Assembly (NCBI GenBank): GCA_014905635.1
Contig: CM026548.1
Span: 248,001 to 312,000, forward strand
Length of the DNA: 64,000 nucleotides
Source: Scenedesmus sp. PABB004
Taxonomy: Eukaryota
Direction: 5' to 3'
Below the pieces are notes generated by a model. It was given only the letters and a program-made list of their open reading frames with translations. It ran no database searches and was not told the origin of the DNA. Positions within the stretch are counted from its first letter, which is position 1. Each line of letters starts with the position of its first letter. Made by a program: the position numbers and the translations under genes. Of the stretch, positions 1-64,000 are shown in pieces.

Positions 1-2079
1 GCGCACGCCAAGCCCTCGCGCTCCCCGCACCTGGAGCTTGTCGTCGTCAGCGATGTCATTGTGGATGTCGTGGGTCACGCCCTTGAGCGCGGCGTTCCTG
101 CGCGGCCGACCGGCGCGCGGCACGCGGTGTCAGCGGCGCGGCCGGCGCGCGGCGCGCACGCCGCGGGCCGCCGCGCCCTGCCCCGCGCGCCGCGCGCCGC
201 GCCGCGCCTGGCGCGCTTGAAGAAGGCACCGATGCTGCGGTCGGCCGGGTCGACCTCCACGGGGCCCAGCGCCGCGTCGACGCGCTTCTGGAAGGCGTCC
301 TCCTCCACGTCCTTGTGCCCCGCGCTGCCCTCGCCCTTGGGCAGCGTAGAGTGCTGCTCGTCGTACTCACGCACATACTTGCGCATGACGGGCCAGAGCG
401 CGAGCGAGCCCAGGATGCCGGCGCCGGCGGCCGCGACGGCCGAGATCCACGCGGCGGTGTTGACGTCAATCTTCACAATGGCGCGCACGCCCTTGGTCTG
501 CGCGGCGACGCGCGGCGCAGGCGGGCGGGCGCGGGCGCGCTCGGCCGCGGCGGCGCGCAGCGTGCGGCCGGCGTGCGGCGTGCGCCGCGGCGCCTCCTTG
601 TGCCCCCCGCGGCCGCACGCACCAGGATGAAGAACAGGGAGACAAAGATGGTGGCGAATATGAGGAAGGGCAGCACCCAGAACGCAATCTGCGCGCCGCG
701 GGGGCCGCCGCGCGGTCGGCGGCCGCGCCGCGACGCAGGAGCCCCAGGCGCGGCGCCGCGACCCGCGCGCGCGCGGCGGCGCGCGCGCGCGCGCGCGGCG
801 CCGCGCCTTGGTGGAGTTGGCGCGGCGCAGCACGAAGGTGCGGATGACGAGGAAGAAGATCAGGCAGAAGATCGCCGCCGCGGCGGGGGAGAGGAACCAG
901 GAGATGACGATCGGCACGATGCCGCCGACGTAGGGGAAGTCGGCCTGCGGTTCAGGGCGAGCGGCGGCGCGGGGCGGCGTGCTGAGCGGGCGCGCTGAGC
1001 GGGCGGCGGCGGGCGGGGGCCGCGCGCGCGTGTGCGGGCCTGGCGGCGGCAGCGGGCGCGGCGCGGGCGCACCTTGGGCTCGTACCACACAACCGCACTG
1101 GGGCCGCCAAAGGCCATCGCAAAGCCAATGACACCGCCGATGATGGAGTGCGTGGTCGACACGGGCAGCTCAAAGTAGGTGGCCGTCCTGGCGGGCGGTG
1201 GCGGCGGCGGTGGCGCGCGTCGGCGGCGGGCGCGGCGGCGCCAGGGCGCGTGCCCGCGGGCACACAGCGAGGCACGACGACGAGGCACACAGCGGGCTAG
1301 CGCGCGCGGCACACAGCGGGGGACGGCGGGCGCAGGGAGCGTGCTCACAGGATCCAGATCATGGACGCCGTCTCGGCGGTGAGCATGCCAAACATGAAGA
1401 GCGCGGGGTAGTTCTTGAATGTGCTGGTCTTGGCGATCGACCCCGCGATCGTGCGCGTGACCTGGCCGCCGAGCGTGATGGCGCCGAGCATCTCAAACAC
1501 TGCGGCGATGCAGACCGCGCTCCAGAGCTTGAGCGTCTTGGAGCCGACCGATGTGCCGAACGAGTTGGCCACGTCGTTGGCGCCTGCGCGCGCGCGCCGG
1601 GGGATTGGCGGCAGGCGGGCGGGCGGCGGGGGCGTGCGCGTCACGTCCACCCGCGCGCGCGGCTGTCCAGCAGCGGCCGCTCCAGGCGGAGCGGCCGACA
1701 GCCCGGCGGCGCGGCCCCCAGGGGCGCGCACCGATGCCGTAGGCATCGAGCCAGGCCACAATGCCGTGGATGACGATCATCCATGTGTACTCCTGCAGGG
1801 GAGGGCAGCAGAGAGGGCGGCGGCGGCTCGTGGGAATCGGGCGCCGCGCACGCCCAGCCGCCGCCGCCGCCGCCCCGCGCACGCCCTCCCGGCCGCTGCG
1901 AGGCGCGGCCGCCGTGTCGAGCGCCTGTCCCAGGCCGCGCGCGAGCTGTGGCGCGCGGCTCGGGGCGCGATCCAGGCCGGCCAGGGCTTCGAGGCGCGCG
2001 CGGGGCACTGACGCCCCGTGCGCCTGCTCCGTCCGCGCCCGCCCTGCGCCGCGCGCCCGCAGCGCACCGCCCACGCCAT
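1..2079 (-). CDS. PTB: PiT/PHO4-family (Na+)/phosphate symporter, spliced; 3' end runs off the window
   Basis: Spliced reading MAWA|EYTWMIVIHGIVAWLDAYGIG|ANDVANSFGTSVGSKTL contains the PiT signature GANDVAN. Later exons give LPVSTTHSIIGGVIG and SWFLSP. ATG at 2079-2077. Confidence 0.93.
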
Positions 2080-2773
2080 GGCGACGAGCTTGTGGAGATC
2101 GCGGAGGGGAGGGGCGAGCGGGGGGCGGCGGGCGGCGGGTACCGCTCGGAGAGGTGGAGGATGGGCGGGGAAAGGGCGCGCAGGGGCGCGGCGGCTGGCT
2201 GTGCGCGCTCAGGGCGCGCCGCCGCCGCACGGCACATGCGGCGTGCTCATGACAGCTGCCGTCGGCATATGCTGAGCGTAGTAGCATGTTTCGCTGGAGC
2301 GCGTGCGTCGCCTGGTCGTCGCGACGGGGACGACGCTCACACAGAGCCCAGCGTCCTCGGCGCTCGCCGGGCACCAGCGGCGCGCCGCCGGCCGGCAGCT
2401 GGCCGGCAGCTGGCTGGCAGCGACCGGTGACGCCCCAGGCTGTGAGGCTGCGGCGGCGCGCCAACCCAACGGGCAGCCCTTGGGGCAGCTGCGGTGCTGT
2501 GTCAGCCGAGCTGGTCAGCCAGAGTTAACAGCGCAGCGCGCCACTCTCGAGCCACCACCCGCCCGCACGGCGGCGGCTCTGACCAGAGCACCGCCGCGCG
2601 CGGTGGTGTGCCGCGCGGCACAGCAGGCGCATGCCCTAGTCTAATGTACAGGCGATCGATGCACGCGCTCACCACCACCGCAGCATCCCCGTCAGCGCCT
2701 GCGGGCGCGCGCCGCGGGCGCGCGCGCCTCAGCCCAGCGCCGCCGGCGCGCTGCGGCCGGGCGCGGCGCGTGC
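2010..2773. repeat. Direct repeat copy A (PTB promoter, exon 1 and start of intron 1)
   Basis: Near-identical to about 3385-4151; the core (about 2110-2555) is essentially identical, and identical ORF translations appear at both places in the track. Confidence 0.95.
2265..2272. promoter_or_regulatory. P1BS-type element (GNATATNC) upstream of the phosphate transporter
   Basis: GCATATGC lies about 186 bp upstream of the PTB ATG and matches the PHR1/PSR1-family binding consensus. ATAT is scarce in this GC-rich DNA. Confidence 0.6.
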
Positions 2774-2867
2774 GCTGCTTGGGGAGGCGGCGGAGGGCAA
2801 AGGCAGGGCCGGCGACGGTCGGGCGCCGGCGCTGCGGCGGGCTGCAGCCCGAGCCGTCACCCAAACT

Positions 2868-2896
2868 CGGCGGTGAGTCACCGTGACTCACCGCCG
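2868..2896. repeat. Perfect 14-bp inverted repeat with 1-nt spacer
   Basis: CGGCGGTGAGTCAC-C-GTGACTCACCGCCG. Confidence 0.95.
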
Positions 2897-2909
2897 GTGA
2901 GGCGCGGAG

Positions 2910-3390
2910 ATTCATGTGTCCAGCGCGCAGCGGGGGCGCAGCTTGGCGGCGGGTCAAACTGTCCACAGCCAGCGCAGCGTATCAACACAAGAAGAACGCC
3001 AGGGGCACGCACAGCAGCAACAGAGCGCGCGCCGCACGCGCAGCGCGCAACCCCTGGACCACCACCCCGCAGACCCCGGTCGCGTGCCGCCGCCGGCGCG
3101 CTCACAGGTTGGGCTCGAGCGCGCGCCCGGGGCCCTTGTCCCAGCGCGGCATCGACTTCTCGGCGTCGGCGTCGGAGCTCCAGAGCGTGTTGAAGAGCAC
3201 GGTGGAGAGGTAGCGCTCGCCAAAGCTCGGCAGCACCGTGACGATCAGCTTGTCCTTGTTCTCGGCGCGCCGCGCGACGCGCAGCGTTGCCGTGACCGCC
3301 GCGCTGCGCGAGGCACGGGGCGGCGGCGTCGGCGCGGGCTGCGGCGACGCGCGCGGGCGGCCCGGCGCGGACCAGCACCTCTGCTGATGC
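2910..3390 (-). pseudogene. Duplicated 3' fragment of the cysteine synthase gene (last intron, last exon, 3' UTR)
   Basis: Matches about 14827-15326 and encodes the same [31 protein letters not shown]...EPNL* C-terminus. It lacks the PLP-binding N-terminal part. Confidence 0.9.
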
Positions 3391-4151
3391 CCCGCGCCTG
3401 CTCCGTCCGCGCCCGCCCTGCGCCGCGCGCCGTCGGCGCACCGCCCACGCCATGGCGACGAGCTTGTGGAGATTGCGGAGGGGAGGGGCGAGCGGGGGGC
3501 GGCGGGCGGCGGGTACCGCTCGGAGAGGTGGAGGATGGGCGGGGAAAGGGCGCGCAGGGGCGCGGCGGCTGGCTGTGCGCGCTCAGGGCGCGCCGCCGCC
3601 GCACGGCACATGCGGCGTGCTCATGACAGCTGCCGTCGGCATATGCTGAGCGTAGTAGCATGTTTCGCTGGAGCGCGTGCGTCGCCTGGTCGTCGCGACG
3701 GGGACGACGCTCACACAGAGCCCAGCGTCCTCGGCGCTCGCCGGGCACCAGCGGCGCGCCGCCGGCCGGCAGCTGGCCGGCAGCTGGCTGGCAGCGACCG
3801 GTGACGCCCCAGGCTGTGAGGCTGCGGCGGCGCGCCAACCCAACGGGCAGCCCTTGGGGCAGCTGCGGTGCTGTGTCAGCCGAGCTGGTCAGCCAGAGTT
3901 AACAGCGCAGCGCGCCACTCTCGAGCCACCACCCCGCCGTGGCGGCGGGGTGGTCTCTGACCAGAGCACCGCCGCGCGCGGTGGTGTGCCGCGCGGCACA
4001 GCAGGCGCATGCCCTAGTCTAATGTACAGGCGAGCGATGCACGCGCTCACCACCACCGCAGCATACCCGTCAGCGCCTGCGGGCGCGCGCCGCGGGCGCG
4101 CGCGCCTCAGCCCGGGGCCGCCGGCGCGCTGCGGCCGGGCGTGGCGCGTGC
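3385..4151. repeat. Direct repeat copy B of the PTB promoter and exon 1, including a second P1BS at 3639-3646 and ATG at 3453
   Basis: Near-identical to 2010-2773 with a few SNPs and indels near the ends. Confidence 0.95.
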
Positions 4152-4226
4152 ATGCTGTGCGTGGCGCGGCGCGCGCTGCGGGGTGCGGGTGCGGCGGGCT
4201 GGCGGCGTGCCGGCGCGGCGGCGCTG

Positions 4227-5252
4227 CTACTTGAGCTTGACGTAAATGATGAGAAAGATAGCGGCGATCAAAAAGGCGGCAATGCCAAACATAATGATCT
4301 TGTTTGCCACGATGCGCTTGCTCATGGTCCCCAGCACCTTGCGCGCGCGGCTGATGTTGTCGTCCGCGCCGTGCAGCGTGTCGCGCGCGTGCACGATCGT
4401 CTCGCGCTGCCGCGCCAGGTCCTGCAGGATCGTCACGCCCAGCTCCTGCGCGCGCGCGGCGCGCGGCGCCGGGCGGCGCGCGTGGTGAGCGCCGCCGCCG
4501 CCGCTGCCCGCAAAGCCGCGCCGCGAGTGGCTCGCGCGGGGCGCCGCCGCCGCCGCCGCCGCCGCCGCACCTCGGTCTCGGCGAGCTGCTGCTTGCCGAC
4601 CTGCAGCCGGTCGCTCGTCTTCTGCAGCCGCTCGGTCGACGCGAGCACGCGCTCGCGCTGCCCCGCGCTCGTGGAGTAGTAGCCGTCGCCGAGGCCGAGC
4701 TCCGCGCGCGCGGCGGCGTCGCCGCCGAGCTCGCCCGCCGCCGCGGCCTTGAGCTGCTCGCGCAGGCTCGCCAGGTCGGCCTTGTACTCCTTGACCTTGA
4801 CCAGCAGCCCGCGCGAGCGCTCCGCCGCGAGGCTGCGCGCCTCCATGTCCAGCCGCTTCACCTGCGAGGCGCGGCGCGGGAGGCGCGTCGGGCGTGTGGG
4901 CGCGCCAGGCCTGCCGCTGCTGCGCGCGCCGGCCGCGAGTGGCCCCCGGCCCTGCTGCTCACCACGCTGTCCGCTTCCCGCACGTCCGCCTCTATCTCCG
5001 ACACCTTCTTTCGCCGCAGCTCTGCGCGCGGCGCACGCAGAGCAGTGCGGCGCTCGGCGCCCGAGCAGCGGCGGCGCAGGCGCGGCGCGGCGCGGCGGCG
5101 GCGCGCCAGGCCCGTCGCCGCCCCCGGGCGATCCCAGCGGCGTGCCCACCTCCCGTGAGGCCCGCGAGGGAGCTGATTTTGCGGGAAATGTCGGTCGACT
5201 TGTTGCAGTAGTCCTGTTCATACTGGTGGAACAGCGCCGTGGGGTCCTCCAT
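4227..5252 (-). CDS. VTI1: Qb-SNARE vesicle transport protein VTI1, spliced
   Basis: MEDPTALFHQYEQDY..., VKEYKADL, QRERVLASTERL, ETE|LGVTILQDLARQRETI...SRARKVLGTMSKR, followed by a C-terminal TM helix. Confidence 0.93.
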
Positions 5253-5688
5253 GGCGCAGCCCGCTGCTGCGCTGCGCAGCTCAGCGCTGGCACGCGAGCG
5301 AAGGCGGGCGGGGCGCGGCGACGCGGGCAGAGACCGGTGGGCTGCGCGCGTGCAGGGCGACGGGCTCAGCGCGCGGCGGGGAGGCAGCGGTGTCGCTCGT
5401 CGTGGGGCGGTGTGGCGGTGTGGCGGAGCGACGGGGCGCTGCGGGTCGACCGGCGGCGACAGCGGTTCGTGGCGCAGCGGCCGTCGCGACGACCGCCCTC
5501 CTGGCTCCCTGCGAGCGACATGGCTCGTTCACACGCGCCCGGCCGCTCCACAGCGCTTCCCGCCAGCGACGTCGCCCGCTGCGGCGGCGACGCGCGCACC
5601 ACACAGCCCGCGGTGCGGCGGCCGCTGCTGTGCGCGCCGCGCCGCCACACCGGCGGCGCCACGCCCGCGGCGGCGCCGCGCCAGCGCC

Positions 5689-8530
5689 ATGCCCCAGACC
5701 ACGGGCCGGCCGCCGCGTGGCGGCGGGCACGGCGGCGGGCGCGGCGCGGGCAGCGGCGGCGGGCGCGGCGCGGGCAGCGAGGCGTGGCAGGCCGTCGGGG
5801 GCGGGTTCAGCGCGAAGAAAAAGAAGGACTACCTCAAGTGGAAGCGCAGCAGAAAGGCAGCGGCCGCGGGCAACGACAGCGACGGCGGAGCGAGTGAGGC
5901 GGCAGCCGGCGCCCCGCCGTCGGGCGCGGGGCCGCCGCGCTCGCGCACACCGGCGGCGGCGGCGGCCGACCCCGCGGCGGCGGCGGCGGTGGCGGCGGCG
6001 CCCGCCGGCAGCTGGGCGCCGGGCGGGCCCGACGACCCGACGCTGCCGCTGCGCTTCCGGCCGCTCGCGGCGGTGCCGGCGGCGCCGTTTGCCGTCGGGC
6101 CGCTGGACGCGGGCGGTGGCGCAGACGGGGCGGGCGCCGTGGCGCTGATGCCGCGGCTGGACCCCGCAGAGGTGGGGCACACGCCGGAGGAGGGCTGGGC
6201 GCTCGGCATGCCGACGCGCCCGGCGTGGCAGGTGCGGCGGCGGGCGCCGCGCGGGCAGCGGCGGCGCGCGGGGCGGCGCGCCTGCGGCCTCACCTTCCGC
6301 CGTGCGCACGCGCGTGCAGGGCGTGGTGAGCAGCGCGGAGGAGCTGCACGCGCTGGAGGAGCGGGAGTTTGCGGCGTGGCAGGACGCGCTGCTCGCGCGC
6401 GCGGGCGTCGAGGGCGTCGAGGGCGGCGGCGCCGGCGGCGCGGCGCCCGCCGCGCCGCCGGGCCCGCTGCCGGCGGCGGCGCCGGCGCGCGGCGGCGGCA
6501 CCGCGCGCGCCGGCGGCGTGGGGCGGCTGAGCTTCTACGAGGGCCGGCTTGAGTTCTGGCGCCAGCTCTGGCGCACGCTGGAGCTGAGCGACGTGGTCGT
6601 CATGCTGCTGGACGCGCGGTGAGAGAGCGCTCCGGGGCAGCATGCCGCGCGCAAAAGCGGCAGGCCCCGCGCCCGGCGCGCCGCCGCCCGCCGGCGGGCC
6701 GTGTCGCCGACGCCGCCACGCCGCCGCGCCGCCGCGCCGTTGCGCCGCCGCGCCGCCGCGCCGCTCGACGCTGCGGCGCAGCAACCCGCTGCTCCACTTC
6801 AGCCACGCCCTCTACGCCCACGTGTCGGCGCGGGGGCTGCCGCTGGTGCTGGTGCTGAACAAGTGCGACCTCGTGCCCGCGGCGGCCGCGGCGGCGTGGG
6901 TGGCGTGGCTCGAGGCGTCGCTGCCGGGCGTGCGCGTCGTCGCCGCGTCGGCGGCGGAGGGCCACGCCGCCGCGGCGGCGCGCCGCGTGCTCGGCGCGCT
7001 GCTGGGCCTGACCGTCGAGCGCGGCGGGCGCCGCGTGGGCGTGGGAGAGTTTGTGGGCATGGGCGCCGGTGCGTGCGCGGCCGCGCACGTGGGGCGCGCG
7101 GGACTGGCCTCGGGCGGCGCCCGGCCGCCGCGGCGCGCTCAACCCCCTGCCGCGTCGACGGCGCGCCGCAGACGAGCTCGCCGCCGCGTCGGCGCTGCGC
7201 AACACGCACGCCAAGCGGCACCTGGGCGGGCGGGGCGCAGAGCCGCAGCGAGGCGACGCGGGCGCGCCCGGCGACGCCGGCGGCGCCAGCGACGTGGACG
7301 AGCTCGGCAGCGGGGCATCGGACTCGGACGGCAGCTGGAGCCTGCGGCCGGGCCGCGGCGCGAGGGCGGCCAAGCGCGACGGGCGGCGCAGCAAGGCCAA
7401 GCAGCACCAGCAGCAGCAGCAGGCGCGGCAGGAGAGGCGGCAGCGCGCGGCAGGCGGGCGCGGGGCGAGGGCCGCTGCGGCGGCGGGGCGCAGCGACGGC
7501 TCCGACGTTGGCGGCAGCAGCAGCGAGGAGGAGGACGAGGACGAGGAGGAGGAGGAGGAGGAGGAGGGCGAGGCGCTGGGCAGCGAGGCAGGGAGAGAGC
7601 ACAGTGACCTGCTGAGTGCTCTCACGCTCGAGCGCCAGCTGTCGAGCGCGGCCGGCGGCGACGAGGCCCGCGCCGGCGCGGCGGCCTGGGCGGACGACAG
7701 CCGGCCTATCGTGATCGGCCTGCTTGGCGAGCCGAACACGGGCAAGAGCTCCACGCTGAACGCGCTGCTCGGCACGCACCGGTGCGTGCGTGCGTGCCAA
7801 CCGGCGCGGCGCGGCGCCGCGCGCCGGGCGGCCCGCCGACGCCGCCGCTCGCCGCCGCTCGCTAGGGTCGCGGTGTCCAGCCACCCGGGGCGCACAAAGC
7901 ACTACCAGACGCACTGGATGACAGACCGCCTGGTGGGGCGCAGCGGCGCGCGTGTGTCAGCCACTGTGCGCCGCGGGGCTGCTCTCACGCGCGCCGCCGC
8001 ACCCCTCACCCGGCGCCCAACCGCCACCACCGCAGGTGCTGTGCGACTGCCCCGGCATCGTCTTCCCGCGGCTGGACGTCTCGATGTCGATGCAGGTCCG
8101 GCCCCGCCCGGCGGCGGCAACGGCGGCGCGCGCGGCCCGCCAGCGCGCGCCCGCGCCTCTGATGATGCCCGCGCGCCCTCCCGTCTGCGCCTCACAGGTG
8201 CTGTTTGGGTCGTACCCGATCGCCAGCTGCCGGCAGCCCTACGCGGTCCTGCGCTACCTGGCCGAGGCCTCCTGGCCGCGCCTGCACGAGCGCCTCGGCC
8301 TGGCGCCGCCCGGCGCGGCCTGCTCGCCGGAGGGCGCGGCGGGTGGCGGCGGTGCAGAGGTGGAGGAGTGGTCGCCGTGGCGGCTGGCCGAGGCGCTCGC
8401 GGAGAAGCGGCGCTGGGTGCTGCCGCGCGGCGGGCGGCTCGACACGTACCGCGCTGCCAACCACGTGCTGCGCGCCGCGCTCGCGGGGCGCGGCGGGCTG
8501 GGGCTGGCGTGGCTGCCGCCGGCGGAGTGA
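5689..8530 (+). CDS. GNL1: Circularly permuted (YlqF/YawG-type) GTPase, GNL1/LSG1-like, spliced
   Basis: FWRQLWRTLELSDVVVMLLDAR; G4 LVLNKCD precedes G1 GEPNTGKSS; VSSHPGRTKHYQT; G3 LCDCPGIVFP; GRLDTYRAAN. N-terminal FSAKKKKDYLK resembles GNL1. Confidence 0.85.
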
Positions 8531-8695
8531 GGGGCGGGCGGCCGGGTGAGTGCCGCGGCGCGGCGCGGCGCGGCGCGTGTGACGGTTGCCAGCGGACGCA
8601 CCACTCGTCCGCTCTCTCGGCGGCGCCCCCGCTCGCGCCGCCCGCTCTCTCGCCGGCGGGGGCGCAGCGCGCTGCCCTCTCTCCGCTCCCTGCCC

Positions 8696-10036
8696 TCACA
8701 GCACGAGGGCGATGCCGATCGCTGTCGCGGCCGCCGCGACGGCGGCGGTGAGCACGCGCTCCGCGACCTCCACGTCCCGGCCCAGCTCCGCGCCCGCGGC
8801 CGTGAGCACGTTGGCGGCCGCCGGGTCCGCGAGGTGCGTCACCAGGTTGGCCCAGGGGCCCTGCCCCGTTGCGACGGCCTGCGCGCCAAAGCCGAGCATC
8901 GCCAGCATGGCCAGGCGGCCGTGGCGCAGCTCGCTCTCCTTGTAGCGCCCCACCGCGGAGCTGGAGGTGACGTAATCCAGGCAGTTGAAGATCGGCCCGC
9001 CAGGGTAAGCTGCGGCGCCGCTGCCCGCAAAGCCGCCGGCGAGGCCGGGCCGATTCGACGGCAGCAGCGCCTGCAGCGGCGCCGCCATGCTGCCGGGCGC
9101 CGCGTAGTCGGCGGCGCGCGCCGCCTCGGCCGCGGCCATCAGCACCGCCTGCAGCGCGAAGAGGCTCGTCGGCGACGCCCAGTACTCGGGCGGCGGCAGC
9201 CCGCCCGCGGTGTCCGCTGGCGGCAGCCAGCCGGTCGACCACCACGGCCGCCCGCCGCACGCCTCGGGCAGCACGCACCCGACCGCCCCGAGCATCGCCC
9301 AGCGCCCGTGCAGCACCTCCGACGTCGCGAGCCAGCGCTGGCTGAGCCCGCCGCTGGGGTCAAAGAGGCCGAGCGGGTCAAACCCCTGGTCGCCGGGCAG
9401 GCTGCCGTCGAGGTACTCCAGGCTGTGCGCGGTTGGCAGCAGCAGCAGCTCGCCGCTCGCCAGCCGCTCCTCCGACGACCGCGGCGCGCGCACCGGCGGC
9501 GCGGGCAGGCCGGCGCCGGCGAGCGCGCCGGCGTTGGCGGCCGCCGCCGCCGCCGCGGGCGCCGCCGCCGCCGCCCAGGCCGCCGCGCGCGCGCGCAGCG
9601 CGGCCGGGCTCCAGGGTGGCGCGGCGCCGTCGCCCGCGCCGCCGGGCGGCGGCGCGGGGCCCGGCGACGCCGCGCGCGCGCGCGGCGGCGGCGGCGGCAG
9701 CGTCGCGGCGAGGCCGCCCGCGGCCGCGGCGGCCGCCACCACGGGCATGCCGCGCCCGCCCGCAAAGCCGCGGGCGCCGCCCAGCCCGCCGCCGCCCGGC
9801 GCCGCGCTCGGCGCGGGCGCGGGCGCGCCCGCCGCGCTGCCGCCCGCAAACGACTGCGCGCGCGGGCCGGCGCCGCCGCGGCCCGCGCGTGCGCCGCCCG
9901 CGGCGCGCGTGCGCCACGCGTCGGCGCCGCGGCCGCTGCCGCCGCCGCCGCGGGCGCCGTCGAGGTCATACACCCCCGCAAAGCCCTTGACCCGCCCGCC
10001 GATCAGGTCACCTTCGTCACCCTTGATGCGTGACAT
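8696..10036 (-). CDS. Divergent chlorophyll a/b-binding (LHC) protein; start either ATG 10036 or ATG 9748
   Basis: [76 protein letters not shown], all in one uninterrupted frame. Confidence 0.9.
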
Positions 10037-10232
10037 GTGGCGCTGCCGCTGCGCGCGGCGCGGCGCGGCGCGCGGGCGAGGGCGAGGCGCGCGGGTGAGC
10101 CGCGCGCCGCGCGCCGCGCGCCGGCGCGGCCGCGCCTGCGTGCGAGCCGCACGCCGCGCGCCGCGCACGCGCCGGCGCGCCGGCGCACCGGCGCCGCGCC
10201 CGCCCCGACTCACCCCCGCCGCCGCGGCGCGC

Positions 10233-11653
10233 CTACGCAGCTACCTGAAAGCGCAGCCCGCGGCCCTCGCCGACGACGTTGAGCAGCCAGAGGCTGCAGA
10301 GGAGGCTGAGGAAGTGCCCGAGCAGCGTGTTGGTCGCGGCCTGCACCAGGAACACGTCCAGCGCGAGCACCGGGTTGTAGCCGCCCGCCCCGCTCGCCAG
10401 GAAGGGGTTGACGCTCGCGTTGGAGAGCGTCTTGGCGACGAGCAGCCCCACGAGCGTCGACACGCCGAGCAGCGTCGCGCCGAGGCCGGCGAGGTTGATG
10501 AGCACGCCGCGCGTGATCAGGTCCATCACCTGAGAGGGTGTGCAGGGGGGTGTGTGGCGCGCGGCGAGCACGTGTGATTGTGTGTGGGTGGGTGTTGTGT
10601 GTGTGTGGGGGGGGGGGGGTGCGGCGGCGCGCTGCGGCGCCCCGGCGGCTGGCGCGCGGGCGCGCGGCTCCCACGCTGCGGGCGCGCAGCTCGCGCCCGC
10701 GCGGGCGGCGCGCGCGGGCGGCGCACCTCCTGCTTCTTGACCTTGGCCACGTTGGCGCCGTCGAGGTACTCCTGCATGCGCGACGCGAGGCGCTGGTAGC
10801 TCAGGTTCCACGCGGTCGACAGGAAGCCGGCGAGGATGCCCACGAGCGTCAGGTACAGGCTGGCCTTGGGCCCGGACTGCGCGGGGGGCGGGGCGGCGGC
10901 GGGGTGGGGCGGCGCGCAGGGAGAGCCGCGGCGCTGTGTGCGGCGGGGGCGTAGACAACGACGCGGCCGGTTCGTTCACGCCCGCGTCCCGCGCGCCGCC
11001 GCGCGCGCCTGGCTCGTGAAGGCGACGCTGAAGAGCAGGATGACGCCCGACACGACGCTGAGCGTGAGCTGCGCCCAGAAGCCGATCCAGCCGTAGCGGC
11101 CCATCGCGGCGGTCGCCTTGGCGAGCGACGCGCGCGCCGCGTCGCCGAGGCGGCCGCTGCTGTCCGGCCCGCCGAACGACGCGGGGCTGGGGTAGGCCCC
11201 CGGGCTGCCGGGGCTGCCGGGCTGCGGCTGGTAGGGGTAGTCTGCCGCCGCGCCGGCGGCGCGCTGCGCGGGCGTGGGGCAGCAGCAGCGGCGGCGCGCG
11301 GCGGGCGGCGCACGGCGGGCGGCGGGCGGCGGCGGGCGTCAGGGCGGCGCAGATCGGCGCGGGGAGGCCCCTGCCGCGGTGCGCGCGTGCATGCGGCCCG
11401 GAGTCGCGCGCATTGGCGGCCGGCAGCAGCGCGCACTGCTGCCCCGCCCCAACCCGCGCACCTGGGCGTCGCCCCGCTGCTGCTTCGGCGCCTGCTGCTG
11501 CGAGGGAGCGATGCGGTGCCCTCCCTGGCGCGACGCGCCCAGGGGCCGCGGCTGCGGCGCGCGGCCCGCGGCGCAGAGGCAGATGGCCGCCCGCCGCGAG
11601 GGCTGCAGCGCCAGCCCGCCTGGCCGTAGCTGCGCCATGGCGCCGCTCATCAT
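10233..11653 (-). CDS. TIC21: TIC21/PIC1 (DUF3611) chloroplast inner-envelope protein, spliced
   Basis: Transit-peptide-like N-terminus; [67 protein letters not shown]. Confidence 0.85.
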
Positions 11654-12014
11654 GAGGGCCGCGCCAGGCCGCGTGCGGCGCGCGATCGGCGCCGAGAGCC
11701 CGCCGAGCGCGGGCGCGTCGGAGAGTCTCGCGCGTGGCGTGGTGGGGCGGCGTGGCGCTCTGGCGTTGGCGCAATTGCCTTCCCGAGGCGCGCCGTGGCG
11801 CGATCGTTGCAGCGGCGGCGGCGGCGCGGGGCGCGTCTGCGGCGCGAGCCCTGCGCGTCCGCCCGTTTGCCGGCGCGCCGCCCGTCGCCTGCCCCTGGTC
11901 CCCACAGCCCTTGTGCGGCACACCGCCGCCGCCCGCGCCGCACCCGGCCGCCCGCCCGGCGCCCGCCGCACGCCGCGCGCCGCGCGCGCGGGCGGCACGC
12001 CCCGTCCTCGGCGC

Positions 12015-14368
12015 TCAGTGGTGGTGGTGGTGGTGATGCCCGTGGCCGTGCCCGTGCGCGTGCCCCGCGCCGCCGAGCGCGCCGGCGCCGCCGCCGTGGT
12101 CGTGCGCGTCGGGGATGAGGCTCAGCGCCGCGATCGCGCCGACGCCGGCGAGCAGGCAGCCAAACTTGGCCCAGCGCGCAAAGACCTGGCTGATGTCGAC
12201 GCGCCCGCTGCGCATGTCGCCCTCAAACTCCTCCTCCACGATCTCGCTCGCCCCGACGTAGAGGAACGTGCCGGTCGCAAAGCAGGAGAGCACGAGCGAG
12301 AGCGCGGGGTGCACGTCGCGCACAAACATGCCCGTCAGGATCGCGACCGGCGCGACAAAGACAAACGGGCCCACGTACAGCGTGATCTGCGCGCGTGTGT
12401 GCGTGTGTGTGTGTGGGGGGGGGGGGGAGCGGGCGGCGGGTGGGCGGCGGGCGGGTGGCAGCGAGCGCGGGGTGCGGCACGTGGGCGCTGCGCGAGCGCA
12501 TGGGAGCGGGCGGCGCGGCGTGGGCGCGGCGGCGCGGTGAGGCGCGGCGCCGCGCGCCTGGCGCGTCGTCGCGCCGTCCTTGAGGAAGCGGGAGGAGAGG
12601 GCGAGGCCGCTGATGAGCTTGTGGCTCGCGATGGCCATGAAGAGCATCAGGAACTCCTTGCGCATGTCCTGCAAGAGCGCGCGCAGTGTGTGAGACGGGC
12701 GCGCGGTGTGATGGCGTGCCGACGCGCGGCGGCGGGCCGGCCCGCGGCGGCGAGACCGCGGCCGGGGGCTGGCGGGCGGGCGGGGGCTGGGCGCGCGCGC
12801 GCAGGCCTCATGGCGCGGGCCGCGCCGCGCACCATGAGGCCGAGCGCCATGCACTCCAGGAAGGTGTGGACGACCATGGCCACCAGCAGCACCACGCCCT
12901 GCCGCAGGTCGCCCGCCGCCGACGGCACGCCGGCGTGGTGGTGGAAGGGCGCGTGGCTGTGGTCGTGGCCGTGGCCGTGGCCGTGCGCGTGGGTGTGGCC
13001 CGTGTGGTCGTGGCCGGCGTGGTCGTGGCCGGCGTGGGCGTGGGCCGCGCTGCTGCCAGCCGCCTCCTCGCCGTCGTCCGCCAGCAGCGGCTTCCGCAGC
13101 GGGCTCGGGCTCGCGCGGCTGCGCAGGTTGTAGCGCCCCGGCGTGCCGGCGGGCTCGGCCTCGGCCCCGCGGGCGCGCCGTTGGCGCCGCCGGCGCCGTT
13201 GGCGCCGGGCGCGCCGCCGTCGGGCTCGCCCGCCTCGGCGGTGCGGCAGTCGACGCACGGCGGCGCGATGCCGGTGTGGGGGCCGTGCCCGTGCGCGGAG
13301 CCGTGCACGTCAAACAGCACGCGCTCGACAAACAGCACGAGCATGTACCCGAGCGTGATCAAGACCAGGTAGAGTGGATACTCCCCAACCAGCGGCCCCA
13401 GGCGCGCCTGCGCCTCGGCGCAGTGCGGCAGCAGGTGCACGAGCCCCGCCGCGAGGAAGACGCCGCCGCTGAAGCAGTTGAGCAGCGAGAGCCACCTGGC
13501 GGCGAAGGCGGCGGGGCGCGGGGCGTGGGGCGCGAGGCGCGCGGGGCGCGGGGCGCGGGGCGCGGGGCGTGTGCGTCGGCTGCGGCCGGGGCCGGCCGCG
13601 GCGGCCGCCCCGGGCCGCTGGCTCACCACTCGTAGCCCTCCACCGACTTGAGCAGCACCGGGATGTACACGCCCGCGATGCCCTCAAGGAGGAGCGCCAG
13701 CGCGGCGCCCAGGCGCAGCGCGCCCGTCACGGGCACGGCGCCGCCGTCGCCCGCGGGCGCGCCGTCGGCGAGGCTGCACGAGGCGTCGAGCTGCGCGCGA
13801 CGCGCGGGCGGGGGGCGTGTCGCGCGGCGCGCGCTGGGCGGCGCGGGACCTTGCAGGACGCTGCTGCGCGGCTGCTGCGCGGCTGCCGGGCCGCGCGCGC
13901 CGCCGCGTGCGCACCTGGCACGCCATGATCGCGGCGCACGCCTGCTCCACTGCGTGCTGGTCGAGCACGCCGGCAGGGCCCTTGCCGTATGCGCGCTGCA
14001 GGTCTGCGGCCGAGAGCGTGAACTGCGAGCCCCCGGCGGCGCGCGGCGAGGCGGGGCACGCGCGCCTGCGCGCGCGCACGGCGGAGGTGGCGTGAGCTGG
14101 GGGACGGGGGGGGGGAGGGGGGCAGCGCCGGCGACGGTCGCGCGCGGGGCGCCGCGCGTGGCTGCAGCCCTCGCCCGCACCGAACGGCGGCGGTGAGCGC
14201 GGCGACGTCTGCGTGCTGCAGCGGCTCCTCCACGCCGACCAGGTGGGCCAGGCGGTCCGCGAGAGCGTCGTAGGCGCCGAAGGCCTCAAGGTAGGGGGCG
14301 CTGTGGCCGGCGGCGAGCGTCGAGAGCAGCAGCAGCAGCGGCGGAGCGAGCAGGCTGCAACGGCCCAT
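12015..14368 (-). CDS. ZIP-family metal (Zn/Fe) transporter with signal peptide, His-rich loop and His tail, spliced
   Basis: LNCFSGGVFLAAGLVHLLP; TM4 VHTFLECMALG; TM5 IASHK; ATGTFLYVG; HAHAGHDHAGHDH loop; C-terminal HHHHHHH. Apparent indel near 13175. Confidence 0.92.
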
Positions 14369-15020
14369 CGAGGGGGCCTGCGGCACGGGCGGCGAGCGGA
14401 GGGATGTCGGAGGCGACTGCGGGACCCCCAGCGGGCTGCAGGCTGCGGCGGGCGCGCAGGGGATGCCGAGGCCGGCCCCCGGGCGCCCCGCGCACCCACC
14501 GGGCCTGCGGGGGCGGCGACCTGCACCTAGGCCATCCAATGAGGAGCGCGACACGGGCAGAACAGGCGGCAGCAGGCGGCCTTCCGGGCGTCGCGCGCAG
14601 CGGCGGCGGCCGCGCTGCTCGCCGGCGATGGCGGCCGTGCGCGCGTGCGCCGGTGCGGGGTGAGGCCGGAAGCGGGCTGACACTGGGCTGGCTAGGGTGG
14701 CGCGCCCGCGGGGCTCAGCGGCGCAAACACCCGAGGTTTCACCCGGATGCACTGCGCGAGGCCGTTGCGCCGTCGCCCTCCAATCTCGGTCATGCACGTG
14801 GGCAACGGAGGCCGCCGCCCGGCTGCATTCATGTGGCAGCGCGCAGCGGGCGCGCAGCTCGACGGCGGCGGGTCAAACTGTCCACAGCCAGCGCAGCGTA
14901 TCAGCACAAGAAGAACGCCAGGGGCACGCACAGCAGCAACAGAGCGCGCGCCGCACGCGCAGCGCGCAGCCCCTGGACCACCACCCCGCAGACCCCGGTC
15001 GCGTGCCGCCGCCGGCGCGC

Positions 15021-15735
15021 TCACAGGTTGGGCTCGAGCGCGCGCCCGGGGCCCTTGTCCCAGCGCGGCATCGACTTCTCGGCGTCGGCGTCGGAGCTCC
15101 AGAGCGTGTTGAAGAGCACGGTGGAGAGGTAGCGCTCGCCAAAGCTCGGCAGCACCGTGACGATCAGCTTGTCCTTGTTCTCGGCGCGCCGCGCGACGCG
15201 CAGCGCCGCCGCGACCGCCGCGCCTGCGCGCGCGCGGGCACGGCGAGGGCGTGGGGCGTCGGCGTCGGCGCGAGCTGCGGCGCGCGCGGGCGGCCCGCCG
15301 CACGGCAGCGCACCGCTGCTGATGCCGGCGAGGATTCCCTCCTCGAGCGCGAGGCGGCGCGCCATCTCAACCGACTCCTTGCTGCTGACCTGGGCGTGGG
15401 TGGCGGTGACCGTGGTGCGTGTGCGCGTGTGGAGGAGGACAGGGAGGGGTCAGCGGCAGAGAGAGAGAGGGAGAGAGGGGCTCTCGCCGAGCCCGTGCCG
15501 CTGCGCTCCAGGGGCGCCCAGCGCGGCGGCGGCGGCGGCGGCGGCGGCGCGGCGGCGCACCTTGAGCACCTCATCGAGCAGCGACACGTCCAGCACCTGC
15601 GCGGTGCGGCGCGCGGCAGGCAGCAGCGGCGGCGGTCGGCAGTGGCGGTCGGCGGCGCGCGCGCGCGCGGGCGTGCGGACGGCGCGGCGTGGGGGCGCGC
15701 CGTGGGGCGCGCCGCGGGCGCGCCGCCGCGCCTTT

Positions 15736-15766
<31 letters not shown>

Positions 15767-17379
15767 GGTGGTAACCAGGCTTGCCACCTGGCGCAGGGGG
15801 TGGTTGGCGGCGAGAGTGAGATAACAACGGCGCGGCGCCGGCGTGCGTGCGGGGTGGGCGCGCGCGCGCGCGCGCCGCACCCGACAGCACCGGGCTCTCC
15901 GCCGGCTCCACCGCGACCAGCTGCACGCCCGGCTTGCGCTCCCGCAGGTAGCGCCCCGCGCCTGCGCGGCGGCCGCGCGCCGGCGAGCGCGCGCGCGCCC
16001 GGCTGAGCCGTGGCGGCGCGGCGGCGCGGCGCGGCGGCGCGGCGCGGCGGCGCGGGGCGGGCGCACGCTGCGGCCGCGCGCCGGCACGCACCCGTGATGG
16101 TGCCGCCGGTGCCCACGCCGGCGACGAGGATGTCCACCGTGCCGGCCGAGTCGCGCCATATCTCGGGCCCCGTGGTCGCGTAGTGCACGGCCGGGTTGGC
16201 AGGGTTTTCAAACTGGTGCGCGGTTGGATTGAAGCGGTTTGAACGGCGGCTTGAGCGGCGGCTTGAGCGGCGGCGGCGGCGGCGGCGGGCGCGGCGGCGC
16301 ACCTGCTGCAGCATGTATGCGCCCGGCTGGCGCGCCACAATCTCCTCGGCCTTGCGGATGGCGCCCGTCATGCCCTGCCGGCGGACACGGCGAGCGCCGT
16401 CGGGGCGTGCGCGACGCGCCGCTCACCCGCGCGCCCGCCGCCGCGCGCGCGCCGCTGCCGGCCCGCCGCCGCGCGTGCGCCGCTGCCGGCCCGCCGCGGC
16501 GCGCGCCTTGCGGCCCTCTGTGAGCACCAGCTCGGCGCCCAGCGCGCGCAGCAGCACGCGGCGCTCGATGCTCATGGTGTCGGGCATGGTCAACAGCAGG
16601 CGGTAGCCCTTGGCCGCGGCGACAAACGCGAGGCCCACGCCCGTGTTGCCGCTCGTGGGCTCCACCTGGCGGCAGCACGGCGGCGGGCGGCGCGCGGCGC
16701 TGAGCGAGCGCGCGCCACGGGGCGCGGCCGGCGCGCGGCCGCCCAGCACGCCCGCCCGCCAGGCGAGGGCGGGCCGCCGGCCGGCGCGCCCACCAGCAGG
16801 GTCTTGCCGGGCGTGATCAGGCCCTGCTGCTCGGCCGTCGAGATCATGCTGTAAGCGATGCGGTCCTTCACGCTGCAGCGGCAGCGGCGGCGGCGGCGTG
16901 GTCGGTGCGCGGCGGCAGCGGGCGCGCGCGGCCGGGCGGGCGCGGCGCGCCCCCAACCGCCGGCGGCGCGGCGCGGCGGCGCGTGCGCGCGCCTGCAGCA
17001 CGGCTGCATGAGCTCCAGCTTGCACGCCACGCGCGCGTAGCAGCCCTGCTTGGTGACGCTGTTCAGGTAGACCTGCGCGGCGCGGCGCGCGCGGCGCGGC
17101 GGCTCGGCGGCGGGCGGGCGCGGCGCGATCCGGCCCGCGCGGCAGCGGCGCGGCGCGGACCATCGGCGTGTTGCCGATCAGCTGCGTCGCGTCGGGCAGG
17201 ATGTGCTGCGCGTGCACGCCCACGTCCTCCGTGCCCGCCGCCTGCTCCACCGACGCCGCGCGCCGGCGAACTACGCCGCGGGCGGAGGGCCGCGCGCCGC
17301 CGCCGCGCGGCGCCGCTGCTGCCGCCGCGCCCGCGGCGCCGCCGCCGGGCGCCGCCGGCCGCCGCGCCGCCGTCTGCAT
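15021..17379 (-). CDS. OASTL: Cysteine synthase / O-acetylserine (thiol)lyase, organellar-type, spliced
   Basis: [23 protein letters not shown] (PLP lysine), [52 protein letters not shown]. Confidence 0.96.
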
Positions 17380-17950
17380 GCCGGAGGCTGCCGTCGCCGG
17401 CAGGGCGCGTGTGCCGGCTGCGCGGCGCGGCAGGCGCGAGGGTGGGCGTGCGCTCGAGGGCGTTCCGGCCCAAGGCGAGGGGTTGGCGGGCTGCCGTTGC
17501 GTGGGCAGGCGGGCGGTGTCTGGGGCGTGCCTGTGGGCAGGGGGCCAAGGCCGCGCGGGGGCCGAGCGGGCAGGTGAGCGCACCGGAAAACCCGCTCGGC
17601 ACGAGAACCCGCTCGGGGCTGCTACAGTTCCCGATCGCCGATCGGCCCGCCACACGGTCAGGCCGACCGCCCGCCGCCTGCGAGGCGAGCAGCGGCAGCA
17701 GGGGCGCGCGCCCATCTTCAGCTGCTTGCTGCCAGCCCAGCCATTTGGGGAGGCGCAGCAGGGCGCACGTGATCGCGGCACGACGCCCGCCACGCCGCAG
17801 ACCTGCGACAGGCGGGCCAGCCCGGCCCGGCGCCGGCGGCGGCGGCGGCGACAGCGCCTGCAGCGGCGTGGCGCCGCGCCAGCCGGGATGGCGCGCGCGG
17901 CCTGGCCCACCCCGCCTGGCCCCAGGCCCGGCCGCCGCGGCGCCTGAGGC

Positions 17951-20900
17951 ATGACGGAGGCGCGCGGCGCGGCGGCGCCGGATGCGTGGGTGCGCGCGGC
18001 GCGGCGGCCGGCCGTGCGGGGCGGTTGGCGCCGCCGCACGGCGGAGCGGCTGCGCGCCGGCGCAGCTGCGAGCGCGCCGCGCCGCACTCACGACCCGCCG
18101 CCCGCCGCGCGCCGCCCGCCGCGCCGCCGAGCAGCCCCGGTTGCGCCTGCGGCACCTGGGGCGCGTGAGCGTGCGCACGTTTGCGCCGTCCGTGTGGCTG
18201 CGCCGCGACGCCTGCCTGCGGTACGTGCTGTACCACCTGGGGCCACGTGACGCACAGCAGCTAGTGTACGTGAGCGAGGAGGTGCGCCCCACGAGCGAGC
18301 GAGCGGGCGGCCACAGCCCCGCTGCGCGCCCCCGCGCCCCGCCGCGGCCGGGCGCGACACCGACCCGCCGCCGCCGCCGCCTCGCCGCGCAGGTGCCGCT
18401 GGCCTGGAACCTCGTGTGGCAGCCGCCCGACCTCGCGGCAGCGCGCGTGCCGACGGCGGCGCTGCACGCGCCGCTGCCGGAGGACGCCGTGCTGCGGCTG
18501 TGCGTCACCGCGCGCGACGGCAGCCCCGGCGGCGCGGCGGGCTTTGGCGGCCGCCCGGGCGCCTGCTCGGCCTCGGCCGCGCCCGGCAGCCGCTGCCCCT
18601 GGCGGGATCCGCAGCCGCGGCAGCATCAGCAAAGTGGCGATGACGCGGCAGCGGCAGCAGCAGCGGCAGGGCACGGCGCGGCGCCGAGTGCTGCAGCTGA
18701 CGCGGCTGCGGCCACCCCGCAGCAGCTGGTGCACGTGCGGCTGTTGGACGGGGCGTTCCGGGTGCTGCTGCCGCAGCAGCTCCGGCAGCTGGAGGCGCAG
18801 GCAGCTGGAGGCGCCGGCGGGTGGCTGGAGGCGCCGCCGGTCGTGGCCATCGCGCATGCGCAGCCGGCGCAGGCGCAGCGCGCTGCAGCGGAGGGCGGCG
18901 CAGGCGCCTTGGCCGTGCGGCGGCAGCTGGTGGACGGGGGGCTCCGCGCCGCATTCACAGGCCAGCCAGAGCAGCAGCAGGCGCCGCGCACGCCGCCGCG
19001 GCAGCCGACACCGGCTGCGGCGGCGGCCAGCCCGCGCGAGTCACCGCTGTCGGCGCAGCACGTCGGGCTGTCCCCCTTTGGGACGCCCAGGCAGCAGCAG
19101 TTCCCCGCTTCGCCACAGCAGCCGCCCTCCGCGGCTGCCCAGCTCGCCATGGCGCGCCGCGCGCGGCACGGACGCAGCAGCAGCGGCTGCGGCAGCGAGG
19201 CGGCGCTGCAGCTGGAGCAGCAGCTCCTGGGCGTCTTTGGCTCGCCCAGCCCTGCGCCGGCGGCGTCTGCACCACTGGCAGCCGGCGGCCTGTCGCCGCT
19301 GAGGCTCAGCACCGGGGCGCAGCAGGAGCCGGAGCGAGCGTCCCAGCTGCTGCAGCAGCAGCAGGAGCAGGCGCCAGCGGCACCGGAGCTGGCCAACGCG
19401 CGCGCTGACAGCGACGCAGGCGGCCCGCCGGCCTGCAGCAGCCCGGCGGCCATCACAGCTGAGGGCCGCTCCGAGGCGCAGGCGCCTGCGTGGGAGCAAG
19501 CGACAGCAGCAGCAGCAGCAGCAGCGCCCGAGCAGCCGCCCAGCCCTGCCAGCGCGGCCGGGGGGCAGGTGCTGATGGACCTCACCTTCAGCCTGGCCTC
19601 CCTGCAGCTGCTGGACCCTGCCGAGCTCAAGGCCAAGGCCCTGCCCAGCGGCGTGCTGGGCCCGGCAGACGCCGCGAGCGTCGCGAACCGGCTGGTGCTC
19701 GAGCTCGGCGGCGGCCTCTTCGTGCTGCCGCCGCCCACGGCGCCGGGCAGCCCCTGCGGCGGCGGCGGCGGCGGCGGCGGCGCCGGCGCCGGCGCCGGCG
19801 CGGGGCAGGCGGTGGAGCCCGGTTACGAGCTGGTCAGCCGCGCGGACAGCGCGACCCACCCGCTGCTGGCGTCGGGCTTCACGGCCGCCGGCGCGGCGCA
19901 GCTGCCGCCGGAGCTGCGGCGCCAGCTCAGCAGCCGCGGGCAGCTGGCGTCGGTGACGCAGCAGCAGCAGCTGTTCAGGTGGGGGCGCTTCCGCGCGGGC
20001 CGCGGCCCGAGCGCGCGCCAGCCGCCGCGGGTGCTGCGTGCGCCGGCCGCCGCGCGCCCGACCACGCCCGTGCGCGCGTGCCGCAGGTGGATGCTCAGCA
20101 ACTCCACGGGCATCCTGGACAGCCTGGACCACAGCTGCGACGAGGAGGAGCCCGACGCGCCGGCCGGGCGCGGCGGCGGGCCGCTCGGCTTCCTCGGCGC
20201 CCTGTTCAGCCAGGCGGCGCAGCAGAGCGACGAGGCGAGCATAGCGCCCGTGTCGGGCGATTCGGACGCGACGGAGCGCCAAGCGGGCGCTGCGGTGCAC
20301 TCGTCGACTGGCGCAGCGGACGCAGCAGACACAGCAGGCGCAGCGGACACAGCAGGCGGGGCGGGCGCGGCAGACACACCCGACGCAGCAGCAGACCCAG
20401 AAGCGGGAGCAACCCCGGCCCCGGCCAGCGCAGCAGTGCACCGGCGCGCAGCGAGCACGGCAGCGGTGGGCAGCGGCCCCACATCGCTTGGCTCGCCCGC
20501 GGCAGCCGCTGCCGGCGGCGTGCACCGGCGAGCCGCCAGCAGCGGTGGCGCCAGCCTCGCCTCGTGGGGCTCGCCAGCACCAGCGCTGGCCGCCCTGCCC
20601 CGGCTCAAGGTCAGCAGTGCGAGCAGCAGCAGCAGCAACGCCGCTGCCTTGGCTGGCGGCGGCAGCGCGGGCGGCTCCGTCCGGGCGCTGGGCAGCAGCG
20701 GCGCGCTGGCGGCGGGCGCGCCCGGCGGTGGCTCAGCGGGCGGCGTGGGCCGGCAGTATGACGCGGCTGAGGTCATGGCTGCCGCGCGGCGCCTGGTGGA
20801 GCTGCACCAGCGCTTGGCAGAGGTGGATGCGAGGTGGGCAGCCGGGCTCGCGCGCGCTGCGGCGGCGCCGCGCCCGCCGCCAGCGGTTGAGCTCACGGCG

Positions 20901-21471
20901 GGCTGCCGCCGTTCGTGCCGCGCGCAGGCGGTGCGCCGCGCGCGCCCAGGTGGAGTCTGCCCTGCAGGCGCAGGCGGTCGCGCGGGCGCAGGCGGCGGCG
21001 CGGCACAAGGCGCAGGCCGCGCTGCGCGAGGCGACGGCGGCCGCGGCGGCGCGGCGCCGCGCGCTCGCGGACGCGCGGGCGCAGCTCCAGCGGCAGGGCG
21101 CGGTGCTGGCGGCGCGCTGCGCCGCGCTCGCCGACACCGCCGGCGCGCTGGGCGCGGCCGTGTCGCGGCTGGTGGACGCGGCCGGCGTGCTGGCGGGCCC
21201 GGAGGGCGTCGGCGCGTGGCGCGAGCTGCAGGGGCAGCTCGTGGCGCGGCGCAACCGCGTCGTGGCGCAGCTGGCAGAGGCGTACCAGGTCGGCCCCGCG
21301 AGCTCGTCGCCGCTGGAGCCAGCGCCGCTGGCGCAGCAGCTGGACGCGAGCTGGTGGAGCAGCAGCGAGGCGGCGGCGCTCGCGGATGAGGACGACGACG
21401 CGGGCGCGGCGGCGGCGGCGGCGGCGCCGCCGCCGCAGCAGTTCCAGTGGCCGGACCAGCCGGACCAGCCG

Positions 21472-21509
<38 letters not shown>

Positions 21510-22745
21510 GCAGCATGTGCCACCGTCGTCGCCGCCGCCGCCGCCGCTGCAGCCGCCGCCCGGCGCGCGCGACCGGCTGCTCATCGCCGGCCTGGAGCTG
21601 CCGGCGAGCCTGTCGCGGCGGGGGCTGCAGGGCGCGATGGGCTGGGGCGGCGACCTCGACGAGGAGGCGCGCGTCGCGGCGGCGCTGGGCTACGTGGCGG
21701 CCATGCTCGCCGCGCTCTCGCGCTACCTCGACGTCCCGCTGCGATACCTGGTCGTCCCGCGCGGCAGCCGCAGCCTCGTGCTCGACGCCGCGCCCGCGCA
21801 CGCGGCCGCGCCCGACGGCGCGCCGCCGGCGCGCCGCGCCTGGGGCCTGCCCGGCGGCGCGCACGCGCGCGGCGGCGGCGGCGGCGGCGGCGACCACGAC
21901 GACGGCGGCGGCGCGCCGCCGGCGCCGCCGCCGCCGGGCGCGAGCGACGGCGGCGCTGCCGACCTCGGCGGCGGCGGCGTGCTGCAGCTGCCGCTGTCGT
22001 ACGCGTCGGGCGACCGCACGCGCTTTGCCTACGCCATTTTCCTGCTGAACAAGGGCCTGGAGCAGCTGCTGCACGCGCACGGCATGTCGAGCTGCGGCCC
22101 CAGCCAGGTGCTCGCCAACCTCTACAAGCTCACCGCCGCGGCGGCGTCCGCGCTGCCGCCGCTGCCGCCGCCCCCGCGCCGCCGCCGACGCGGAGCGGCG
22201 CGCCGGGCGAAGCTGCGGCGGCGGCGTGGCTGCGTGAGCTGCCGCTGCCGCCGGGGCGCGCGGGCGCCGCGCCGCCGAGGCAGCAGGCACCGGCAGCGAC
22301 GGCGACGCCGCGGCCGCAGCAGCCGGAGCAGCAGCAGGAGCAGCAGGGCGGCGGCTCCTGGCTGCGCTGGCCTTGGCAGGCGCAGCAGGCGCCGGCGACG
22401 CCGTTCGCCGCCGAGCCGCAGCAGCAGCAGGTGCCGATCAGCACTTGGGACTGGGGCGAGCTCACGGGGCAGCCGCCGGACCAGCGCGCGGAGCAGGCGC
22501 AGCGGCCTGGTCCAGACGGCGGCGGGGACGCCGAGGCACGGCGCGCGGCGCTCGTGGCCGCGCACGAGGCAGCTGCCGCGGCGGACGCCGCGACGGCCGC
22601 GGCCGAGGCGGCCGCCGCAGCCGCCGCAAAGCTGCTGCACGCGCAGCGCACTGGCCTGGCGCGGCTCGGCGCCGCCGACGGCGGCATGCCGCAGGCCAAG
22701 TCGCTGGCGTCGCTGCTGAACGGGCGGTGGACGGGCGACCTGTGA
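17951..22745 (+). CDS. UVRAG: UVRAG/VPS38-like subunit of class III PI3K complex, spliced
   Basis: N-terminal [11 protein letters not shown] and [14 protein letters not shown] (UVRAG C2-like), a coiled coil, then [11 protein letters not shown]...YLDVPLRY...GSRS and [16 protein letters not shown]. The C-terminus needs a frame switch near 22170 (otherwise stop at 22719). Confidence 0.8.
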
Positions 22746-22883
22746 CCTGTGGTTGCCCCTGGTTCTGTTGCACGTGCGCGTGCTCAGTCAGACTGGTCGC
22801 CAACGTCAGACGGCCGCGCCAGCTCCGCAGCGGCGGCGGCGTGCGTGGCAACAAGCAAGTGCACCACATCCTGCTGGGTGTGC

Positions 22884-22919
<36 letters not shown>

Positions 22920-23058
22920 GCAGCAGCATCAAACCCAGCCGCGCAATCCCACCCGGACCCGATGCACGAACAACCCTCTGCCCACACATGCCCACCGCCC
23001 GGCAGCCTGCAGCGGCGCTGCAGGCGCGCGCGCGCGCCGCCCCGCCGCCGCCGCGCAG

Positions 23059-26000
23059 TCAGGGGCGCGGCGGCGCGGCCGCCCGGCCGCTGCTGAGCGC
23101 CGGCGGGCGCGTGATCAGGTACTGCTGCCACCGCTGCTGCGCATAGCCGGCAAAGTCGAAGTCAATGTCAGCCTGCTGGGCTTGGATCACACCCCAGAGG
23201 GCCCACAGCAGGTGGCTCGCCGCGAGGTAGGCGCGCGACGCAGCCAGCAGCGACGCGACAAGCCGCCCCCAGCACGCCGCGTCGAGCGTGCGCGCCGCCG
23301 CGAGCGCGGCGCGGTCGGGCGCGTGCAGGTCGAGCCAGTGCCACACGCTGCGCAGCTCGTACGAGCACTGCGCACCGGCGCCGCCGCCCGCGCCCGCGCG
23401 TGCGGCCGCGCCGCGCTCCGACACGCCGCTCACGCTCGACCGCGTGCTGAGCGCGGCCGAGCTCGCGACCTCGCTGCCCAGGTAGCTCGCCTCGGTCTCG
23501 GGCATGCTCAGCACCGAACCGCCGCGGCTGCTCACCGTGCTCCACTGCTCGTCCGCGGCGGCCGCGCCCGTGCCCGCGCGCGCGCCGCCGGCGGCCTCGG
23601 CGCCCGCGGCGGCCGCGGCGCCGCCGGCGGCGGCGGGCACGGCGATGCCAAGCTCGCCGAGCAGCGCGGCGAGGTACTGCTCCACAAACGCCGTCTGCTG
23701 CTCGGGGCTGGGCAGGCGCGCAAAGTCGAGGACGTGGGGCTGGTCGGTGTGGTAGTCAGCTGCCCACTCGCACCAGTGGTTGGCGATGTCAAAGGCCACC
23801 GGGTTGAAGCCGCTGTACTCATAGTCAATCAGCGTCAGCGCCCGCCACGCCGCGCCGCCCGACGCCGCCGCGCCCGACGCCGCGCCCGCGGCGGCGCCGG
23901 GGCCGGCGCCGGCGGCGGCGGCGGCGCCCACAGCCGCGGCCGCGGCCGGCGTGCCGGCCGCGGTCAGCGAGCCCGCGGCGCCGCTGAGCAGCGGCGGCGG
24001 GCCCGGCGGCGCCGCGTCGCGCGGCGCGCCGCTGCCGACGGAGCAGGCGTCGTCGTCGAGGCCGCTGCTGGTGCCGTAGTCGCTGTCGCTGCCGCTCGCG
24101 TCGTCGTCGCTGCCCCGGAAGCTTGGGAACTCAATACCTGGGGCGGGGCAGCGCGTGGGCGTCAGCGAGTGCGGCCGCGCGCGGGCAGGCCCGACGCGGC
24201 AACACGCGGGCGGCGCAGGCGACGCGGCCGCGCGCACCGGCCGCGGGGCGGAGACGCTGCCGCCGCAGCTGGCGGTAGTAGCGCGCACTGCGCCGCGCCG
24301 CCGCGTCGGCGTCCGCCGCGACCTCGCTCGGGCCCTCCGGCTCGCGCGCGGCGGCGCGCACAGAGCGCCGGCCGCTGCCCGGCGCGTCCAGCGCTGCGGC
24401 AGCGGCGGCGGCGGCGGGCGCCGTGTCAGACGCGGGCAGGCGGCGAGCCCGCGCCGGAGCGAGCGAGCGAGCGGCGCGGCGCAGCGCGGGGCCAGGCGCG
24501 AGGCGGGCACGCACAGGCCAGGAGCAAGTCGTCGCCATCCTCAGAGTCGGCCGCCGACTCGGACGTGTCCAGCCCGCTGTGGCTCACGCGCGCCGCGCGG
24601 CGCGCGCCGCGCGGCACCTCGCCGGCGCCGGCGCCGGCGCCGTTGCCGCGGGCCGCCGCCGGGGGGTCAAAGAAGGCCGAGGCTGGCGGGCCGAGCAGCT
24701 CGCCGCGCGACGACGCATGGCGCAGCACCGCGGCGGCCGACGGCGGCTGCAGCTGCGCCAGCCCCCCTCGCCGCCCGCGCTCACGGCGCCGATGCTCGCG
24801 CTGCTGCCAACACGGGCGGGCGCGAGGGCCGGCGCGGCGGCGGCGTCCGCGCCGGTGCCGGCGGGGGCGCCGCCGGCGGGCTTGCGGCCGCGGCCGTCGG
24901 GGCTCTGCCCGCGCGGCCGCGCGCGCATGCCGGGCAGCACGAGGCTGCCGTCCGGCAGCGTCACCGAGCGCCCGGGGCTGCGCCCGCGCAGGCGCAGCTG
25001 CGAGCTGCTGGTCGACCGCAGCGACGCGACCGAGTGCGCGGGGCTCGCGCCGGCAATGAACGGCGCCACGTCCGACGCCAGCCGCGCGAGCGTCGCGTCG
25101 TGCTCGCGCAGCGCCGCCGCCGTCACCGGCACGGGCGCGGACGCGGGCGCGCCGCCGACGGCAAGGCCGAGCGCCGCGAGGCGCGCCGCGAGCGCGTCGC
25201 CGCCGGCGGGCGGCTCGGGCGGGGGCGCCGTGGCGGCGAGGGCCATGATATTGCCGTACTGCAGGTCGTTGTGGCACAGCCCCACCCAGCACGGGTGCGC
25301 CGACGACAGCAGCGCCTCGAGCTGCACGATCTGCGGCGCGCCGGGGCGCCAGGGCGGCGGCGGGGGTGGCGGCGCAGCGCGGCGCGGCGGGCGGGGCGCG
25401 GCGCGGCGGGCCCTGCGTGGCGCGGAGGGGCAGCGCCGGCGCACCTCGTCGCCGAGGCCGTCCATGCCGAGCGCGGCGAGGCCCTGCTCGCCGAGCGCGA
25501 GCGCCGCGAGGCGGTGCCAGTCGCGCAGGCGGCCCCACAGCTGCGTCGCGCCCTGGGCGTGGTGCGGGTTATCCGCCAGCGCCTCCGACTGCGGCGCGGG
25601 CGGGGGTGGCGGGCGTGCGCGCGTGAGCGCGTGTCGCCGCCGAGGCCGCTCCGCGGCGCGCGCCGGCGCACGCGCAGCACGTGCAGCGCGCGGGCGCGGG
25701 GCGTCATCGCCGCCAGCAGCGCGGCGCACGCACACACGCACACACGCACGCGCACACACGCGCACGCACCATCCTGACGTGGAAGTGGGCCATCGTGGCC
25801 GCGATCGCGTCGCTGACGCCGGGGTCGTGCAGGTCGGCCGCGACGAGCGTGACGTGGCGGGTGAGGAACTCCTCGACCCGGCCGTTGTCAAAGAGCAGCA
25901 GCAGGCGCGGCCCGATGCCGGCGCGGCCGACGGCCTTGAACGTGCTGATCTCGCTCGCGCGGTCAAAGAGCGCGCTGCTGCTCGCGTGCACGCGCATGAG

Positions 26001-26466
26001 CGCGACCGCGACCTCGCGCCCCCCGAGCGTGAGGCCACAGCGGTAGACCAGGTTGGTCATCGCGCCGGAGAACTGCTCGACCGTGATCGTGTCCTCCCGC
26101 GCCTGCGGCAGCGGCGGGCCCGGCGGCGGGCGGCGGCGGGCGGCGGGCGGCGGCGGCGGGGCGTCGGGGCGGCGCGTGCGGATGCCCGACGGAGCCCTGA
26201 CGGGCTCCGGGGCGGCTGGGAGCGCGCCGGCGCGCCCGGCTGGCACGGCAGCGCCGCTGCTGCCGCCCCGCTGCCGCCGCTGCTGCCGCCGCCGTCGCGT
26301 GTGCGTACTGCCGCCGCCGCCGCCGGGACGCCGCGGCACGCACCTCCTGCCATCCCTTGAGCTTGGAGAGCACGCCGACCAGCGCCGCCTTGGGCGCGGC
26401 GATGAGCTGCTCGACGTCGACCGCGATGGCCGCGTGGGGCGCGGAGCCCCCGGGACGGGACGCCAT
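23059..26466 (-). CDS. Choline/ethanolamine kinase, spliced
   Basis: FSGAMTNLVY, GIGPRLLLLFDNGRVEEFL, Brenner motif CHNDLQYGNIM, LIDYEYSGFNPVAFDIANHWCEW, SHLLWALWG, IDFDFAGYAQQR. Confidence 0.93.
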
Positions 26467-26724
26467 GGCTGGAGCGTCCACGCGAGTGGGCAGCGTGGCA
26501 TGGAGGGCAGCTCGATCCACGGCGCTCGCGCGCCGCCGCCGCTGTCAGTCGTCGGCGTCGCTGACACACCTGGCTGGTTTGGCCGCCGGCGCTGCCGAGC
26601 GCCGGCACTATCTCGAGAGAAACGACCGCGACAGCTGCGACGCGTCGCGCCGTGAAGCGAGCATGCACGAGACAGCTCCTGCGGCCTGCGCGCGCGCAAT
26701 GGGCCGCTCGTGACCGGTCCGGTT

Positions 26725-27368
26725 ATGAAGTTTCTCATCGTGCTGCTCCTGGTGGCGACCGCCAGCGCGCGCGCGGCCGCCCAGCGCACTGAGATGGTGT
26801 CGAGCGGCGGTCCGCGCCTGCTGGAGGCGCTCGCGGACCCCGGCATCGCCCGCGTGGTCGTGGACGATGGCACCGGCGTCTACTCCATCTCCGGGGAGGC
26901 GCCCGCGGTCGTCACCCTCGACAGGCGCGCCGCCGCTGCTGCCGGACGCGCTGCCGCCCCCGCGCCGGGCTGTGGGGCGCCGCGCGGCCCAGTGCAGGCG
27001 GCCCGCCATGCCCCTCGCGGCGTGGCGCGGCCGTGGCCGCAGCGGCGCGTCGGGCGCCGGGCGGCGCCGGCAGCAGCAGGCAGCGGCGTGGGCGGTGACG
27101 CTTGCGGGTGTGACGCCACCGCGCCCCCCCCCCTGCAGGAACGTGACCATCACCGGCGCGCGCGGCAGCCGGACCTTCCTGGACCTGGGCTACGGCCGCG
27201 GCCGGCTCGTGCTGTGCCCGACCTGCGTGCTCACGATCGCCAACATCACGCTGCTCAACGACCGCCGCGGCAAGGGCATCCTGTCGTTCTGGTGGGGACG
27301 CGGCCCGCGGCGGCGGGAGCGCCCCGGCCGCCAGGCGCCGCCGCCGCCGGCGGTGGGCACAAATGACC

Positions 27369-27411
<43 letters not shown>

Positions 27412-30400
27412 GCAGGTCGACCAACGACCTGCTCTCCGCGCCGCGCGGCGGCGCGCGCGTCGTGTACGACGGCGTGCACATGCTGCGCCTCGGCTGCACG
27501 ACCATCAAGGACACCGGGCAGATCATCAGCGTCACCAAGCGCTCCTCGCGCTTCCCGAGCGACGACGCGGCGCAGCACTTTGAGATCGCCAACGTGTCGA
27601 TACGGGTGCGCGGCGCCGCACACGCGCACACGCGCCGGCGCGGCGGGGGCGGCCCCGCGCGCCCGGCCCGCCGCGCCCGCTGGCCCGCCCGCCGACCCGC
27701 CGACCCGCCGCGTGCCCCGTCGCCGGCGCCGCCGTGCGTCGCGGCGCACAGGGCGAGACGTACCCTGACAGCATCGTGGGGCTGGACTACAGCATCGACG
27801 CGCCGCTCTCGACCGACGAGAACGGGACCTCGGGCGGCTACGCGATGGTGCGCAGCAGCGCAGCGCGGCGGCGCAGGGCGCAGCACGCGGCAGCGCAGCG
27901 GCCCACGCCGCACCGCGGCCGCGCCGCGCCGCGCCTCCGCAGCACCTCGTCAACTCGGCGCGCGCGTGCAAGGCGGTGGTGACGCAGGCCTGCCTCGACG
28001 CGTCGACGCCCGACGCGTGCACCAACGCGCTCGTGGACGCGGCGCTCGCGGCGCAGGCCGCGGCGGCGGCGCGCGCACGCACGCTGCGCGCGGTGGCCAT
28101 CGCGGTGCCGCTGGCGGCGGCAGGTGCGGGGCCGCGGGCCGCCGCCCCGCGCACGCCTCCTCTCCATCTCGGCGCACGTGCTGACCCGTCCCCCCGCCTC
28201 CCCGCCTCCCGCTCGCGCGCGCGCGCGCGCCGCCAGCGCTGCTGGCCGCCGCGCTGGCGGGCGTCATCGTGGCGCGGCGGCGCCGCGCGGCGCGCCTGCG
28301 CCGGGGCGGCGCGTCCAAGGCGTCCGCCGCGTCGGGCGGGGCGGGCCTGGCCGAGCTGGGCGGATTCTCGAGCATCGAATGCGGCTCGGGGGACCTCGGG
28401 CCGAGCGCGCCGCTCGGGCTCGGCTCAAAGGACGCCGGCATGTCGCGCGACGGGTGCGCCTGCGCGGCCGCCGCGCCCGGCGCCCGGCGCCCGCGCCCCG
28501 CGCCCCGCGCCCCGCGCCCCGCGCCCCGCGCCCGGCGCCGCCGTCGCTCACCACCCGCGCCCGCGCAGCGGCAGCGAGAGCGGCAGCGTCGTGCACAAGC
28601 CGTTTGGCCTGCACCGCGGCTGGCACGTCGCGAGCAGCCTCACCACGCCCTACCTGGGGGCAATGACCGACACCAAGATCGTCTTTGGTGCGCACCCGCC
28701 GCCGCCGCCTGCTGCCCTCGCGCCCGCCCCTCCCCCGCCGGCCGGCGCCGCCACTGACGCCCTGGCGGCCGCGCCGCGGCGCGCAGGCGAGCTGCTCGGG
28801 CAGGGCAGTTTCGGCCGTGTCTACCTCGGGAGGTGGGGCGGCAAGGACGTCGCGGTCAAGGTCATCCACCACACCACAGAGACGGCGGTGAGAGCCAGCA
28901 GCAGCCGCGCGCCGCTGGGGCGCCGCCGGCGCACCGCCGCTGCCGCCCCCGGCGCCGCCCAACGCGCCGCCGCCACCTGACGCGCCGCGCCGACGTGCCC
29001 GCGTGCCGCGCCGCGGCAGGAGCTGGTGCGGCAGGAGGCGGACGTGCTGCTGCTGTTCAACCACCCAAACATCGTGCGGTGCTTCCACTACACGATGTTT
29101 GTCCGCTCGCGCGACGGCGGGCCGCTGTCGGCGTCGTTCACGTTGCGACGCTCGCGCTCGGGGCACCCTGGGAGCCTCGAGTTTGGCGGCCCCGGCGTCG
29201 GCTCGGCCGACGGCTGGGACCGCGACACCTGCAGCACCGCGGACAGCGCCGCCGACGCCGAGGCGCGGCAGCCGGTCGCGCCCGCGTCGGCGCCGCTCGC
29301 CACGGTCGGCCTGCCCGCGTCGCGGGCGCCGCCGGCCAAGGCCGAGACCTGGCTCGTCCAGGAGGTGTGCGGTCAGGAGGAGGGGAGGTCCAGGGCTCGG
29401 GGCTTCGCGTGCGGGCCCCCCTGCCGCCGCGCCGCCGGGCGCGCCCACCGACGCCATCCGCCGCGCCGCCGCCGCCGCCGCCGCCCGCAGTACTGCGACG
29501 CCGGCACCCTGGCCACCGTCGCGGCGGGCTGGGGCGCCGAGTGCGACGCCGTGATGCTCCAGCGCCTGCTGCTGCTGCAGGACATTGCGCGGGGGCTGCA
29601 AGTGCTGCACGACAAAAAGGTGGTGCACGGCGACCTCAACACGCGCAACGTGCTGGTCGCGAGCAACCCCGTCGCGCAGTGGGGACTCGTCGCCAAGCTC
29701 AGCGACCTCGGCTGCACGCGCGTCGTCATGCAGCACTCTACCCACCATACGACCAACGGCATGGGTGCGCGGCGCCGCCGCTCCGCCTCGCACCGGCAGC
29801 GCTTCAAACGGCGGGCCGGCCCGGGACGCGCCGCCAAGCTCGCCGGCCGACCCTGCCGGCCGCCCGCCGCCGGCCGCCGGCAGGCACCATGTCCCACATG
29901 CCGCCGGAGGTGCTGCGCTCGGGCTGCTTCGCGCCCGCGGTCGACATCTACAGGTGCGCCCAGCCCCCGTGCGGCCGCCGCCCCGCCCGCCGCACGACCG
30001 CGCGCCGCCCGCTGACGCCCCCGCCCGGCGCCGCCCTGCCCGCCCCAAAAAACCTAAAACTGAACCCCGCCAGCTTTGGCATCATGATGTGGGAGCTCTA
30101 CACCCAGCAGCCCGCGTTCCGCAAGCTCCACTACGCGCAGGTGCGCCGCCGCGCCGCGCCGCCGCGCCACGCCCCGAGCGCCCGCCGCGACGCGCTGCGC
30201 TGCACCCTACTGCATGCGCCGCTCTCAAAACACACACCGCACCGCACCGCTGGCGCTTTCAGTTTTACGAGGCGATCTGCATCCAGAACCTGCGGCCCCT
30301 GACTACAAGCTCGATGCCAGCCGACTACAAGCTCCTCATGGAGCGCTGCTGGTGCGGCGGCGGCGGCAGCGCCCGGCGGCGGCGCCCGGCAGCGGCGCCC

Positions 30401-31268
30401 GGCAGCGCGCCGGCCAGGCCAGACGCGCGCCGGCGCTGCCGCGCGCGCTGCGTGCTGCCGCGCCGCCGACCCGGCGCGCGCCCGCCGCCCCCGCCCCTGC
30501 GCCGCCCGCGACCAGGATGAGCGACCCCGCCGACCGGCCGTGCGCGACGACGCTGCTGCAGTGCCTGCGCCACCTGGTCGACGACCGCCAGGCGGCGCTC
30601 GCGCGCAGCGCAGGGGCGGCCGAGGGGCGGCCGCGCGCGGCGGCGGCTACGCGGCGCCCGGGCGGGCAGCCCAGCCCGACGCGCCGGGTGCAGCGGCCGC
30701 GCGGCCGCCCGGCGAGGAGGAGCAGGCGGCGGCGGGCGCGGTGTCGGCCCTGCTGCAGCAGCAGCCGGACCGGGCGCCGGGCGGCGCGCAGCCCGACCCG
30801 GGCGCGCCCGGCCCGCCGCCGCCGCCGCCGGCGGCGGCGCTGCGCGGCGGCGGCAACCTGAGCACCACCGTCGGCAGCGAAGGCTCGTTTCGCTTCATGG
30901 GCACCGCTGACGGCCAGGGCGCGCAGGCCGACTGCGGCGCCACGCCCACGCTGCCGCGGCCCGCGGGGGCGCTCCCCGGCGACGCCGCCCGCCTGGGCGG
31001 CGGCGAGCCCTGGCAGCCGGCGCCGGGCGCGTGCGGCGGCGACTGGCCGCTGGACGCGAGCGGCGACGGCACCGGCGACGGCACCGGCGGCAGCACCGCC
31101 GCGAGCAGCCCGCTCAGCTGGCAGCGCGCGGCCGCGGCGGCGCCTTGCTCGGCGGCGGCCGCGGCTGGGGCGGGCAGCGGCAGCTTGACGCCCAGCCCCG
31201 CGGGCTCCCTCGAGCCGGAGAGGCGGCTGCCGCCCAACGCCGTTGGCGACGGGCCCTGGTTTGTGTGA
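26725..31268 (+). CDS. Receptor-like TKL protein kinase (signal peptide, ectodomain, TM helix, kinase), spliced
   Basis: MKFLIVLLLVATASA; TM VAIAVPLAA|ALLAAALAGVIV-RRRR; LGQGSFGRVY, VAVK, HPNIV, HGDLNTRN, KLSDLG, GTMSHMPPE, DIY|SFGIMMWE. Apparent indel near 30630. Confidence 0.9.
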
Positions 31269-31391
31269 GGCGCGCCAGCCGCGCCTGCGCTCCTCAGACT
31301 CGTGACACTGCACTCCGCGCCGAGCGCGCGAGACGCGCCGCCCTCGGGACGCGCGCTATCGCGCCGCGGCGCGCCCGTCGGGAACGCCTGC

Positions 31392-31425
31392 GCCACAACG
31401 TTGTGGCTCAGCGTTAACGCTGAGC
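31392..31425. repeat. Two abutting perfect palindromes (16 bp and 20 bp)
   Basis: GCCACAACGTTGTGGC (31392-31407) and GCTCAGCGTTAACGCTGAGC (31406-31425). Confidence 0.95.
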
Positions 31426-32125
31426 GGCGCGTGCTGCTGCGCTGGGGGAGGGGCAGCGGTTGGCCTGGGCCGTCGGCCCCGGCAATGCACTGGCACTGGC
31501 AGGTCGATGTTGTTTAATATTCACTGAATTGCAAATATGGCGACCCGAGGGCTTGCTGTGACTCGTGTCGGCGTGCTGGCCTGCACAGGCCTCCCTTCGT
31601 CTGTCTGCCGGCCGCGCCGCGACGCGGCTCGCCCGCTGCCTGCTCATCTGCCTGGCCCGGCGGCTGGCGCGCCCCAAGTGGGGCGCCCGCCGCCTGCCAG
31701 CCTCACTGGCCTTGGACTCGCGCGCCTTGCGCCTGAGGTTGGGGGGCTGCGATCACGCCCGCCAGCGTGCGCCGCACGCGGCGCACTCGGCGCACGCGCC
31801 CTCGTGCGCACTGCGCACTCTCGTGCAGCTCAGTATGGCCGCCGCGCAGGCTTCGCGCCGCCCAGGCCTGGGGACTCCTTGAAGCACCTCACACTGCGGA
31901 CTTGGACCAGGGGCGGACCAACAGACCGCGCTGGATGCCGATCGCGCGGGGAACCGGGGCGTGCGGCTTAACCTTGCGCGCGCGAGTACACAAGGGCGCC
32001 CTTGTTCGGTTCGGGCCGGCCCGGGGGACCGATTACTCAGCCGCACGGCGCAGCTGCAGCGGGTCGCGGCGATCCGTCGCTCGGCCAGCGACGCCGCGCC
32101 GCCTCGCTGCCGTGCTCATGAGTGA

Positions 32126-33798
32126 TCACTCGCACACGACGTCGGAGAACATCAGCATCTGCCGCCGCTCGCACGACAGCACGCGGCGCAGCTCGACGTC
32201 AAACACCTGCGGCCAGGGCCGACGCCGCGGGCGCGGACGCGCAGCGCCAGCGGCGGCGGCGGCGTCGGCGGCGCTCGGGCGCCGCCGTGCAGCCGGGGGC
32301 ACGCGCGCGAGCAGCGCCCCGGCTGCGCCCAGGGCGCGGGCGCGGGCGCGCGCCGTCACACCTCGCACTGCTTGGCGCTGAAGAAGGTGCTCGGCCCCAC
32401 CGGCGGCCCCAGCGCGGGCGGCACGACGATGCGGCGCTTGCCGCCGGGCCGCATCCCGCGAATGCCCAGCTCAAAGCCTGCGGGAGTGGCGACTTCTCAG
32501 CGAGGCCGCACGCGCGCCCGCCGCGCACGGCGCATCTTGCGCGCCGCGCCCCCGCTCGCGCTGCGCGCCGCGCCCCCGCGGCGCACCCGGGATGAGGCCT
32601 TGGATGCCGAGCCGCGTCTCGCCGGGCCTGCCCTTGCGGTAGCTCGAGTCGATGATCGCGCCGCTCTCGTTGTACGCGGTGTAGTCAAACACGACCTGCG
32701 GTCAAACGTAACGTAACGTAACACAGTCGTTACGCGGGCGGCGTCAGTGTGTGCTGGGCGTTCGTCGCGTGCGCACAGTGACGCGCGCCACCGCCGCCGC
32801 GTCGCCGCCCCGCCGCCGCGGCGTGCGGGCTGGCCCCCGTCTCGCACCTGCTGGCCCTCGCTCGGCGTGTCGCCGTCGCCCGACACAAAGTCCTTGTAGA
32901 TCAGCCTGGCCGGCGGGGCGCGGCAGCGGGGCGCGGCAGCGGGGCGCGGCGGCTGCTGGGACCGCGCCGCGCCGGCGCCGGCGCACCCACCTGCTGCCCC
33001 CGCGCGCGCCGCTGCTGCCCCCGCGCGCCGCAGCGGCCGCGCACCCGTCGGCGTCCATGGCGTAGCCCTGCCCCACGACGGTGATGTCAAAGCCCTCGCG
33101 AATAAAGCCAGGGAAGTCGACCGGCGCGCGGTTCTGCGCCTGCACGCGCCGGTTGAGCGCGAAAACCTGCGCGGGCGGCGCGCACGCGGACGCGGGCGCC
33201 GGCCGATGCGCGGGGGGCGGGGCTGTGGGCGGGCGGCCGCGTGGCGCCGCGCGGCCGGCCGGGCCGGGCGGCGCGCGCGCCGCGTGCCATGCCCCCGCGC
33301 GCGCCTGGCGGTCCGTGGGCGTCATGCTGGCGGTGGCCTCCTCGTCGGTGGTCAGCCGGATCTTGCCCTCGGGCGTGGCTTTCTCCCGTATGCCCGCCGG
33401 CGCGGCGGCGGGCGCGGCGGCGGGCGCGGCGGGGGCCGCGGCCTCCTCGGCGGCCGTGGCCGCCGCCTCGGCGGGCGGCGCTCCGGCGCCGTCCTCCTCT
33501 GCGCGCGCGCCGCGCCGCCCGCCGAGCAGCGGGCCCGCCAGCAGCACGCCCGCGAGCAGCGCGCGCCGGCCCGGCGCCGCGGCCGCCACAACCGCGGCGG
33601 ATCTGCGCGGCCTACATTGGCACCTGAGCGCGCGGCGTGCAGCGTCGTGGGGTCGCTGGGCGGCGTGCGGCGGCGTGCGGCGGCGTGCGGCCGCGGGCGG
33701 CGCGGCAGCAGCACGCACCGAGCTGGGCGCGCCACGCGGGCCTGCGCCAGCCCGGCGGGGCCCGCGGCAGCGCGTCCGGAGCACAGCGACGGCATCAT
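32126..33798 (-). CDS. FKBP16-3: Thylakoid-lumen FKBP-type peptidyl-prolyl isomerase, spliced
   Basis: Transit peptide plus twin-Arg signal GRRALLAG...ARA; FDYTAYNESGAIIDSSY; GPPVGPSTFFSAKQCE|VFDVEL...FSDVVCE, matching my recollection of the FKBP16-3 C-terminus. Confidence 0.88.
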
Positions 33799-34181
33799 CG
33801 CGACGAAGGGCGGCACGCCGCTGGGCTGCGCAGCCGCGGCAGCGGCGGCAGCGGCGCCGAGCGCGGAGACAGCAGACGATCGCGGCGGCAGCGGGGACGG
33901 GGGCGAGCCTGCGCTGGGGCGCACTGCAGGCCCTGTGCCTGCGGCCCGGCAGCCAGGTCATCTTCGACCGCCCCGGCGTCGTTGTCGCGCTGCGCGCCGC
34001 GCGCGGCCGCCTCCTCCCGCTGCCGCCGCCCGCCCTCCCACACCCCGGACCCCTCAGGCCAGCGCGCCAGCGGCCCCAGGCAGCCTTCCCTCGCGCGCAC
34101 GACCGCCGCCGCGACACGCGCCGGCGCAGGCCGCGCGCGCGGGCCGGCCCCTAGCACACACACCCACACAGCAGCAGCAGC

Positions 34182-35057
34182 ATGGGCGAGGGCCGTGGGC
34201 GCGGCGGGGGCAGAGGCGGGCGCGGGGGCGCCAGCAGCGGCGGGCGCGGAGCCGGGCGCGGCGGGGGCGGCCAGGTGGTGAGCCGGGGCGGCCGCGGGAC
34301 CGCGCCTGGGCCGTCTTTGCGCGCGCGCCGGTCCTCGGGACGCCGCCCGGACCGCGGCGGGCGCGCAGCGCGCCAGGCGGGCGGGCCATCAGCGAGGCCG
34401 CTCTGCACACACCTCCCCGCTCTCTCCTCAGGCCCGGCAAGGCGGTGGCGGCGGCATGAGGACGCGCGGCGGTGGCGTGGCCAAGACGGGCGGTCGCGGC
34501 GGCGGCCGCGGTGAGGCGGCGCGCCCGCGCGGCGGCGGCGAGCGCCGGCGCGGCGCGGCGCGGCAGCCCGCGCGGCCGGCGCGCGCGCCGCGCAGCGCCG
34601 CCGTGCAGTGCGCGTGCCGCCCCGCTCGCAGCCCGGCGCGGCGGGCGATCGGCGCGGCGCGGCCGGCGCACGCCGGCGCGCAGGCAGCGGCACGCCGGTG
34701 CCGGCAGCGTGGGGCGCGGGCGCGCCGGCGCCGACGACCCCGCCGACGCCCCCACGCCGCCACGCAGGCGCCGGCGGCGGCGACCGCGGCGGGCGCGGCG
34801 GCGGCCGCGGCCGCGGCGGGCGCGGCGGGCGCGGCGGCGGCCGCGGCCGCGGCGGGCGCGACGCCAAGCCCAAGAGCGCGGCCGACCTCGACGCCGAGCT
34901 CGACGAGTACTGGCTCGGCAGCGACAAGGGCAAGGACAAGCTGGACGCCGAGCTCGATGACTACTGGGCCGCCAAGAAGGAGGGCGGCGACGAGGCGGAG
35001 GCGGAGCCCGAGGCGGGCGCGGAGGAGGGCGGCGACGAGGCCGAGGCCGAGGCGTGA
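34182..35057 (+). CDS. Small RGG-rich protein with FoP/CHTOP-ALYREF C-terminal motif, three exons
   Basis: RGG repeats, then KSAADLDAELDEYW and KDKLDAELDDYW. Introns about 34275-34431 and 34511-34767 keep the frame. Confidence 0.8.
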
Positions 35058-35635
35058 CCGCGGCCGCGGTCGCGGCGCGGGGCTCGGCGCGGCGGGGCGG
35101 GGCGGGGCGGGGCGGAGAGGGGCGGGGCGGGGCCGGGCCGCCGCGCCGCACGGCGCCGCCGCTCGTGCGGCCGGGGCGCCGCGGGCGGCGGCAGCGCGCC
35201 AGCGCGCCGCGCGCCCGCGGCGCCGGGCTGGTGGCGGGGCGGCGCCGGCGCGCCGGCTGAACGGACCGGCTGCGTGATCTGAGCGGGGGGGGGGGGGGGG
35301 CAGGGGCCGGGCGTCGGCGCGCGCGCTGCGCGGCGGCGGCGGCGGCAACCGGCGCGGCGCCGCCTGCTCGCGCGAGCGCTGCTGGCTGGCGGTCGCTCGG
35401 CACTCGTCCAGCGGCAGGGCGCGATCCAGCGGCGGGCGCAGCGCGAGACCTGCTGGCCGCCCGAGTGGACTCCCGCGCCCGCCCGCTGGGCCAGAGACGG
35501 CGGACGCCCACAATCCGGACGCGCCCCTCGCGACCACTCCTCGCGCTCGCCGCGAACAGGCAGCGCGCCAGCAGCCGCGCGGCGACAGCAGCGCCCGGCG
35601 CGGCCATGGGCCAGGCCTGAGGCGGCGCCGTCGCG

Positions 35636-38600
35636 ATGCGGGGCTCGCTTCGTGGCCCGGCGCGCCAGCCAGCGCCCGCCGCGGCGCGCCACGGCGGCCG
35701 GCCCGGACAGCAGCGGTGAGCGCGCGGCGCGGGCGGGCGTGCTGCTCGGGAGGCGCCATTGGCCGGTCGCACGCCGCTCCCGGGCCGCGGCGGCCGGGCG
35801 CGGGCGCCACGCGCGCAGCGGGGCCTCCGGTCGCGCAGCGGTGGCTGCTGCCGGCCCTGGGCGCCCGCCGCGCGAGGGGCGGGGTCGCTCCGGCGCCGGT
35901 GACGGCGCGCGAGGCTACCCAAATGCCGCGCCGCCGCCGATCGAGGCGGGCTGCGTCGCGGGGGGATCGGCTGCTGCTGCCAGCGCGGCGCCCCGGCGCC
36001 CCGGGCCCGGGGGCCGCCCTCTGATGCGCCCTCGCCCGCCCCACGCCCGCCGCGCTCCGCCAGGCGGCCGCCGCGGCCCGCGCAGGTTGCGCGCGTGGCG
36101 CAGGGCAACTCAGACACCGCAGCAGCGGCCGGCGTGCACGACGCGGCGGCGCCGCTCGTCGCCGGCGGCGCCCTCGGCGGCGTGCCGGGCAATGCCGTGC
36201 CCAGCCTGGCGCACGCCGCGGTCGGCGCGGCCGCGGCGGCGGCGCTGCCGTACCGGGGCGCGCCGCCGCCGGGCGTGAGCGACGTGGGCGCGCTGCACTT
36301 TGGCGGCGACGGCCGCGACGGCCGTGCCGGCGGCGGCAGGAGCAGCGGCGGCGCGGCGCAGCAGCACGCCGCGGCCCTCGCCGAGCAGCAGCAGCAGGAG
36401 GCGCACGCGCCGCGGGCGCAGCAGGGGCAGTCGGGGCAGCAGGCGCAGCAGGCGCAGCAGGCGTCGCAGCAGCAGGCGTGGCAGCCGCCGCGCTACCGCC
36501 GCGAGGGCGTGCGGCTGCGCAGCAAGCGCGACATCCAGGCCGCGCAGCGCCTCGGCGGCCGTGGCGCGGCGGTGGACGACCTGCGCGCGCTGCTCGCGGG
36601 CCGCGACGGCCGCGCGAGCGCGCCGCCGCGCGCGGCGCCGACGGCGGCGACGCGGCGGCGGAGCTCGAGGCGGCCGGCGACGCGCGGCTGGAGGCGTTCA
36701 TTGAGCAGCTGCTGTGCGCGAAGCGCCACGCGTGGGAGCAGGACCGCGGCGGCCCGGCGCCGCCGCCGCCCGACGGCGGCGGCGGCGCGCTGCCGCCGGG
36801 GCTGCTCGAGGGCGTGGGCAGCCTGCCGGCCGACGAGCTCGCGCGCGCCGCGGCCGACCTCGCGCGCCGCGGGCAGCTCACCGCGTCGCTCCTCGTCATG
36901 GAGGAGGCGGCCGCGGCGGGGCGGGCCGACGCGCTGTCCAAGGTCAGCCACAAGACCTTCCTGCGCGCCGCGGGCGCCGCGGGCGCGGGCCGCGCGGTGC
37001 TGCGCTTCCTCGCCGCGCTGCCGCCGGGCGCGGCCGATGCGCGGACGTACAACCTGGCGCTCAAGGCCTGCGCCGACGCGCGCGACCTGCCGGCGGCGCT
37101 CAAGGTCGTCGACGCGATGGCCAGCCGGCAGGTCCCCGTGGACGTCATGCACTACACCACGCTCATCCGGGGTGCGGCGCACGACCGCCGGCCGCGCCGC
37201 GCCGCCGGCCGCGCGCTGCCCCGCCCGCGTCCGCGTTTGCGCCCGCGCCCGCCGCCCGACCGCCGACGCGCCCGCCGCCCGCCCGCCGCCGCGCGCAGTC
37301 TGCGCCGCCGCGGGCGACGTGGGCCAGGCGTTTGCGGTGTTTGCCAAGGCCAAGGCCGCCGCCGCGGCGCCCGCGGCGGCGGGGGACGCCTCGGCGGAGC
37401 TCGACTCGCACGTCTACGGCGCGCTCGTCGCCGCGTGCGCGCAGGTGGGGGCGCCGCGCCGCCGCGGCCGCGCGCACCCCGGCGCCCCGCGCGCGCGGCC
37501 GCCCGCCGCCGCGCGGCGCCGTGCGCGGCGGGCGCGTCAGCCGCCGCCGACGCCGACGCCGCCGCGCCCGCCGCCTCGTGTACGCGCGCGCGCGGCCGCG
37601 CGCTTGCAGGGCATCAAGGCGCGCAGCAGCGACCGCAAGGACCAGCTCGTGCTGCTCGACCGCGCGTTTGGCGTGCTGACCGAGGCGCTCGACGCGGGCG
37701 CGCGGCTCGACACGCCGGTGTGGAACGCGCTGCTCATGTGCGCGGGGCGGTGCCGGCAGCTGCAGCGCTGCTTCGAGGCGCTCGACCTCATGAGCGCCGG
37801 CGGCGTGCCCAGCGACGCGACGACCTTCACCTGCCTCATCGAGGCGGCGGTGCTCGCGGGCGAGACCGACATCGCGCAGCGCGTCTTCGCGCGCGCGATG
37901 GCCGCGGGCGTCACGAGTAGCGTGCAGGTGCGGCGCCGCGCGGCGCCGCGCAGCGCGGCCGCCCGCCCCGCCGCCCGCCGCGCGCCCGCGCGCCGCCCCG
38001 CTGCCCTGACGCCGCGCCGCGCCCGCCGCCGCGCCGCTCTCACCAGCTGTACACGGCGGCGATCAACGCGTGCATGGCCAACGACGGCACCAACTTTGAG
38101 GCCGCGTTTGACATCTACGCCGCGATGCAGCGCCACGGCGTCGAGCCGGACGACCTGCTCTTTGGGCACCTCATCGCGCTCGCGGGGCGCTGCCGCCGCC
38201 TCGAGGCGCGCGCCGCGCGCGGCGCGCCGCCGCGGCGGCGCCGCCGCTGTCGGCGTTTGAAAACGTCGTTCAAAACACGCCTGACGTTTCAAACGCGCGC
38301 GCGCAGGTCGCGTTCGACCTGCTCGAGGACATGCGCGCGAGCGGGCTGCGCCCGTCAACGGCGACGTGCAGCGGCCTCATCTACGCGTGCCTGCAGAGCG
38401 GCAACGCCGCCGCGGCGCGCAAGGTGTACGACACGCTGCTCGCGCGCGGCGTCGCGCCGCACCAGAGCCAGTTCAACGCCCTGCTCGAGCAGGCAGCGCT
38501 GCGCGGGCAGCTCGGCAACGTCGTGAGCCTGCTCACGTCCATGGTCGGCGCGGGCATCGCGCCAAACGCAAACACCTTCAGGCGCGGCGGCGAAGCGAGC

Positions 38601-40588
38601 GCACGCGCGCAGGCCCGCGGCGCCGCACCGCGCCCGCGGCGCCGCGCCGCCGCGCCGCCCGCGCGCCGGCACGCCGCTGACGCTCTGCTGACGCGCCGCG
38701 CCGCCGCGCCCGCGCCCCCGCGTCTGTGCGCGCAGGATCCTGCTGCTCGCCTGCCAGCGCGCGGACCAGGCGGAGCTCGCGTTTGAGCTGTACGCCATCA
38801 TGAAGGCGCGGGGGCTCACGCCAAAGCACAACAACGCGCACAGCATCGCGTACACGCTGCTCAAGTGCTGCCTCAACCGCACGCGCAAGGCCTGGCGCCC
38901 CGGCGGCTACCCGCCGCGCGCGGAGCCGGCGGGGCCGTACAGCGCGCTGCCGTCGCTGCGGCCCGCCGAGGCGCGGCAGCTGCTGCACGTGCTCGAGCCG
39001 GCGCCGGGGCCGGGCGGCGGCGCGCCCGGCGGCGGCGGCGGCGCGGCGGGGCGCGGCGCGGCGCGGCGGCACACCTTCATCGACAACGCCGACAACATCA
39101 ACTGGCCCCTCCTCGCGCTCAGCACCTACAGGCACGTGGCCGCGCACGCGCCGCCGCGCGCCGCCGCCGTGGGCCGTGGCGCCGCCGCCGCGGCCCGCCG
39201 CCCCGCCGCGCACCGCCGGCAGCGCGCGCGGCGCCGCCGCGCCGCGCTCAACACGCCGCGCTGCCCGCCACGGCCCGCCCCGCTGCACGTCGCAGGGACT
39301 TCATCTCGTGGGGCTACAAACCCCACCTGGAGGTGCTGGACAAGCTGCTCGCCTGCCTGCGCCTGCAGCCGGCGGCGACCGCGGCGGCGGCGCAGCGCCG
39401 CGCCGCGGACGCCGCGCGTGCGGCGCAGCTGCAGGCGCAGCTCGCGCCGCTCGTGCCGGGCCAGGCGCAGGCGCTGCTGGAGGAGCAGTGCGCGGTGGAC
39501 GACGAGCCCTGCGCCAAGACGCAGGTCCGCCCGCCCGCCCGCCCGCCCGCCCGCCCGCCCGCCCGCCCGCACCTGCGGGCCAGGCCGCGCCGCGTCCCCC
39601 GCCCGCCCGCCCACCCTGCCACGCCGCCGTGCCGCGCGCAGGCCATCCTGCGCGAGCTCGCGTCCAACGCGGGCGCGCCGCCGTCGGGCGACGCCGCGGA
39701 GCGGCCGTACGAGGTGCCGTTTGACAAGCGGGCGATGGACGCGGTGCTGGACGCGATCAACATGGGACTCCTGCCGGCGATGAAGGTGAGAGAGAGAGAG
39801 AGGGAGGGCCCCCGCGCCGCGCCGCGCGCCGCGCCGCCTCCTCGGGGCGGGCCTCCCTGCGCCTGCCGCACCGCACCCCACGCCCGCCGCGCCCGCGCAC
39901 CCGCCGCGCGGCGCCGCGCCACAGCTCGACGCGCCGCTGACGGTCGACATGCGCGGCTTCCCGCCGTGCGTGGCCGAGGCGTACGTCAACGTGCTTATGG
40001 CGGCGCTCGAGTCGCGCGGCAAGGCGGCCGCCGGCGGCGAGCCGGGGCGGCGCGGCGCGGTGTCGCAGCCGGTGCGGCTGTTTGTGCCGCCGTTTGACCC
40101 CAACTTTGTGATGTGGCCGTCCTACGTGGACAAGCTCTTCGTGCACTACAACGAGCAGCTGCTCGCGCGCCAGGTGTGGGCATGGCAAGGGACCGCGGCA
40201 GCGACCGCGGCGGCGGCGGTGGCGCGGGCAGCGGCGGCGGCATTGGCGGCGGCAGAGGACACGGCGGCGCCCGGGGGCGCTCACACGCCCCCGCCCCGCC
40301 GCGCCGCGCCGCGCCGCATGCAGGCCCAGCTGCGCGCCGAGGCCGAGGCGGCGCGCCGGCGCGCGGCCGCGCTCGCGGTGCGCGGCTTTGCCGGCGGCGG
40401 CGACGAGGAGGAGGAGCTGCAGGACGAGGCGCTGGGCATGCCCTTTGGCGCGCGTGGCGGCGGCCCGCGCGGCGGCGGCCGCGGCGCCGGCTTTGGCCGC
40501 GGCGGGCCCGGCCCGCGCGGCAGCTGGGAGTCGCTGGACAGCCTGGACGAGGCCATGGCGGTGCCGCCGCCGGTGCCGTACGGCGCGC

Positions 40589-40622
<34 letters not shown>

Positions 40623-41107
40623 GCCGGGCGGGCCTGGCGGCGGCGCGCCCGCCGGCGCCGCGGGCGCGGGGCGCTACCTCGCGGGCGGCGTGACCGGCCT
40701 CGCCGTCACGGCGACGTTCCGGCGGCTCAAGGCGTACGCCAAGGTCGACGCCGCGGCGGGCGCGCTGCGCCTCGAGCCGAGCGAGATCAACCGCTGGCTC
40801 GGCGCCAAGCTCGGGTACGAGGAGGAGCGGCGCCGCCTCGCGCGCGAGGCCGAGGCGGCCGCGAGCGGCTACAGCAGCACCGCGGCATACTACCAGCAGC
40901 ACGTCTACGTCGCGCCGTCGTCCGCGCCCTGGATGGCGGGCGGCGGCGCGCCGCGGCAGCAGATGGCGGCCGCCGCGGCGCAGCGCTGGGCGCGGCAGGT
41001 GCAGCAGGGCCAGCCAGTGGCGGGCGCCGGCGCCGGCGCCGGCGCGGCGGCGCGCCCGCAGCAGCCGGCGCAGGGCGAGGCGGCCGCGGCCGCGGCGCAG
41101 CAGCAGG

Positions 41108-41151
<44 letters not shown>

Positions 41152-41387
41152 CAGCCGCCGGAGCAGCAGCACGGCGACGGCGCCAGCGGCGGCGGCGGCG
41201 GGCGGCCAGCGATCGGGACCTACCGCGGCCTCCCCGGCGCGCCCCTGGCCAGCGGCCAGGACGCGCCGCCGGGCCCGCCGCCGGGCTTTGGCGCGCCCGG
41301 CAGGGGCGGGCTGTCGGCGCTGGACCAGCAGAGCCGCAACATCCGGCTCGGCATGGCCGGTGCGGCGCAGCCGCTGCGCCCGCTGCC

Positions 41388-41444
<57 letters not shown>

Positions 41445-41580
41445 CGCGCCCGGCGGCGGCGCTGGCCGCGAGCGGCGCGCGCGGAGCGGCGCGGGCGCGC
41501 CCGACGCGGCCGCCGCTGCGGCCGCGGGCGAGGGCGAGGCCGCCAGCAGCGGCGGCGGCGGCGGCGCACAGGCGCGGTAG
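35636..41580 (+). CDS. MRL1: Chloroplast PPR protein MRL1 (rbcL mRNA maturation/stability); start uncertain, spliced
   Basis: Many PPR repeats (TYNLALKAC, HYTTLI, VYGALVAAC, VWNALLMC, TFTCLI). C-terminal WPLLALSTYR...LACLRL, FDKRAMD, PPCVAEAYV, LRLEPSEINRWL and QQSRNIRLG resemble the plant MRL1 C-domain as remembered. Confidence 0.85.
41389..41442 (+). repeat. (CAG)n poly-Gln microsatellite in MRL1; similar tracts near 21474-21507, 22884-22928, 41113-41146 and (CTG)n 48609-48658
   Basis: Direct reading of the sequence. Confidence 0.9.
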
Positions 41581-42114
41581 GGCGCCGGCTGCTCGCGCGC
41601 GGTCGTGGGCTGGGCCAGAGCTGGGCGGCCGCACGGTGCATGCGTGCACCGTGGTGTGGGGAGCGCGGGCGGTGGCGAGCACTCGGCTCGCGCGGGGCGC
41701 TCAGCACACGGCGCGCCCGGCGCGGTGAGCGTGCGGGGGCGGCCCCGCCGTGACTGGACTGCCCCCGGAGGGGCGAGATACCTTGCGCAGTAACCCTTGC
41801 GCTGCCGTTGCTGCGGTTGTCCCCGGTTCAGGCGGCCGTTAGCGGGCAGCTGCTCTCGCCCGGCCAGGAGTGAGGCCAGGAGTGCGGCGTCAACGGCGGC
41901 CGCCGTTGTGGTTGTTCCTGCGGCGGCTCGGGTTCCGCGGCCGGTTCCGGCCCGGCTTAAGCCCACCCGTCGCCGGTGACGCGTCACGAGCAGGCCGGAC
42001 CCGCTGCCGCACGCGCCGCTGGGGCGCCCGGGAGGCAGCCGCCTTGCTCCGCGCTGCTGGGCGCGGCCGGGGGGCGCGGAGCACAATCGCGCACTCTCTG
42101 ACGGAGTGCGTCCC

Positions 42115-45100
42115 ATGGCGGCCCTGCCCCTGCGTGCGGCGTGGCTCGCGGTGCTCCTGGCGAGCGGTGGGGGCCGCATCCATTCTCCGCCCGCCGCCTG
42201 CGCGCCGTGCGACGCCGATCTCCCCTTAGAGCACCCGCCGATGCGCTGACAGCCCGTCACTGACTGCCGTGCGCTCGCCGCACCGCCGCAGGCTGCGCGG
42301 CTGTCGCGGCGGCAACAGCAGCAGCGGCGCCGGGTGACGACGCGCTCGCTGCTCTGCTCTCGGGGTTCCCAGCGTCGGACCAGCCCGCAAGCTGCGGCCA
42401 GCCAAGTAAAAGCGCGCGGCGTGCCCGCCGCGCGCCCACCGCCCGCCGCGCGCCCACCGCCCGCGCTCACGACTCGCCGCCCGCCGCGCCGCGCAGGCGA
42501 CGCCTGGCCGCCGCCGCGCGGCGTGGCGGTGCCGCCGCTGGCCGGCGGCGTGCGGCCCAACTTCATCGTGATCCTCACCGACGACCAGGGCTGGGACGAC
42601 ATCGGGCTCAACAACCCGGGCTGGGTCGAGACGCCCCACCTCGACGCCTTCATCGCGGGCGGGACGTTGTTTGACAACTTTTACACCGCGCCCGAGGTGC
42701 GGCCGCCCCGCCAGCGCCGCGCGTGTGCCGCCCCGCGGCGCGCCGACGCGGCCGCGCCCGCCGCGCTGCGCACTGCAGTGCGCGCAGACGCGTGCGAGCC
42801 TCTACACCGGCCGCACCCACGCGCGCACGGGCGTGCTGCGCACCAACGGCGGCTACGACTTCCTGGACCCCCGCGAGACGACCGTCGCGACCACGCTCGG
42901 CGACGGCGGCTATTTGACCGCCCACTTTGGCAAATGTGCGCGCGGGCGCGCGCCGGGGGCGGGCGGGCGGGCGCCAGGGCCGGCGCCGGCGGCGTACGCT
43001 CACACGTTTGTGCCCCGCCGCGGGGCACAGGGCATAATGTGGGCATCGCGGGGTATGAGCCCTGGCGCTGCGGCTTCAACGAGAGCTGGGACGGCGAGCG
43101 CAACTTTGCGCCGGGGGACGTCGAATCTCGCCGCGGTCGGCCGAGGAAGTCCGGCCGCTTTCACGCCAGCGTGGCGCCGCGCGGCGTCGCCGCTGAGCCG
43201 CTCGGCGGGGAGGGCGCCGCTGGTGCTGCCGACGACGACGATGGCAGCGGGCCGACGAGCTTCGTGCTTCGTCGCAACGGCATCTTTGTGCCGCGGCAGG
43301 CCGCTGCCAAGGCCGGCGTCACCGCCGCGGCAGCCCCGGGCCAGGGCGGCGCGCCCGGCCCGCCGAACAGCACCGAAGAGGCGCTCCTGCTGCTGGGCTC
43401 GCTCGAGCACGGCCTGTTCAACCGGACGCGCGACTTTATCAGCCGCCGCGTCGTGGCCGGCCCCGGCGGCGCGCCGCAGCCCGACCCGGACCAGCCTTTC
43501 TTTGTCTACCTGGCAGCAGACTCCATCCACACGTGCGCGCGCCTCGCCGCCTCGCGGTGCCGCCGCGCGCGCATCGGCGCGCCCGGCCGGCCGCGCCCCG
43601 CCGGCCGCGCCCGCCGCCGACGCGCCGGCGCGCGCGCCGGCCGCGCCGCTGCCCCGCGCAGGCGCGCCGAGCGCAGCCTGTCCCACTTTGTGCGCCGCTC
43701 CTATCCGCTGCCCTACAAGCGCCGCATGGCCGCTGACCCGCGCTACGCGGGCATCGCCGACGCCACGCTCGACGCGTGGGCGGCGCTCAAATACCTCGAC
43801 GACCTGCTGGTGCGTGTGCGGGCCGGTCGGGACGGTCGGCCGGCGCTGGTTGGCGGTGTGTGGGCCCCGGCCCTCACGCCGGCGCACCGCCCCGCCCCGG
43901 TGCGCAGGGCGAGCTGCTGGGCTTTGTTGAGAGCATGCCGTTTGCCAACTCTACGTACATCATGATCGCCTCAGACAACGGCGCCCAGCTCCTCTCGGGC
44001 GAGGACAAGCAGGCGAGGGCGCGCGCACGCCCCGGGCGGCCGCCGCCGCGGGCGCCACCGCCGCCGCGCGCCAATCCCCCCTCCACCTCCCCGCCGGCAG
44101 GTGCGCATGCCGTCCGGCATGTCCGGCCTCAAGCACTCCACGACTGAGGGTGGCATCCGCACCTTCCTAGCTGTCCGGGGCCCGGGTGTGGAGGCGGGAC
44201 GCGTTGACAGCACGCTGGTGGGCGTTGCGGACATCGCGCCCACGCTGCTCGACCTCGCGGGCCTGAGCAAGCCGGCGGGCGTGACCTGGGACGGCGCGAG
44301 CGTCGCCAACCTGCTGCGCGTCGAGCCGCGGCGCGGCGTGCCGGCCTCGCCCTTCCGCGGCCGTTCCCTGGCGACCGCGGCGCAGCGGCGGCGCGTGCTG
44401 CTGGGCCTCGGCCCTTGGTGCTGGGACGCCAACGTGCTGCCGAAGCTCGGGTGGGACAGGTGCGCGCTCGCGCGCGCGCCTACGTGGCGCCGCGGCACGG
44501 GGCGCGCGTGGCGCCGGCCCGAGCTCGGCTCCGCTCACCGTGTCGCACCGCGCCGCAGGGAGGTGGCGCGCCCGCAGCCGCTCTTTGACTATGACACCGG
44601 CGGCGTCAAGATCTACAGGGACGGCCGGACCAAGCTGGGATTTGGCTGGGAGCGCTGCATCGAGGCGCGCTTCATGGATTACAAGTGGACGCCCGAGCAG
44701 CAGGGTGCACTGTACAAGTGCGGCGGCCTCGCGGTGCCGCGCCGCTCCGGGCGCGGCCGCGGCGCGGCGCCCGCGCAGCGCGGCAGCTGATGCTCCTCCC
44801 GCCCTCGTCTTCTTGTTGCGCTGCGCCGCGCCGCGCCGCGCAGATTTGAGGGGCGCTCTCACGTCGAGGGCGGCTGCAGCCTCGTGTACGGCGCCGAGGC
44901 GGCGCGCGTGGTCGCCGCGCTGCGCGCGCGCGCGCGCCGCTGGTGGGCGTCCATTGTGGCTGAGCCGCACTCGTTTAGCAAGCCTGTCTTCTTCCTCGGC
45001 CTGCCGCCCTCCAACGTGTCCAACATCCTCGCCGCCGGCGCGTTTGAGCGCACGCCCGGGCGCGTCACGCTCAAGTCGAACGGCGCCACCGGCTTCGTGG

Positions 45101-45747
45101 AGCCCGGCGACCGCGCGTGTTACAAAATTCAGGTCGTGACCGCCGCTGACTACGACTGGGTGGTGTTTTATACCGGCAACGCGAGCGCGACCGTGCGGCT
45201 GTCGGTCGGCACCAAGGCGGAGCTCACCGACGGCCGCGCGGCGTCCGTCACCGCCGACCTGCCGCCGCACGTGCGCGCCGGCGCGGCCGCAGCGCTGTGG
45301 TGCCGCAGCGCCGCCGACGCCGGGCGCTGCGCGCCTGCGCGTCGTCGCCACCTGGCTCAGCCCGCCCGCTGCCGCGCGGCGCCGCAGGGCAACAAGATGA
45401 GCGGCGAGCCGCTCGGCCGCCTGACGCTGCCCGCGTCGCGCGGCACGTGGGGCGTGGCCAACTCGGCCGCGGGCAAGACCGAGGCCTGCCTGGAGCTGGT
45501 GGCCACGAGCGCGGCGGGCGGCGACGCGACGTTCAAGCTCGTGGGCGCGCTGCGCGCGACGATGCTCGCCGCCGGCGACAACGGCGCCGCGCTGCGGTCG
45601 GGCGCGGCCGCAGGCGCGCTCGCGTCGGACGACGATTTTCGGCTCAGCTTTGCGCTGCCGGCGGGGCAGGGCCTGCTGGAGAGCCCTTATTCGCCTTATA
45701 CCACCGAGGACATAAGCGACTGCGAGGCCTGCAACCCGCTGCTGTGA
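42115..45747 (+). CDS. Secreted formylglycine-type (S1) sulfatase, spliced
   Basis: Signal peptide; RPNFIVILTDDQGWDDIG, TPHLD, PE|CAQTRASLYTGR, GYLTAHFGK|WHN, YLDD, ASDNG, EGGIR, ADIAPTLLDLAG. Confidence 0.9.
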
Positions 45748-46306
45748 CGGTCGTCACAGCGCCAGCACAGGGGCCGCGTCTGTGCCACTTTCATGGGGGG
45801 GATTTCCCCACACCAGCAGCTCCACCAAACGGGCCGCGAGGCCGGCGCTAGCGGTGGTGGCACGCCGCGCGTACCAAGCATTCTGGTCGGGCTGACCAGA
45901 TGCCGAGTAGCCAGGGTGCGCTGTTTTGGCGGGGTCAAAATTCTGCCCTCTGCCCTCGAAAGTTCTGCCCACTGGCCTGGGCACGCGTCTGCGCCCAACC
46001 GGGCATGTTGTTTGAATGGGGAGCACTGCTGCGCGCGGCCAGATGTGTGCCCGCGCCACCACGACTTGTGGTTGCTCACGGCACTGCACTGCACGCTGCT
46101 GGCGTGTGTATAGCTGGAGAAACGTGGGCGGAAGGAAGGTGGAGGGAGAAAGGCGGGAGAGCAGGTGGGGCGAGCGCACGGGCAAGCCTGTCGGGCCTTG
46201 TGCTGCGTGTGCTGTGCGCCGCGCCTGCTGGCCGCGCTGCGCGCTGCGCGTTGCGCGCTGCGCGTTGCTGCTGTTGACAACACGTGGGCGTTTGTTTGTT
46301 CAATTT

Positions 46307-46311
46307 TGTAA
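46307..46311 (+). promoter_or_regulatory. Chlorophyte polyadenylation signal TGTAA, probably for the sulfatase
   Basis: TGTAA in a T-rich context 560 nt after the sulfatase stop. Confidence 0.55.
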
Positions 46312-46343
46312 CTCCCGCGCGCTCCCCAGCAGCTGATGCAGCC

Positions 46344-48607
46344 TCACTGGAAGATGCCCACCACGCCGACGTCGCCGTGCGCGGCGCCGGACCCGCCAGC
46401 GCCACCCGCGCTGCGGGCCACGGGCGACGCCTCTGTGCGGACCGGCGCGGCGGGGTGCGCTGGCCCCGCCGCGCGCTCGTTGCCGCCGCCCGGCGCCCAC
46501 GGGCTGACCGGCGCCGCGCCGCCGCGCGGCGCCAGCACGGCGCCCGCGCCCGCCGGCAGCAGGCCGAGCGCGGCCAGGTCTGCCGGGTCGGGCGCGAGGC
46601 CGGCCGGCGTGGTGTCCCAGGGGTCGCGCGGCAGGTCCTGCGGGCGCACGAGCTCGAGCGCTTCGTCCACGCTGGCGAGCGACGCGTAGGCGATGGCGGT
46701 GCTGGACGTGGCCAGGATGGTCGGCCACAGCTCCCGGGGGTCGGCCCGCGGCGGCGGCGACTGTGGGGCGGCCCCCTCGGCCGCCGAGCGCGGCGCCTGC
46801 GCCTGCCAGGGCGGCGCCCACCACGGCCCGTCGGGCGGCGGCGGCTGGTGCTCCAGCGGCGCCGCGTCCTCGGCGTTGCTCAGCAGCCGGCTCAGCCAGG
46901 AGCCGCCCTTGCCCCGCTGCGCTGTCCCCGGCGGCGGCGACTCGGCAAACGCCTGCGCCACTGCCGCAGGCCCGGGCTCGCCACCGCCGCGCTGCCACAG
47001 CACGGCGCCGCCGGCGTCCGCCGGCGGCGCTGCGAGCTGGCCGTCGTCGCCTCGCTGCCACAGCACGCCGCCGCCGGCCACCGCGGCGCCCGCCGCCGAC
47101 GCGACCACGGCGGGCGGCGCCGGCTCCTCCTGCCGCTGCCACAGCACGCTTGGGCCGGCGCCGGCGCCGGCTGGCGCGCCAACGGCCGCGCCCGATGCTG
47201 CGCCTGCGTCGTACGCCGTGCTGGGTGGGTACGCGGCCGGCGCGCCCGGCCAGGGCGGTCCTGCCGCCGCTGCCGCTGGCGCCTCGGCCAGGTCTGCGAC
47301 GTTGTCTAGCAGCCGCGCCTTGCGGCTGCTTGCGGGCTGCCTCGCGCCGGCCGCGGCGTTGGGCGCCGCCGCCTCGCCGGCAGCAGAAGCTGCTGCCCCG
47401 GGGGCGGCGTCTCCGGCGGTTGCGTCAGCGGCGGCGGCGACAGCAGCCGGCGAGGCGTCGCCGCTCGCCCCGGCGCTCGGCGTCGCCGCCTCGCTCGCAG
47501 GCTCGCCGCCCTCCTCGGCCGACAGCTGCTGCAGCAGCCCCGTGAGCTTGCTGCCGCTCGCCAGCTGCCCGCTCAGGAGCGGCTGCAGCACCGACGAGAG
47601 CAGCAGCACCGCGCCGCCCGCCGCCGCGGTGAGGCCCAGGGTCGCGGCCACGGTGGCGCCCTGCTCCTCTGCAAACGCCTCCAGCGAAGCACCCAGCTCA
47701 TCCCTGTGAGCGGGGCGGCACGCGTCTCGCACTCGGCTGCAGCGCACGCAGCCTCTGGCCCCGCGCGCAGCCTGCAGCCGCCGCGCGGCGCCGCCGCGCC
47801 CGACCAGCACTCACCTCGCCGCCGCGGCGCCGTCGCGAAGCGAGCCCAGCAGGCCACCCGCGTCTGGCTCAAAGCGACCTGGCGGCGCGCCGTCGCCGCC
47901 CGCTGCCTCGCCGCCCGCCACCGCGCCATAGTCGGCCGGGCCCTGCCCGCCGGGCAGCCACCGCAGCAGGCCCGCCAGCCTGCCGCCCAGCCCCCCCACT
48001 GGGGTGCTGCCAGCCTCGTCGGCAGCGCTCGGCACGCCCGCCAGCTCGTCTGCTGCCCCCGGCGCGCCAAACAGCAGGCCACCAGTCACGTCCAACTCCC
48101 CGGCGTCAGCGTCCGCCTCCGCGTCATCCGGTGGCGGCGGCTGCTGCGGCTGCTCCTTGGGCGCCGGCGGCGGCGCCGCTGCCGCGCCTGCGGCTGCCGG
48201 GGGTGCAGGCGCGGCCTCCTGGCCGCCCGCGGCTGCCGACAGGCCCGCCGCGGGCGCCGGCTGCTGCTTCAGCAGCCCCAGCGGTGCGCCTTGCTGCGGC
48301 TGCTCCCTCCTGGCGGGCGCCGCCGGCGCCGCTGCGTCCCCATCCTGCTGCTGCTCCTGCTGCTGCTGCTGCTGCTGCTGCTCGCTGTCCCCCCCAAACA
48401 AGCCCAGCGGCGACCGCCACGGCAGCAAGGGCCGCCGGCCGGCGTCGGCGGCCGCGAGCGCGCCGTCGCCTGCGAGCGCGTCGCCCACCACCGCGGGCGC
48501 CGCCGCGGGCGCCGGAACCGGCGTGCCGCCCACGCCGAGCGACCACAGGCCGGCGAGGCCCTTGCGCAGCGCGCCCGCGAGCTGCGCCGGCCCGCCCGGG
48601 CGCTCGA

Positions 48608-48662
<55 letters not shown>

Positions 48663-49251
48663 GAGGATGACGTCCTCAAACAGCTCCGGCGCGGTCGTGG
48701 CCTGCGAGGAGAGCAGCTGGTCCAGCAGCTCCACGAGCTGCTCGTTGCGCAGCTGGTGCAGCCTGCGGCGGCGGGCGGCGTTGGCGCGAACGCACGCCGC
48801 TGCTGCCGCCGCGGGCGGGGCGCAGCGCGCTCACCGCTCCTTGAACTCGTTTGTGAGCAGCTGCTCCACGCGCTCCCGGTCCAGCACCAGCTGGCGAGAC
48901 GCCTCCGCGCCAAGGCCGGGCCTGCGGGCGCGCATGCGACACCGGGCGCCGTCGCGCAGCCGACAACGGGCGCGCGCGGGCGGCGTCGGCCGAACTCAGC
49001 TCAATCTCCAGCTCGCGCGCGCACCCGTAGGGCGCGATCAGGCCTGCCGCCGCGGGGCCGGGCAGCAGCAGCAGCGAGGCCGCTGCTGCCACCCCGGCCA
49101 GGGACGCCAGGGGCGCCGCGCCGCCCTCCTGCGTCGCTCCAGCCACAGCGCAGCTGCCGCGCGCCCGCCGGCCGCCGGGCGGCGGCGCCAGCCGGCGCGG
49201 CGCCGCCGCGCGACCGCCGCGGACGCCGCTGCTGCGCGGGGCTAGTCGCAT
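46344..49251 (-). CDS. Unknown protein, probably plastid/thylakoid-targeted, spliced
   Basis: Transit-like MRLAPRSS..., hydrophobic LASLAGVAAAASLLLLPGPAAA, coherent exons (QLVLDRERVEQLLTNEFKE; LELLDQLL; DELGASLEAF plus TM), long Ala/Pro tail. Start uncertain. Confidence 0.65.
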
Positions 49252-49617
49252 CGCGGCGCGCGCCTGCCTGCGTGCGAACCAGCTGCGTTTCCTTTGTGTC
49301 CGCACAGGCGAGCACCGGCGACCGCTCCGTTCGACGAGCTCGCCCGCTAAACCCGCACGCCACCGCAAAGCCCCGCCCGCGCACGGCCGCGGCGCGCCGG
49401 GACCGGTCGCGGCACGCGCCGGCCCCGCGCGCCCGCGCATGCAAGAGAGGGAAGAAGAACGAATCCCCCGCTGCCTTTCGTCAGGCGGTCGGGTCAGTCC
49501 AGCCGCGCGCAGGTCGAGCCCGCGTTTGTCAGCTTGGCTCGTCCACAGCGGTCGCGTGCACCGAGCCCCCCCCCCACACACACACAGTCCAGTCCTGCGC
49601 CCGCCTGCGCCTGCGGC

Positions 49618-49735
49618 TCATGGCAGGGCCCCCGTGGCCGGGCCGGCGCTGCACACGCCGTCCGCCGCGCACGCCGGCTGCGGCGGCGCCCCGCCCCCGC
49701 CGCCGCCCAGCTGCAGCTCCGCCGCCGCGAGCCCC

Positions 49736-49777
<42 letters not shown>

Positions 49778-52700
49778 GGCGACGCGCGCATGAGCGCGCT
49801 CGCGAGCAGCGCGGGCCCGCCGCCGACGAGCGGCGCGGCGGCGCAGCGCGCGCAGGTGATGGCGAGCGCGTACGGCCCCGCCGCGCCGGCGTAGCCGTCG
49901 ACGACGATGTAGTAGCGCGCCCCCGCCTTGAGCGTGACGTCGAGCTTGGAGCACGCGGTGTTGGACGCGCAGCCGCGGTCGTCGTCATTGCAGAGGTACG
50001 ACCCCGGGTCGGACAGGTCGGTCGCGACGAGGAGCTTGGTGTCGTAGCCGCTGCCGCACGTGCTGACCGTCACGTCGACGTCCGACTGCGGGGTGTAGCT
50101 GTACACCACGTCCGGCGCGCCGTCCTGCGGCGCAGGCGCGGCGCCGGCGGCAGGCGCGGCGGCGGCAGCACAGGCAGCAGGGGCGGCGGCGGTCAGCGTG
50201 GGCGCGGCGCGGGCGCCGGGCCGCGGCGGCTCGGGCCCGGGCCCGGGCGCATGCGCGCGCGGGGCGGCCCAGGCGCGCCGCGCCGCGCCGCGTGCCGTGA
50301 GGGCGCAGCCGTAGTTGTCGGCAAAGGGCGTGGAGTCGCCGGTGTCGTTGAAGGGCAGGCTCCCGATCACGCGCGCCATGTCCGCGGTGTCGCCGCTGCG
50401 CTGCCGGCTGTCCGTCACCAGCACCGTCTGCAGCGCGGGGAACGGGGCGCCGTCGCCCCTGCGGCGCGGCGCGGCCGGCGGCGCGCGCGGCGGCGGCGCG
50501 GCGGCGCGGCGGCGTCGGCGTGCGCCCCGCGCGCCTGCCCGGTGCAGACCGCCGCGCGGGGGGTCTGGGAGGCCCTTGGCGAGCAAGCTGCTCTCACTGC
50601 GCGCCTGAGGTTCAGCGTGATGTAGTAGTCACCCTCGGCCACGAGCGGGTTGGGGTGCAGCGCAAAGACCTGCCGACCGCGGCCGGCGCCGCGTCAGAAC
50701 GGCGCGGCGCCTGCCGCGCCCCGCCGCGGCCGCTGCGCGGGCGGCCACCGGCGCCGCGCGCCTGGCTGACGTTCCAGTTGTCGGGCCCGAAGGTCAGCCG
50801 CGCGGGGAAGACGTCAGCGATGGGGCTGAAGTCCCACGCGGGCGGGACGGACACGTCGACGTCGACGCGCCCCGGCGGCGCCGCCGCGAGCCGCACCGCC
50901 ACCTCGTGCAGCTCCGTGCTGCCGTTGACGTACAGCTGCCCCGGCGCGAGCCGCACCTGCCGGTTGCAGGGCGCGACGCGCGGCGCTCGCGCGGGCGCCC
51001 ACGCCGGACGGTGGCAGCCGCTCGTGGGCGACGTGCCCCGCGCGGCGCCGCGCCGCGCCATGCGCAGGCGCTGCCACAGCCAGCTCACCAGCGCCTCGAG
51101 GTGGTTTGTCACCAGCCGGTTGGGCGTGGAGCTGATGTCCAGCAGGCCGCGCTGCGCCGCGGACGCGGGGGAGAGCGTGGCGTAGCCCTGCGCGTCGTCG
51201 GCGACCGCGCCGCGCACCGCCGCGGCGTAGAGCCGCTGCTGCACCTCCTCCGCCGACGCGCCCTGCCGCGCGCGGCGGTGCGCGCGTGCGGGCATCAGCC
51301 GCGCTGCCGGGCGGCGCGTGGCTGGCGCGGCGCGCGGGACGGGCGCAGGGCGCAGCGCTGCCGCGCGCGCCGCGGCTGGAGGGCTGGAGGGCCGCAGCTG
51401 CAGGCGGCGCACCGGGTGGCCCTCCAGGTACGCCGCGACGACGCCCGTCACAAACGGCGCGGCCATGGACGTCCCCGTCTTAAGCGCCGCGGCGTCGTCG
51501 CTGCTCGCCACGGCGCTGAGGATCGCGACGCCCGGCGCAAAGACGTCTACGCACGCGCCCCTGGGCGCCGCGGCGGCGTGTCGTGCGCCGCGCGCTGCGG
51601 GCGGGCCCGCGCGGGCCCACCTCTCTCGCGCGCGCGCTGCCGCGCGCACCAGTTGGAGTAGGCCCAGCGGCTGACGTTGGCGTCGACCGCGCCCACCGTG
51701 ACGGCGCCGGGCGTGCTCGCCGGCGACGAGAGGCAAGCGTCGCGCCCGCTATTGCCTGCGGCCGTGCGCGCGCCGCGGCCGCGCACGTGATCCGGCACCG
51801 CCGCCGCCGCCGCTGCCGTGCCGTGGCTCGGGGGCGGGCTGTGCGGCCTAGAATCCGTGGTTGAAGCCCCGTGAAACCCCGCGCCCACCCGCGGAGACGA
51901 CGACGTGCACGTGGTGCGCCCGCATGAGCTGCTCCACCGCGCCGTTGACCAGGGCGCTGTGCGCGCCCTCGATCGACATGTGCACCACCGCCGGCTTCTC
52001 GTGGTGCTGCGCCACCCACTCCAGGCCCTGCGGCGCGCACGTGGCGGCCGCGCAGCGTGTGTGTGTGTGGGGGGGGGGAGCACCGGGCGCCCCCGTGCGG
52101 CCAGCGTGGATCGCGAGGCAGCGCCGCCGCACTGCGATGAGGCTTGAGAGCATGGCCTTGCCGTCGCAGTCCAGCACGCGCACCGCGTGCAGCGTCACGT
52201 TCTTTGCCACACCGTACGTGCTGCCTGTGCGGCGCGCGGCGGCGGCGGCGGGCTCGGCCAGGCTGGCAACGCTGGCGCGCGCGCGCGGCAGGGCGGCGGC
52301 GCGGCGCCGCACCGCCCACAACCGCGGCGACGTGCGAGCCTGCGGAGCCGGCGGGGCCGGCGGCGCGGGCCGCGCTCAGCGGCACACAGCGGCCCGCGCC
52401 GGCGGGCGCGCGTGCGCACCGTGGCCGTGGCAGTCGTCGCTGCTGTTGGTGTTGCCGACGGCGTCAAAGCCGTGCAGCGTGCGCGGGCGGCCGTTCGCGT
52501 CCTTGAACTGGCTGTGGGTGGCGCGGATGCCCGTGTCCAGCACGTACACGTGAACGCCGCTGCCTGGCGTGCGGCGCGCGCGGGGCCGGCGTGGCGAGAG
52601 GGGCCAGCGAAGCGGCAGCGGGGCCTCGCGGCGGCAGCTGCCGCAGCCGGCGCCGCGGCCGCCGCGGCAGGCGCGCTGCGCTGCGGCGCCGGCTGGCACT

Positions 52701-53605
52701 GGTCGCCGCCGCCGGCGGCGGCGCCGGCGGCGCGCCGTTGGCGGCGTAGTGGAAGGTGTGGTCAAGCGGCAGCACGCCCTGGTCCAGCAGGTCCAGGCCC
52801 CATGGCGCGTCGGCCTGCTCCGACAGCACGCGCCGCCGCGCGGTGCCACCGCTGCCGCCGCCGCCACCGCCGCCCAGCGCGCCCGGCGCGTCGATCTGCG
52901 CAGACGCGTGGCGCCACGGCGCGAGCGCTGGGGCGGCCGCCGCGGCAGAGCGCCGCGCCGCGCGGCTGGCGGGCGGCGCGCGCGCGAGCGCAGCGCAGCG
53001 CGCCGCCGCCGCACCGCGATGGGCCTGTCGCTGACGACGTAGTCGACGCTGTTCTTGAACTGCGCCCGAATCTGCTCCACCTGCTTCTGTGTGAACCGGC
53101 CTGCTCGCAGGACAGCGCGCGCGCGCGCGCCGTCGCGCGCGTTGAGCGCCGGCCGGCGCTGCGCCCGCCACACGGGGGTGCGGCGTGCGCGCGCGCCGCA
53201 CCTGCGATCCCGGTCACCAGGCTGCCGAAGCGCGCGGTGCAGTGGAGCACGCCGCCCACGGATCCGCCGACAGCCGCCGGCGGCGGCGCCGACGCGCCGC
53301 CGTCGGGCGCCGGCTCTCCGATGCTCAGCGTCGGGCACAGCCGCTCCCACAGCGCGGCGCCGTCCGCGCCCTTCTTGAGCACGATGACCCAGGGCTCCTT
53401 GCCGTCGGGCAGCGCGGCCGCCGCGCTGCGTGCGGCGCGCGGCGTGCGGCGGCGGCGGCGTGCGGGTGGCGGCGCGGCTCGCACGGCGCGCTGGCGCCCG
53501 CTGTCGTTAGCCTCAGCGAGTTGGCGGGGCCGCTCACGCGAGCAGCAGGCCGCTGAGCAGCACCAGCAGCGCGGGCCGGGCGGACCGCAGCGCGGCGTGG
53601 CGCAT
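49618..53605 (-). CDS. Secreted subtilisin-like (S8, proteinase K-type) serine protease with C-terminal extra domains, spliced
   Basis: Signal peptide, prodomain, PWGLD, VYVLDTGI (Asp), DCHGHG|SHVA (His), AGNSG, GTSMAAPFVTG (Ser). Confidence 0.93.
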
Positions 53606-54035
53606 CGCGCTGCGCTCGAATTCGACGCCGCTGGCGGGCCAGAAGCGGCCGTGTGTCGTGGAACACGCACGCGCGCGGATGCGGCGGACCCTGACCGGCG
53701 CGCCGGCCGGCGGCGCTTGGCCGAGCTTGCGCCGCCGCGGTTGACGGCGGCGCTCGGGACTGCACGAGCGGTGCGGCCCGCGCCACACGCGCATCCCTCG
53801 CCGGCGCGTAGCAGCGGACCGGCCCGCCCGTCGCACGCGACGGGGGCGCGCCCGGAGAGCGGCGGCGATCCGGCGGCCGCCGCCCGGCCGCGTGCGTGGG
53901 GCCCCGGCGGACGCTCCTGCCCGGAGCAGCAACGCTTGGGTACTGGCCGCAGGCCGGCGGGGCGCCGCCGAGTTGAGCAGCAGCAGCGGCAGCGGCGAGC
54001 AGCAGCAGCGGGCGCCGTCTGCATCGCGCGCGGCG

Positions 54036-56846
54036 ATGCAGACGGCGCTGCGCAAGCCGGCGAAGAAGCCGCCCAGCGCTGAGGCCCAGGCCGCGGCGCT
54101 GCTCAAGGACGCGGCTGCGGGGTTTGGCGCGAGGTGCGCGGGCGGCGGGCGCGCTGCTGGCGCCGCACGACCACGGCCACGCATGACCCAGCGCCCCTGC
54201 GCGCGCGCGCGCGCGCAGATGGGACGTCCAGGCCGCGCTGAGGGGCAGCCCCGACGCCGCGGCGCAGCTGTCTGCGGCCAAGGCGCTGGCGTCGCTGGCC
54301 GCGGCGGCGGCCGCGCAGCGCTCGGCCTGCCGCCGCGGCGAGGTGCGGCAGGCGCTGGCGCGCGCGCTGCCGCCGTCGCTGCTGCGCGCGCTGCTGGCGA
54401 GCAGCAGCGCCGAGGCGGTGGCGCTCGCGCTGCACGCGCTGCACGCGCTCTCGGCGCTGCTGCCGGGCCTGCTGCCCGTGGAGGCGGGCGCCCCGCTGCT
54501 GGAGCTGCTCTGCACGCCAGCGCACGGCGCCGACGCGGCGCGCGTGCTGGCTGCTCAGCTGGGCCACTGGCGGCTGGGCCAGGTGCGGCCGGTGCTCGCG
54601 GCGGCGGCGCCGCGCCTGCACGCCCACCTGCAGCAGCTGCTGCTGGGCGAGCAGCTGGCCGGCGGCGGCCGGACGCTGGACGACTGCGGCGCGCACCTCG
54701 CGCTGCTGGCGCGCGTCGCGGCGGTCTCGCCGGCAGCGCTCCTGCCGCACCTCGCCGGCGACGCGGCGGCCGCCGGCAGCTGGCTGGCGCTGCTGGCGCG
54801 TGCGTGCTCCGCGCAGCCGGCCCTGCCCGGCAGCCCGGGCAGCTTCTCGCTGTTGTTGGACAGCAGTTGCCAGCTGCTGCACGCGCTGAGCGCCGCGCCA
54901 GCGTTCACCGCGGCGCTGGCAGCCAGCCCTGGCGCGCGGCTGCAGCTTGTTGAGCTGCTCCACCGCGTGCTGCAGAGGTGAGGGGGAGGGGAGGGCGGGC
55001 GGCGCTGCTGCTGCCGGCGGCGCGCAGCCCGCCGCTCACGCGCAGCCGCGCTGCTCGCAGGCCCTGCTGCAGGGAGACGGACGAGCGGAGCGTGCTGCGC
55101 TGGGTGCACGCCGCGCACGCGGCCAGCCTGCCGGTGCTGTGGCAGCCGGACGCGCCCGCGCCGACGGCCGAGCAGGCGGTCGCGCAGGAGCAGCAGCTGG
55201 CGGCGATGGTCGTGGCGGCGGCCTCCACGTTTTGCAGTGGCTGCGCCACCAACAGCAGCAGGCAGGGCCGGCTCCTGCAGCAGCTCGACGGAGCGGCGGT
55301 CCAGCTGCTGGCGGCGGCATTGCTTCCGCCGCCGCAGCCGCTGGGCGGCCGGCCCTGCGCCAGCCGGTTCACGGCGACGCTGCTCGCGAGCGACTGCTGC
55401 CACGTGCTGCTACATGCGCTGGCCACTGCCGCCGAGGCGGCCGCGCAGGCTGGCGGCGCAGCGGCGTGCGGCTGGCGCGGGGCCAGCGCAGCGCCGGGCT
55501 GCGTGCAGCTAGCAGCGCCGAGCGCGCCGGCGCCGCCGGCGGTGTGGGCGCTGCTGCGCATGATCTGCGCGCAGTGCGTGGCCACCGCCGGCGCCAGTGG
55601 ACGGCAGCCCGGCAGCGGCAGCGACAGCGATGGCGCCGGCGGTGGCGGCCGGCGCCACAGCGCGGCAGCAGACAGCAGTGGGAGCGGCGGCCGGGCGCGC
55701 AGCAGCGGCCTAGTGCAGCCGGCACAGGTTTTGAGAGTTGTGTCGGCATACTCGGGCCATGTGCCGATGAGCGCGGCGGGCGCGGCCTCGCGCCGGCTGC
55801 TGGGCAGCCTGCACATGCTGCTGGCGCAGGCTGCGCTGCGCAGGACGCAGGGGCGGGCGGCGGCGGCCGCGGCGGGGGCGGACGCGCAGGCGTTGCTCAG
55901 CAGTCGCTTCGGCCTGCTGGTGCCGGAGCCGTCGTTCCAGGAGCGCCTGGGCAGCCACTACCTGCGCTGGGAGGCGATGGCGACGGCCTGCAGCGGCGGC
56001 GCCGCAGGCGACGCGAGCCCCGTCGGCCTCGCCGGGCAGCTGCTGACCGCCAGCTACGTTGCCCTCGCGGCGGCGCTGGCAGCCCAGGAGCAGCCGCCGG
56101 CGGGGGCGAGGGGGCAGCGCTTCTGTCGTCTGCGCGTGTCGCGGTGGCGGCGCTGAAGCTGCTTCTCCCGGCGCTGCTCGCAAGCGGCGGCGCGGCGCAG
56201 GCGCAACGCGACCGCGCGGGCGCGGCAAACGACAGGGGCGGTCTCAGGGGCGGGGCGGCCGTCATGCAGCTGAGTGCATCAGCCACCCACCCCGGGCCTG
56301 TGGTGCTGGAGGGTCTCTTAGAGTGCAGCCTCGCCTGCGTGCAGGCGCTGGCGCTGCTGGCGCGGCACCTGCAGACGGCACTCCCCGGCCTCGCCGCGCT
56401 GTGCGGCGCTGGCGGCACTGGCGGCGACCCGCCGGCGTGGACCTCGCCGGCTGAGGCGGCGGCGGCGGCGGCAGCGGCGGTGGCGCTGCAAGCCCTGGCC
56501 GCTGACCTCGCGGACGAGCAGCTGCGGGACCTGCTGTCTCGAACGGTCGCGGACTGGCCCCCGCCAGCGCGCGGCGGCCCTGGCGCCGCCGCGCCGTCGC
56601 TGCAGGCGGCGCTGGTCGCGGATGTTCAGCAGGAGGTCCGCTGCTGGGCGGCCGCCGCGCTCGCCGCAACCTACGGCCAGCTGGGCGCCAGCAGCGGCGT
56701 GGGACGCCTGCTCGCCGCCGCGCGGCACGCGGCCGACTGCGACGCCGAGCTGGCGCTGGCGGACGGGCAGGCGCCGCTCGCCGTGCACTCGGCCGTGCTC
56801 GCCGCCGGCTGCGCCGTGCTGGGGCGGCAGCTGCAGGCCGCTGGCT

Positions 56847-56893
<47 letters not shown>

Positions 56894-58388
56894 ACGCCGC
56901 GCTGCGTCAAGCTCAGCGCGGCGGTGGAGCGAGCAGCGCTGCAGCTCGCACTGGACTATCTGTACTCTGGCGCCGCGGCGCTGCCGGAGGCAGGGCTGGC
57001 GGCGCAACTCGCCGCCGCCGCTTCGGGGCGGGCCCGTCCGGCGGCGCTGCGTCAGCTGCAAGAGCGCGCGGCGCAGCAGCTGGCCGGCGTCGGCCGGCTC
57101 GCGCGCAAGCTCCAGCTGCCGCTGGCCGCGCTGTGCGCGGGGGGCGCCCCCAGCCCCGGTCAGCGGCTGCCGGCGCTGCACCCGCAGCTGGGCGCGCTGC
57201 TGCCGCGCCGCGCGCTGGCGCTGCCGCTCGAGTGCGCGGCGGCCGGCGCCGACGCGTGCGGCGGCCCTGCTGCGGTCGGCGAGCACGGGTGCTGCTCGGA
57301 CTTCCTCGCCGCGGCCGCAGCGCTTGCGGGCGCGGCGCCCCTCGTCGTCGACGCGGCCGCGCTCGGGCCTGGCAGCGGCGGCGGCGACGACGCGCTGGCT
57401 GAGCTCACCGACATGCTCCTCGCCGCGCCGGCGCTGCTCGACGGCGGCGCGCAGGGCCGCGCCGCGCGCTCCTCGCCGGCCGTCGCGCTGCTGCCCGCGC
57501 ACGCCGTGCTGCTGGCGGGCAGCTGCAGCTACTTTGAGGCTCTGCTCGCTCAGCGCTGGCGCCCCGGCGAGCCCAGCCAGGCGCTCGAGCTCGAGGCGCC
57601 GCGCCAGCTGCGGGTCGTGCTCATACCGGAGGCCGACGCTTACGTGGCGGCGGCCCTGCAGCGCTGGCTCTACACGAGAGAGCTGTCGCTCGCGCCGCCG
57701 CCCGCGCCGGCGCAGCTGCTGGGCGGCGGCGGCGGCGGCGGCGGCTGCGCGCTGCGGCCGGCCGGATGCTGCGGCCCCTGCAGCGCCGCGCGCACGGCGC
57801 TGCGGCTGTGGCGCTGCGCCGACGTGCTGCTCCTGCCGGAGCTGCAGGGCCGCTGCCTCGCGGCGGCCGAGGCTGCCGCGTGGGAGCTGCCCTGGCGCTG
57901 CTGCCTGGCGCTTCTGGGCGACTGCTGCGAGCTGGGCGTGGCGTGCGCAGCCGACGCCGTGCTCGCCGCCCTGGCACGCCACGGTGAGCGCGGCTCACCT
58001 GCGGCGCGCGCAGCCTCTGGCGCCGCCTGCCGTGCCGAGGCCCCCGCACCCCGCCCACTCGCCGCCACGGCGCCGCCGCGCAGACAAGGAGGCGGCGGCC
58101 GTGGAGGCCGCGCCCGAGTGGCGACGCCTGCCGCCGGCGCTGCAAGACGCGCTGGCGCGGGCCTGGCTGGAGCGGCGGCAGGGTGCGGAGCCGGATGCCG
58201 CGGCGGCGCCGCCCGAGCCTGCAGCCGCGGCGGCAGCGGCGGCGGCTCTGGCCGAGCCGCTCCCGGAGCAGCCGGCGGTTGTCGCGGTGCCGCGCGACGC
58301 CGCGGCGGCCGTGGGCGCGGCGCTCTCGGCGCTCGCGCAGCACCTGCAGCGCCTCGTGATCGCGCCCGGGGCGGGCCAGGGCCGCTGA
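54036..58388 (+). CDS. Large Ala/Leu-rich helical protein with two BTB/POZ-like domains, spliced
   Basis: VHSAVLAAGCAVL...LQLALDYLYSG and PAHAVLLAGSCSYFEALL...LQRWLYT...ADVLLLPELQGRC. Apparent indel near 56100. Confidence 0.75.
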
Positions 58389-58423
58389 TCGGCCGCGCGC
58401 GCCGGCGTGCACGCGTGCGTGCG

Positions 58424-58428
58424 TTACA
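58424..58428 (-). promoter_or_regulatory. Polyadenylation signal TGTAA for the EGF-repeat gene
   Basis: TTACA on the + strand, about 213 nt past the minus-strand stop at 58641. Confidence 0.5.
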
Positions 58429-58640
58429 CTCGCGCGCGCCCGGCGTGTCGCCGGGGCACAACCGTAACAGACTCGGGACCCACTCTTGCGAAACCGACGA
58501 GGTCACAGCCAGGCCGCCGCCACAGGGCGTGCAGTGTCAGCAAGGCGCCAGCGCTCAGGGGCACGTGTCACGCGGTCGCTCTGTCTCTTTCAACAGCGCT
58601 GGTTGGGTTGAGTCACGCGGGCGCGCCGCTGCCGCCGGCG

Positions 58641-61600
58641 CTAGTGCCGGCGCGCCGGCACGCAGGCGCCGCCCGGGGCCGCCGTGGAGCCGGGCGGGCA
58701 TGCGCAGCGTTGCGTGGCGGCGTCGCAGAAGCCGGAGGCACAGCCGCTGGAGCCCTTGCAGCCCTGGCCGACCGCGCACGGCTTTCCACAGTAGAATCCG
58801 CAGTCGACGTCGCCTGCGTCGCACGGCGCGCGCGCGTGAGCGTATGGCAGCGCGCGCTCGCGGCAGCAGGCGGTGGCGCGCGGCGTGCGGCCGGTGCAGG
58901 CAGGCGGCGCCCGGCGCCTGGCCGCGTGCGCGCGCTCCAGCGCGCACCCTCGTAGGCGTCTTTTATGCCGTTGGAGCACATCTCTGCCTGGGGCACGCAC
59001 CGCGGCGCCGCGCCGGGCGGCCCCAGGAAGATGAAGGCTCCCCGGGGGCACGCACAGCGCGGCACGCCGTCGAGCGCCGCAAACGCGCGGCACTCGCCGC
59101 CGTCGCAGTCGGCGCCGCTCGCGCACGGCTCGCCCGCGGTGCACCGCCGCGGCGCGGCGGCGCCGCACGCGCGGGGCGCCGCGGCCGGGCTGCTGGCGCC
59201 GGCGCCGCCGCCGCCGCGGGCGGCGCCGCTGCCGCCGCCGCCGCCACCGCCAGACTCGCCGCCGGCCAGCTCCAAGTCAGCAGCCTCGACGCACGCCCCG
59301 CTGGCCGCGTCCGGCACGAGCGACCGGGCGAAGCAGTCGTCGCTGCAGGTCGGGCCGGCAAAGCCGTCCGCGCAGGCGCACACAAACTCGGGCGAGGCAC
59401 CCGGCGGCGCCGGGGAGCAGGTCCCGCCGTTGGCGCACGGGCTCGCGCCCGCGCAGGCGCCGCTGGCGCGCGTCTGGCACAGCGTGCCGGTCCAGCCCGG
59501 GGCGCAGGCGCAGCTGCGGGGCGGCGGAGGGAGGCGGGTGAGCAGGCGGGCGCGCGCGCGCGCCGCCAGCACTGCCAGCGCCGCGGCCGCCACTCGCGGC
59601 CGCCCCCGGGCCGCTCACGTGTAGTCTGGGACGGCACCCGGCTGTGGCGTGCAGCGCGCGCCGTTGCGGCAGGGGCTGCCGGCGTCGCAGGTGCCGCGGG
59701 TGCCCGTCGTCACGGTCGTCAGCGGGGCGCCACCCCCGCCGCCCGCACCGCCGCCACCCCCGCCGCCCCCCGCCGGCAGCGTGGGCGTGACGGTGGTGGT
59801 CGTGGGCGGCGCGAGCTGGTCGCACAGCTCGCCGGCAAAGCCCGCGTTGCAGGCGCAGCTGAACGCGCGCTGGCCCGGCGCCGGCGCCGGCAGCGGCGTG
59901 CACGCACCGTTGATGCAGGGGCCGGGCGCCGCGCACGCGTCGGCGGCGGGCGCCGCGTCCTCGCAGCGAGGCCCGCCGAACCCGCGCGGGCAGGCGCACG
60001 TGAAGTCCGGCGCGCCCCCCTCGGCGCCCTCCGCCGGCACGCACGTGCCGCCGTTGCGGCACGGCCCCGGCGTCGCCTCGCAGCTCGGCGCGCGCAGCTC
60101 GCACGCGGGGCCGCTCGTCCCTGGCGGGCAGACGCAGAAGTAAGGCGGCGCCTGCTCCGGCGCCTCGATGCACCGCCCAGCCCCGCACGGCGGCGGCGCC
60201 GCGGCGCACGCGCTCGGCGCGACCTCGCACGCGTCGCCGCCGTAGCCGTCGGGGCAGGCGCACACAAACGCCGGCGCCGCGCCCGGCGGCACCGCCGGCG
60301 AGCAGGTCCCGCCGTTCTCGCACGGCGCGCCGGCGCAGGGGTCGTCCGCGTCGGGCGCTGTCGCCGCGGTGCCGTTGCCGGCGTCGGCGCCACCGCCCAC
60401 GCCGGCGGCGGCGCCGCCGTCCGCGCCTGCCGCGCCGCCGCCGCTCCCGGGCGGCGGCGCGCGCTCGCTGCAGGTCGGCCCCCGCCAGCCGGCGGTGCAG
60501 TTGCAGGCAAAGTCGGGGCTCGCGCCCGGCAGCGGCGTGCACGCGGCGCCGTTGCGGCACACCGGCGTGGTGGCAAAGCAGGCCGAGCGCGCGACCTCGC
60601 AGACCGCGCCCGTCCAGCCGGCGGCGCAGTAGCACCGAAAGTCTGGCCCGCCCCGCCCCGGCACGTAGTCGGGGGTGGGGATGCACTTGCCGCCGTTCTT
60701 GCACGGGTTGCCGGCCGCGCACGTGCTCGTGCGCGCCTCGCACGTCGGGCCGCCGAAGTTGGCGGCGCAGGTGCACTTGAAGTTGGGCGCCGCGCCGACC
60801 GCGGGGGCGCACGCGCCGCCGTTCTTGCACAGGCTCGCGGCGGCATCGCACGCGGTCGTGCAGCGGCTGCCGTCGGCGCTCAGCGGCGACCCGGGCGGGC
60901 AGCCGCACGTGCTCGTCGTAGCGTTGCACACGCCGGTCGCGCAGTCGGCGCCGACGCGGCAGACGGCGCCGACGCTGCACTTGGCCGCGCACTCGCCGCC
61001 GCCTGGCGTCGCGGCAGGGGCGGCGCGGCGCGGCGCAGCAGGTGAGCACCGCGGCGCGCGGGCGAGGAGACCGGGCGCTGCACGCTGCGGCCGGGCCGAC
61101 TTCGTGCGGCCCCGCCGCGCCGCGCCGCGCCGCGCCACGCTCACAGTCCACGTCTGACTCGTCCGCGTCCTTAGCGCCATTGAAGCAGAGCTCTGCCCGC
61201 GTGAGGCAGGACGAGAGGTCTGGCGAGATGAACTCGCCGCGCGGGCACATGCAGATGCGCTGGTCCTGCGCGGCCCGCCGCAGCGACGGTGGCGTCAGCC
61301 GGGCCTGGACCGAGCGAGCAGCGCGGCGCGGCGCGCGGCCGCACCGTGTTGCAGATGCCGGCGGCGCAGTCGGCGTTTGCCTTGCAGGCGTGGCCGAACT
61401 TGCAGCCGGGGCAGACGCCGCCGCCTGCGCCGGCGCGCGGGGCCGCGTGAGGCCGCGCCGCCGCCGCGCGCGCGCGCGGCGGGCGGGCGGGGCGGCGGCG
61501 GCGCGCAGCCCAGGCACGGCCGCTCGCTCACAGTCGGTGTCGGTCTCGTTGGCATCGCGCTTCCCGTTGGCACATGCGCCGCTGCCTCCGGCGCTCGCCT

Positions 61601-62840
61601 CGGCTGGCAGGCAGAGGTTGCCCTCGGCCGCGGGCGTCGTGCCGGGCGGGCACACGCAGCGCTTGGCGGCGCTGCAGGCCATAGAGTCGCAGTCGCTGGC
61701 CTGCCGGCAGGCCTTGCCGAGCGGGCACGTCCAGCACGTGCCGCCGCCGCCTGCGCGGCGGGGCGGCGCGGCGCGTCGTCGGCGGCGGCGGCGGCGGCGT
61801 CGGGGCGCGGTGTGCCACGCCCCCTTCCCTCTCCTTCCCCTCCTTCCCCGGGCCCCGCGCGCCGCTCACAGTCGATGTCCGACTCGGCGCCGTCCTTGAC
61901 GCCGTTCCAGCAGGGGTCGGCCGAGCTCATCACGCCGCCGGCGGCGCCGCCGCCGCGCCCCGCGGTCGGCCCCGCCTGCTGCGCCGCGACGCAGGCCGTG
62001 CCGTTGGCCGCCACGGCGAGCCCCGCGCCGCAGCCGCACTTGCGCGTCGCGGCCGCGCACACGCCGCTCCTGCAGTCGCTGCCGTTGCGGCAGGGCCCCT
62101 CGCCGAGCGCGCAGAGCTTGCCGCCCGCCGCGCACGGCGGCCGCGGCTTGAGCGCCGCCGGCTTGACGTCCTGCACCGCGCCCGGGATCTGCGACGGCCT
62201 GCAGCTCCGCCTGTCCGGCGCCGGCGCCGTGCCGGGCGGGCACGCGCAGCGCCGCGTGCCCGCGTCGCAGCCGCCCGCCGCGCAGTCGGCGTCGGCGCCG
62301 CACGCCTGCGAGAGGGCGCAGCGCCGGCTGCAGGCGCCCCCGCAGTCGACGTCGGCCTCCCGGCCGTCGCGGCGGCCGTTGTAGCAGGTGGACTGCTCGC
62401 TGAAGCACGCGCGCCGCGCCGCGTCGAGCGCGAGCCCCGCGGGGCAGCCGCACGTCGAGCTCGCGGGGTCGCACGTGCCGCTCTCGCAGTCGGCGCCCGT
62501 GCGGCACGCCTGCAGCAGGCGGCACTTGCGGCTGCACTCGCCGCTGCAGTCCACGTCCGCCTCGCCGCCGTCGCGCACGCCGTTGGCGCACTGCCGCGCA
62601 ACGTCCGCCTGCTCAGCAGGCAGGCGCGGCGGCGGAGGCGGCGGCGCTCGGCGGGCGCGGCACGACGGCTGCTGCACCGGCAACGGCCGCCGCCGGCGGC
62701 GCCGATGCCCCCAGCACGCTCACCGCGGCGCGCGCCCCGAGCGCCTGGTGCGCCAGCAGCAGCGGCAGCAGCAGCAGCAGCGTCACCGCCGGCGCCGCGC
62801 GCCGCCGGCGCGGCCCGCGCGCAGCCGCTGCCGGGGGCAT
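58641..62840 (-). CDS. Secreted cysteine-rich protein with about 9 EGF-like repeats and 6 CxNGxxDxxExDxDC repeats, spliced
   Basis: Signal peptide LLLLLPLLLAHQALG; repeats CxNGGxC...FxCxC..GF.G..C; repeats such as CANGVRDGGEADVDC. No TM segment seen. Confidence 0.9.
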
Positions 62841-63712
62841 GACCTTGAGCGCCCCCGGCTCAGAGCGCGGCAGCAGGCGTCATGGCGGCCGCCCTGCGAG
62901 CGGCGTGGCGCATGCGCTTGCCCCGCCTGCCGCAGCGCGGTCACGGCGCGCGGCAGCGCCGGGCCCAGAGGTCGGGGCTGCGCCGGGGCAGCTGCAGCGC
63001 ACCTGCGCGCCGACGATCGCGCCCAGACGACACGAGGAGCGGCGCGCGGGCCCGCGGACGGGCGCACGCCGGCGCGCGTGGCGGCTCGAGAGAGGGAGGC
63101 TTTATACGCCGATGATGGAGGGAGCTGGGCGCGGGCGCGCGGTGGCCTGCTGCTGCGCGCCGGCTGCTGCTGCTGCACAGGCTGAGCGGCGCAGGCTGCG
63201 GTGTGTGTGCCTCCCCACAGTACGAGAGCGAGTCGGCGAATCAGCATGAGCGCGGCCGCGGTCTGGCATGCTGCCCTTGCGCCGCCGCGGACAACTGACG
63301 GCGTGCGCCGCTGCCGCAGGCCCAGCGCCGCGCACCGCCTCGCTCGCCACTTCCGGTGGATGCGTCTCGGGCGCCCGGGGGCGCCGTGCCCTGCCTGCAG
63401 GCTCTCCGCCAGCAGAGCAGCAGCGCCGCGAGCGCGCGCAGCAGCCCGCCGCGTGTGCTCCTGGCGAGCCCCTGATCGCCCGTGCGAGCTCCCGCTCGAT
63501 CGGCCTTTGCGGTCCCTCGCCCGCCGCTCGCGCGGCGCGCCCCCGCGGCGGCAGCGGCAGGCGCAGCTGCGGCGGTCGCAGCAGCGGCAGCGGCGGCCAA
63601 CCGCTCCGCTCCGCGCGCCGCGGCGGCGGCGGCATGCCGGCGACGGCGCCGCGCCCGCGGCGCGCCGCCGCGGCGGGCTGCGGCGGCGGCCGATGAGCCG
63701 CGGCGCGGCGCG

Positions 63713-64000
63713 ATGGCGGGCGACGCGGCGCGGGGCGCGGCGCGCTGGACCGAGCTGTTCCGCCGCGAGCACAACACGCTCTACGACGTCCTGCTCTGGC
63801 GCGGCACGCCGTGGCCAGCGCTGGCGCTGGGGTGGCAGCCGGGCGCGTGGGCGCCGCCGGCCGGCGTGGCCGGCGCCGCCGCCGCCGCGGCCGCCGACGC
63901 GGCGGCCGACGCGCTCGCGCGCGCCGCCGCCGACGGCGCGGACGGGCGCGAGGCGGTGGCGCTGCCGGGCGCGCACGCGTACCTGCTGCTGGGCGAGCAG
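63713..64000 (+). CDS. 5' part of an MSI/RBBP4-like (CAF1C H4-binding plus WD40) protein
   Basis: MAGDAARGAARWTELFRREHNTLYDVLLWRGTPWPALALGWQP...YLLLGEQ resembles the LYD...WPSL...W...LLLG motif. Truncated by the window end. Confidence 0.55.
   Translation, partial: MAGDAARGAARWTELFRREHNTLYDVLLWRGTPWPALALGWQPGAWAPPAGVAGAAAAAAADAAADALARAAADGADGREAVALPGAHAYLLLGEQ

What the first reader, a model, noticed from the sequence alone, without database searches (positions are those of the whole stretch)
2910..4151. Chimeric gene: phosphate-transporter promoter and exon 1 fused to the 3' end of cysteine synthase
Seen: a second copy of the PTB upstream region (P1BS 3639-3646, ATG 3453, MAWA exon and donor) is joined on the same strand to a copy of the last intron, last exon and 3' UTR of the OASTL gene 12 kb away. 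The join at about 3384-3391 falls on microhomology CTGA(T/C)GCC shared by both parents. It has a promoter copy, splice sites and a 3' UTR copy, so it could be a complete transcription unit. Splicing MAWA to the copied acceptor is out of frame with OASTL, so an RNA or novel peptide is more likely than an enzyme. Inference: a phosphate-starvation-inducible OASTL-homologous RNA could link P and S metabolism as a decoy or silencing trigger, or this is a nascent gene.
Basis: partly seen in the sequence, partly recalled or inferred. Interest (0 to 1): 0.8.

Follow-up and report, generated by a model that had tools for sequence, protein, structure and literature searches.

The report
Promoter duplication with captured cysteine-synthase fragment
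A phosphate-transporter gene's whole upstream region and first exon are duplicated in tandem, with pieces copied from a cysteine-synthase locus 12 kb away between the copies; this looks like a scar of error-prone DNA copying, not a proven new gene.

Summary
On the minus strand, 3384-4151 repeats 2008-2773, which is the whole intergenic region, the 12-nt first coding exon (MAWA) and 59 nt of intron 1 of a PHO4-type phosphate transporter. Window 2910-3391 copies the end of the cysteine-synthase (OASTL) gene at 14827-15326.

New points:
- The "unknown" 136 bp is not random. Window 2768-2877 matches 14090-14197, downstream of OASTL and collinear with the first piece.
- A 29-nt fold-back palindrome sits at the internal join.
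- Both outer joins carry microhomology.
- Identity is near-perfect in the block centres and poor at the edges.

Best reading: one replicative template-switching event gave a tandem duplication with a templated insertion, later partly homogenised by gene conversion. The chimeric unit has a full promoter copy, ATG and donor. Its acceptor region carries 16-nt and 1-nt deletions, the parental splice is out of frame, and the OASTL piece is sense-oriented.

I could obtain no transcript evidence, junction-spanning reads or sister genome. A regulatory RNA remains speculation, and an assembly false duplication is not excluded. This is an ordinary kind of structural variant, neatly preserved.

The parts
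3384..4151 (-). Distal copy (X_B) of the transporter upstream block. It begins 76 nt after the stop codon of the upstream V-SNARE gene and runs through the intergenic region, 5' leader, ATG, MAWA codons, donor and 59 nt of intron 1. It lies in the native upstream context.
   Evidence: blastn; alignment A2; V-SNARE_C hit for 4230-4448
2008..2773 (-). Proximal copy (X_A) of the same block, continuous with the body of the PHO4 transporter gene (exons at 1-1793).
   Evidence: PHO4 hit for 1351-1581
3639..3646 (.). GCATATGC, a palindromic match to GNATATNC (P1BS), 186 nt upstream of the ATG of X_B. Its twin is at 2265-2272 in X_A.
   Evidence: motif definition from passages of PMC7578391
3442..3453 (-). 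ATG plus three codons (MAWA) of the duplicated first exon. The GT donor at 3441-3440 has its first six intron bases identical to those of the functional copy at 2067.
3384..3391 (.). Junction J1: transporter intron 1 joined to the OASTL penultimate-exon end. It has 8 nt of shared sequence with one mismatch (3 nt perfect on the transporter side of the diagnostic T).
2910..3391 (-). Copy of OASTL 14827-15326: 11-12 nt of the penultimate exon, the last intron (with a 16-nt and a 1-nt deletion next to the acceptor AG at 3305-3304), the last exon (3303-3105, stop 3104-3102) and 194 nt of 3' flank.
2868..2896 (.). 29-nt perfect palindrome (14-nt arms, 1-nt centre) at internal junction J3. The arm at 2868-2877 is the end of the second donor piece, and the other arm is its inverted copy. 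The out-of-frame ORF ends inside it (stop 2880-2878).
   Evidence: (dG -17.2 kcal/mol, 0 of 200 shuffles as stable)
2768..2877 (-). Second donor piece: diverged copy (87 of 115 columns, 75.7%) of 14090-14197. That site is 630 bp beyond the first donor piece, in the same order and orientation.
   Evidence: (score 84 vs next best 46 among 628 tiles)
2767..2776 (.). Junction J2: second donor piece joined to the distal end of X_A. GCGTG is shared by all three sequences, with an imperfect extension to GCTG.
14827..15326 (-). Donor 1: 3' end of the OASTL (cysteine synthase) gene. The gene spans about 15021-17379.
14090..14197 (-). Donor 2: sequence just downstream of an ORF that starts with ATG at 14368 (minus strand). 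Calling this the start of that gene's first intron is my inference.
   Evidence: no Pfam family for 14201-14368
3928..3966 (.). Copy-specific mutation cluster. X_B has a perfect 12-bp-stem hairpin where X_A (2552-2586) has only a weak imperfect one.
   Evidence: dG -18.0, z -6.3 against -7.7, z -0.9

Best explanation
This is a real genomic scar of one complex, replication-type rearrangement. While the transporter's 5' region was being copied, synthesis left the template 59 nt into intron 1. It re-primed by microhomology in the OASTL gene 12 kb away and copied about 500 bp to the end of that gene. It then jumped again, leaving a 14-nt fold-back, to a point 630 bp further along the same donor and copied about 110 bp. 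Finally it returned by microhomology to a point 766 bp behind where it had left.

The product is SNARE - X_B - [OASTL piece - palindrome - second piece] - X_A - transporter body. That is a tandem duplication of the entire promoter and first exon with a templated insertion in between.

Since then the centres of the homologous blocks have been kept identical to their partners, most likely by gene conversion, while the block edges and the short second piece diverged.

The transporter keeps a full 694-nt upstream copy and is probably unaffected. The distal promoter copy now faces a short, non-enzymatic chimeric unit that may or may not be transcribed. I take it to be a neutral by-product: a gene-fragment pseudogene with a live-looking promoter.

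Shown: the anatomy, the donors, the junction features and the uneven identity. Inferred: the order of switches, a single event, gene conversion and neutrality.
For: - Two blocks of homology with sharp ends.
- The insertion is made of two collinear, same-strand pieces of one 1.24-kb donor interval. The second match is unique in the window: score 84 against at most 46 in the other tiles of 628.
- J1 has 8 nt shared with one mismatch, and J2 has GCGTG shared by all three partners.
- J3 has a perfect 29-nt palindrome whose one arm is donor sequence and whose other arm is its inverted copy.
- The differences are not spread evenly. X has a 460-column identical run in 764 columns (permutation P 0.0025). 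The OASTL copy has a 236-column run in 506 columns, with only 2 differences in 341 central columns (P 0.0033).
- There are no retrocopy marks, since the intron is retained and there is no A-run at 2910.
- None of 15 six-frame ORFs over 2446-4676 has a Pfam family, so no transposase is present.
- Passages of PMC5120786 list microhomology, templated insertions of hundreds of bp, duplication at the insertion site and iterative switches as the signature of replicative template switching (FoSTeS/MMBIR).
Against: - The three parts differ in divergence: X edges about 4-7%, the OASTL intron part about 15%, and the second piece 24%. One event therefore needs later, uneven homogenisation, which is inferred and not shown.
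- A 3-5-nt GC-rich microhomology is not rare by chance in DNA of 79% G+C.
- I have no independent confirmation that the two X copies sit on one molecule.
- No outgroup or sister strain was available to date or polarise anything.
Confidence: 0.6

Rival explanations
1. Assembly artefact: a false tandem duplication. One haplotype or strain carries the 610-bp insertion in transporter intron 1 and the other does not. The assembler laid the two alleles (X_B + insertion, then X_A) one after the other instead of collapsing them. The chimera 'promoter - exon 1 - OASTL fragment' would then really be an intronic insertion in one allele of the transporter.
For: - The layout SNARE - X_B - INS - X_A - gene body is exactly what a linearised bubble would give.
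- X_A and X_B differ by 25 of 764 columns, a level that alleles or strains could show.
- The source organism, or close relatives of it, occurs in mixed freshwater communities (short contigs with 0-2 differences).
Against: - J2 shows shared GCGTG and an overlap between donor homology and X_A homology, which a mechanical mis-join would not be expected to produce.
- The insertion's second piece is 24% diverged from its donor. That argues for an old, probably fixed insertion and not a heterozygous one.
- The window has no N and no other sign of duplicated haplotypes in 64 kb.
Confidence: 0.15
2. The distal promoter copy drives a phosphate-starvation-inducible chimeric RNA or small protein. This product links P and S metabolism as a decoy or silencing trigger, or is a nascent gene under selection.
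For: - A complete copy of the intergenic region, including the GNATATNC match, the ATG and an unchanged donor, is present in the native upstream context.
- The promoter core and the OASTL exon/3' flank are the parts kept identical to their partners, as selection could also do.
- An AG at 3340-3339 would give an in-frame 82-residue product ending in the OASTL C-terminus.
- Most Chlamydomonas PTB genes carry the motif somewhere in the gene (passages of PMC7578391).
Against: - The OASTL piece is sense to its parent, so no duplex with OASTL mRNA can form.
- The 66-residue OASTL tail gets no PALP call on its own and lacks the upstream exons.
- The acceptor region is damaged by 16-nt and 1-nt deletions.
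- The parental-equivalent splice yields a 145-residue Arg/Ala/Gly-rich frame of the kind any frame gives at 79% G+C.
- 460 identical promoter columns are better explained by conversion than by constraint on every base.
- The motif count is not significant, and whether this organism has a PSR1/PHR1 factor was not tested.
Confidence: 0.1
3. Two-step history through end joining. An ectopic piece of the OASTL region was first captured as filler at a double-strand break next to the promoter. A separate later event duplicated the 766-bp block to its other side.
For: - The much higher divergence of the insertion edges (15-24%) than of the X edges (4-7%) fits an older insertion and a younger duplication.
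- Capture of ectopic genomic DNA at breaks in plant cells is known (recalled from the literature, not checked here).
Against: It needs the second event to end exactly at both edges of the first insertion. One multi-switch event explains both new junctions at once.
Confidence: 0.1
4. Cargo of a gene-fragment-capturing transposon (Helitron- or Pack-MULE-like) that picked up transporter and OASTL pieces.
For: Such elements assemble promoter and exon fragments of several genes on one strand (recalled). A strong hairpin lies inside the insertion.
Against: - There are no terminal inverted repeats at the block borders, and the only palindrome is internal.
- There is no transposase-like ORF and no second copy in 64 kb.
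- Both X copies are contiguous with their native flanks.
Confidence: 0.05

Closest known systems
Complex insertions and duplications formed by iterative replicative template switching (FoSTeS/MMBIR), as described for human copy-number variants (PMC5120786, passages read; the founding papers by Lee et al. 2007 and Hastings et al. 2009 were seen only in its reference list)
   Same: Copy-number gain at the acceptor site, insertion templated from a nearby locus, several junctions, microhomology of 3-8 nt, and an inverted patch at one junction.
   Different: The scale is about 1.4 kb instead of kb-Mb. This is an evolutionary, apparently old variant in a very GC-rich microbial eukaryote and not a de novo clinical event. 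Its formation was not observed.
Chimeric genes created by partial tandem duplication in Drosophila (PMC5460883; search listing and start of abstract only)
   Same: A duplicated promoter plus first exon is placed in front of foreign exon sequence, giving a potential new transcription unit.
   Different: In those cases the chimeras join two neighbouring genes at the duplication breakpoint and were shown to be expressed. Here the 3' part was imported from 12 kb away, and expression is unknown.
Short-range template switching and quasipalindrome mutations (PMC7954356, PMC8604942, PMC7202029; listings and starts of abstracts)
   Same: The 29-nt perfect palindrome at J3, and the multi-nucleotide cluster that turns a weak inverted repeat in X_A into a perfect hairpin in X_B, look like arm-to-arm copying.
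   Different: No outgroup is available, so the direction of the change (gain in B or loss in A) is unknown.
Retrocopies / processed pseudogenes (recalled)
   Same: A 3'-terminal gene fragment sits at an ectopic site.
   Different: The intron is retained, there is no poly(A) tract, and a second piece comes from beyond the gene. This is therefore not RNA-mediated.

Membership tests
Replicative template-switch rearrangement (FoSTeS/MMBIR-type) | Microhomology at breakpoint junctions | tested here: met
   J1 has 8 nt shared with 1 mismatch. J2 has GCGTG shared by donor, acceptor and product.
Replicative template-switch rearrangement (FoSTeS/MMBIR-type) | Templated insertion copied from a nearby locus, with two or more switches | tested here: met
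   Two collinear donor pieces (14827-15326 and 14090-14197) and three junctions.
Replicative template-switch rearrangement (FoSTeS/MMBIR-type) | Copy-number gain of acceptor sequence | tested here: met
   A 766-bp block is present twice in the assembled sequence. Read depth was not available.
Replicative template-switch rearrangement (FoSTeS/MMBIR-type) | All junctions formed in one event | not testable with these tools
   Needs sister genomes or intermediates. The unequal divergence of the parts leaves this open.
Retrocopy | Loss of introns, 3' poly(A) tract, short target-site duplication | tested here: not met
   The last intron is present, no A-run follows 2910, and the flanking repeat is 766 bp.
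Gene-fragment-carrying transposon (Helitron / Pack-MULE) | Defined element termini (TIRs, or a 3' hairpin with CTRR) and further copies | tested here: not met
   There are no inverted repeats at the borders and no other copy in the window. The whole genome is not held, so copy number genome-wide is untested.
Expressed chimeric (new) gene | Promoter, start codon and usable splice sites | tested here: inconclusive
   The promoter block, ATG and donor are identical to the functional copy. The acceptor AG is kept, but 16 nt upstream and 1 nt at the border are deleted.
Expressed chimeric (new) gene | Transcripts spanning the fusion | not testable with these tools
   No RNA data could be laid on the region.
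PHR1/PSR1-controlled phosphate-starvation promoter | GNATATNC element in the promoter | tested here: met
   GCATATGC lies 186 nt upstream of each ATG. Statistically this is weak: 2 hits against 0.46 expected, from one duplicated site.
PHR1/PSR1-controlled phosphate-starvation promoter | Organism encodes the MYB-CC factor, and the gene is induced by Pi lack | not tested
   No genome is held and there are no expression data.
PHO4 / PiT phosphate transporter (parent gene 1) | Match to PF01384 above the gathering score | tested here: met
   Exon 3: 77.2 bits against a cut-off of 33.7.
PLP-dependent cysteine synthase (parent gene 2) | Match to PF00291 above the gathering score | tested here: met
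   One exon: 46.1 bits against a cut-off of 35. All 61 database relatives of the last exon that carry a name are called cysteine synthase or hypothetical protein. The copied fragment alone gives no Pfam hit.

The most novel reading that the evidence does not exclude
The structure is old and retained. The distal promoter copy fires under phosphate starvation and makes a short sense RNA that carries the OASTL last exon and 3' flank, and that segment is kept 99.4% identical to the parent. This RNA would either titrate factors that bind the OASTL 3' end, coupling S assimilation to P status, or would tune the transporter promoter 600 bp downstream by transcriptional interference before ending at the duplicated SNARE 3' region. 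A weaker but likelier variant: the locus is a natural reporter of very active ectopic gene conversion in a 79% G+C genome.
Probability: 0.05. Interest if true: 0.65.

Novelty: new member of a known kind. Interest (0 to 1): 0.3.

Why it matters
If the structure is real, it is a cleanly readable example, in an extremely GC-rich microbial eukaryote, of how one template-switching accident can duplicate a complete nutrient-responsive promoter and put foreign exon and 3' sequence behind it. That is raw material for a new gene.

The sharp contrast between identical block centres and diverged edges also suggests frequent gene conversion between short repeats 1.4 and 12 kb apart. This bears on how such a genome reaches 79% G+C.

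It does not, on present evidence, reveal a new regulatory mechanism linking phosphate and sulfur metabolism.

Tried and rejected
- **Whole genome:** none is held for this window, so copy number elsewhere and the presence of a PSR1/PHR1 gene could not be checked.
- **Sequencing runs:** four freshwater metagenome DNA runs from two studies hold 13-24% of the sampled words. No RNA holder is listed.
- **Laying those runs:** only short, low-depth contigs were laid, and no listed piece bridges J1, J2 or J3. One 244-nt contig (X4, record 19) continues into OASTL-parent sequence at 2921, so it comes from the parent locus. Contigs over 3806-4062 and 3845-4092 match X_B, including its perfect hairpin, with one difference each. 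This shows only that this version exists in the environment. Uncovered parts say nothing.
- **Metagenome contig scans:** an exact 24-mer around the promoter motif found nothing. A protein-guided scan with transporter exon 3 returned 80 loci, the best only 74% identical on a 2.9-kb contig. No sister strain was found, and both scans are now spent.
- **Protein database search with the copied OASTL exon:** 61 short cysteine-synthase fragments came back. None is identical over the whole query, and none is marked as the window's own.
- **Protein atlas:** it confirmed only the PHO4 family and gave no usable taxonomy.
- **Rfam on the whole window:** no family reached threshold.
- **Earlier findings:** nothing on record.
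- **TGTAA as a poly(A) signal:** 6 hits against 3.5 expected and none near the gene ends examined, so the OASTL and SNARE 3' ends could not be placed.
- **Bacterial promoter/terminator scan:** irrelevant to a eukaryote and empty apart from one weak stem.
- **Breakpoint-associated hypermutation** as the sole cause of the diverged edges: considered and set aside, because 24% divergence over 115 columns exceeds what I know of error-prone repair polymerases (recalled, not computed).
- my first ORF table was offset by 2 nt. One search is the corrected one.

Full report
**Setting.** The window is 79% G+C and has no N. It carries eukaryotic genes with short GT-AG introns on the minus strand.
- From high to low coordinates, the region of the finding starts with the last exon of a V-SNARE (PF12352, E 6.8e-11 for 4230-4448; stop codon 4229-4227).
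- A 773-nt intergenic region follows.
- Then comes a PHO4/PiT-type phosphate transporter (PF01384, E 1.5e-21 for exon 3 at 1351-1581). Its first coding exon is only ATG plus three codons (MAWA; ATG at 2079), followed by a GTGCGC donor and a 274-nt intron.
- Twelve kilobases away, also on the minus strand, lies a ten-exon cysteine synthase / OASTL gene (PF00291, E 5.4e-12 for one exon) that ends with a TGA at 15023-15021.

**Check of the observation.** blastn of 1500-4699 against the window finds exactly two non-trivial matches.
- 2008-2773 matches 3384-4151 at 97.3% over 770 columns.
- 2910-3391 matches 14827-15326 at 92.4% over 502 columns, on the same strand.
- A whole-window self-comparison adds only one unrelated 99-column pair at 59.4/60.2 kb.

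- the second ATG at 3453 with the same MAWA codons and donor;
- the GCATATGC motif 186 nt upstream in both copies;
- the OASTL copy running from 11-12 nt before the end of the penultimate exon through the last intron, last exon and stop to 194 nt of 3' flank;
- the shared octamer at the join, CTGATGCC in the copy and in OASTL, CTGACGCC in the transporter intron;
- the two diagnostic single-base variants.

(a) The duplicated block X starts only 76 nt after the SNARE stop codon. It therefore contains essentially the entire intergenic region, most probably including the SNARE 3' end. The distal copy X_B sits in the native upstream context. The proximal copy X_A, the one attached to the transporter body, has 694 nt of native upstream sequence before the insertion begins.

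(b) The 136 bp between the OASTL copy and X_A is not anonymous filler.
- Window 2768-2877 aligns to 14090-14197 with 87 of 115 columns identical.
- Its local-alignment score is 84. The best of the remaining tiles among 628 tiles of the window on both strands scores 46, and the median is 30.
- This second donor piece lies 630 bp beyond the first, in the same order and orientation. The insertion is thus a 1.24-kb donor interval copied with a 628-bp internal gap.

(c) At that gap sits a perfect 29-nt palindrome (2868-2896).
- One arm is the beginning of the second donor piece, and the other arm is its inverted copy.
- It folds at -17.2 kcal/mol, and 0 of 200 shuffles fold as well.

(d) The second outer junction also has shared sequence. 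GCGTG is present in the donor, in X and in the product.

(e) In the copied intron, 16 nt directly upstream of the acceptor and one G at the exon border are missing.

**Uneven identity.** Differences are concentrated at the block edges.
- In X, 25 of 764 columns differ. They fall into nine clusters that leave a 460-column run with no difference. A run that long arises in 0.25% of 100,000 random placements of nine events.
- In the OASTL copy, 47 of 506 columns differ in 13 clusters. There is a 236-column perfect run and only two differences in the central 341 columns (P 0.0033).
- The intron part is roughly 85% identical, and the second donor piece is 76% identical.
- One cluster in X turns a weak inverted repeat in X_A (-7.7 kcal/mol, z -0.9) into a perfect 12-bp hairpin in X_B (-18.0 kcal/mol, z -6.3). 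This multi-nucleotide change is of the kind attributed to short-range template switching (abstracts of PMC7954356 and PMC8604942).

**Mechanism.** The simplest account of two new outer junctions with microhomology, a two-piece collinear templated insertion, a fold-back patch and a copy-number gain of the acceptor site is a single replicative repair event with three template switches. That is the FoSTeS/MMBIR type. Passages of PMC5120786 describe the same combination in human complex insertions: microhomology, templated insertions of 376 and 815 bp, duplication at the insertion site and iterative switches.
- An RNA-mediated origin is excluded by the retained intron, the absence of an A-tract and the piece from beyond the gene.
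- A transposon cargo is unlikely. There are no terminal repeats at the borders, no other copy in 64 kb and no recognisable protein domain in any of 15 six-frame ORFs over 2446-4676.

The pattern of identical centres and diverged edges is what gene conversion between short repeats would leave, because tracts rarely reach the ends of homology and a 110-bp diverged piece is a poor substrate. On that reading the event is old, and the 24% divergence of the second piece is the least-converted estimate. The promoter copies and the OASTL core are being homogenised. This step is inference. A two-step history, or selection on the conserved cores, cannot be excluded without relatives.

**What the chimeric unit could make.**
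- From the ATG at 3453, the donor at 3441 is unchanged in its first six bases.
- Using the AG that corresponds to the OASTL acceptor (3305-3304) gives a 138-nt intron and a 145-residue open frame. That frame is out of phase with OASTL, is rich in Arg, Ala and Gly, and ends at 2880-2878 inside the palindrome. At 79% G+C every frame gives such ORFs, so this is no evidence of coding.
- An AG 35 nt upstream (3340-3339) would instead give an 82-residue product ending in the last 66 residues of OASTL, with two Ala-to-Thr changes. That tail lacks the rest of the PLP fold and gives no Pfam hit alone.
- The OASTL-derived part is in sense orientation to its parent. A transcript could therefore not pair with OASTL mRNA, and any silencing role would need extra assumptions.
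- Whether the copied 194 nt of 3' flank includes a poly(A) site is unknown. TGTAA is not enriched in the window.

**The phosphate-starvation element.**
- GNATATNC occurs twice in 64 kb against 0.46 expected, and 8 of 100 shuffles reach two. The two hits are one site duplicated.
- In Chlamydomonas the motif was found somewhere in most PTB genes by simple pattern search (passages of PMC7578391). That is context and not a test.
- I could not establish the lineage of this organism or whether it has the cognate factor.

**Is it real?** I could not test the assembly.
- No genome is held.
- The only public runs with matching words are four low-coverage freshwater metagenomes whose short contigs bridge none of the junctions.
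- Two scans of metagenome contigs found no close relative.

A specific artefact must therefore stay on the table. If one haplotype or strain had the 610-bp insertion in intron 1 and another did not, laying the two alleles end to end would produce exactly SNARE - X_B - insertion - X_A - gene. Three things count against this: the shared sequence at J2, the age implied by the diverged second piece, and the absence of any other duplicated stretch in the window. I give this artefact about 15%.

**Verdict.** The sequence observation is right, and richer than reported. The interpretation as a chimeric arrangement is right. The proposal of a regulated decoy or silencing RNA has no support beyond the presence of a promoter copy, and several features speak against it. 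The finding is best filed as a well-preserved template-switch tandem duplication with a templated insertion. It may be a nascent transcription unit. It is of modest interest, mainly as an example of new-gene raw material and of probable ectopic gene conversion in an extremely GC-rich genome.

Noticed in passing
window 1-64000: G+C is 79% over the whole 64 kb, in a genome with ordinary multi-exon eukaryotic genes. All six frames carry long open stretches: 165 stop-to-stop ORFs of 80 aa or more in the first 20 kb.
   Followed up: partly
window 16873-16992 (minus strand): The OASTL intron after the exon ending in ...QPCC appears to be a GC-AG intron. The only reading that keeps the conserved CSVKDR frame puts GC at 16992-16991 and AG at 16874-16873.
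   Followed up: partly
window 3928-3966 vs 2552-2586: A multi-nucleotide cluster makes a perfect 12-bp hairpin in the distal copy only (dG -18.0 against -7.7 kcal/mol). It lies about 60 nt downstream of the AT-richer patch CTGTACATTAGACTAG, which may mark the SNARE 3' end.
   Followed up: partly
window 59362-59457 and 60244-60339: This is the only other direct repeat in the window: 99 columns at 83% identity.
   Followed up: no
window 14199-14368 (minus strand): An ORF starts at ATG 14368 with a hydrophobic, signal-peptide-like N-terminus. It has no Pfam family. It probably marks the first exon of the gene downstream of OASTL, and the second donor piece starts at its apparent exon 1 / intron 1 border.
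   Followed up: partly
window 1800-4400, laid runs X1-X4: Short contigs with 0-2 differences from four freshwater metagenome runs of two studies show that this organism, or a very close relative, occurs at low abundance in fresh water. Single-base variants were seen at 4020 (T to A, two runs) and 4263 (G to A).
   Followed up: no
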